A stretch of 64,000 nucleotides of DNA from Octopus sinensis (Eukaryota). The notes beneath the pieces were generated by a model. The model did not search any database, had not been told where the DNA came from, and saw only the letters and a program-made list of their open reading frames with translations. How positions within the stretch are numbered: position 1 is the stretch's first letter; each line of letters begins with the position of its first letter. The DNA lies in the NCBI RefSeq assembly GCF_006345805.1, contig NC_042997.1, positions 134,292,001-134,356,000 on the forward strand, read 5' to 3'. Made by a program: the position numbers and the translations under genes. Of the stretch, positions 1 to 64,000 are shown one piece after another.

Positions 1-613
1 TCAATCTATCCATTAATATTACCAACACATTCCCACCATATGTAACTTAGCGGTTTGGCATAAGAGACCGATAGAATAAGTACTAGGCTTACAAAGAATA
101 AGTCCTGATGTCGATTTGCTCGACTAAAGGCGGTGCTCCCGCATGACCACAGTCAAATGACTGAGTCAAGTAAAAGAGTAAAAGAGTTGCGGTTTCGTTA
201 CATATGGGAGGGGTCATTATACAGAAAGCTATACAGTAGTGCAAAAGATTTGACTGAGAATGTAAAAGGTAAACACCCGCTTCAAAAAAAAGAAAAAAAG
301 AAATGTGTTAAAAATACTTAAAATAACCCGATTGTTGTGAACGTCTGCATCAGTTAAAGCTGCAATAATATCGCGCCAACGATTATGAATAAACAATAAT
401 GAAACAAATATTTAACCAGGGTTAGATTAACTCGCAACACTTTGTATTTGACTTATGGGATATCATACTACAATTATTTTAAATTTGTGATTGAGAAAAA
501 AAAAATAAACCGGATTCATCAAATTACCGGATATAAATTAACGCTCCTTTATTTTGCGTCTTAAAATTCGCTAATGTTTTCCGGTTGCATTGGGAATTAC
601 TAGGAAGTACTCG

Positions 614-819
614 ACTGGGGTTGTACACACACACAAACACATACATACACACACACATATATATATACATATACACATTCATATACATTCATATACATAC
701 CTACATATATATATACATATACACATTCATATACATACTTACATACCTACCTACATACATGCAACATGTATATAAACTCAAATACGCACACACACACACA
801 CACACATATAAACCCAAAT

Positions 820-853
<34 letters not shown>

Positions 854-1018
854 GTATATGTATATGTGTGTGTGTGTGTATTTGAGTTTATATATATGTA
901 TGTATATAGGTAGGTATGTAGGTATGTATATGAATGTGTATATATATATGTGTGTGTTTGTGTGTCTATGTGTGTGTGTGTATGTGTGTGCGTATGCGCG
1001 TGTGTGTACAACCCCAGT
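614..1018. repeat. Foldback/MITE-like palindrome with a microsatellite body
   Basis: ACTGGGGTTGTACACACAC at 614 is the reverse complement of GTGTGTGTACAACCCCAGT ending 1018. The inner ATATAAACTCAAATAC (~771) pairs with GTATTTGAGTTTATAT (~877). The body is CA/TACA on the left and TG/TGTA on the right. Confidence 0.6.
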
Positions 1019-1037
1019 TGTATATATATATATATAT

Positions 1038-1328
1038 CGCGTCACGTCACGTGACCGACCAGACTATCAGATGTTGCTACACATCACTGGTCACAATGCA
1101 CTTCGCATTGTTTTAGCCTTCAAATGACGCCACCCCGCTGGCTAAGCGAGCAGGCCAAAAGAAGAAAGAGTGAGAGAACAGCAGGGATCGCCACCACCTC
1201 CTGCCGGAGCCTGGTAGAGCTTTAGGTGTTTTCGCTCAATAAACACAAACAACGCCTGGTCTTGGAATCGAAACCGTGATCCTACGACCGCGAGTCCGCT
1301 GCCGTAACCACTGGGCCATTGCGCCTCC
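1038..1328 (-). mobile_element. tRNA-derived SINE
   Basis: The minus strand starts GGAGGCGCAATGGCCCAGTGGTTACGG (A box) and has GGTTTCGATTCC (B box). Partial copies occur at 5155-5215 (-) and 5285-5400 (+). Confidence 0.8.
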
Positions 1329-1365
<37 letters not shown>

Positions 1366-1621
1366 TTTAACAATTAAGGATAATCTCTTAATAAGGGATC
1401 TTAACAAGAAATTATCAGGTAGCTAGCGTGAAAACCTCATAAAAGAAAAGAATCCGAAAATAATTTTTTTCTTCTGAACAATTAATTATATCTATATTGT
1501 ATAGAGGGCATTATTACACATAAATGCCTCACACTAGGAGGGACAGAGTCATTACTACCAAAATTATACTAATCATACCCAAATGCAGTTTTTCAAAGCA
1601 AGACATTTAAAAATGAATTAT

Positions 1622-1677
1622 GTTCTGTATCACCGTGATTTCACATACAACTTGCGTCTAATGATCGTCAGCAGAAC
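1622..1677 (-). ncRNA. Type I hammerhead ribozyme (family A)
   Basis: Reverse complement of the 2840-2895 motif. Confidence 0.85.
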
Positions 1678-2095
1678 TGATTCTGAATACATCATAAATA
1701 AACTAACCTTACGTAGCGAAGACGAACAGACAACTGCTCACCTCCGGCCAAGTACATGGAATGTTTATAAATCATATATCCGGTAAATGGCGGGCTTTTT
1801 ACGAACTGCATGTCGGGTAATGAAAAGTATTTCGGAATAAGTTTAACAATTAAGGATAATCTCTTAATAAGGGATCTTAACAAGAAATTATCAGGTAGCT
1901 AGCGTGAAAACCTCATAAAAGAAAAGAATCCGAAAATAATTTTTTTCTTCTGAACAAATAATTATATCTATATTGTATAGAGGGCATTATTACACATAAT
2001 GCCTCACACTAGGAGGGACAGAGTCATTACTACCAAAATTATACTAATCATACCCAATGCAGTTTTTCAAAGCAAGACATTTAAAAATGAATTAT

Positions 2096-2151
2096 GTTCT
2101 GTATCACCGTGATTTCACATACAACTTGCGTCTAATGATCGTCAGCAGAAC
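2096..2151 (-). ncRNA. Type I hammerhead ribozyme (family A)
   Basis: Same motif, 474 bp from the 1622 copy. Confidence 0.85.
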
Positions 2152-2839
2152 TGATTCTGAATACATCATAAATAAACTAACCTTACGTAGCGAAGACGAA
2201 CAGACAACTGCTCACTCCGGCCAAGTACATGGAATGTTTATAAATCATATATCCGGTAAATGGCGGGCTTTTTACGAACTGCATGTCGGGTAATGAAAAG
2301 TATTTCGGAATAAGTTTAACAATTAAGGATAATCTCTTAATAAGGGATCTTAACAAGAAATTATCAGGTAGCTAGCGTGAAAACCTCATAAAAGAAAAGA
2401 ATCCGAAAATAATCCGAAAATAATAAAATAATAAATGTCTTGCTTTGAAAAACTGCATTTGGGTATGATTAGTATAATTTTGGTAGTAATGACTCTGTCC
2501 CTCCTAGTGTGAGGCATTTATGTGTAATAATGCCCTCTATACAATATAGATATAATTAATTTGTTCAGAAGAAAAAAATTATTTTCGGATTCTTTTCTTT
2601 TATGAGGTTTTCACGCTAGCTACCTGATAATTTCTTGTTAAGATCCCTTATTAAGAGATTATCCTTAATTGTTAAACTTATTCCGAAATACTTTTCATTA
2701 CCCGACATGCAGTTCGTAAAAAGCCCGCCATTTACCGGATATATGATTTATAAAGATTCCATGTACTTGGCCGGAGTGAGCAGTTGTCTGTTCGTCTTCG
2801 CTACGTAAGGTTAGTTTATTTATGATGTATTCAGAATCA

Positions 2840-2895
2840 GTTCTGCTGACGATCATTAGACGCAAGTTGTATGTGAAATCACGGTGATACAGAAC
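2840..2895 (+). ncRNA. Type I hammerhead ribozyme (family A)
   Basis: GTTCTG-CTGACGA-tCATtaGACgcaaGTTgtATGt-GAAA-TCACgGTGA-TA-CAGAAC. Helix I is 6 bp, helix II has a GNRA loop, helix III is palindromic, and the cleavage triplet is AUA (cut after 2889). Confidence 0.88.
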
Positions 2896-3023
2896 ATAAT
2901 TCATTTTTAAATGTCTTGCTTTGAAAAACTGCATTTGGGTATGATTAGTATAATTTTGGTAGTAATGACTCTGTCCCTCCTAGTGTGAGGCATTTATGTG
3001 TAATAATGCCCTCTATACAATAT

Positions 3024-3115
<92 letters not shown>

Positions 3116-3129
3116 TATATATATATATA

Positions 3130-3176
<47 letters not shown>

Positions 3177-3180
<4 letters not shown>

Positions 3181-4055
3181 CCTTAATCCTTAAAAATGTT
3201 TTAGCCCGAAGGCCGCGGCCATGCTGGGGCACCACCGCTGATGAGCCACACTAGTTTGTGAATCCACCTCTGATACGTGGCACTTGATCAACAAGGAGTT
3301 CGATGCTGCTGCCCGCATCCGTGTCTCCTGTCGTGAGGTAGGTTCATCTGGGACTCCCAACAAGAAGGGATCCAGTTTAGTTTTAAAGAAACCCACATCC
3401 ACACCATGTAAGTCTCTCAGGCATTTAGGGAGGATGTTGAAAAGCTGTGGTCCTCTGAAACCCAAGCTGTTGCAGTATCTGGACCTGTATTTTGATGGTG
3501 ATGTTGGAATCCTTGGCACCACCACAGCGGCGCCCCGTTCTGCGGTTGGAGTAACTTTGAATGCCAAAGTTTGGGATAAGACCCTCCAGGATTTTCCAGA
3601 TGTATATTACTGCATATCTCTCTCCCGCCTCCGCTCCAGGGAGAAGAGGTTTAATACCTTCAGTCTTTCCCAGTAGCTGACATTTTGCATTGAGACGATT
3701 TTCTTTGTGTAGCTTCTCTGAGTTGCTTCGAGTTCTGCTGTTTGTTTTATATTGTGTGGTGACCAAAGGTGGGAGCAGTAGTCCAAGCGGCTGAGGACAA
3801 TGTTTTCCATAGGACCATCATGTCTCCTTCTTCTCTTGTTCTGAAAGTTCGGAGAATCCATCCAGCTAGCCGTCTGCATTTTTATCACACCAGATTAGCA
3901 ATATGCATTTGGAAAGATGCATCATTGCTCATGTCAATGCCCAGGTCACGCACTGATTTTGACTCAGGGATTGCAATTCTTCCTGGGCCAGTGTATCCAG
4001 TCTTCACGTCATTTACCTTTGTGTGCCAGTAGCGCAGGGCCTGGAACTTACCTGC
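3177..4055 (-). mobile_element. CR1-clade LINE 3' fragment (frameshifted)
   Basis: RT C-terminal motifs (LSRLDYCS.LWSP, LFSLERRRER, NSLGFRGPQLFN) are split across frames. The 3' tail is AAGGATTTA-like and runs into (TA)n. Confidence 0.85.
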
Positions 4056-4165
4056 ATTATATATATATATATATATTAGTAGAAGAAATAGCTATAACCC
4101 TTTGACTGCTATTTCTAAATTCGGTATGTGGTAAGGCAACTCGTTGCTAAACCCTTATTGCTTAG

Positions 4166-4197
<32 letters not shown>

Positions 4198-4216
4198 TAT
4201 ATATATATATATATAT

Positions 4217-5120
4217 CCTTAAATCCTTAAAAATGTTTTAGCCCGAAGGCCGCGGCATGCTGGGGCACCACCGCTGAATGAGCTACACTAGTTTGTTAAT
4301 CCACCTCTGATACGTGGCACTTGATCAACAAGGGAGTTCGATGCTGCTGCCCGCATCCGCGTCTCCTGTTGTGAGGTAGGTTCATCTGGGACTCCCAACA
4401 AGAAGAGATCCAGTTTAGTTTTAAAGAAACCCACATCCACACCATGTAAGTCTCTCAGGCATTTAGGGAGGATGTTAAAGAGCTGTGGTCCTCTGAAACC
4501 CAAGCTGTTGCAGTATCTGGACCTGTATTTTGATGGTGATGTTGGAATCCTTGGCACCACGCAGCGGCGCCCCGTTCTGCGGTTGGAGTAACTTTGAATG
4601 CCAAAGTTTGGGACAAGACCCTCCAGGATTTTCCAGATGTATATCACTGCATATCTCTCCCGCCTCCGCTCCAGGGAGAAGAGGTTTAATACCTTCAGTC
4701 TTTCCCAGTAGCTGACATTTTGCATTGAGACGATTTTCTTTGTGTAGCTTCTCTGAATTGCTTCGAGTTCTGCTGTTTGTTTTATATTGTGTGGTGACCA
4801 AAGTTGGGAGCAGTAGTCCAAGCGGCTGAGGACGAATGTTTTCCATAGGACCATCAGTGTCTCCTTCTCTCTTGTTCTGAAAGTTCGGAGAATCCATCCA
4901 GCTAGCCGTCTGCATTTTATCACCAGATTAGCAATATGCATTTGGAAAGATGCATCATTGCTCATGTCAATGCCCAGGTCACGCACTGATTTTGACTCAG
5001 GGATTGCAATTCTTCCTGGGCCAGTGTATCCAGTCTTCACGTCGTTTACCTTTGTGTGCCAGTAGCGCAGGGCCTGGAACTTACCTGCATTAAACTGCAT
5101 GTTGTTGTCCTCAGCCCACC
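4217..5120 (-). mobile_element. CR1-clade LINE 3' fragment, near-identical to 3177-4055
   Basis: ORF 4288-5178 reads WAEDNNMQFNAGKFQAL...VRDLGI...RLDYCSQLWSP...ERRRER. It is 5'-truncated in (TA)n. Confidence 0.88.
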
Positions 5121-5402
5121 TGTATATATATATATATATATATATATGGAGCTTTAGGTGTTTTCGCTCAATAAACACTCACAACGCCTGGTCTTGGAAT
5201 CGAAACCGTGATCCTATATATATATATATATATATATATAAGTATCAAAGTATATATATATATATATATAATATATATATATATAGGATCACGGTTTCGA
5301 TTCCAAGACCAGGCGTTGTGAGTGTTTATTGAGCGAAAACACCTAAAGCTCCACCAGGCTCCGGCAGGGGGGTGGGTGGCGATCCCTGCTGTTCTCTCAC
5401 TC

Positions 5403-5437
<35 letters not shown>

Positions 5438-5731
5438 ATGTAGGTATGTATATACGTCGTTTATCTTTTGCTTATTTCAGTCATATAACTGCAGCCATGC
5501 TGGCGCATAACTTTGAAGGATTTTAGTCGAACATATAGACGACAGGACTCATTTCTTAAAGACTGCTTCTTATTCCATTGGATTCTTATGCCAAACCGCT
5601 AAGTTTACGGAAACGTAGATATATCAAGCGGTCCTAGGGGACAAACACAGACGTACATAGTTATATACATACATACACTCGCACGAGCGTATGCGCGCAC
5701 ACGTTCACATACAGACACACACATATACATT

Positions 5732-5794
<63 letters not shown>

Positions 5795-5820
5795 CTATTT
5801 ATCTGTCAATCTGTCTATCT

Positions 5821-6267
5821 ATTTTTTGAAAAGGAAGGTGAGAATGGAAAGGCAGGTTTTGTCTCGTGAAAGTTTCAAAAAAAGGTGGGTGACTGTAGCA
5901 AAGATGGTGCGTGCGAGTGACGAAACCACTTTGAGCATGATCTTGTAAATCATAAAATAGAGAGAGAGAGAGCACTTTGCACTCTTGTGTTTTTTTCCTC
6001 CCTGCCTAAGGTTACCGTGGTCTTTTCTGTAGGCTTTTCTTTCCACGGATGAACCTAATCTTGTTTGCAACTTCAAAAAACATTTTTTTTCTCTCTGTGA
6101 TACACGATTCCTTTTGATCGCTTTTTTTTTCTTCCGATCCCTTTTGATCGAAATTTTACATTTGTCTCCTTTTTTTCTTCTTTTTACTTTTCCGCCTCCG
6201 AAAAGAAAAGCTCTACATTTGTAATTGTCCCCTCTGTGTCCAGCCCTGTGTGGCCAATAAAGAAAGT
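5821..6267 (+). mobile_element. Tx1/L1-clade LINE, short 3' fragment inserted in (ATCT)n
   Basis: LKRKVRMERQVLSRESFKKRWV matches the ORF2 end at 21680-21801. It shares the 3' UTR hairpin and the CAGCCCTGTGTGGC.AATAAAGAAA terminus. (ATCT)n lies on both sides. Confidence 0.85.
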
Positions 6268-6707
6268 TATCTATCTATCTCTCTATCAATCTATCTCTCT
6301 ATCAATCTCTCTCTCTCCTTCTCTCTCTCTCTCTCCTTCTCTCTCTCTCTCTCTCTCCTTCTCTCTCTCTCTCTTTCCTTCTCTCTCTCTCTCTCTCTCT
6401 CTCCTTCTCTCTCTCTCTCTCAACCAAACCGACTCACGTGGTTTTCGTTAACCCGAAGCTATTGTAGAAAACTCTTGCCCAAGGTGACATCCAGTTGAAC
6501 TGAACCCGGAACCATGGGGTTGGGCAGTAGGTTTCTTACCACACACCCACTGCTGTGCCTATGTATATAAAAATATATATGATTATATAGGTACAGGCGT
6601 GCCTGTGTCGTTAGAAAGTACTTTCGAATCACGTGATTCCGGGTTTTACCATAGCCCCAAGCCAACCAAATCCTCGTGAGTGCAGAATGTGAAGGAAATC
6701 TATCATA

Positions 6708-6846
<139 letters not shown>

Positions 6847-6992
6847 AAAGTAATTAAGATTCAAGTCACTTCTAATGAATTCACTTGAATGTGGTACTTA
6901 ACTTAGATGCACCAGAAACCTATATGGTATTAACCATACAATAATGTGGGGTGATTATAAACGAAAAAAAAGCAACAAGAATGGATTAGTTT

Positions 6993-7083
6993 TTTTAGTA
7001 CAATTGTTTCATACAAAGACAAGCTTTATTAAAAGCTGCAAATATTGCAGCAAATACAAGTGTCCCGTACTCATCAGCCAAAA
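6993..7083 (-). ncRNA. Type I hammerhead ribozyme (family B)
   Basis: Inverted copy of 7152-7242; helix I is TTTTGG/CTAAAA with one G-U pair. Confidence 0.8.
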
Positions 7084-7151
7084 CACATATGAGTTCTCCA
7101 AGCATCCTAGTGGGTGAGGCTACACTAGGATGCTTGGAGAACTCATATGTG

Positions 7152-7242
7152 TTTTAGCTGATGAGTACGGGACACTTGTATTTGCTGCAATATTTGCAGC
7201 TTTTAATAAAGCTTGTCTTTGTATGAAACAATTGTACTAAAA
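7152..7242 (+). ncRNA. Type I hammerhead ribozyme (family B)
   Basis: TTTTAG-CTGATGA-(gtacgggac...gtctttgtat, branched helix II)-GAAA-CAATTG-TA-CTAAAA; triplet GUA. Confidence 0.85.
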
Positions 7243-7273
7243 AAACTAATCCATTCTTGTTGCTTTTTTCTCG

Positions 7274-7306
<33 letters not shown>

Positions 7307-7404
7307 TGATAGAAATGGTAAGACAGCAAAAGAATGAATGAGACCTCGATATTATGTAAATAGAGGAATTTATCTGTAATTGTAGTATGTGTTTCCGATG
7401 GCCG

Positions 7405-7465
7405 GATAACTGAAGAGATGGCGGCGTGGATTTCCACCCCGACATCCGAAACTCGGAGTTTTATC
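7405..7465 (+). ncRNA. Type I hammerhead ribozyme (family C)
   Basis: GATAA-CTGAAGA-(gatg.cgg.gtgga-tt-tccac.ccg.catc c)-GAAA-CTCgGAG-TT-TTATC; triplet GUU. It lies in a ~190-bp piece between two (TA)n tracts. Confidence 0.8.
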
Positions 7466-7634
7466 ATGGCTACCGAATAATTGTCACATTATATATATAT
7501 ATGAGAAAAGATAGGTTCAAAGAGAACAATTCAAACTTTTTGAGAAATCCAAGAGAGAGAAAAAAGGATTTCTAATAAAGATTCATCCTATTTGTAAAGA
7601 ACAGCCAGAGCAAGTAATAAGAATATGAAATTAA

Positions 7635-7800
7635 TAGTCGAAAACTTTCGTTATAGGTATAGGCAAGTATAAAAAATGGAGGAAAAAAGATGCCCAATCA
7701 AAATTATTAAATCTAAGTTTGATTCAACATCTTTTTTTCCTCCATTTTTATACTTGTTTAAGGCATATTTATACCTATAACGAAATTTTTCAACTATATA
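7635..7800. repeat. Imperfect inverted repeat of a PLE-terminus-like sequence
   Basis: TTCGTTATAGGTAT..AAGTATAAAAAATGGAGGAAAAAAGATG pairs with CATCTTTTTTTCCTCCATTTTTATACTT..ATACCTATAACGAA. Confidence 0.6.
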
Positions 7801-7809
7801 TAAATATCT

Positions 7810-8910
7810 TTGATTAATAATATAAGTAAACGTATATCATTACTTTCTTATGATTTAGAGACTTTTAATAAACATGCTCCTTATTACAATGAGGCCCTTA
7901 GAGAGGCAGGTTATAATAGTAATATTAAATTTTTTATTAAAAATAAAGATATAACTATTAATATTAGAGATAAAATTATTAATAATTATTATAATAATTT
8001 TGTTAGTAATAGTGGTAATAATCTTAGAAATTATAAAATTAAAAATAATATAAATAAAAATAACAATAAAAATAAAAATAAAATTAATAACTTTAATAAT
8101 TCTTTAAATGTTAATTATAAATTTAAATCTAATAATAATAATTATAATATGATAAAGAAATATAATAATAACAATAATAATGACAGTTTTAATAATAAGA
8201 AGAAGGAAAATAAGAATAAAATTTGGTTAATAGTTCCTTATGGTGCTCAAGTTAAAACGAACATTATTAAAGAAATTTTAGATATTATTGAACTATTTAT
8301 TCGAGATAATCGTAAATATAAAAACATTTTCTCTAGTAATAATTTTGGAGTAGGTTATTCTACCACTAATAGTGTAGGTAACATTATTTCTTCTTTTAAC
8401 AAATTTAAACTGAATAATTTTTATAAAAATAAATTATATAATAATACCAATAATAAAGATAAGACACTAATTAACTGTACATGTAGAGATAAAACTAAAT
8501 ATGATATTAACGATGTAGTGTATAAATGTATAGTTACATTACATGATGAGAATAATAAGAATAATAATAATTCAAACGCGATATATATAGGGTCCACTTC
8601 CTCTAAAATAAAATTAAGAATCGCGCAGCATATGAATTCATTTAAAAATAAAAACTTAATCAACTCCACTGGACTTAGCAAGTACATTTGGGGACTTAAA
8701 TCCCAAAATATTAATTATAATTTATCTTGGGAAATAATTAGTAAGACTAAATCATATAGTATAGGAGCGAATTTTTGTTATTTATGTTTAAATGAGTTTA
8801 AGGAAATTTTATTTTATAAGCATGATAATTTAGTGAATATCTGTGATGAGCGCAAAATAAAATGCAGACACAAGTTACTTTACTTATATAATAAATTTCT
8901 TGATAAATGA
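7810..8910 (+). CDS. PLE polyprotein C-terminus: RT thumb, Asn-rich linker, GIY-YIG endonuclease (truncated)
   Basis: NNISKRIS..FNKHAPYYNEALREAGY; CTCR; VVYKC..YIGSTS..KLRIAQH..SF..TGLSKYIWGLK..CYLCLNE..KCRH. The usual CPL..C segment after CxCR appears deleted. Confidence 0.85.
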   Translation: MINNISKRISLLSYDLETFNKHAPYYNEALREAGYNSNIKFFIKNKDITINIRDKIINNYYNNFVSNSGNNLRNYKIKNNINKNNNKNKNKINNFNNSLNVNYKFKSNNNNYNMIKKYNNNNNNDSFNNKKKENKNKIWLIVPYGAQVKTNIIKEILDIIELFIRDNRKYKNIFSSNNFGVGYSTTNSVGNIISSFNKFKLNNFYKNKLYNNTNNKDKTLINCTCRDKTKYDINDVVYKCIVTLHDENNKNNNNSNAIYIGSTSSKIKLRIAQHMNSFKNKNLINSTGLSKYIWGLKSQNINYNLSWEIISKTKSYSIGANFCYLCLNEFKEILFYKHDNLVNICDERKIKCRHKLLYLYNKFLDK

Positions 8911-11112
8911 TGAATATTTCTTAGCCTTAATTAGCTCCCTATTTGTTGTTTTATGTAATAGTATTCTAAATATAGCAGGTGATTTGTAGTACTTATTATA
9001 TTAGTTTATTTTAGTTATTTAGGTTCTTTTTTTAATTATAGTTAGATTATATATAGTTGTTCATTTTATTACTAAATATTTTATTACTAAATACATTTTT
9101 AATAAATATTTAATGGTTAATTGAATATAGAGTCTGGTAAGTTACAATCTTATTTATTTTATATATTTTGTTATATTTCTGTTATAACTTCGTTAAATTA
9201 TAATTTTTGTTATATTAATCTATTTGTATGTAATCTCTATATATTTGAAATAGATTTATTTTATTGTTTATTTAATCTATTTTATTTAATATAGAAGTAT
9301 AGATTAGTAGATTAATTATTTAGATTTAACTTAATATTTACCTCTATTTTGTATTGTAGTATGAATATAGATATTTATATATGTATTTATTATATGATAT
9401 ATGTGGTTGTGTGTGTATGTATATATGTGTATATGTTGATGTGCGTGTATATATGTATATGTATATACATTTATTTATGTGTATGTGTGTGGGTGTGTGT
9501 ATATATTGAGTATTGTATGTATGTACATGTATGTATGTGTGTGCATATGTGTATGTGTGTATGTGTGTGTATATATGTGTGTATATATGTATATGTATGT
9601 ATGTGTGCATGTATGTGTATATGTGTATGTATATGTATGTATATATGTATATATATATGTATATATATATGTATATGTATGTATATATTTTTATATATTT
9701 ATGTATACGTATGTATAGTTATACTACAAATTTTGATAAGTATTTATAGATTATGTTATGATCACTAATTTTTGCTTATAATTATAAGGGCATGGGAAAT
9801 ACTTTATAATATGTTGAGGGTTACTATATAAATAAATTTTTTATATATTTATTAATCATATTAGATTTTTAGAATATATTTAATAATTAGTGGTTTTTAA
9901 TCATTTACATCATTTAATTTATTTTGTATTAAATATTATTTATCATAGTTATTTTATTAATAAATATTATAGTATAGAGAGATTTTATTCTTTATTTGCG
10001 ACTTCATTCTATTTACAATGATAAACCAATAATTTTCCCATTCACAATCTCATTAATAAAGCGTAGGTTCCTCACGCTTAATGAATTCTTCAACAGTTTA
10101 TTCTTTTTTTGCTAATAACGTAATTCCACGAATATTCTTATAAACGCTTAAAGACGTTTTCCGATTCAAAATTTTAGTTCATTGCTAAACTTCGCTAAGA
10201 TAAGTATGTATTTATTTAAAATCTTCAAATTGTAAATTTTAATATTGTATAAGTCTTTGGAGTAATAATATTTTCCTTATGTAAATATCGTTGTTTATGT
10301 AATGATCTAATTATCGTAATTTTCTATATTATTAGATATTAAATTTAAGTTTATTCGTAAGATACTACTTAGCGATAGATTTGTTATTTGATAGCAAGCA
10401 TACGAGGTGTTTTAAGTTAGGCTTTTGTATATACATGTTTTAATAGTATTAATTGTAGTTTTAAATTTATAATTAAATTAGGTAAACTTTGATAAACTTA
10501 GATATGTTTCGACTAAAGATTGGTCCAGGCCATGTCTAATTTAATTGCATAACTTAGTTATTTCTTTAAATTGATACTCGCTAGTTATTCCCATTGATAA
10601 TTATATTTATAGAATTTATAGTATTTATTCGATACTATATTAGTACGAATTGATTATTTCTATAAGTATTTTACATAAGATTTCCGAAAGTTCGTTTAAG
10701 TTTGTTTATTTGTATTTTGAAATTAGCTATTTCATATTTAAATATGAAAAATTAATTTATTAGGTTTTTATTATATGTGCATATATATTTATTTATAGAG
10801 ATTATTTTAGATCTTAGTTATAATATTTATATACATTTATATATTTTCATTGATAATTTATATATATTAGTCATTTTTAAATATTTATGTAATTAGATAT
10901 AGACTAATACCGATATTAGATTATTGGTGGGTTTACTACCTTATAAATTAAAATTAATATTTAACATTATAGTCGATTTTGATATAATCATAATTGTTAA
11001 GTTTTATGTTTCTAGTTTGATAATAGAGTTTATTATAAGTAAAATTATTATATTATTTATATCTTAAAAATATTGTTTAAATATTTCTGATTATATTTTA
11101 GATATTTCAATT

Positions 11113-11181
11113 AACCTGAAGATTGACTGTAACCATAACTCGAATTATTACGAATTGTACAGCCATGAAACGATCGTAGTG
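11113..11181 (+). ncRNA. Type I hammerhead ribozyme in the PLE pLTR (family D)
   Basis: AAC-CTGAAGA-(ttgactgta...tacagccat)-GAAA-CGATCG-TA-GT; triplet GUA. Helix I is only ~2 bp. Confidence 0.65.
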
Positions 11182-11494
11182 TTTTACTCTTTATCTTTTA
11201 TTAAACTTTTAATACTTTTGATATATATTTAAAATAATATAAATTAATTAATTTTATGTATTGGCTTACGTTTTTCATTGTTTGATTTGCCTAATAGTGG
11301 TTTTATCTCTAATTTAATATAATATAATATATTTTACTATAAAATTGGATTTAATCCTAAATCTGATTTTTTCCTGTAAGTTTGGATTTATTCCCTAATA
11401 TTTTATTATATATATGTGTGTGTGTGTGTGTATGTATGTACACACACACACATATTTATATTTGCGTGTGTGCGTGCGTGTAAGTTGTATTTAT

Positions 11495-11558
<64 letters not shown>

Positions 11559-11618
11559 ATATGTGTGTGTGGTGTGTGTGTATATATATATATATGTATA
11601 TATATGCATATATATATG

Positions 11619-11706
<88 letters not shown>

Positions 11707-11976
11707 GAATGAGGAAACGAAGGAAACGGAGAAATTGTCTTGCAGATCTCAGTTTATTCAAAGATACTCAAGTCCATATAATGAAATTCCATTCCTACAG
11801 TTGTTTCCTTACTCAGTTAGTTGACCTACAGGAATTAAATTAATTTAATTTAGTTTAAATTTTCATATTGAAACTGGTTAATTGTGTATTTCATCAGGGT
11901 CTTCACTTAACATTGATGCAGATTGGAGAGCTAGGATGCTAGCATCCCTCGAAGAATTATAGGCTCTTGACACAAT

Positions 11977-12055
<79 letters not shown>

Positions 12056-12109
12056 TGTGTGTGTGTGTGTGTGTGTCTGTCTGTCTGTCTCTGTGTGTGC
12101 GTGACTCGG

Positions 12110-12350
12110 CTGCGTGTTGTGTTCTTGAGCATGACACTTTATTTCACGTTGCTCTTGTTCACTCAGCTGTAGAAATGAGTTGCGAAGTTACAGGTGCCAA
12201 GCAATATCGACCTTTGCCTTTCCCTTCGATTACACAGATGGCGTGGAGAGAGGAGGTTGGTATGCATGGGCAAGTGCTGGTCTTCCATAAACATCCTTGC
12301 CCGGACTTGTACCCGGGAGGGTAATTTTCCTAGTGCAATCCATGGGAGTC
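12110..12350 (+). mobile_element. SINE body (same family as 29020-29390 on -)
   Basis: Shares CCTTTGCCTTTCCCTT.GAT.ACA..G.TGGCGTG.AGAG.GGAGG.TGGTAT..TGCTGGTCTTCC..GACTTGT with the other copy. Confidence 0.6.
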
Positions 12351-13476
12351 TCAGCAAATATACATATATGCATATTAAAAATTTAAAAAATCACAAATAA
12401 CAAAATATCAAAAGTCAAAAAGGACGTACACATGAAATGCATTAACTTGACGCTTCATCAGAAAGAGTACAATAGAACATAGCTGAGAAGAGGAAAAGAA
12501 ACGTGTGTGATTACATGATTGAAGTGACCGGAAAGGGAGAGATATAGAAAAAGTGTTTTTTTTAAGACAAGAGAAAGCGAAAATGGCCAACGTGTGTGTG
12601 TATTGTGTTCACGTGTGTGCTTGTGTTCACGAGGATGATAGATGCGAAAATGAGTGGTGTCGAACTCGTTGGTAGCAGCCGTTCGCTCTGATAGTGCGAG
12701 ACGAAGTGACGGATGTGTGTGGGAATCTGTTGCTATGGGGACGTATGTGTTTTTTTTGTGTGTGTGTGTGTGTGTGCTTGCGTATGAGGGGTGTGTGTAT
12801 GCGTGTGTTGTGTGTGCATGTGAGTGGCAGGGTGAAAAGTGTGTGAGTGCGTTGGTGCTACGGTGCGAATACGTGTTTGCGTGTGAGAGCGTGTGTACAT
12901 ATACATATAATTTTACCTTTTACTTGTTTCAGTCATTTGACTGCGGCCACGCTGGAGCACCGCCTTGAAGATTTTTTTCTTGTTTTAGCTGAATGAATCG
13001 ATTGCAGTAGTTTTTTTTAAAAGCCTTGTACTTTGTCTATCCACTCCTTTTGCAGAACCGCTAGGTTACGGACCTAAACACACTCACACTGATTGTCAAG
13101 AGGTGGGGGAGACAAACACACACGTACACACACACACACACACACGCACACATATATATATACGACGGGATTCTTTCAGCTTTCGTCAAGCAAATCGATT
13201 CACAAGGCTTTGGCCGACCAGAGTCTACAGTTGAAGGTGGTGAGTCCAGAGCCATACGGTTGGGAAGTTGGCTTCGTACTACACAGCCACGCCTGCGACA
13301 CACACACACACACACACACACGTAGGCTCGAAACATAAAATACTTTTTCTATTCCTCAGCGTTATACTAATACATCTGTTTGTTTTGTACACCACCTGTC
13401 TTCGTCTTTTGTTTTTTCGTAAACTCTCCCTACATATATATATATATATGTATATACATATATGTATATATGCATA

Positions 13477-13519
<43 letters not shown>

Positions 13520-13540
13520 TATATATTATATATATATATA

Positions 13541-13615
<75 letters not shown>

Positions 13616-13916
13616 GTTATTATATTTTTATTGTATTTGTATAACATTGTCCGCTTTTTCCGTCCTTGTTTTTGTATACATTCGCTGCCTTCTTCCAAGG
13701 AATCTAATGCTCTTAGCTTAGTTTATCCTTGGGGCTGGCCAGATTCGAGCAATCTCAAGTATAATCAGCCGAAATTGCGAAGATAATCTGGTACTGAGGA
13801 CTGAGGAAATAGATCTTCGAATGACTCGTCCTTGTTTTCTTTGTATCGTCTATCTGGATGTTTTGCTATCCAATTTTTGTATCACCTAACTGTCCGGATG
13901 TTTTGCGTTCTTATCC

Positions 13917-13975
<59 letters not shown>

Positions 13976-14296
13976 AAATGGGACAAGAACGCATATTCAT
14001 ACACACACATATACACATAATTGTATTTAGTGAACCCAAGTCAGTGATATACTTATAGATGTTGGTCATAAGTCGTTGGGTGTTCCTCTTTATGGCTGAG
14101 TATTATATACACTAAATATGGATGAGAAAGAAATGTAAGATTCTATAATTTAAACACACAAAACACATTGTGACAATGATGAAGTATGGAGCTTGACCTC
14201 TATCTAAATATCTGGAGATTTACGTTTGATGGTGTAGTTACATAATCTTTGCAGATACTGAGCAGTCTCTTCCTCATGCATACATACATACATACA

Positions 14297-14325
<29 letters not shown>

Positions 14326-14327
<2 letters not shown>

Positions 14328-14795
14328 GGTAGAAGCTATAGCTACTCGTAATAAAAAGAAGTACTGGTGGAATATTCCAGCGACAACCTCAATAAAATGC
14401 GGGCACAACAGATCTGATATAGTGATTTGGGATCGACAAGGGAATCTGTGTACAGTTGTAGAAATTAGCTGCCCAGCGGATATTGATATAAAGCTGAAGA
14501 TCAGTGAAAAAGAGAATACCTACACTGAACTATTGAGAAATCCGGATTACAAGTTCAGGTTTATACTTGTAATTATTGGGGCCTTGATATGTAACACACT
14601 GCTTAAATATCAATCTTGAGAAATTAGGCTTCTCAAAACCAGTAAGGAGAAAACTAATTCGAAGACTACAGATCCAATCCGTCACTGGAACTGTAAAGTT
14701 GTATAAAACTTTCCAGAAGTTGATCCTTTAAATATTATTGATATGCAACTGTATGCATGAGAATACATACATAAAACAAAACATACAAAGCTTCA
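14326..14795 (+). mobile_element. R4/Dong-clade non-LTR retrotransposon 3' end (restriction-like endonuclease) in (TACA)n
   Basis: KCGHNRSDIVIWD..CTVVEISCPADIDIKLKISEKENTY..IIGAL, then LEKLGF..IRRLQIQSVTGTVK in another frame. (CATA)n lies on both sides. Confidence 0.75.
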
Positions 14796-14847
14796 CACAT
14801 ACATACATACATACATACATACATACATACATACATACATACATACA

Positions 14848-14881
<34 letters not shown>

Positions 14882-16076
14882 AAAACATATATACATACAT
14901 ACACACACAGACACAGACACAGACACACAGACACACACAGACACACACACAGACATGATGAAAGGCAAAGTCGACCTCGGCGGAATTTGAACTCAGAACA
15001 GTCACTCTGACTCACGATGCTCACACCTGCGGGCAGCAATCTCCGTTCCGATAGCCGTTAGCAGGGGGTCAATAACGCTGGAGGTCTCATCTGTCCCAGG
15101 CTCGATCATGAACCTGTCGGAAGGCGACCAATATCTTGACACATTGTTTTCTTATAATTTTATTCATTTTATTATGCGTCGTTTCTCACATCGAATAAAG
15201 CTTCCTTCTTTGTCCGTGTTTTTGTGAAACTACAACTGTTTGACATTTGTTCACACATTTCTTTTAACTGCGACTCCCCGTTCTTAGTATACTTCCGTTC
15301 CTCGCTCGTCTTTACATTTCTGAGTTCAAATTCCGCCGAGGTCGACTTTGCTTTTCATCCTTTCGAGGTCGATAAAATAAGTACCAGTTACGCACTGGAG
15401 TCAACGTAATCGACGTAGCTCCTCTCCACATATTTCAGGCCTTGCGCCTATAGTAGAAAAGATTATACTTCTATTCCTTGTCTCTCACACTCTTTCTTGC
15501 CTGTTATTTAATTCTTGTCAAAAGAATGAGAAAAAGCGACTAGCTGGTAGAGTCGTTACGGCGGTGGACAAAATCCCTACTCGTTGCGTTCTGTGTTCAA
15601 TGTCCGCCGAAGCCGATTTTTGCATTACATTCTTTCACGATTGATAAAATCCGTCACAGCCGGGAGTCGATGTAATATTTTATTTCATCTAGCTTCAGCT
15701 CACGAGTTGTGGCCATGCTGGGGCACCGCCATTTAGATTACTTCTCCTCCTAAAGTTTCAGTCTTTGTATCAATAGAAGAAAAAATTAAAACAATGAGAC
15801 GTATTATAAATGTATCTTTTTATATGTTCCAGCCGTTTGACTGCGTCCATATTGGTCACTTCTATGAAAGGTTTTTGTCGAACAAAACAATCTCATGACT
15901 TTTCAGTTTTAGTTTATATCCTAGTGATCCCATATGCCGAACCGTTAAGTTGGAGACGTAAACACACCAACACTGGTTGTAAAGCGGTGATGGGGGACAA
16001 ACACAAACAGTAGATACACACACACACACATTCACACACATCCACACATACACATATACACATATATATATATGTG

Positions 16077-16107
<31 letters not shown>

Positions 16108-16116
<9 letters not shown>

Positions 16117-19034
16117 CATGGGCCCTGGCCCGAAAGTCGTCCCGAACAGGCGGGTCAGGTACTCCTCGTCGACGTCCAGGTTCGCCCCGAGCTCGTCGTC
16201 GTACCTCCCCTCCACTAAACCCCTATAGAATGCTTTGGTTGTGTTGAAGTCACTTAAGGTCGACCCAGGACGGCAGAGTTGCTTGAGAGCAACGCGACAC
16301 TCGCGGTGCCATTCGCCCTTCCTCGGCCTCTTTTTGATCCACGACTGCAGTTCGGTCATGGAGACGAGCTGCGGGAAAGCGTGCCTCACAAACGGCGACC
16401 ACACCTGTTCACCGTCGTCTACATAGAGCCAGAGATGTCGCAGTCTCAGCGCGTGTCTGCGCATCATCAACCACGGCATGCCCAGCCCTCCTTTTAACGG
16501 GTGTTGACAGCAAATGGATCGCCTGACCATCGGGACGCATCCTTTCCACAAGAAGCGAAAGAGGATGCGTTGTAGTTTGGTAATGGTAGGGTCGGGACAA
16601 GGTACGACGGTCAGGCGGTAGTAGATGACGGACGCGATGTACGTGTTCGCCACCTCCGCTCGACCTTTTAGGGACAGTTTCCTCTCGGCCCATTGCCGGG
16701 CGAGAGTGACCACCCTACTCGTTATCTCGTTCCAGTTCTTCTCCACTTGGAGGTCCGGACCGAACCAGACCCCGAGCAACTCAACCGGGCCGTCGGTCCA
16801 GCGTCCCACGACGGAGGCGCTGGTGGACGGCATGGGCTTGCTTCTCCAGGTGCCTAGTCGCAAGCCCACTGACTTTTCCCGGTTGATTTTCGCTCCTGTC
16901 ACCGCTTCGTAGTTTTTCAGTGTCTCGCCGACCAGCTCGATGTGCTCGTGGCTAGACACTATGACGGTGACGTCGTCCGCGTATGCAGACACGCTCGTCC
17001 CGCATCCCAATTCTCGCGGGATGCCCCTTAGAGTCGCCAGCTTCCGCAGTAGTGGCTCAAGAGTCAATACGTATAGAAGCGCCGAGAGGGGGCATCCCTG
17101 ACGGACCGAACGTGCAATGTCGAAAGGTCTCGATAGATGTCCATTTACGCGAATTACCGAACGGATGCCTCTGTACAAGGCAGCTATCCAGCCGCGGAAG
17201 ACGGGACCGAAACCAGCCGCTCTCAGGACTGCCTCCAAGTATCGATGGTCTACCCTATCAAAGGCTTTCGATTGATCCAAGTTGATCAGGGCCCCACCCA
17301 TGCCAGGTTCGTTAACTACCCTGTCTATGATGTAGCGCATCAGATGGAGGTTGTCATGGATGGTCCGGCCTGGCACGGCGCATGTTTGCGCCTTGTCGAC
17401 CAGTTTCTCGATGACAAGCGCCAACCTCTTGGCTAGCACTTGGCCAAAATTTTCAAGTCTGCATTAAGCAGAGTGATGGGCCTAAAGTTATCTATTACAT
17501 TTCCCTTGTTTAGATCTTTCTTCAGCAGTGTTACGGCTCCTCGGCTCACAAAACCAGGAATGCTCCCGTTTTGCTGCCAGTTGCAGTACACCGCCGCCAA
17601 GAGATCTCCAAACAAGTCTGACATTCAATTGTAAAGCTCGTAGGGTAGACCATCCAAACCCGGTGATTTGTCCCTCGAGCATTCTGCCATCGCTTCCCGC
17701 ACTTCCGCCGCCGTGATGGCACCTTCGCAGCACCCTGCCTTTCTTGTCGAGAGTCGTGGTAGGCTATGTAGGTAGGCACTGAAGTCCACCCTACGTTCTT
17801 GCCCTCCACTCGTTCCGAACAGTCGGGCAAAATGCTGCTGAAAGGCCTCACACATTTTACTTGGCTCGAGCAATTCGCGCCCCTGTTCATCTACCAGTGA
17901 CCGAATGGTGGCTTTGTTGCCCTGTTGCGCCTCTGCCACCCGGGCCTCTCTCGCGGCTCCAACACCTTCGTTCCTTAGAGCACGCATCCTAGCTCTGACA
18001 GCACATCCTTCGTGTTTGGCGTTGAAGTGTTGGTCGAGGGCCAACCTCGCCGCCAAAACGTCGGATGCGATGCCGCTTCTAATTGCCTCTTCTAGCTTCT
18101 TAACTAGCTCACCCTCTACTCTATTTCTATCTATGGCTAGTGCTTTGCTGTACCTAATCGCTTCTGCTTTTACTGCTCTCTTGAGGGCAAACCACCATTT
18201 GTTGTTGATGATGGCTCCCGTCAAAGCCCTCTTTACTAGTGTGCTAATCCGGTCTCTGAAAACTTGTCTCGATGGGAAAGACGCGTTTAGTTTCCAGTAT
18301 CCGGGACCCTGCCTAAGTGTCTTACCTAAGTCTAGCGTACATGTCACAAGTTTGTGATCCGTGTAGCTGACTATGTGGAATTGTGGACATCCTATGCTAT
18401 CTCTATCTACTGTCCTACACAGTATCCTATCTAGATACGATCTCGACGACCCGATGCGGTTGCTCCATGTCCACGTTGGCGCATTCGGGTGGTCTAGTCG
18501 GAACCTGTCAGACAGTTGAAAGCGTCTGAGCAGGTCTCTGAGGCATTTGCATCCCCGTCTATTCCTATCTCTACCCACGTAGTCTACATGCGTGTCCAAG
18601 GTAGCATTCCAATCCCCCACTAAGAGTAAAGGACGAGACGTTCCCAAGAAAATTTCTAGACGTTGAAAGAAATCCGCCCGACCTGTTAAGGGCGGTGCGT
18701 AAACTGATACGAGTCGAAAAGCGCACCCATTGCTGCCGTCGACATCCAGGACGACCAGTCTACCCTCCGGGTCTACGAATATTGTCCTTACATTGAGATC
18801 CAGACTCTTGTGAAAAAGTACCGCGGTGCCACTACCGCCCATTCTCGGCAGACAGGGGGAAAAATAAATGTTGAACTGTCCGCCAAACATGGTCTTTAGG
18901 GCCCGCGGATTGTGGAGTCTGGTCTCGCTTATGGCTATGATTTCTAACTTATGTGACTTTATGTCATTTAAGAGGTACCCTTGTTTCCAAGGGGACCCCA
19001 AGCCACGCGCATTTACACAACCAATCTTGATCAT
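16108..19034 (-). pseudogene. LINE ORF2 (APE endonuclease + RT), disrupted
   Basis: APE motifs NARGL, ISETR, GDWNA, SYLDRI, TDH; RT motifs DQSKAFDRVDH, RQGCPLS, YADD. There is an in-frame TGA at 17625-17627 and a 1-nt deletion near 17440 (AAG TG CTA for AAG GTG CTA). Confidence 0.92.
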
Positions 19035-19065
19035 AGTTCTAATGAATTAGAATACAGAGGGTTAC

Positions 19066-21069
19066 TTACTGCTCGAAAGTTTTTGCTTTCTCCTCCGTTG
19101 GTTTGTCCTCGAGAAGATCCCAGTACAGTTTCTTTGTGAGATATTTTTGGCATTTACCAACCGCACTGGGGAAAATGCCTTTGAGTGTGTGGTGCAGACT
19201 TTTGGAGATGTGTAATATTTTGATGTGGTCTGGTGGTGTTGTGTATGGGTGATTGTTTGTTTTTATGTCATCTTCTGTTATGTTTGTTTTTGATTGGATG
19301 TATTCCATCAAATTTGTGTTTTTGGTGTCTATGGCTGTGAGCATGTTTGCTGTATATGTTTTTGTGGTGTTGGTGTGGCTGTTGTTTGCGTTGGGTTTTG
19401 AAATGTCTTCGGGAGATGTATTTCCCCCTGCTTTGTTCGTGTTTGCATTTGGTTTGGTTGTGTTTCTGCTCTTTATTTTCCTTCTTTTTGTAGCTATTTG
19501 CCATTCCTCACTGCTTTCGTCTTCCGACGAAATTTCTGAGGAATCAGAAGGGGGTAGGGGTATGTTGTGGGCTTCTATGTATGTCTGTGTAAGTGGTTGT
19601 GTTGTTGTTTTCGTTGTTGTTGGTTGTTGAGTGTTTGTGTGTGTTGAGTGCGGTATAAGGGATGGGGGATCAGTTTGTGTGTGTTTTCTTTGTTTTTCTG
19701 TTCCTTTGGGTTTTGCTGTTGATGGTGGTGTTGGTATTTTTTCAGGTGTCGAGTGGTTTTTGGTTGATGACGGATTAGCTTGGTGTGCTTCTCTTGTCTT
19801 CTGTGTTGATGGTGGTGTGGGTAGTAGAGCTTTTTTTCCGGAGTGCTTTGGTTGTGGTAGTGGTTGTTGTTGTTGCTCTTGGTGTGCAGTGGTTGGGCAC
19901 GTCTTTTTCAAGTGTGTTTCGCTTCCACACAAATAGCAGCGTGGTCGCCTGCCCTCTACCACTATATAGAGTTTGTAGCCTCCTGGCAGTTCTATAGCGG
20001 TGGGTATCTTCTCTCTTGCTGCTTCATCCAATTGAAGCAGGAATTCGATTGATTTGCCCACATAGTCTTTCTCTCCTAGAACCGCGATTTCCAGGATGTT
20101 TGTCTCTGACATTGTCTCTGACATTTCAAAGCAGATGGCAGAGACCAACCATTGTGTTTCGACATCAAATGGTATGTTTTTTATTTGGACTTTCGTGACC
20201 CTTTTGTTTAAGTAGACTGGTATCATTACCAAGTCGTCCGAATGCAGCTCCAACGTGGAAAAACGTTTTGCTAAACTTTCGTTGAGGAAACGTACTTGGA
20301 CTGTACCAAATTTGTTTCCCCAACTGATATATTCCTTGGAGTCCCATACAGGACGAAGGCATTTATCGATTTTTTCCTGCGGTGCATTTTCTGTTCTTCT
20401 TGTTGTTTTGTTTATTACTTTATAAATTATTGTTTTTTTGTGTGTGTTTTCCACGATGTGTTGTGGAATATGAAGGTGCAATTTGTCTCCTTCTTTGGAG
20501 AAGAGTGCCTTTGTGCGGTTTATCTCTTGTGTGGTGAATGTTACAATTGTTCTTTTTTGTTTTGTTACGTCCGCAAAATTCGTTTTGAATTTGGCAGTAG
20601 AAGTGTTAATTGTGGCAGTGTTAATTGAAGTCATGGTAGTGGTGTTGGTGTTGGCGGTATTAGCAGCAGAAGGCTTGGATGTAGCATTTGACGTCGTAGT
20701 AGTGGTGTTGGTGTTGGCGGTGTTGTCTTTGGTAGGCGGCTTTGTGCCAATTTCGTTGTTGTTGTTGTTGGTGGTGATGGTGGTGGTGCTGGCATTCATG
20801 TTTTCGTTTGTATTCATTTTTGAAATCCCTTTCTCTGTCCCTTTATCATCAACAAGTGGTGTGGGGAGTGAGGGGAAATCTAAGTTAATGTCTTTGGTCG
20901 CGGCGATGGTGAATGCGACGTTAGATTTGTTGTTGTTGTTGGTGGTGGTGATGGTGGTGACAGCGGTGTTCACGCTGCGATGTTTAGCAGCTAGTGGTAG
21001 CAATAGTGTTTTGCTACCGTTCTGCATGACTGGCGGGCTAGCCACGTGGTTTCTAGTTGCCATTTTCAA
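19066..21069 (-). CDS. LINE ORF1 gag-like protein (667 aa)
   Basis: Open frame with a T/N-rich N-terminus, an RRM-like centre and the CCHC knuckle CYLCGSETHLKKTC. It stops 31 nt before the ORF2 ATG. Confidence 0.85.
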   Translation of the reverse strand: MKMATRNHVASPPVMQNGSKTLLLPLAAKHRSVNTAVTTITTTNNNNKSNVAFTIAATKDINLDFPSLPTPLVDDKGTEKGISKMNTNENMNASTTTITTNNNNNEIGTKPPTKDNTANTNTTTTTSNATSKPSAANTANTNTTTMTSINTATINTSTAKFKTNFADVTKQKRTIVTFTTQEINRTKALFSKEGDKLHLHIPQHIVENTHKKTIIYKVINKTTRRTENAPQEKIDKCLRPVWDSKEYISWGNKFGTVQVRFLNESLAKRFSTLELHSDDLVMIPVYLNKRVTKVQIKNIPFDVETQWLVSAICFEMSETMSETNILEIAVLGEKDYVGKSIEFLLQLDEAAREKIPTAIELPGGYKLYIVVEGRRPRCYLCGSETHLKKTCPTTAHQEQQQQPLPQPKHSGKKALLPTPPSTQKTREAHQANPSSTKNHSTPEKIPTPPSTAKPKGTEKQRKHTQTDPPSLIPHSTHTNTQQPTTTKTTTQPLTQTYIEAHNIPLPPSDSSEISSEDESSEEWQIATKRRKIKSRNTTKPNANTNKAGGNTSPEDISKPNANNSHTNTTKTYTANMLTAIDTKNTNLMEYIQSKTNITEDDIKTNNHPYTTPPDHIKILHISKSLHHTLKGIFPSAVGKCQKYLTKKLYWDLLEDKPTEEKAKTFEQ

Positions 21070-21294
21070 AATGAAAAATGGCTAAAAAACCCACGAAAGT
21101 TTTGAAAGTTTTTTTGTAATTTCGCCCATACAGGGGCGGAATTCTACGTGAATAATTCTCAGGTTTTTTAGTGAATGAACTTGCACAACGATTAAAACAA
21201 AATATTTGACAACAAGGAGTTTTAAACATGTAAAAGTGGCCAACTTACGTGGAGCCGATATGACTAGCGTCCGTCCATTGTGATAGATAGATAG

Positions 21295-21801
21295 AGATCC
21301 CTGGCCTGGCAGTGCTACCGAGAAGCGCTACCCGTTCGGGATAAGCTCTACAGACACGGCTCGAGAAACACGGGGCCGACCTGCCCGAGATGCGGTCAGA
21401 GCGACGAAACCGTTCTGCACGCACTCGTTCAGTGTCCAACAATTTCCGACCTGTGGGCTTATGTCGAACAACTGCTGCCACGTGTGGGACGAGTCGGTTT
21501 ATCAGCTGAGTCTATCGTCAATATTGTCACGCCTCCTTCCTTCAAACGGGAAGGAAGAGCTATTTTCATCATCCTTGTGGCTATGGCGAAGGAATGTATC
21601 TGGTGGACGCGTCTGAAAGGATTGGAGACAAACACTTTCCTCTCTGGTCAATCTCTCATCAACTTCTTCAAGTACCACTTGAAAAGGAAAGTGAGAGTAG
21701 AGAGGCAAGTTTTGTCTAGCGAATGTTTTAAAAAAAGATGGGTGAATGTAGCAAGAATGGCACGTATGAATGACGAAGCCACCTTGAGCATAGTCCTATG
21801 A
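21295..21801 (+). pseudogene. LINE ORF2 C-terminal zinc-binding domain (non-inverted segment)
   Basis: RSLAWQCYREALPVRDKL..TCPRCGQSDETVLHALVQCP..continues in frame into the 21484-21801 ORF. Confidence 0.88.
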
Positions 21802-22005
21802 ACCCAGAAATCGAAAACAGAGAGTTGCTTATTTGCAAAAAAAAAAAAAAAAAAGAAATATAAAATGTGACTTCATTGACCGAGGTTACCGTGGTCTTTT
21901 CCGTAGGCTTTTCTTTCCACGGGTAAACCTCACCTGTCCCCCCCTTTACACTTCATATTGACATTTCTGTGATAACGATCCCTATTGATCAATTTTTTTT
22001 CCTCT

Positions 22006-22036
<31 letters not shown>

Positions 22037-22218
22037 AACCCCCCTTTTTTTTGTCCTCCCTCTCTCCTTTTACGATCCCTTTTGATCGAAACTCCCCCTT
22101 CCTTTTTTTTTTTTTTTTTTTTAAACCTTCAAAAGAAAAGCTCTACCTTGTAATTTGTTCTATCTGTGTGCAGCCCTGTGTGGCTAATAAAGAAACATAT
22201 CTATCTGTCTATCTATCG

Positions 22219-22250
<32 letters not shown>

Positions 22251-22251
22251 G

Positions 22252-22308
<57 letters not shown>

Positions 22309-23364
22309 ATATATATATATATACATGGCTTGGTCTGTCTATTAGTATGTGTGTGGTCTCTGTAATCTGTCCAACCCTCAAAAGAAAGCACGAATGGAAC
22401 AATAGCATCCACAACACCACATTACGCAACATCAGGACTACAGACAGAATGGGGAAATATATAAATAGTATAATACATAAATCCATATACATATACATAC
22501 GAAAGACACACACACACACACACACATACCTGAGACGAAATGGGAAGGAAAAAAGATAAAAAAGATTAAAATGATTAAATAAATGAAAAAATGGAAGTAA
22601 AATCTATACAAAAGGCACGGATACAAACAGTATAAAAAGCAAACACACACACACACACACAAAACACACATGCCAAACACATAGACAAGCGTACACACAC
22701 GCACGCACACACACAGATATAGACGTAAACGCATGCGCGAATATGTATTCACACCATAGAAAGACAAAATGGACTAAAAATATTTTTCTGTCGCCCAAGA
22801 TTTTATCCTGTTTTATCACTTATCTTTTATCTTTAATTTGTTTCAGCCAATTGGTTGCGGCCATACTGGGGCACCATATTGAAGAATTTTAATCAACGGA
22901 TCGATTCCCAATACATTTGAAAAATTTAATGTTGGTATGTATTCTATCGGACTCGTTTACCGAACCACTAAGTTACGGGTACATAAACACATCAATACCA
23001 GTTGTCAAGCGTTTGTAGGGGACAAACACACACACACACACACATGTACGCACACATACACACACACATACACGCTTACAAACTGATGCACACATACTTA
23101 CGCACATAGACGACGAACTTCTTTCAGTCTCCGTGTACCAAATCCACTCACAAGGTTTGAGTGGGTCTAACTCTATAGCTGAAGACGCTAGCCTCAGGTG
23201 TTACACAGTGGGAATGAAACCAGAATCACTCCCTATTCAGATTTGTCTTGTATCTTTAGTGTCAAATCTACTTCAATGTAAAATACCAATAAACTTGAGT
23301 GCGCGATACATGAGTCTGCTCAGTGTAGCCACTAGCAGTATGTTTTCTTTAAAAAATAAATAAA

Positions 23365-23615
23365 ATAAACACACCCTTTTAAAGCCTAGCCAGGCTCATG
23401 GGCCTGGTTTCCCGGTTTCTATGGCGTATGTGTTCCCCAGCTAGACGGGACGCCAGTCCATCGCAGCGTTACTCATTTTTGCCAGCTGAGTGGAATGGAG
23501 CAACGTGAAATGAAGTGTTTTGCTCAAGAACACAACGCGTCGACCGGTCCAGGAATCGAAACCACAATCTTATGATCATGATGCTGACACCCTAACCACT
23601 AAGCCATGCGCCTCC
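23365..23615 (-). mobile_element. tRNA-derived SINE with a V-domain-like core
   Basis: GGAGGCGCATGGCTTAGTGGTTAGG head, GGTTTCGATTCC B box, GATGGACTGGCGTCCCGTC core. Confidence 0.75.
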
Positions 23616-23960
23616 ACTGTATGTTTTCTTTACCGTTTAAAATGCCCCCAGGCAAAAGCAGACATTCACCATCGATCGAAGGGGATTAAACTTGTTCAAC
23701 ATTTCCTGATTGTTCTGATATTGTACAGATAAATTTAAACTTTTGTATCATAGGAGAGTATATAAGCTCGTAATCGACGTAAGGTTAAGTAAACGTCACT
23801 GCAAAATCATTTACTAATACACGCACAGTATTATTATAAGGTGTAGATAAAAGTTCATCGATTAAGAATTTTTTACGATTAAAAGTTACTTTTTAAGATA
23901 AAGGGAAACCTTTTACGGAAAGACGGTGTCCAAGCATAAAAAAGAAAGAACATATTTACA

Positions 23961-24040
23961 TCCCTATTGCCATTTCAGGGGTTCATCAACGTAGTCAATG
24001 CACAAGGGTACATTACGGTAATGACTTCTACATCAGGGGA
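23961..24040 (-). ncRNA. Decayed HHR (family E)
   Basis: The core reads CTGATGT and helix III reads TGGCAA, so both deviate from the right-arm copy. Confidence 0.6.
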
Positions 24041-24041
24041 A

Positions 24042-24217
<176 letters not shown>

Positions 24218-24506
24218 TGTTTTTTCCTTCTTTCTTCAAATTTTCTTCCGTTTCTCGCCGAGTGTTTTCCATACACTTAGGGCAGAGAAGGGCATTGCAT
24301 GCATTCCCAGATTACACGCGCAAATTCACAGATAAAATATGTATTTAAAAATTAATAAATAAATACATTCATGGATGGATGTTATTTTCACAACGATAGT
24401 GCTCTTCTCAGTACATGAGCCGTTCTAGTTAATACGATTTTTTGCACTTCCTGTAGGGGTGGTAGTAATCCTGGAATCATTATTATTATTATTGTTGTTG
24501 TTATTA

Positions 24507-24558
<52 letters not shown>

Positions 24559-24566
24559 CATTATTT

Positions 24567-24646
24567 TCCCCTGACGAAGGAGTCATTACCGTAATCAATC
24601 CTTGTGCATTGACTACGTTGATGAACCCCTGAAATGGCCATAGGGA
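24567..24646 (+). ncRNA. Type I hammerhead ribozyme (family E)
   Basis: TCCC-CTGACGA-(agg agtca...tgact...cct)-GAAA-TGGCCA-TA-GGGA; triplet AUA. Confidence 0.82.
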
Positions 24647-24919
24647 CTGTAAATATGTTTTTTTTTGCTTGGACACCGGCTATTCGTAAAAGGTTTCCCT
24701 TTATCTAAAAAGTAATTTTTAGTCGTAAAAAATTCTTAATCGATGAACTTTTATCTGTACCTTATGTATTCATATGTTTCTTATATATACGTATTTTTAT
24801 ATATTTATTATTCTAGGTTTTATAATGTTTAATAAAACATTTTTTAGACGCTGAAGTATTAATTTTTTATATTTTTTATATTGCGATAGACTGTACTCAC
24901 TTTTTTTTTCATTCCGTCT

Positions 24920-25555
24920 CTGTTTACTTTCTCTTATTCCTTTCTGTGGAAGAGCGTAGGCTCGAAATATAAAATACTTTTTCATTTACCAGAGCGTCAA
25001 ACTAATACACTGCCTTGTTATCCTTACACCTGTCTTCGTCTTTTGTTGTTCTATAAATTTCAACTATATATTATACGCTCACGTGGTTACCCTACTTTGA
25101 ACTTGACTGAACTTCCTAATCTCTTGGACTTGCATATCTGAACCACTTCCCGAACTGCCAGCACCTCTCCACATCTACATACCAGAACTCCACCCGGGTT
25201 ACCATTGGATCTTCTTACTCTTTTAGACTCTAAATTCCCGGATTTCACCGACTATTTTCGTTGATGTAAATCGCTCTAATCTACCACGACATTTTGAACT
25301 TTCTGGACTTACTGAACTTTTATAACATTATTACTTTGCCATCTCTCTTCTTTTAAACTTTTTTCTTCTTTTTTTTTAAACTACTGAACTCTCCACGTTT
25401 CACTTCATTCTCTATTTATTTCTTCTTATTCTTTTCTGCTGAAGAGCTTAGGCTCGAAACGTAAAAGACTTTTCCATTTTGCTCGAGCGTCAAACTAATA
25501 CACTTGTTGTTCCTGCACCTCTCTTCCTCTTTTATTTTTTATAAATTTCGACTAT
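24920..25555 (+). mobile_element. Non-autonomous PLE-like piece with ~150-bp direct terminal repeats bearing decayed minimal HHRs
   Basis: AGAGC.TAGGCTCGAAA..TAAAA.ACTTTT..CAT...AGCGTCAAACTAATACAC occurs at ~24950 and ~25443, with a further partial copy at 13321. The core at 25436 is CTGCTGA-A-GAGCttagGCTC-GAAA-CG-TA. Confidence 0.6.
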
Positions 25556-25589
25556 ACACACACACAAACACCCCCACACACTAACACAA

Positions 25590-25633
<44 letters not shown>

Positions 25634-25697
25634 CAAATCTACTAGTTAACATGGGATTTCTTGACGAAAATGTAACCTTCATTCGACTAAGATATCT

Positions 25698-25784
25698 TTG
25701 GCCTGATGAACAGCTAGCGGAGTACACCTCGTTGAGTAATTACTATTTTCGAAGTTCTGCTAGTTACGAAACATATGTAGCCTA
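25698..25784 (+). ncRNA. Type I hammerhead ribozyme (family F)
   Basis: TTGGC-CTGATGA-ac-AGCTAGCGGA...TCTGCTAGTT-ac-GAAA-CATATG-TA-GCCTA; helix II is 10 bp, triplet GUA. It lies in a ~390-bp piece between (CA)n and (TA)n. Confidence 0.85.
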
Positions 25785-26014
25785 GATTTTACCAATTCCA
25801 TTCTCTAAATTTGGATTTTTATTCGCATACACAGCAACCCCAGTTGCTAACAGTGAACTATACAATAACTTTTTCAAATTATTAAACTTCGATATGATAA
25901 CCTTCTAAGTCAATAAACCAGTACTCTTCCTGAAAGTTGCTTTTTTATACCTTGAACGGACTACTCGAACTTAGTAACTCCATATACTGGATACCTGAAT
26001 TTCATCTTCACATA

Positions 26015-26075
<61 letters not shown>

Positions 26076-26339
26076 TATATATATATAATATATATTGTGC
26101 TCGTCAGTATCTGTGTTTGCTGTAAAGTACGGTTATAAACTTTCTAGAGAACAATTGATAGTTATATCTAGTTGAGCCCCTTTTAACTACGGCCTAGTGC
26201 AATTATGTCGAGATATATTACCTCAAAAAGTTTATATATTCGTTAATTAATCACCGGCCAATGAAACTTTAATGATTACTATATAAAGTATATTACATAA
26301 CAAGCATGACTGTTTATAGATTAATTCAATACAGTGTTA

Positions 26340-26662
26340 TGTATTACTGTTGTTGTTTGTTCCTTCTCGAGCCATGCCTGGCTCATAAGGGCTGGTTTCC
26401 CGGTTTCCTTGGCGTGTAGGTTCCCCATCTGGGCGGGATGCCGGTCCGTCGCAGGTGAGCTGCAAGATGCAGGAGGAAAGAGTGAGAGAGTGAGAGAAAG
26501 TTGTGGCGAAAGAGTCAGCAGAAGTTCGCCATTACCTTCTGCTGGAGCTACGTGGAGCTAATGTGTTTCGCTCATAAACACACACATCGCCCGATCTGAG
26601 ATTCGAACCCGCGTTCCCTCGACCACGAGTCCGCTGCTCTAACCACTAGGCCATGTGCCTCC
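26340..26662 (-). mobile_element. tRNA-derived SINE
   Basis: GGAGGCACATGGCCTAGTGGTTAGAGC head, GGGTTCGAATCTC B box, V-like core and (AAC)n tail. Confidence 0.8.
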
Positions 26663-27275
26663 ACGTGCATTACTATACTACCTCTAATATAGATTTACTG
26701 ATAGAAATGTACACGATTAATTTCGACGTCACATCCTAAATTATATAGTCAAATTCAGAAATAATCTGTAGAATTACACGATTTGAAACCATTTGTCAGC
26801 CACCACATATTTCTCTATGTGAAAAGGAAACAGTTTTTGTTACGGTATAGATATGAAAAGTCGTTGTAGAACTGAAATATATGCCTTCTTTCAGCATGTC
26901 TGACTCAGACGCAGAAATAAGAATAATGTAAACGCTATGAGAATACCAGTTTCTAATTTAAGCAGAAGGCCAGCATTTCGTGCGATGGTAAGGGTGTTAA
27001 TTGATATCATTGATCCCATTGCTTTTCAGACAGCGATGTCTGAATGAAACTAACTGCCTACGCAGATTGTGAAGGGAAAATAATAAACAAATCTATTGTA
27101 TTTGATACGTTACCTCCCAGCACACCCACTGATTGTATTTACAAACAAAAGTCAAAGGTGGTTCAACATTACAATGTCTTCAACGGCAGTTATATAGGAA
27201 GACCACAATAATTTTAAAATTACTTATCCGGATGTTACTTTTCCATACTTAGATATACGTATTTAAATCCATGAT

Positions 27276-27315
27276 TTTCACAATGACGTCTGTGCATTGT
27301 GTTATGGGAAATTCC
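27276..27315 (+). promoter_or_regulatory. Clustered C/EBP-like, CRE-like and NF-kB sites upstream of IL-17-like gene A
   Basis: TTTCACAAT at 27276-27284, TGACGTC at 27284-27290 and a perfect kB site GGGAAATTCC at 27306-27315, ~145 bp before the putative ATG. Confidence 0.55.
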
Positions 27316-27458
27316 ACTACGGGTGGAATATATCTAAGTAGAATTTGACGAGCTATTACCATTTCGAAATATATCCCGTTGAGCAACGAGCACTTTCAGG
27401 TCTTATGTGTCAAACATATTACACCTTTCGTATTTTCAATTTACACAGAAGCAGCACA

Positions 27459-27473
27459 ATGAAGATAACCACA
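27459..27473 (+). CDS. IL17: IL-17-like gene A, putative coding exon 1 (MKITT)
   Basis: ATG AAG ATA ACC ACA|GTAAGT is a phase-0 donor. Joined to exon 2 it gives the signal peptide MKITTASVHVVLFHFFCFVSFVPSA. The implied intron is 10.6 kb. Confidence 0.6.
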
Positions 27474-27564
27474 GTAAGTAAAATTACGTTCATTATATAA
27501 TCTGATGTATTTCTGTATGTAGTTAGCTGGCAATGAGCATTTATATATGTATATTTTTATATAC

Positions 27565-27623
<59 letters not shown>

Positions 27624-27669
27624 TATATATATATATATATATAATATATATATATTATATATATGTATA

Positions 27670-27714
<45 letters not shown>

Positions 27715-27772
27715 TATATGTGTGTATGTATGTATGTATAATTTTTTTTATATAAATGTATATTTCCATATA

Positions 27773-28005
27773 GGAGGGCGAGCTGGCAGAAACGTTAGCA
27801 CGCCGGGTGAAATGCGTAGCCGTATTTCGTCTGCCGTTACATTCTGAGTTCAAATTCTGCCGAGGTCGACTTTGCCTTTCATCCTTTCGGGGTCGATAAA
27901 TTAAGTACCAGTTACGCACTGGGGTCGATGTAATCGACTTAATCCGTTTGTCTGTCCTTGTTTGTCCTCTCTGTGTTTAGCCCCTTGTGGGTAGTAAAGA
28001 AATAG
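27773..28005 (+). mobile_element. tRNA-derived SINE (cephalopod OR-like family)
   Basis: GCGAGCTGGCAGAAACGTTAGC..TTCTGAGTTCAAATTC.GCCGAGGTCGACTTTGCCTTTCATCC. Full copies occur at 42857-43088 (+) and 61188-61405 (-), with many partials. Confidence 0.85.
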
Positions 28006-28208
28006 GTATTTCGTCTATCTTTACGTTCGGAATTCAAATTCCACTAAGGTCGTCTTTGCTTTTCATCCTTGCGGGGTCGAAAAATTAAGTACCATTTGTG
28101 TACTGGGGTCGATCTAATTAACTGGCCCCTTCCCCCAAAATTTCTGGCCTTGTACCTAGAGTAGAAACGAATATAAATAATCTTGATAAATTCTTGGGCA
28201 GAGTTAAC

Positions 28209-28616
28209 GACGCCCACATAAATTGGGTTTTCTTCGCTTTGACAGTGAATTTTTTTTCAAACTTTTCTTCGAAATGATGGAGGAAGCTTTTATGAAAAAA
28301 GATTTGGGAAAACTTACTCTTCACCTCTTCTCTCCTTCACCCATGACCGCTTCGGATCGATTTTGACCAATCTTTTTTGGCACTACGCACTTAAAAATGA
28401 TAGACGCCTTTTCGGTAGAAAAATGTTTTGAAAATATTTTCAAATAGAAAGGCGTATAATTTAAGGGAGATTTAGCAGTTCTCTCTACCAGGTGGTCTTG
28501 AGATCTGCTAAATCCTGTTTTCATAAAAAGCTTCCCCCCACCATTTTGAAGGCCGCGATGAAAAATAATTGGAAAATCTCCATCAAAATGGAGGAAACTC
28601 AACTTATGTGGGCGTC
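28209..28616. mobile_element. MITE
   Basis: Terminal GACGCCCACATAA / TTATGTGGGCGTC and internal GGAAGCTTTTATGAAAA / TTTTCATAAAAAGCTTCC inverted pairs. Confidence 0.65.
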
Positions 28617-29019
28617 CTGATCCAAAACTCTACTAGTTCTTAATTATTAAAAATTTAAAGGACCCATTATAAGATTTTATAACTCTTCTACTTTTACAGA
28701 TTCGAAGTAAATTCTTACATACGAGCATTTATAAAGTAAACTGTTTCTTTGATTATTATTACTAACTAATTTCAAAAGTTTTATTATTGTGTAAATGCAG
28801 TGTTTTTGTTGTTTCTGCCAGCTCACCGCCTTCAAGATTCTTTATATTGAGAGGCACTAAATTTTAAATCAATAAATATTTAAACCTAAATATTGATGAA
28901 GACACTAGTTGCTGCTACGCCAATGTTTGATCCATATCTTAAAAGGATTTCTACGTTGTGTTGTACACCTTGTCTCACATTGATTAAATGTGTCCACTTT
29001 TCTTGTTGTTGTGAACCCC

Positions 29020-29390
29020 TTTGGTCACGAATGACTATGGCATTGCACCTAGAAAGATACCCTCCGAGGCACAAGTCTGGGTAAATTTGTCTACGGAAGA
29101 CCAGCAGTCGCACACGATACCAGCCTCCCCTCTACACGCCACCGATGTTATCCAAGGGAAAGGCAAAGGGGCCGATACAGCTTGGCCCCAGTGATGTCAC
29201 AGCTCATTTAGTAATATGCAAGTGGCTGAACATTCCACACACACGTGTACCCTCAACGTAGTTCTCGGGGAGATTCAGCGTGACACAGAGTGTGACATGG
29301 CTGGCCCTTTGAAATACAGATACAACAGAAACAGGAAGAAAGAGTGAGAGAAAGTTGTGGTGAAAGAGTACAGTAGGGTTCGTCACTGAA
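29020..29390 (-). mobile_element. SINE body
   Basis: Homologous to 12110-12350; followed by a SINE fragment on + (29390-29480). Confidence 0.55.
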
Positions 29391-29656
29391 TCTCAGACCG
29401 GGCGATGTGTGTGTTTATGAGAGAAACACCTAAGCTCCACGCAGTTCCGGCAGAAGGTAATGGCGAACTTCTGCAGACTCTTTCGTCCCTCCTTTCTATC
29501 AATCTTCGGTTTCCTGGCTTCCTATATATAATCAAAATAAGCAACACCTTACTTTGAAATTGTATGGATAATACCGTACTAAATTCTGCTGTCTCAACTT
29601 AAGTACCATATTCATCTGAATTTAAATTTTTGATGAACTCATGTACCATACCCGTA

Positions 29657-29730
<74 letters not shown>

Positions 29731-29847
29731 TATGTGTGTGTGTGTGGTGTGTGTGTGTGTGTATGTATATATATAGACATGCATATATACATAAATACAA
29801 ACATATATACATACACATATATATATATACATACATATACATACAAA

Positions 29848-29898
<51 letters not shown>

Positions 29899-29899
<1 letters not shown>

Positions 29900-30330
29900 T
29901 TGTCTCAACCTCGTGTGTACTGGCACATGCATCCAGGTGGTCTTGAAGTAATTTAGGAGTCGAAATTGGATGTTGATGATGAAGAAAGAGTGTTCAGCGC
30001 ACACCTCAAATAGCAAGAGTCCACTTTCATTGCAGTTTCCGACTCCTTTGTTATTATAGTATTCTCCTATAGTCAATTGTCTATCCCCACTCTTGCAATG
30101 AGAGAGATGCAGAACAACTGGTGGTAAGAAAAAAGCCGTTGAACTCCAAGGGTATGCTGACATCAAATTTTGTGATCGACAATTACCAGAAAAAAGTAGA
30201 GAACAACAAAAGCCTCTCTATTTTGTTTTCCACAACCTCGAAATGGCCCTTGAAAACCGTCCCAAGGCCTGCAATGTGGAAGGTCCCCCGATGCTTCGGC
30301 TGCCCCGATTAGTTCCTTTCTCTAGTACAG
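29899..30330 (-). mobile_element. RTE-clade LINE endonuclease fragment
   Basis: [34 protein letters not shown] is an RTE APE-domain pattern. Confidence 0.7.
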
Positions 30331-30359
30331 GGATTACATGACGGTATAAATGGAACACC

Positions 30360-30412
<53 letters not shown>

Positions 30413-30469
30413 TACACGCACACACACATATTTATACATATATTTTTATATATATAGATATCATATCCA

Positions 30470-30650
30470 CCACATGGTCCAGTCCTTGCAGCGGTGTGGT
30501 GGCTTGTGCGCCTCAATGACCCTGAGAGCTACGCCAGCGGAGCACAAGCTCCTGGTAGGGATTCCCATGCTGGACAGGTCAAAGGTGAGAGGCCAGACTA
30601 ATATGGACCACCTCTCCCCGGAGGTAAAATTGGGTATGCTTAGGGCAAGC
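30470..30650 (+). mobile_element. Probable RTE 5' UTR fragment
   Basis: GGTGGCTTGTGCGCCTCAATGACCCTGAGAGCTACGCC..GCTCCTGGTAGGG resembles RTE-clade 5' ends; recognised from memory only. Confidence 0.35.
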
Positions 30651-30963
30651 ATCTCTTCCAAGAAAAGAAAACAACAACAACAACAAACGAAATAGTTGCA
30701 GAAGTATCGATGACAACTGAAAACCAACAAGATGTAAGAAAAAGCGAAACCTTCCCTAAGGAAAAATATGAAGCGGTGCAGTAAAATATGGAAGGGAAAA
30801 ATCCACTGGGATCCAATTGTAAAGAAGAAAAGAGATCTAGCGCCGAGAACAGAGAAGAAAAGACATTCTATTTTCAAATGGATGCGTGGCGTTCAATCAT
30901 ATAACAATATAAATAAAAAATATATATATAGGCTTATATACATACATATATGTACATACTGAC

Positions 30964-31071
<108 letters not shown>

Positions 31072-32070
31072 TATATGGGTACAGGATGTTACAAAACACA
31101 AACAACGTGAAATACGAAAACATGGAATACGAACTATTTTTTGCCAAGAACAAAAGAAACAAATGGAATAACAAGACAAATAACATAAAGAACGACCCTT
31201 CAACAGTTGTCGGCTGATAAAATCCAAACCAAAAAATAGAACAAGAATATAACAGGCGGCAACAAAACATTCGAGCAGTAGATGATACAAAAAGGGACAG
31301 GATGAAACACGTACAGGTCATTCGGAGATTTCAATCTTCGGTCGAGAAGCAGATCGCCCCTGCAGCTTCGGCCGCTTAATCTCGCGATTGCTCTAATCTG
31401 GCCGGCCCCTAGGAAATCTAAGCTAAGAGCACTAGATTCTTTGGAAGAAAGCAAACGAATATATACGAAACACAAGAATGAAAAGAAAAAGAAACCAGAG
31501 AAATGGTACACAATTAAAAATACAAACAACAGGACATTAACAGCAGATGTCTTTCGACTAAGAACGAATTAAATTAAGCTGGCGTGTGTGGAAGTGAAAG
31601 CCTTACAACAGGAACATAGTAGATGAAAGTCATGAGAAGAAATACGAGAGATACTGCACGTTTGGTAGTCGAACTAGGAAAGAAAGGTCAGGCTTGGCCG
31701 AACACCAGTGACGTGGAAGGAGAGGAGAGAGTTAGCGGGTAGAGGGATTGAAGAATTACGAAGGGACGAGAAAGAGAAAAAGGGGAAAGGGACAGACTGA
31801 GGTAAAGGAGGAAGGAAAGTGATGAAAAGGAAGGGAGTGCCAAGAAATGTGAGAGAGGGTGGAAACGAGAAAAAAGAAATATATATATTTTCGAAATATA
31901 TTTTGAAACGCCACGCATCCTCTTCCAAGTTTATATATATGTGTATGTATGTATGTATGTATGTATGTATGTATGTATGTATGTATGTATGTATGTATGT
32001 ATGTATGTATGTATTTATGTATGTATTTATGTATGTATCTATGTATATATATGTATGTGTGTGTATGTGT

Positions 32071-33068
32071 GGGCGGCGTCCAGATGGATGGACGACGCCC
32101 CAGCTCCAAAAGGCAATCCTGATTGTTTTGACGCTGCGGGGACGCGTGGTAGTATGCGCGAAGTTTGAGGCGGCGCAGGAACAGGTTGACGTCCGCCCGA
32201 GTCTCGAACTCATCACAGTGGCGCGTGAGTGGCGTGAAGCGGAGACCTTTACTGAGGAGGGAGCGCTCAGCGGCGGAGAGGGGGAGGTGGGGGTATAGTG
32301 ACAACAGCGCGAGGAAGCGGGGTGGTGGGAGGACTAGGGGCAGGCGGAGGGGTGCAGGGGTGTGAAGGGGAGGGTAGGGGTGGTTGGGTGAAGATGGGTT
32401 AGGCGTAGGAAGGTCACGGTGGGGGGGGGGGGGGTCCGTGGAAGGGTGGGGTAGGTGCGAAGGAGGGGGGGGGGCAGTGGGGGAGGATGGGGAAGGGGGT
32501 GAGGGGTTGAGGAGGAGGTGGAGTTTTTTGTTTTTTTGTGGTGTGTGAGGTGGTTGTAGAGTTGGTGTGGTTGAGATTAAGAATGAAGCGGAGGATAGGT
32601 TGGGTGAAGAGTGGAGGGCAGAGGGCGGAGAGAAGGAGGTAGGCCTGGGGAAGTTGATGGTCGAGGGAGTCAAGGAGGGGGCGGGTGGAGCGGATGGTGG
32701 CGCGGAGGAGGGAGCGGAGGTCCGAGCGAGGGTGGGTTCGATGAAGGGGGAGAATAGGGGGTAGCGTGGAACTTCCAGAGGAGGAAACCGCGGGGTGTGA
32801 CATGATGGCGGAGGCACCGGCTAAGAAAGGAAAGATGACTAGAGTGGCGGGGTTTTCTAAAAAGCAAGCGGGAAAGTTTTTTTATAGCAGGTGCGGAACA
32901 TTGTGGGGGAGAACGCGACGGGTAGCGGCTGAGGAGGGATTGAAGGTGTTGGACGAAACGAGTGCAAGTCAGGCAGGCATATGAGAAGTGGTGGCAAACA
33001 GGTAAAGGTGGGTGGTGGCGAAGCAGGAAAAAGGAGAGACAACAGGAAAACAACGAAAGAAGAAAAAG
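32071..33068 (-). pseudogene. PLE ORF N-terminal domain (inverted)
   Basis: HLSFLSRCLRHHVTPRGF..LSAAERSLLSKGLRFTP..FLRRLKLRAYY..IWTPP. Confidence 0.75.
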
Positions 33069-34720
33069 GGTGAAGACACCTCCTCCGCTCTCCCCCTCAC
33101 CGCCACCAACCTCATCGTCCGCACACCCCGCACCTCCACCATCTACTTCCTTCCCAAGATCCATAAACCCTCTAATCCTGGCCGTCCCATAGTCTCTGCC
33201 TGTAATTGCCCCACTGAACTCATCTCCCTATACCTCGACCGCATCCTGTCCCCCTTAGTCGCAGCCCTCCAATCCCACATACACGACACCAACCACGCCC
33301 TCCGTCTCTTCAATTCCTTTTCCTTCCTTCCAGCCCCTCACACCTCCTCTTCACTTTAGATGTAAAATCCCTGTAAACAGTGATTCCCCACAATGACGGT
33401 CTCCTAGCCCTCCAACACTTCCTCGACCGTCGTCCCGACCCCACCCCCAGCACCCCCACCCTTCTCCGTTGGCCGAGCTCGTCCTCACCCTCAATTGCTT
33501 CACGTTCGCCGGGGAAAACGTACACAACAGGTGTCCGGGGTCGCGATGGGAACTAGGATGGGCCCCAATTTCGCCAATCTCTTTCTTGGCTACATTGAGG
33601 CCCAAGTGTTCTCCCAGTTCTCTGGGCCGACCCCCGAACTATACGGTCGCTATATCGACGACTGCGTAGGTGCCACCTCCCTTTCCCGTGAACTTCTCTG
33701 CCAATTCATCTCTTTCCTTTCCAACTTTCACCCCTCCCTTCAATTCACCTCCACCATCTCCAACACCTCTGTCAACTTCCTTGACATCTCTCTCCGCATC
33801 GATAACCCCTCCAGATCTCTCACCACCACCGCCTTTTTTAAAACCTACGGATTCCCACCTCTATCTCAACTTCTCTTCCTCCCACCCCTTCCACACCAAA
33901 CGAGCCATCCCCTACTCCCAGTTCCTCCGCCTCCGACGTTTGTGCAGCCGCGACCAGGATTTCGAGACCCAATCTCAATACCTGGCCCGCATGTTCAGAC
34001 TCCGAGGTTACCACCCATACTCCTCTCTGATTGCCCTCCCGCGCCCATCGCATCGACCGCACTACCGCCCTGTCTCCTTCCCCCGCCCACCCCCCAACCG
34101 CACCCCCTTCCCCCTCCTTTTCCACCCCTCTACCCTACCCCTTCGTCGCAAGATACTACGTGCCTTCCGTCGCCTCCAGCTTGATCCCACCACCCGCCCC
34201 ATTTTCCCTAACCTACCCCTGTCCTCTTTCAAACGAGCCCGCAATCTGCGTGACCTCCTGGTCCACAGCACCCTCTCTCTTCCCCCTCAGCCCCACACGG
34301 ATCATTCCCTTGCTCTAGATCCCGCTGCAACACTTGCCCCTTCATCACCAACACCACCGCTGTCACCGGCTCCAACCTGCACCTGTACGCATTAGGCATC
34401 TTTTACGTGCACCTCGTCTGGCCTTATTTACTGCATTAAATGCAACCTATGCGGGATGCTGTATGTAGGACAGACGGGACGCCGGTTGTCCGACCGTTTC
34501 ACTGAGCACTTAAGGGACGTTTGCCTACACTCTCTTTCTCCCGTCGCACGCCACTTCCGCTCGGCCGGCCATTCCCTAGATGACATCTCAGTTGTTGGTC
34601 TCGCCCCCCACCAAGGTCGCCCACTTTCCAGGCTCCACTTGGAGCAACGCTACATCTTCACCCTACAAACTACCACCCCACACGACTTAACACAGCCCCT
34701 CCTTTTGAGATCTTTTTTTT
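33069..34720 (+). pseudogene. PLE reverse transcriptase + GIY-YIG, frameshifted
   Basis: LPKIHKPSNPGRPIVS, LDVKSL, SGVAMGTRMGP, RYIDD, KPTDSHLYL, RLRRLCS, a Cys-rich linker (C..SRCNTC) and LIYCI.C..CGMLYVGQTGRRLSDRFTEH, across several frames. Confidence 0.9.
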
Positions 34721-34739
34721 TTTTTTTTTTTTTTTTTGG

Positions 34740-37510
34740 CACACCACCCCACACACCCACCCACCTGCCTCCCACACGCACACACCCACCCACCTACCTC
34801 CCACAACACCCCAACCACCTACTCCACACGCCTGTTCACACACACACACGAGACCCATCTACGTACATACATTCACACATTTAATCACACACCTTACAGA
34901 CATACTAGCACACACTAACATACAAACCAACATGCACATACACACACACATACATACATACGCACACACATACATACTTACACACACACACACACCCCCA
35001 GACATACATCACACATACACCACAAACATACATACGCACATACATACAACAACACACTCACACACACACACACACCGCACGTACATACTTCACACACACA
35101 ATGCAAACATACATGTAGGCACTACATACATACATGCCCACACATGCACACCCGTACACTGAATGCACACACACATACACCTTTTTGCATCCAGGCAGCC
35201 CCCCCTCTTTTGCTTTCCGGTTTTGGCTGATGGATCCTCGGTTCCCGCGTAGCGGGGCGTCCGAGGGCCTTTGCGCTCGGCGCGCCTTGCGCGCGCTGGG
35301 GGCTTGGTCGGCCCCTTGGGCTTGCGTTGTACTGCTTGTGCGTTGTGTGCGTGAGCGCGCTTTGTGCGTGTGGGCTTGCTTGCGGATGTGCGCGTACGTA
35401 GTTGCATACATACCCACAACACTCGCATGCATCCCTACCCACATACATACACGCACACCTACTCACACACACACATACCACACATACCTGCACACACACA
35501 CCATACTACATAATACCATACCTACTTATCAGACAACACACACACAGACATACACCCATACACTCCAACTCACACGCATACACACACACGCATACACACG
35601 CACACGTACACATACACACACACACACACACCTACATACATACTTACACTTGTATACACACACACTTACATTCATACACACACACACCTACAACAGCTAC
35701 CCTCACTCAGACATACACATCTACCTACACACACACACAACACACACGGACACACACACCCATACATACATACATCTACACACACACACCTACACACATA
35801 CATACACACATACATAAACAACACACACATACACATATACCACATACGCACACACACATATACTTATACACATGCACACACACACACATACATAAATACA
35901 ACACCCATATACATACATACACACATACCCACATACTCCTATACGCACATACATACACAAAGACATACACACTTACACACTCACACAAACATACACACAC
36001 ACATACTTACACACACACTCACTGCACGCGCACACACATGCATGACAAACCCATACACTCACACTCACATACGCACACACCAACATAAAACACGCACACG
36101 CACACACACACCTACACTCCACACCATACACACGCACCTACATACCACACGCACGCATACACACGCATCACACATACATTACACACGTACACACACCCCC
36201 ACATACACATGCATACCACAACACACACAACAATGCACGGACAACACCCCCAGACATACACACATACACCTATATACACACGCCCACACACCTACATACC
36301 ACATATATACACAACCACGCACACCTACATACACACACATACATACACACACATACAACGGGACACACCCACACATACTTACATACATACACCTATACAC
36401 ACACGCCTACACACCTAACATACACACACATGCATACACACACACACACATGTACGCACATACACACACATATACGTACATACATATATACCCACACACA
36501 TGCACACCCACAACACACATACGCACATGCATGCATGCATGCACACGCGCACACCTACAACACGCATACACACACACACGCACGTACACATACATACATA
36601 CACACACGCATACATACACCCATACACATACATGCATCCGACACACACATACATACACACTCACACATACATACACACACACACACTCACTCACACACCT
36701 GTATGTACGCGCACACACATGCACATACACACACTTCCCCACACCCACACGTACATACATACACACTCACACACATACACACACACACACACGGACATAC
36801 ATCTATGCACACACATACATACACACATACTCACATACATTCATCGGACACACTGCCACCCAGACATACACACAGACACACTCACACATCCACACACATA
36901 CATACTTACGCGCATACTCGCAGGCACGCGCACATACGCAACTTGCGCCGGCTCGCGCTGCATACGCGCCGCATACACCTCGCCCTTGGCCTGACGAGAC
37001 CTCCCGCCCGTTCCTGGGGACGTCGCGTGTCGTTGGGTTTTCCCACGCCTGTCTCCGCGGTACCACTCTTCCATCTTCCCATCGCTGGAGTCCTTTTTCC
37101 TTAACCCCTCCTTTTTCGTTACACACACGCGCACACATTAACACACCTTGCCTATATATATACATCACTCTTACACACATTCAATCTACTCGCCATTAAT
37201 ACCACCACGACACTGGACACACACACACACTACTACTCACCCACGCTGGCACCTACATAACGCCCCCACCCTTCCCCTCCCTCCCTTCCTCCTTCCTTCT
37301 TTTTCTTACTACTGACCTCCCTTCCTCCTTCCTTCTTTTCTCTTACTACTGACCTTGTCTGCTAGCTGACCACTAGTCTCGCCCTACCTCACACGCCTAC
37401 ACACAGACGCACACACTAACACACCCATATTTTTGTTTTTTTCATCTCGCCTCACACACACACATACACACACGCACACGCACACACTCACACATACACA
37501 CACATCTGTT
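34740..37510 (+). repeat. Degenerate CA-rich tract with two GC-rich islands (35190-35405, 36920-37110)
   Basis: Imperfect ACAC/ACAT runs; the long His/Thr ORFs in the track come from this tract. Confidence 0.8.
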
Positions 37511-37671
37511 GGGTTACCAACCTTGTCTCCACTCTTTTGCCTTTAAAAACCCACTTTGCTCTTGTTCGTCAACATCCGCCTTCACCATGTGCAACTCGTA
37601 AACACCAGTCGTCTTTTTTCTCTTCCCTGTTGCCCGCTCTGGGATCTTTCTTTCCTCTCTCTTCCTTCTTT

Positions 37672-37710
37672 AGGTTTCCGACGAAGAGCTCCGCTCGAAA
37701 CGTCATACCT
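37672..37710 (+). ncRNA. Minimal PLE-type HHR with a U4C core change
   Basis: AGGTTT-CCGACGA-A-GAGCtccGCTC-GAAA-CG-TC-ATACCT; triplet GUC. Confidence 0.65.
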
Positions 37711-37819
37711 CCCTGCTTCCATCTCCTGAGCGCCTATTAATAATAATACTGTAATTGTTCCTGTTGTTGTTGTTTTTTTGTTTCCCTTTTGGATTAAAAT
37801 TATATATATATATATATGT

Positions 37820-37853
<34 letters not shown>

Positions 37854-38055
37854 GTATGCATGCATGTATGTTTGTGCGCGCGTTTGTACGAGTGCATGTG
37901 CCTGTGTGTGAGTATGTGAGTATGTGTGTGCGGGTCTGATTATTTTCTTGTGTGTGTGTGTGTGTGTTATTCCTAAATTTCTTAACCCCTCTGAATTTCA
38001 GCACCATACCAAATGAAATAATATGAATTGACGAAAATATTTTTGTTTCTCACAG

Positions 38056-38538
38056 GCTTCCGTTCACGTTGTATTGTTCCACTTCTTCTGCTTCGTATCG
38101 TTCGTGCCATCGGCATCAATTCCTGTCCAATGCAAAATACCAACCAATTTGAAAATCCTGTATGAGAATATTGCCGATATGCCACAAATAGGAAGTGACC
38201 AGCTCGCAGTAACCGATGAGGATAAAGCTTGCCCAAAATCTTTATTCTTTACTGATATCCGTAAGCGTTCTACCTGCCCTTGGTATCTTAAATTGGTCCA
38301 CGATTCATTAGTTTATCCTCCGTTACGTATGGAAGCTGTATGTCGCTGTCTAGACTGTCTAGACTCTGACAGCAACCATCTATGTGTAACTGTATACACA
38401 AAAACGACTGTCCTCAAACGTACAGGTGAATGCGTTGATGGAGAATATGTGTATAAACCAAGTGTGATTGAGATAGCTACAGCCTGCGTCTGTGCACGAA
38501 AGATCGATGTGCAGCAGAGAGATAATGCAAATCATTAG
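38056..38538 (+). CDS. IL17: IL-17-like cytokine A, main coding exon
   Basis: Acceptor TTTTGTTTCTCACAG| (phase 0). IL-17 signature: RSTCPW..D..YPP..EAVCRC..C..C..VLKR..C..Y..ACVCAR. Confidence 0.92.
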   Translation, partial: ASVHVVLFHFFCFVSFVPSASIPVQCKIPTNLKILYENIADMPQIGSDQLAVTDEDKACPKSLFFTDIRKRSTCPWYLKLVHDSLVYPPLRMEAVCRCLDCLDSDSNHLCVTVYTKTTVLKRTGECVDGEYVYKPSVIEIATACVCARKIDVQQRDNANH

Positions 38539-38571
38539 TCGTAAAAATCAGCTAAATACGAAATTATTCAA

Positions 38572-38631
38572 TGCGTGTAACGCAAATGTTATTCATATGA
38601 AATTAAAGTTGACCACCGTGTGGTTATTATA
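38572..38631 (+). promoter_or_regulatory. Conserved twin stem-loop in the IL-17A 3' UTR (second is CDE-like)
   Basis: TGCGT-GTA-ACGCA (38572-38584), then GTTATTCATATGA, then TGACCAC-CGT-GTGGTTA. It is shared with gene B. Confidence 0.65.
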
Positions 38632-38670
38632 GTTTACCTGCGCGCGCAAAGACAAATACATACACATATT

Positions 38671-38744
<74 letters not shown>

Positions 38745-39110
38745 AAGCCAATTGTTTTTTTTGTATGTGTGTGTATTTCAAACTTTATATAGACGTACAA
38801 TTTTATAATTTTTTGTCTTATTTAAATGCATATTTAAATAAATACACACACACACACACACGCACACGCACACGCACACACACACACACACGCACACGCA
38901 CACACACACACACACACACCACACACACACACACTCACACACACTCACATTTATACCTCAGGCTTATTTCAGTTTCTGTCAATCAAATTCATTCACAGTT
39001 TTAATCAGCCTGAGGTTATAACAGAAGGCACATGCCCAAAGTGTCTCAAACCATATAGGTCCGAAGCAATCTTCTTAACAACATATGTATGTACATATAT
39101 ATATATATAT

Positions 39111-39882
39111 CAGAGACATTCTATTTGCTGACGATGCTGCTAATGGACCGCTTCTCCCAGGCCTGCAATGACTTTGGGTTGAGCATCAGCCCGAAGAAGA
39201 CAACCGTCCTGGTGCAAGGCACATCAGTAGAACCAGCCGTCACCATCGATGACTACGAACTTGAAGTTCATCAGTTTACATACCTTGGGTCCACCATCAC
39301 GCCCGTCAGGAAAAAAAGCTGAATAGCTTTCATCTCGGAAGCCTACGACGCATACTCAGCATCACCGAAGTCCTGACTCGTTCTGGTCTCCCTTCCATGC
39401 ACACCTTGCTGAGGCAACGTCCATTACGTTGGCTAGGCCACGTTCGCCGTATGGAGGACGGCCAAATCCCAAAAGACATTCTCTACGGAGAACTCGCTGC
39501 AGGGCAGAGAAACAAGGGCCGCTCGCAGCTGAGGTACAAGAACGTGTGCATGAGTGACATGGAGGCGCTCAACGTCGACATCAACTCCTGTGAGGTCCTG
39601 ACAGCGGACTGCACCTGGTGGAAAAGCACACTTCTCACACAACTATGGATCGGTAAAGAGAAGCTGTCAGTTGCAGCTGCAGAAAAGCGAGCATGACATA
39701 AGGGATCGACAGCCGACAGACCAGAATCCACACACAGATGCGATCTATGCGACCGAGACTGTTATTCTCGCATTGGTCTCCATAACCACAGGAGGCGCTA
39801 CTCAAGCCGAGCAGCCCAACCTAGTCAATAAATGGACGGACGTGGTACCCATAGTCAGCTATGACCGAACGTGGCCCAAAGC
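39111..39882 (+). mobile_element. RTE-BovB-clade LINE 3' fragment with an internal deletion
   Basis: LFADDAA, FGLSISPKKT, FTYLGSTI, LRWLGHVRRMEDG.IPKDILYGEL, C..C.RDC.SRIGL.NH.R. Confidence 0.85.
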
Positions 39883-39898
39883 TATATACGTGTTTGTG

Positions 39899-39930
<32 letters not shown>

Positions 39931-40350
39931 CTGAGGGAATGTATATATTTTTTACTCTCTCCTCCTCTCTCTTGATCCCTCTCTGCGCGCGCATGTATGT
40001 ATGTATGTATACATGCATATCTCAGTAAACAAATGTATTTTTATAAAATGCAACAACATATACTTTTATATACATTGCTTATTCATAAAATATTCTATGC
40101 ATCAAAGGTTAATGGGGTTTTTTATGGTGTATATTCTTTATTCTTTTATTCCTTTACTTGTTTCAGTAATTTTGATTGTGGCCATTCTGGAGCACCGCCT
40201 TTAGTCTAGCAAATCGACCCCGGGACTTATTCTTTGTAAGCGTCGTACTTATTTTATCGGTCTGTTTTGCCGAATCGCTAAGTTACGAGGACGTAAATGC
40301 ACCAGCATCGGTTGTCAACCGATGCTGGGGAGACAACCACAGACACACGA

Positions 40351-40405
<55 letters not shown>

Positions 40406-41539
40406 TACAACGGGGTACCAAAACCACTCACAAGGCTTTAGTCGGCCCGAAGTTATAGTAGAAGACTCTTGCCCAAGGTGCCACGATGTGAGACTGAACC
40501 CGGAACCATGTGATTGGTAAGCAAGCTACTTACCACACAGCCACTCCAGGCAGAATAGTTAGCACGACAGGCAAAATTCTAACAGCATTTTGTCCGTCAT
40601 TACGTTCCGAGTTCAAATTTAGCCGAAGTCGACTTCGACTTTCATCCTTCGGGGTCCATAAAGTATATCTGTCGATGTAATAAAGTATATCTGTCGATGT
40701 AATCAAATTCCTCTCTCTTTCGAACTGGCTGGGCTTGTGCCAAAATTTGAAACCAATAATAACTGCATATATTTATAAATACATCTACAACAAATTTGCA
40801 TGCAAACATTTATATAAATCATATAGGCATAAAATATACAATACAATAAAGTTAATGAATTTTTTTTCAATATACATATATATTTAATTTATATATAATA
40901 CCTGCATATATTTATAAATACATATATATATATAAATTTGCATGCAACTATTTATATAAATCATATAGGTATAAAATTTATAATACAATAAAGTTAATGG
41001 ATTTTTTAAATATACATATATATCTAATTTATATAATAATAATGAATGTATATATTTGAATGTATTTTTATAATAATTTCTCCCCGACACTCATTTGTAA
41101 GAATTTTGTAAATATATTTTTTCATTACATATATCTTTCATATATGTTATTATGCAAGTAACACGCGACAAATTACTATATACCAGTTTGATTTGTAGCA
41201 AATGTATGTTACTTTCAAAACAAATAAAATGACTGGTCTTCCTTCGAAAAAAGAAACAAAAAAACAAAATAAAATCTATTACAATTACAAATGCTTTTCC
41301 TAGTTATTTTTTGTTTTATGTTTCCGTATTTATTGAAAGCGTAACTGAATGAAATACTGGGAAACAGCATGTAACGTTCAAAACATTTTCCAGTATTGTG
41401 TTGCGCTCTTTGAAATATCATTTTCTTACTGTTAATGAGTTTAGCTGTTAATAGGTAGGATTGTTTCTGAGAATATTGCCAGTATTATGTGCCGATATAA
41501 GTCATCTAACTAATGATGTGTGAATGAATATATATATAT

Positions 41540-41940
41540 ATATATATAACTCCACTACCGATGATGCCCCCTACCTGAGCATTAACGTCACCAAGACTAA
41601 CAACAGCGGAAGTAGCAGCGTCAGCATAAACAAGGGGAGTATCGCCGGCAGCAACATTCGAAGATACAGCAAATGTTCCAGAAACAACTTCAAGCAGCGC
41701 CTCTCCAACCACACATCCTGGTTTAGTATCCTTGAGATATGATATGCTACATCCTTGGCCAGCCACTTGTGGTAAATGAACGATGAAAGGACTCCACACG
41801 TAATCTCATTGAAGATCTTATAAAAACCGGGCCATTACATCAACGGACGCAAGCGTTACAAACCGTATAAAGCTGAACGGGCGAGGATATTAAAGAACTC
41901 GTTTGACCAGGTTAACACCTTAAATTCCAGGACACTTCGG
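41540..41940 (+). mobile_element. Decayed PLE GIY-YIG fragment
   Basis: FKQRLSNHTS.F..YATSLASHLW..ISLKI..Y.NG.KR..ERARI..LNSR, with stop codons. Confidence 0.55.
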
Positions 41941-43399
41941 TCGATTCCTGTTGAAATCCTAGGATGCGCAAGCTGATTGGATGGATTTCGGATAGCGATT
42001 TAAGGGAGACAGCCCCCTGCACTTGTCCCTTCTCTTTTGTTTGTATGTTCAACACCTAATCATGAGGTTTTTTATGCCTCCACTTTGAAGAGAGGTAATA
42101 GGACACAGGTCACGAGACGTTTTAAATCCAAGCGTTTTGTGAACGCGAAGCCCTGGGTAACCTCATAGACCGACCATAACTACCTTTATCGAAATACTCC
42201 GCTACTCTATAACTTGAGCAGTTGTGTAGAGGAGTGGCAAAGGCGACAATTGTGAAGCTGGGGCGCGCACGCGTGCATGTGACAGTGTGCTTGTGTGTGT
42301 GTGTACAAACAATCACACTAACATATACTTGTATAGGAACATATATAATAGGAATATGTATATATACACGTATAACTGGGAGATATGTGGAATATGTATA
42401 TATATGCATAAATATTTGGAACATATACGGGCATAGACGAGTTGGTGGTTATATCCATTGAGCAATGCTTCAACATTTCGATGGGAAAACAAAAGTATAA
42501 ACATATACTAAACACAGTACATGAAAATAGCCATTTGGTAAATGTGATACATCTTCTCGGAGCAGAGACGATCTTAAATCGAGGATTTTATCATGTATAT
42601 TTAATATATTTGCATTTATTTTTCAAGCACATGCCAATGACCAATCTGAGTTATTTGTCTTGACTTATTTCGTTTAAATTACCTAAGCCATTAATGTGCT
42701 TTTCTCTCTTTTTTTATATGTCAAAATCCCTTAGCTGCTAAAGATAATTTAGGACAATTGTCTTGGTGATGACGCTTGTTGAGTAAGAAGCACGGGTCCT
42801 CATATTTTTAAACAATAATCCTGTCGTTTTCGTAAATGATATGTCACCTTCGGATAAGGCGGCGAGCTGGCAGAAACGTTAGCACGCCGGGCGAAATGCT
42901 TAGCCGTATTTCGTCTGCCGTTACGTTCTGAGTTCAAATTCCGCCGAGGTCGACTTTGCTTTCATCCTTTTGAGGTCGATTAAATAAGTACCAGTTACGC
43001 ACTGGGGTCGATATAATCGACTTAATCCGTTTGTCTGTCCTTGTTTGTTCTTTCCGTGTTTAGACACTTGTGGGTAGTAAAGAAATAGGAATGCCACCTT
43101 CGGAGAATACTTGATTCTTGAGTTTGTGTCCCCTCATATAGAGCTAGAATTTCAATTGATATTTGGTTATAGTGACATATCCCGTAGATATGGAGATGAT
43201 TTTAATAAATCAAGAATTTATGTTCTATGCTATTTGTCTATATTGTTCAAACACATGCTCACGCTACTAGACACCCTGATTTGTTTATTTCTGCTCATTT
43301 TTGTTTAAAACATTATAATGATCTGGTTCTAATCAACTGATATATCTCGTTTAAACTGCAAAAATGATCAAAGCATACAGTCCAAATTAAGTAATGGGG

Positions 43400-43995
43400 G
43401 TAAAATCAAAACACATGCATGCTAATATGCATCACAATCCCCTCTGGACCAATTTTGGCTCGAAATGAAATGGGAAAACCGTCAAAATACAAGGATCTTG
43501 AATTCAAGTTACTTAAAGTGCGGGGAATAAAAGTGAAAGTGAAAGTGAAAATGAAAGTGTTAAATGTGATACATGAACAAAATGATAGAAGCCATACTAC
43601 GACTCAAATACAGTAATAAAATACATTGAGATAAACTTTCATTGAGTTTGATTTCAAGAGATTTTTGAGGTGCTTCAGATACGCAGCGATGATCTCATCT
43701 TTCATTTCTCTGCGCAAGTTGTTGTCCAGCTCCAAGATCCCGAGACACGTGCTCCCACCAGCACCCATGATCTCTATTTACTCTCCGTTTGGCAGTCCTA
43801 TGCTCCTGCAATCTGCTCATTTCTCACGATTTGAAGTGAGAAGCGTACAGTTTGAGATACCGAATTCCATCCCAATATAATTGCTGCACAACTGTACAGT
43901 CTCAACCAGTCTCGCCGTTTCAGTTAGATTTTGTGAACAGTTTTAAGTCGCCGAAAAAGAGAATTTGGTTGAGACGAGGTCCATTCTTCTTCAGA
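43400..43995. mobile_element. Old R4/Dong-like fragments (endonuclease piece on +, RT piece on -)
   Basis: ITIPS..EMGKPSKYKDLE on +; LNQILFFGDLKLF..IGMEFGISNC..LGILELD..EMKDEI on -. Confidence 0.55.
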
Positions 43996-44682
43996 TCATA
44001 GTGTGCGTTGACTTTATGTAGAATTACGCAAAGAAGGAATCTAGGCTATAACAAATTGCAAAGGTAAACAAGAATTTCACTGTAAGAAAACGTTTTTAAT
44101 TGTTACCTCGGTTGTGAGCTGGTTGCTAAACTAAGCATGCTGTTTTTGATTAGTGTAAGCACATTTCGCAGCTACTCCACTCGTGTCAAGTGTTTTCAGA
44201 ACAAATTATAACAAAATCTTTATTATAAACAAAATCTTTATTATAAATAAAAAGATATAAAATAAATAAAAAGATATAAAATAAAAAGAAAAATAATATA
44301 AAAAATATATAAGAAATTATAAAAGTATATATGTTTAGAAAAAATTACCAGATCTTTATCTTAAATAAAGAGATAAAAATAAAAATAAATATATCACAAT
44401 TTAATATGAATAAAGCTTAAAAGTGAAAAAAGGTTTTACAGTTGTTTGTAAGGTATACAATAAAAATACATAAAGATAAAAAGTAATAATAGATCTTAGA
44501 TAGATGTATTTTGTACTTTGGAGGCGTGGTGTTATATATAAAGCCGTTGGCTAGAATTTGATGTTTGTTCTCTGATCAATGTTTTTTTTTTATCTCTGTC
44601 TCAATTACATTTGAGTACTTCTTTTTTGCACTCTTCTAAAGCCTTTTGCCTCCATAAAAAGAGGCAAACATTATTTTTTGTC

Positions 44683-44726
<44 letters not shown>

Positions 44727-45131
44727 GACGGTCTTCTTTCAGTTTCCGTCTAACAAATCCTCACAAGGCTTTGGTCGGCCCGAGGCTATAGTAGAAGAAA
44801 TTTATCCAAGGTGCTACGCAGCAAGACTGAACCCGGAACCATGTGGTTGGGGAGCAAGATTCTTACCACACAGCCAACCTGTGCCCATATATATTTAATT
44901 TGTAAAAATATGAAGATATACAATGTTCGCAGTTTTAAGTATAATGTATAGGTTTCAATTATGTTCAAATATCACTTGTTGTATGGAATATACTTGAGGT
45001 ATTAATGTTGTTAATAGTTTAAAAAGATATAAATGCATTCACTTGTTAAGTTATAAAACGTATTAGTCATAAAATATATAAATGTTTTCCAAACCAAATA
45101 TAAAAACGAAATATATTGATATTATGCAAAT

Positions 45132-45197
45132 TATAATAACCACACGGTGGTCAACATAACGTTCCAAATCATGTGAATAACTTTTGTGCTACGCACA
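45132..45197 (-). promoter_or_regulatory. Conserved twin stem-loop in the IL-17B 3' UTR
   Basis: The minus strand reads TGTGC-GTA-GCACA, GTTATTCACATGA, then GTTGACCACCGTGTGGTTATTATA (24/24 identical to gene A). Confidence 0.65.
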
Positions 45198-45223
45198 GGT
45201 TACAAATTGTGAGTTCATTGTTA

Positions 45224-45748
45224 TTACGACTCATACTCGTGATTATTTTTACTGAGAATTACATCTATCTTCCGTGCACACACGCAGGCTGATGCTGTAT
45301 CAATCACGTGTGGTTTATATACATACAGTCCATCAATGCATTCATCTGTACGTTTGAGGAAAGTGGATTTAGTATATACAGTCGTACATTGGTAATTTTT
45401 GTTAGAGTTCAGACAGTCTTTACAGCGACAGACTACGTCTGTACGTGATGGCGGGAAAAGTGTTGAATCATAGGTAGTGCGCAGGTACCAAGGGCAAGTT
45501 GAACGGTTACGGATGTCCTCAGAAGGTTCATAATATTTTGGGCAGCTTTTATCACCATCAGTCCGTGTTGCCCAATTACTTTCGGTTGGAGCCTTCTCAG
45601 CCGATAGAAAAAAATTATTGCCATTGGCTGCGCTGGACAGATTCTCATAGCGAACTTCTAATTTTTTTGGTATTTTACACAGGGTCGGAATTGCCGCCGA
45701 ATATACAATCCAGATGCAGTTGAAGGAGGTTAAAACCTTGGAGAGAAC
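45224..45748 (-). CDS. IL17: IL-17-like cytokine B, main coding exon
   Basis: Acceptor TTCTCTCTTACAG| (phase 0), then VLSKVLTSFNCIWIVYSAAIP..RSTCPW..VCRCKDC..C..FLKR.DEC..ACVCARKID. It is a clear paralogue of gene A. Confidence 0.92.
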   Translation of the reverse strand, partial: VLSKVLTSFNCIWIVYSAAIPTLCKIPKKLEVRYENLSSAANGNNFFLSAEKAPTESNWATRTDGDKSCPKYYEPSEDIRNRSTCPWYLRTTYDSTLFPPSRTDVVCRCKDCLNSNKNYQCTTVYTKSTFLKRTDECIDGLYVYKPHVIDTASACVCARKIDVILSKNNHEYES

Positions 45749-46364
45749 CTGTAAGAGAGAACATATTCTCGTCAAGTGTTGCATGTACTTTACTTTTCAT
45801 ATAATTTATCAGAATGAACAATTGTAAGAAGAATTATTGCTTTGACAGTGACATGAATGTATGAGAATTAATGTTAATAATTTATGATTACAGCGTTTCA
45901 ATGGGGGTTAAAGAACAAAACCAAATAATGTTAAAAACAAAAGGTACTTCAGCAGTTTATGATTTATATTTATTATTGCTTTAAGCGACAAAGCAACTGC
46001 AGCAGTCGACAGTGAAAGAAAGTGAGAAGTAGAAAAGAGATGAAAAATTCGGTAAGAAATTAGAGAAAATAGATAACAGCTTGACTTCCGAACCAGCAAT
46101 TGTAGTTAGTCAAAATGTATGTGTGCCAGAAGCATGAGAACGTTGCTTATACATGTATACATACATATATACATACATACTTGTATACCCAGATACACAC
46201 CATGTATAAATGTTATATAAATATATATAATTTAAAAATAGGATAAAATCTTTATAAGAATTTATCAAGTCGTTAGCGTGAAAAACCTCATAAGGGAAAA
46301 ACTCCACCAATTTTTTCACTAAAACGATAAAAATTACTAAAGTTGATTTCTCAGCCACACTTAC

Positions 46365-46427
46365 CACATGTAATACAACTGTATACACAGTTACAATATA
46401 CTTAATGTAGTCATAAGCAAAAAACAT
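46365..46427 (-). CDS. IL17: IL-17-like gene B, putative exon 1 (MFFAYDYIKYIVTVYTVVLHV)
   Basis: ATG to GTG|GTAAGT is a phase-0 donor that matches the exon 2 phase. It gives an unusually long leader, so the call is tentative. Confidence 0.45.
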
Positions 46428-46567
46428 AAAAATAATAATTTATACATTATTAGTGCAATGATGGGAGACAACATAAAATTTAATTTTAAGAAACTATCCC
46501 AAATTTATGAGAGGTATTGGGATCTAGATGATCTAAGGAATGGTATCTAGAAGTCGCATCTCATATC

Positions 46568-46620
46568 GTCTCTGATGAAGGAAGGGATATCCATTAATAT
46601 CCCACTAGCAGTTGTAAGGC
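46568..46620 (+). ncRNA. Decayed HHR (core intact, GAAA lost)
   Basis: GTCT-CTGATGA-aggaa-GGGATATccattaATATCCC-actag-CAGTTG-TA-AGGC. Confidence 0.5.
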
Positions 46621-46794
46621 TATGTCTATGTCAGTATCTTTTTCCTCATAGCCTTGTCTTTGTTATCTCATTTTATCTAATGTATATATATATATGTGTG
46701 TGTGTGTGTATGTGTGTGTGTGTATATGTATGTACGTATATACATATATATATATATATGTGTATATATATGTGTGTATATATGTGTAGATTCT

Positions 46795-48000
46795 GCGACA
46801 CTATGACTGGGTACTGAAGCAATTAATGAACTGCTCAAAAGTGGATGTAGTATACCTCGACTTTGCGAAGGCATTTGACAAGGTTGACCATGCAATGATA
46901 TGCCACAACATACGGAGACTCGCCATCACAGATAAAGTCGGAGAGTGGCTGCATGATTTCCTAAAGGACAGGAGCCAAACTGTAGAAGCCAACGGAGCTC
47001 TCTCCACTGAGACACCAATAGTGAGTGGAGTGCCCCGGGCGCTGTGCTGGGACCACTGCTTTTCATGGTAGCCCTATCGGATATGCCATCAGTGACAAAA
47101 ACAGTCATGTTTACAAGCTATACTGACTACACAAAAGTCGCGCAGTCAGTCAAGGAAACCTCTGATATTACGCTCTTACATAAAGATCTAGATGCCATTT
47201 ATACATGGGCTGAGGATAACAACATGCAAATTAAAGCAAGTAAATTCCAGGCCCTCCGCTACCAGTTAAGCACTGCTCAGGAATCACGACATCAGTACGT
47301 TGGACCAAGTGGAGCAACGATTCCAGAAGCAAAAACGGTGCGTGATCTTGGAATAGAAATGAGGAACAATGCCTCATTTCACACACATATCATCAAAATG
47401 GTAGCAGTATCCAGAAGACTGGCTCGTTGGATCCTGAGAACCTTCCGGACAAGGGACCAAGAAACTATGATGACACTATGGAAGTCATTTATCCTCAGCA
47501 GCCTGGGCTTCTGCTCTCAGCTATGGTCACCTTATACTACAAGGACAATAGCAGAGCTTGAAACAGTCCAACGACATTACACAAAGAAAGTTGCATCAAT
47601 GGAACGATTGAGTTACTGGAACGATTGAGAGCTGTGACTCTATTCCCTGGAACGAAGACGGGAGAGGTATGCAGTGATATATATATGAAAGTTACTGGAA
47701 GCACTGGTACCAAACTTTGGAATAAAGAGCTATACCAGACCACGAACAGGACATCACTGTGCTGTTCCCATTGTACCGACTGCTTCATCTCGAGCAAGGA
47801 CGATGTACTGCAATAGCTTGGGTTTCAAGGGCCCACAGCTGTTTAACTGTCGGCCGAAGCATCTGAGGAGCCTCCATGGAGTGGATGTAGACGTTTTTAA
47901 ACGTGAACTTGACCTCTGGCTCGCCGAGATCCCGGATGAGCCAATATCTGAGCAAGAAACTCAAAAGAGGGGAGTAGCATCGAACTCCATCCTTCACTAG
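46795..48000 (+). mobile_element. Older CR1-clade LINE RT fragment
   Basis: YLDFAKAFDKVDH, SGVP, GPLLF, WAEDNNMQ, RDLGI, LWSP, ERRRER, NSLGFKGPQLFN, with stops and frameshifts. Confidence 0.88.
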
Positions 48001-48125
48001 AAGCCGGTCCGACAAAAGTGGAAAGTGGAAAGAAGATCACAATGGCGATGCTCCAGCATGGCCACAGTCATTGGACTGAAACATATGAGAAAAAATAAGA
48101 GAGAAAATATATAATTGCATACATG

Positions 48126-48159
<34 letters not shown>

Positions 48160-48163
<4 letters not shown>

Positions 48164-48706
48164 GCGTGTGTCCGCGTGTCTGCGTGTATGTCCCCACCAC
48201 TGCTTGAGAACCAGTGTTGGTGTGTATACTTCAACGTAAATTGGGGGTTTGAGAAAACCCGATAGAATAAGTATCAGGCTTAAGAGAGGGAAACATAATG
48301 AAGTCGATTCATTCGACTAAAATTCTTGGAGGTGGTACCAAATCGTTGTCGCAGTCAAATGGCTGAAACAAGTAAAAGAATACAAGAATATTACTTTAGT
48401 AATAATCGTTAAACTTATTGTCGAATTGGAAATGAAATAATTAACGTGCAATAAGGCATTTTACTGTAGAAACTTGAATTTGATGGTTTCACAGTGTGAT
48501 ATGGTTAGCGAGATACACTATTTCTCTAAGGTCTAATTTTATATAGTTACCACAAATAGGGATTACCAGGTTAAATTACTCATAATATGAAAAAAAAACT
48601 GTGTGAAAACTTGTTAATATGAAAAGTAAACCGGAAATGAAACAACGGAAAACATTTCTGTTGACTTATATAATCTATTAATAATATATCACTCACTCAC
48701 TCACTC
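48160..48706 (+). repeat. Duplicated non-coding module, copy 1 (others at 50560-51500 and 59090-60170)
   Basis: Shared colinear blocks such as GAAATAATTAACGTG, GTAGAAAC.TGA.TTT.AT.GTTTCAC, TTCTCTAAGGTCTA and AATTACTCATAA, each followed by (CACT)n. Confidence 0.85.
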
Positions 48707-49382
48707 AGATTACATGGTTTCATAATCTACTTAGACACAAGAGTAGCAGAGTTACACAAATTATCATATTTTTTCTTTAAATATGGCACCAGTCTAAAAC
48801 CGATTGTGTGTATATGATATATTTTCAATGTATTTCTTATTTCTTATACGTATTATGGTCGCTGGGAGGTGGAAAGGAAGTTGAAGCCACTTATTCATTG
48901 CTATGTAAATGGCAACTTGTATTCTGCAAACAGCATAATTAAAATATGTTCAACATATTAAATAATAGCATTCAGACAATCTCATAGGCAAGGGGAAAAA
49001 AGCAAGTTAAAAATAACTAGCTTCAACTCAATGACTAATTTCGACAGTTACAATAGAAGTACACATTACACAATGCTGGCCGCAGTAACAATTTTGTTCT
49101 GGTTTAGATACAAATTGAGTAGTGTTGAGTGAAGTGGGTTAGTCGATGTTGTTGACATTCAGTACGTAAGTGCTAATTTATTTTATCGACGCGGTGTTTG
49201 AAATTAGAACATAGGTTCTGCTATTTCACCGGCTTCTGATTCAAGATTGAAACTAGTCATACATACGTACAATATCGAATTTGAGCAAGTGTGAAATACT
49301 AACATTACATATAAGAGAATAAAAAATATAAAAAAAATAAAACGATAAAAACTACTAAAGTTGATTTCTCAGCCACACTGAT

Positions 49383-49445
49383 CACATATAAAAGAACAAT
49401 ATACACAGCTACAATTTACCTAATGTAGTCATCAGCACATAACAT
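49383..49445 (-). pseudogene. Dead duplicate of the IL-17B putative exon 1
   Basis: MLCADDYIR*IVAVYIVLLYV, with TAA at 49416-49418 and the donor changed from GTAAGT to ATCAGT. Confidence 0.55.
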
Positions 49446-49524
49446 ATAGAGAATAATTTGTACAATATTAGTGCAATGAAGGGAGACAATATAACATTTA
49501 ATTGTAAAGATCTATCCCAAATTT

Positions 49525-50060
49525 CCCATCCTTCGTAGAACATATTTTATTCATATCCGGTATCTTTGTGATGTTTCAGTTATTTAACTCTGGCTATGCT
49601 GGGGCGCCGCCTTGAATAGTTTCGAGTGGAACTTGCTAAGAAGCTTGCTTTCCAACCACATGGTTCCGGGTTCAGTCCCACTACGTGGTACCTTATGCGT
49701 CTGTCCTCTACAAGAGTCTCCAGCCGACCGAATTGTTGTGAGTGGATTTGTTAGGCGGAAACTGAAAGGAGCTTGTCGTATATATGTATATACTGACAGA
49801 GAATTAAGTCCGGAATCAGCCGAATCAAGTGGTCCCCACTGATAGGGTAACGGAATTGGCTGGTGTGTTCGGGCGATTACAATCCCTCTCAGTACATACG
49901 TATACTATTATGTGCTTTAACTACACAACATTAGTGCTTTTTAACATTTATTACTAGCAATGTAGGTGTTCTAATACCCTAGTCATATTTAGTGACAACT
50001 ATAGTTTACCTTTTTGCAACACATAGCACACGGCTGTCTATATTAATTATGATATATATA
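49525..50060 (+). repeat. ~535-bp block duplicated at 51755-52265
   Basis: A SINE fragment plus the unique tail GAATCAGCCGAATCAAGTGGTCCC..GGCGATTACAATCCCTCTCAGTACATACG occur in both copies. Confidence 0.85.
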
Positions 50061-50122
50061 TATGAAAGGGATTGGGATCTAGAAGATCCAAAGTTTGGTA
50101 TCTAGAACACCCATCTCACATC

Positions 50123-50170
50123 GTCTCTGAAAAAGGGATATCCATAGTATCCCAGAAACAATTGTAAGTC
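50123..50170 (+). ncRNA. Decayed HHR (GAAA and helix III intact, core mutated)
   Basis: GTCT-CTGAAAA-a-GGGATAtccatagTATCCC-a-GAAA-CAATTG-TA-AGTC; paralogue of 46568-46620. Confidence 0.55.
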
Positions 50171-50247
50171 TATATCTATATCTTTTTTTTCCATACAAAT
50201 GTCCTGAAACTCCTCATAGCCTTGGCTTCACTATTTCATTTTGTCTA

Positions 50248-50352
<105 letters not shown>

Positions 50353-50433
50353 TATATACATATATTTGTGTATGTATGCATGTACATATATATATATATA
50401 TATCTATATGTCTGTGTGTGTATACATATATAT

Positions 50434-50516
<83 letters not shown>

Positions 50517-64000: not shown

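What the first reader, a model, noticed from the sequence alone, without database searches (positions are those of the whole stretch)
38572..38631. CDE-like tri-loop stem shared exactly by both IL-17 3' UTRs
Seen: GTTGACCACCGTGTGGTTATTATA is identical in gene A (38608-38631, +) and gene B (45132-45155, -) although the proteins and surrounding UTRs are well diverged. It folds as TGACCAC-CGU-GTGGTTA, a 7-bp stem with a pyrimidine-purine-pyrimidine loop. Established: Roquin and Regnase-1 degrade vertebrate inflammatory mRNAs (TNF, IL6, NFKBIZ) through stem-loops with Py-Pu-Py tri-loops. Inference: octopus IL-17 mRNAs carry an equivalent decay element, possibly across the whole gene cluster.
Basis: partly seen in the sequence, partly recalled or inferred. 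Interest (0 to 1): 0.75.

Follow-up and report, generated by a model that had tools for sequence, protein, structure and literature searches.

The report
Conserved tri-loop hairpin in octopus IL-17 UTRs
Just after the stop codon of most interleukin-17 genes of this octopus lies a small RNA hairpin, kept intact by selection for a very long time, that has the shape vertebrate Roquin/Regnase proteins use to destroy inflammatory mRNAs; this suggests, without proving it, that this kind of cytokine control is much older than vertebrates.

Summary
The 24-mer is exact at 38608-38631(+) and 45132-45155(-), about 70 nt past the stop codons of two IL-17-domain exons. It folds as UGACCAC-CGU-GUGGUUA.

It is not peculiar to this pair. 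The window is Octopus sinensis chromosome 1. Of 53 IL-17 exons in the genome, 33 carry an intact copy of this hairpin (SL2), 5 a decayed one and 15 none. SL2 belongs to a roughly 100-nt module that starts with a second, covarying hairpin (SL1, UGYGU-GUA-ACRCA).

The SL2 stem core changes 0.8 times per site across 35 paralogues. Third codon positions change about 4 times per site and the loop about 5. That pattern indicates purifying selection, not gene conversion.

Loops are CGU, UGU, UAU or CAU in 29 of 33 copies, which is the published Roquin CDE consensus (6-8 bp stem, YRU loop). The module is also present in O. bimaculoides, Argonauta and, with a compensatory closing pair, in a decapodiform.

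The genome encodes a ROQ domain about 90% identical to human Roquin-1, and Regnase-type RNases.

Presence in mature mRNA, protein binding and decay were not tested. I rate a real conserved RNA hairpin at about 0.85 and a Roquin/Regnase-type decay element at about 0.5.

The parts
38032..38538 (+). Gene A: last (main) coding exon of an IL-17-like gene, stop TAG 38536-38538
   Evidence: Open frame; PF06083 IL17 at 51.1 bits. Same place as G000:C1:134330269-134330499 in the genome-wide IL17 scan.
38572..38584 (+). SL1 of gene A: UGCGU-GUA-ACGCA, a 5-bp hairpin with a GUA tri-loop
   Evidence: Sequence. Four of five pairs show changes on both sides across 38 UTRs, e.g. U-A 17 / C-G 16 at one pair.
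38592..38601 (+). Middle segment UUCAUAUGAA. In most paralogues it is a possible 5-bp hairpin, UUCAU-(6 nt)-AUGRA. Weakly supported.
   Evidence: 90% of cells paired, but almost no informative variation. It is shortened in gene A.
38610..38626 (+). SL2 of gene A: UGACCAC-CGU-GUGGUUA, a 7-bp stem with a YRU tri-loop. This is the reported element.
   Evidence: It is the only helix in the RNAalifold consensus. The stem core is the slowest-evolving stretch of exon plus UTR.
38608..38631 (+). The 24-nt stretch identical to gene B
45224..45796 (-). Gene B: last (main) coding exon of an IL-17-like gene, stop TAA 45224-45226
   Evidence: Open frame; PF06083 at 42 bits; genome scan.
45185..45197 (-). 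SL1 of gene B: UGUGC-GUA-GCACA. It differs from gene A by two compensatory double changes (C-G to U-A and U-A to C-G).
45137..45153 (-). SL2 of gene B: UGACCAC-CGU-GUGGUUA
45132..45155 (-). The 24-nt stretch identical to gene A

Best explanation
SL2 is a selectively maintained RNA hairpin in the proximal 3' UTR of cephalopod IL-17-like mRNAs. Its core starts 57-98 nt after the stop codon. It closes a roughly 100-nt UTR module that the gene family has carried since before octopods and decapodiforms split.

The most likely mechanism is that of a vertebrate constitutive decay element. The 6-7-bp stem capped by a YRU tri-loop with a C-G closing pair would be recognised by shape by the ROQ domain of the single octopus Roquin. 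Roquin would then recruit deadenylation/decay factors, possibly together with a Regnase-type endonuclease. This would keep the many IL-17 paralogues short-lived and tightly inducible. SL1 may serve as a partner element, by analogy with the adjacent Roquin-binding and Regnase-cleavage hairpins of C. elegans ets-4.

Shown here: the sequence, the fold, the family-wide and cross-species conservation, the selection pattern, the fit to the CDE consensus, and the presence of the trans factors.

Inferred only: inclusion in the mature mRNA, binding by Roquin/Regnase, and the direction of the effect (decay).
For: 1. Distribution. TGACCACCGTGTGGTTA with up to 2 mismatches has 10 copies within 215 kb of the IL-17 cluster, while genome-wide counts are below the reversed-pattern control. 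The composite pattern SL1...SL2 has 25 genome hits, all beside IL-17 exons, against 0 for the control. Of 52 PF06083 exons plus one divergent copy, 33 have an intact SL2, 5 a decayed one and 15 none.

2. Selection. Parsimony changes per site over 35 paralogues were: codon positions 1/2/3 = 2.05/1.77/4.11; UTR flanks 3.6-4.8; SL2 core arms ACCAC and GUGGU 0.8 each; SL2 loop 5.0; sequence after SL2 above 7. A tree built from the CDS only gives the same picture (0.8 against 3.78, Poisson P = 5e-9; against codon position 2, P = 0.017).

3. Structure. 89% of cells are paired, against 35-47% when the partners are slid. The changes seen in SL2 keep pairing: A-U / G.U / G-C / C-G at the base pair, and U.G in L041, L083 and L037. 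The closing pair is C-G in octopods and U-A in two decapodiform paralogues. RNAalifold predicts SL2. The median folding probability is 0.57, and 76% of copies exceed 5%.

4. Fit to the CDE consensus. The published consensus is a 6-8-bp stem, a YRN loop with U preferred at position 3 (YRU), no stem sequence requirement, and a Y-R closing pair favoured when the middle base is G; AAU is a weak variant (PMC6294493; PMC11609897). Octopus loops are UGU 17, CGU 6, UAU 4 and CAU 2, i.e. 29 of 33 are YRU. The others are CAA 2, UGA 1 and AGU 1. AAU appears only in an unnamed octopod's intact copy (L083) and in two decayed O. sinensis copies (L066, L080). Stems are 6-7 bp and the closing pair is C-G.

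5. Trans factors. A ROQ domain scores 96 bits. It is about 90% identical to human Roquin-1 over 125 aa, and R219, K220, K239, Y250, K259 and R260 are retained (residues named in PMC6294493 and PMC9371910). Zc3h12a-type RNase exons are also present.

6. Invertebrate precedent. RLE-1/Roquin and REGE-1/Regnase act through two adjacent hairpins in the C. elegans ets-4 3' UTR (PMC9371910).

7. Position in the transcript. 32 of 36 module-bearing genes have no AAUAAA or AUUAAA between the stop codon and SL2.
Against: - No transcript could be retrieved, so inclusion in the mature mRNA is unproven. The Logan contigs found look genomic or cannot be classified.
- The five core pairs of SL2 hardly vary. 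Covariation support for SL2 itself is therefore thin and rests on the base pair, on wobble changes and on the weakly aligned decapodiform copies (CM score only 20.5 bits, E about 0.1). In the small cross-species alignment the shuffle control is not exceeded.
- Such strong conservation of the stem sequence is more than the shape-only recognition described for Roquin would require. It hints at an additional or different reader.
- Some copies have loops outside YRU (CAA, UGA, AGU; UAA and CAA in the decapodiform).
- SL1's GUA loop is not a known ROQ ligand.
- Fifteen IL-17 genes lack the element.
- In several paralogues, downstream (CA)n is predicted to compete with SL2 folding.
Confidence: 0.5

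Rival explanations
1. SL2 (with SL1) is a genuine conserved RNA structure in the IL-17 3' UTR, but it is read by another factor and does something else: translation control, localisation, stabilisation, or a cephalopod-specific RNA-binding protein that recognises the ACCAC/GUGGU stem sequence.
For: - The stem sequence is more conserved than second codon positions. The literature says stem sequence hardly matters for Roquin.
- SL1 has a non-CDE loop (GUA) yet covaries clearly.
- Decapodiform loops are YAA.
Against: - No known RNA-binding protein motif fits better.
- The loop spectrum in octopods coincides exactly with the four YRU loops enriched for ROQ binding.
- Stem length and closing pair also fit.
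- No Rfam family matches.
Confidence: 0.3
2. The element acts at the DNA level: a palindromic protein-binding site, for example a RUNX-type site (TGTGGTT is contained in loop position 3 plus the 3' arm), or a cruciform downstream of the genes.
For: ACCAC-NNN-GTGGT is an inverted repeat with a variable centre, and TGTGGTT matches the RUNX core (my own knowledge, not tested). Near-invariant arms are typical of sequence-specific sites.
Against: - The changes that do occur keep RNA pairing on the sense strand but break the palindrome or RUNX core. Examples are GAUCAC/GUGGUU (U.G), CACCAU/GUGGUG, and the decapodiform ACCAU/AUGGU.
- The 5' arm is as conserved as the 3' arm, although it mostly does not form a RUNX site.
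- A second, unrelated hairpin (SL1) sits 30 nt upstream with compensatory changes.
- The element keeps a fixed place and orientation just after the stop codon.
Confidence: 0.07
3. SL2 marks or assists 3'-end formation of the transcripts, i.e. it is a processing signal at the end of the conserved UTR, rather than controlling stability.
For: Homology between paralogues ends within about 10 nt after SL2. Many copies have no canonical poly(A) hexamer within 300 nt downstream.
Against: - It does not resemble the only known metazoan 3'-end hairpin, the histone stem-loop (6 bp, 4-nt loop; my own knowledge).
- Some copies have AAUAAA 50-290 nt downstream.
- Nothing here tests it.
Confidence: 0.05
4. 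There is no function. The identity reflects recent duplication or gene conversion between paralogues.
For: The family expands by tandem duplication, and some copies are near-identical. Partial duplicates exist.
Against: - Stems are invariant while the three loop bases and both flanks change at or above the third-codon-position rate.
- The element is present in both clusters (27 Mb and 134 Mb).
- It is also present in O. bimaculoides, Argonauta hians and a decapodiform.
Confidence: 0.03

Closest known systems
Roquin constitutive decay element (CDE), prototype TNF CDE (UGU tri-loop, C-G closing pair)
   Same: A hairpin in the proximal 3' UTR of a pro-inflammatory cytokine gene. The stem is 6-7 bp, the tri-loop is YRU (UGU in 17 copies) and the closing pair is C-G. 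This lies within the relaxed consensus of 6-8 bp plus YRN with U3 preferred (PMC6294493, PMC11609897).
   Different: - The upper stem is C-A-C/G-U-G, not three Y-R pairs with a 3' purine stack. The later literature says these features are dispensable.
- The stem sequence is itself strongly conserved.
- A G.U pair lies in the lower stem of some copies.
- The host is a cephalopod and the gene family is IL-17.
- No binding or decay data exist.
Tandem CDEs (UCP3, TM2D3) and multi-hairpin Roquin response elements (Nfkbid, Ox40)
   Same: Several hairpins are clustered in one short UTR segment. In one subfamily (L034) SL2 is followed after 2 nt by a second 7-bp YRU hairpin, GUUAUAC-UAU-GUAUAAC.
   Different: In most paralogues the partner hairpin (SL1) has a GUA loop, which is not a known ROQ ligand. 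The middle hairpin's hexaloop does not fit the ADE consensus GUUYUA.
C. elegans ets-4 3' UTR: ADE (bound by RLE-1/Roquin) next to RCE (cleaved by REGE-1/Regnase)
   Same: This is an invertebrate example of Roquin/Regnase control through two adjacent 3' UTR hairpins (PMC9371910). It offers a model for an SL1 + SL2 pair.
   Different: The nematode Roquin site is a hexaloop ADE, not a tri-loop CDE. The target is a transcription factor, not a cytokine. The roles of SL1 and SL2 are not assigned.
Regnase-1 target stem-loops (IL6 and others; Py-Pu-Py loops)
   Same: The same loop class and the same kind of gene. Zc3h12a-type RNase exons are present in the genome.
   Different: Regnase recognition rules are poorly defined and nothing here tests cleavage.

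Membership tests
Roquin CDE (constitutive decay element) | Hairpin capped by a trinucleotide loop | tested here: met
   MFE and centroid folds; RNAalifold consensus; 33 intact copies in the genome.
Roquin CDE (constitutive decay element) | Stem of 6-8 bp (5 bp weak, 9 bp inactive) | tested here: met
   7 bp in genes A and B, 6 bp in the large subfamily, 5 bp in one copy (L043). Criterion from PMC6294493.
Roquin CDE (constitutive decay element) | Loop YRN, with U at position 3 in conserved or high-affinity CDEs (YRU) | tested here: met
   29 of 33 copies are YRU (all four variants occur) and 32 of 33 are YRN. AGU occurs once. AAU, the published weak variant, is the loop of an unnamed octopod's intact copy (L083) and of two decayed O. 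sinensis copies (L066, L080). Decapodiform copies have YAA, which is YRN but not YRU.
Roquin CDE (constitutive decay element) | Evolutionary conservation of the structure and appreciable folding probability (>5%) | tested here: met
   Median folding probability 0.57, and 76% of copies exceed 0.05.
Roquin CDE (constitutive decay element) | Located in the 3' UTR of the mature mRNA | tested here: inconclusive
   The SL2 core starts 57-98 nt after the stop codon. No poly(A) hexamer lies before it in 32 of 36 genes. No transcript sequence was obtainable.
Roquin CDE (constitutive decay element) | Bound by the ROQ domain | not testable with these tools
   Only the prerequisite was checked: a ROQ domain is present and about 90% identical to human, with the known RNA-contact residues kept.
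Roquin CDE (constitutive decay element) | Shortens mRNA half-life in a Roquin-dependent way | not testable with these tools
   Requires reporter or half-life experiments.
Roquin ADE (alternative decay element) | Hexaloop fitting GUUYUA (purines at positions 1 and 6) | tested here: not met
   The middle hairpin loops are AAUGUU, AGUAUC, AGUUUU and similar, compared with the consensus.
Regnase-1/REGE-1 cleavage stem-loop | Py-Pu-Py-looped hairpin cleaved by a Zc3h12a-type PIN RNase | not testable with these tools
   The loop class fits and RNase exons are present. Cleavage was not tested.
Any curated Rfam family | Match to a covariance model at or near the gathering score | tested here: not met
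   Only sub-threshold microsatellite-driven miRNA hits were found in 38400-45400, and none lay on the module.
RUNX-type palindromic DNA site | Conserved TGYGGTY core irrespective of RNA pairing | tested here: not met
   Variants GUGGUG (L037) and AUGGU/AUGGC (decapodiform) break the core but keep pairing through a change on the other arm.

The most novel reading that the evidence does not exclude
The SL1-SL2 module is an ancestral coleoid 'regulon tag'. It would place an entire expanded cytokine family (more than 30 IL-17 paralogues) under one Roquin/Regnase decay circuit, with SL2 as the Roquin site and SL1 as a partner or cleavage hairpin. This would show that structured-RNA control of inflammatory cytokine mRNAs by Roquin/Regnase predates vertebrates and operates in lophotrochozoan innate immunity.
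Probability: 0.3. Interest if true: 0.8.

Novelty: new member of a known kind. Interest (0 to 1): 0.62.

Why it matters
Roquin and Regnase control of cytokine mRNAs through tri-loop hairpins is regarded as a vertebrate immune mechanism. The one worked-out invertebrate case (C. elegans ets-4) concerns a transcription factor and a hexaloop.

A CDE-conforming hairpin under stronger constraint than the protein-coding positions, in most members of the expanded cephalopod IL-17 family, would extend this logic to lophotrochozoan cytokines. It would also explain how dozens of tandemly duplicated pro-inflammatory genes are kept in check.

The idea is directly testable. The octopus ROQ domain is about 90% identical to the human one, so existing ROQ proteins, EMSA/ITC protocols and HEK293 reporter systems can be used as they are. 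My literature searches found no report of such an element in mollusc IL-17 genes.

Tried and rejected
- Transcript evidence. An exact-protein look-up of gene B found nothing on record. Cluster members of ten octopus IL-17 proteins are all genome-derived. Logan contigs SRR118693xx contain intron or intergenic sequence and so are genomic. I replaced it with a composite pattern.\n- Rfam gave nothing relevant.\n- I rejected the idea that SL2 derives from a transposable element. The other genomic copies of TGACCACTATGTGGTTA belong to an interspersed repeat whose flanks are unrelated to the IL-17 UTR.\n- I rejected the middle hairpin as a Roquin ADE.\n- I rejected a poly(A)-signal explanation for the conservation. 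ATTAAA just upstream of SL2 occurs only in gene A and L058; two other copies (L080, L083) have an ATTAAA further upstream.\n- Non-cephalopod IL-17 loci (L096, L101) show no module. The test has little power at that distance.

Full report
**1. What is in the window**

The 24-mer GTTGACCACCGTGTGGTTATTATA occurs exactly twice, at 38608-38631 (+) and 45132-45155 (-). No match appeared in 100 shuffles.

Each copy lies about 70 nt downstream of the stop codon of a long open frame that carries a Pfam IL17 domain. Gene A is 38032-38538 (+) at 51 bits, and gene B is 45224-45796 (-) at 42 bits.

The genes are well diverged. Nucleotide identity is 228/322 in the coding part and 46/71 between stop codon and motif, and there is no alignable sequence beyond the motif. 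For this pair alone, an exact run of 24 has P of about 0.02 under a uniform model.

The element folds as UGACCAC-CGU-GUGGUUA (38610-38626; 45137-45153 on the minus strand). Its free energy is -7.0 kcal/mol (z = -2.75). It appears in the MFE of both UTR contexts and has an ensemble probability of about 0.95.

**2. Where the window comes from**

The window is G000:C1:134292001-134356000 of a 2.72-Gb genome. The contig length (213,406,131 bp) is the one on which NCBI's Octopus sinensis IL-17-like proteins lie.

A six-frame scan finds 52 IL17-domain exons. Most lie in two clusters on this chromosome, at 27.3-27.6 Mb and 134.1-134.9 Mb. This agrees with the published IL-17 expansion in octopus (PMC8353272).

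**3. The hairpin is a family-wide feature**

TGACCACCGTGTGGTTA with up to 2 mismatches has 10 copies within 215 kb around the window. Genome-wide counts are below the reversed-pattern control.

I extracted the sequence after the stop codon of every IL-17 exon. This shows a shared module of about 100 nt, laid out as follows:
- the stop codon;
- about 25-50 nt of spacer;
- SL1 (UGYGU-GUA-ACRCA);
- a U-rich linker;
- a possible UUCAU-(6 nt)-AUGRA hairpin;
- UUUAAGU;
- SL2, of the form (U)RACCAC-YRU-GUGGUU(A).

Of 53 exons (52 plus one divergent copy, L009), 33 have an intact SL2, 5 a recognisable but broken one and 15 none.

A composite pattern (SL1, a 25-55 nt gap, then the SL2 core) has 25 matches in the whole genome. 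All lie next to IL-17 exons, and the control pattern has none. The module is therefore specific to this gene family and is not a dispersed repeat.

An unrelated interspersed repeat happens to contain TGACCACTATGTGGTTA, but its flanks are different.

**4. Selection, not gene conversion**

I aligned 240 nt of CDS plus 200 nt of 3' flank from 35 paralogues and counted parsimony changes per site.

| Region | Changes per site |
|---|---|
| Codon position 1 | 2.05 |
| Codon position 2 | 1.77 |
| Codon position 3 | 4.11 |
| UTR flanks | 3.6-4.8 |
| SL2 arm ACCAC | 0.8 |
| SL2 arm GUGGU | 0.8 |
| SL2 loop | 5.0 |
| Sequence after SL2 | above 7 |

A tree built from the CDS only gives the same result: 0.8 against 3.78 (P = 5e-9), and against second codon positions P = 0.017.

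Gene conversion or recent duplication would homogenise the loop and flanks as well. Here the ten stem-core bases are the slowest-evolving positions of the exon and UTR, while the three bases between them evolve freely.

**5. Structure**

On the 38-sequence alignment A3, 89% of cells are paired, against 35-47% when the 3' partners are slid.

SL1 covaries strongly. Four of its five pairs have changes on both sides, for example U-A 17 / C-G 16. Gene B differs from gene A by two compensatory double changes, and Argonauta has a third, G-C to A-U.

SL2's five core pairs hardly vary, so covariation cannot prove that helix. The changes that do occur nevertheless keep pairing on the sense strand:
- A-U 19 / G.U 14 / G-C 3 / C-G 1 at the sixth pair;
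- U.G in L041, in L083 and at the closing pair of L037, whose base pair has also switched to C-G;
- a closing pair of U-A instead of C-G in two decapodiform paralogues.

RNAalifold predicts SL2 as the only consensus helix. The median folding probability in context is 0.57. Copies followed by (CA)n microsatellites score low.

**6. Other species**

- The covariance model R1 finds the module directly after the stop codon in O. bimaculoides (82 bits). There the orthologue of an O. sinensis CGU-loop copy has a UGU loop on the same stem.
- It finds the module in an unnamed octopod (79 bits; GAUCAC-AAU-GUGGUC).
- In Argonauta hians it scores 48 bits (UAACCAC-UAU-GUGGUUA).
- A second Argonauta paralogue scores 37 bits and has a decayed SL2.
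- Contigs from a decapodiform align at the same place, but weakly (20.5 bits). The taxon is inferred from a protein 73% identical to Sepiella japonica IL-17-3. The hairpins are GUUGACCAU-UAA-AUGGCC and ACCAU-CAA-AUGGU.
- Two non-cephalopod IL-17 loci show nothing.

The module therefore predates the radiation of octopods and probably that of coleoids.

**7. Comparison with the known system**

The current CDE definition is as follows (PMC6294493; PMC11609897):
- a 6-8-bp stem (5 bp is weak, 9 bp inactive);
- a tri-loop YRN, with U strongly preferred at position 3 (YRU);
- essentially no stem sequence requirement;
- a Y-R closing pair favoured when the middle base is G;
- AAU as a weak extra loop;
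- tetra- and penta-loops rejected.

In O. sinensis the loops are UGU (17), CGU (6), UAU (4) and CAU (2). These are exactly the four YRU loops. The remainder are CAA (2), UGA (1) and AGU (1). AAU is the loop of the unnamed octopod's copy (L083) and of two decayed O. sinensis copies. Stems are 6-7 bp and the closing pair is C-G, as in the TNF CDE used for all the ROQ-RNA structures.

One subfamily carries a second 7-bp YRU hairpin 2 nt after SL2: GUUAUAC-UAU-GUAUAAC, with UGU in another species. This resembles tandem CDEs.

SL1's GUA loop and the middle hexaloop do not fit the CDE or ADE rules. No Rfam family matches.

**8. Trans factors**

The genome has one ROQ-domain locus (96 bits). Its two exons are about 90% identical to human Roquin-1 over 125 aa. 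They retain R219, K220, K239, Y250, K259 and R260 (residue roles from PMC6294493 and PMC9371910).

Zc3h12a-type RNase exons are present as well.

In C. elegans, RLE-1/Roquin and REGE-1/Regnase cooperate on two adjacent hairpins of the ets-4 3' UTR (PMC9371910). Roquin recognition of decay hairpins therefore does operate in an invertebrate.

**9. What remains open**

I could not obtain any transcript. Inclusion in the mature mRNA rests on three indirect points:
- the element's position just after the stop codon;
- the absence of AAUAAA or AUUAAA between stop codon and SL2 in 32 of 36 genes;
- the sense-strand G.U pattern.

Binding and decay are untested. The very strong conservation of the stem sequence exceeds what shape-only recognition needs, which leaves room for a different or additional reader.

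**10. Verdict**

I put the probability that SL2 is a selectively maintained RNA hairpin of IL-17 3' UTRs at about 0.85. I put the probability that it works as a Roquin/Regnase-type decay element at about 0.5. If the second holds, it is a new member of a known kind, in a new phylum and a new gene family.

Noticed in passing
window 38572-38584 (+) and 45185-45197 (-): SL1 is a second tri-loop hairpin (UGYGU-GUA-ACRCA) about 25 nt upstream of SL2. It has clear compensatory changes across paralogues and in Argonauta. Its GUA loop fits no known Roquin ligand, and its role is unknown.
   Followed up: partly
L034 (C1:134564010-), L048, L069; other octopod L086:885-905: One subfamily has an extra perfect 7-bp hairpin, GUUAUAC-UAU-GUAUAAC (UGU in the other species), 2 nt after SL2. 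It persists where SL2 itself has decayed. This suggests turnover between equivalent YRU hairpins.
   Followed up: partly
G000:C1:134868217-134868404 (L057): The whole UTR module is duplicated in tandem behind one IL-17 gene. The second copy begins with the last codons of a gene fragment.
   Followed up: no
G000:C1:134171430-134173304 (L005/L006/L082): A 1.5-kb tandem duplication holds one intact and one frame-broken IL-17 exon, both with the module. It could be a real young duplicate or an assembly artefact.
   Followed up: no
L098-L100 (C4:18.83 Mb, C8:57.95 Mb, C9:19.88 Mb): An interspersed repeat family, often in inverted pairs, contains the 17-mer TGACCACTATGTGGTTA. Its flanks are unrelated to the IL-17 UTR, so the resemblance is coincidental.
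   Followed up: yes
L095:602-720 versus L102:852-970: Two decapodiform IL-17 genes from different data sets have almost identical 3' UTRs over about 120 nt, although their coding sequences differ considerably.
   Followed up: no
window 38672-38745 and 38845-38950: (TCTA)n and (CA)n microsatellites start within 50-220 nt after SL2 of gene A. In other paralogues a (CA)n tract just downstream is predicted to compete with SL2 folding, giving a probability below 5%.
   Followed up: partly
window 16108-21081 (-): A non-LTR retrotransposon lies here. It has an Exo_endo_phos endonuclease (17625-19046), RVT_1 (16108-17463) and an upstream 671-aa ORF without a Pfam hit. Further RT fragments lie near 47011-47628.
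   Followed up: partly
window 38032-38120: Gene A's open frame has no in-frame ATG before the signal-peptide-like segment, whereas gene B has one. A short upstream first exon is expected but was not located.
   Followed up: no
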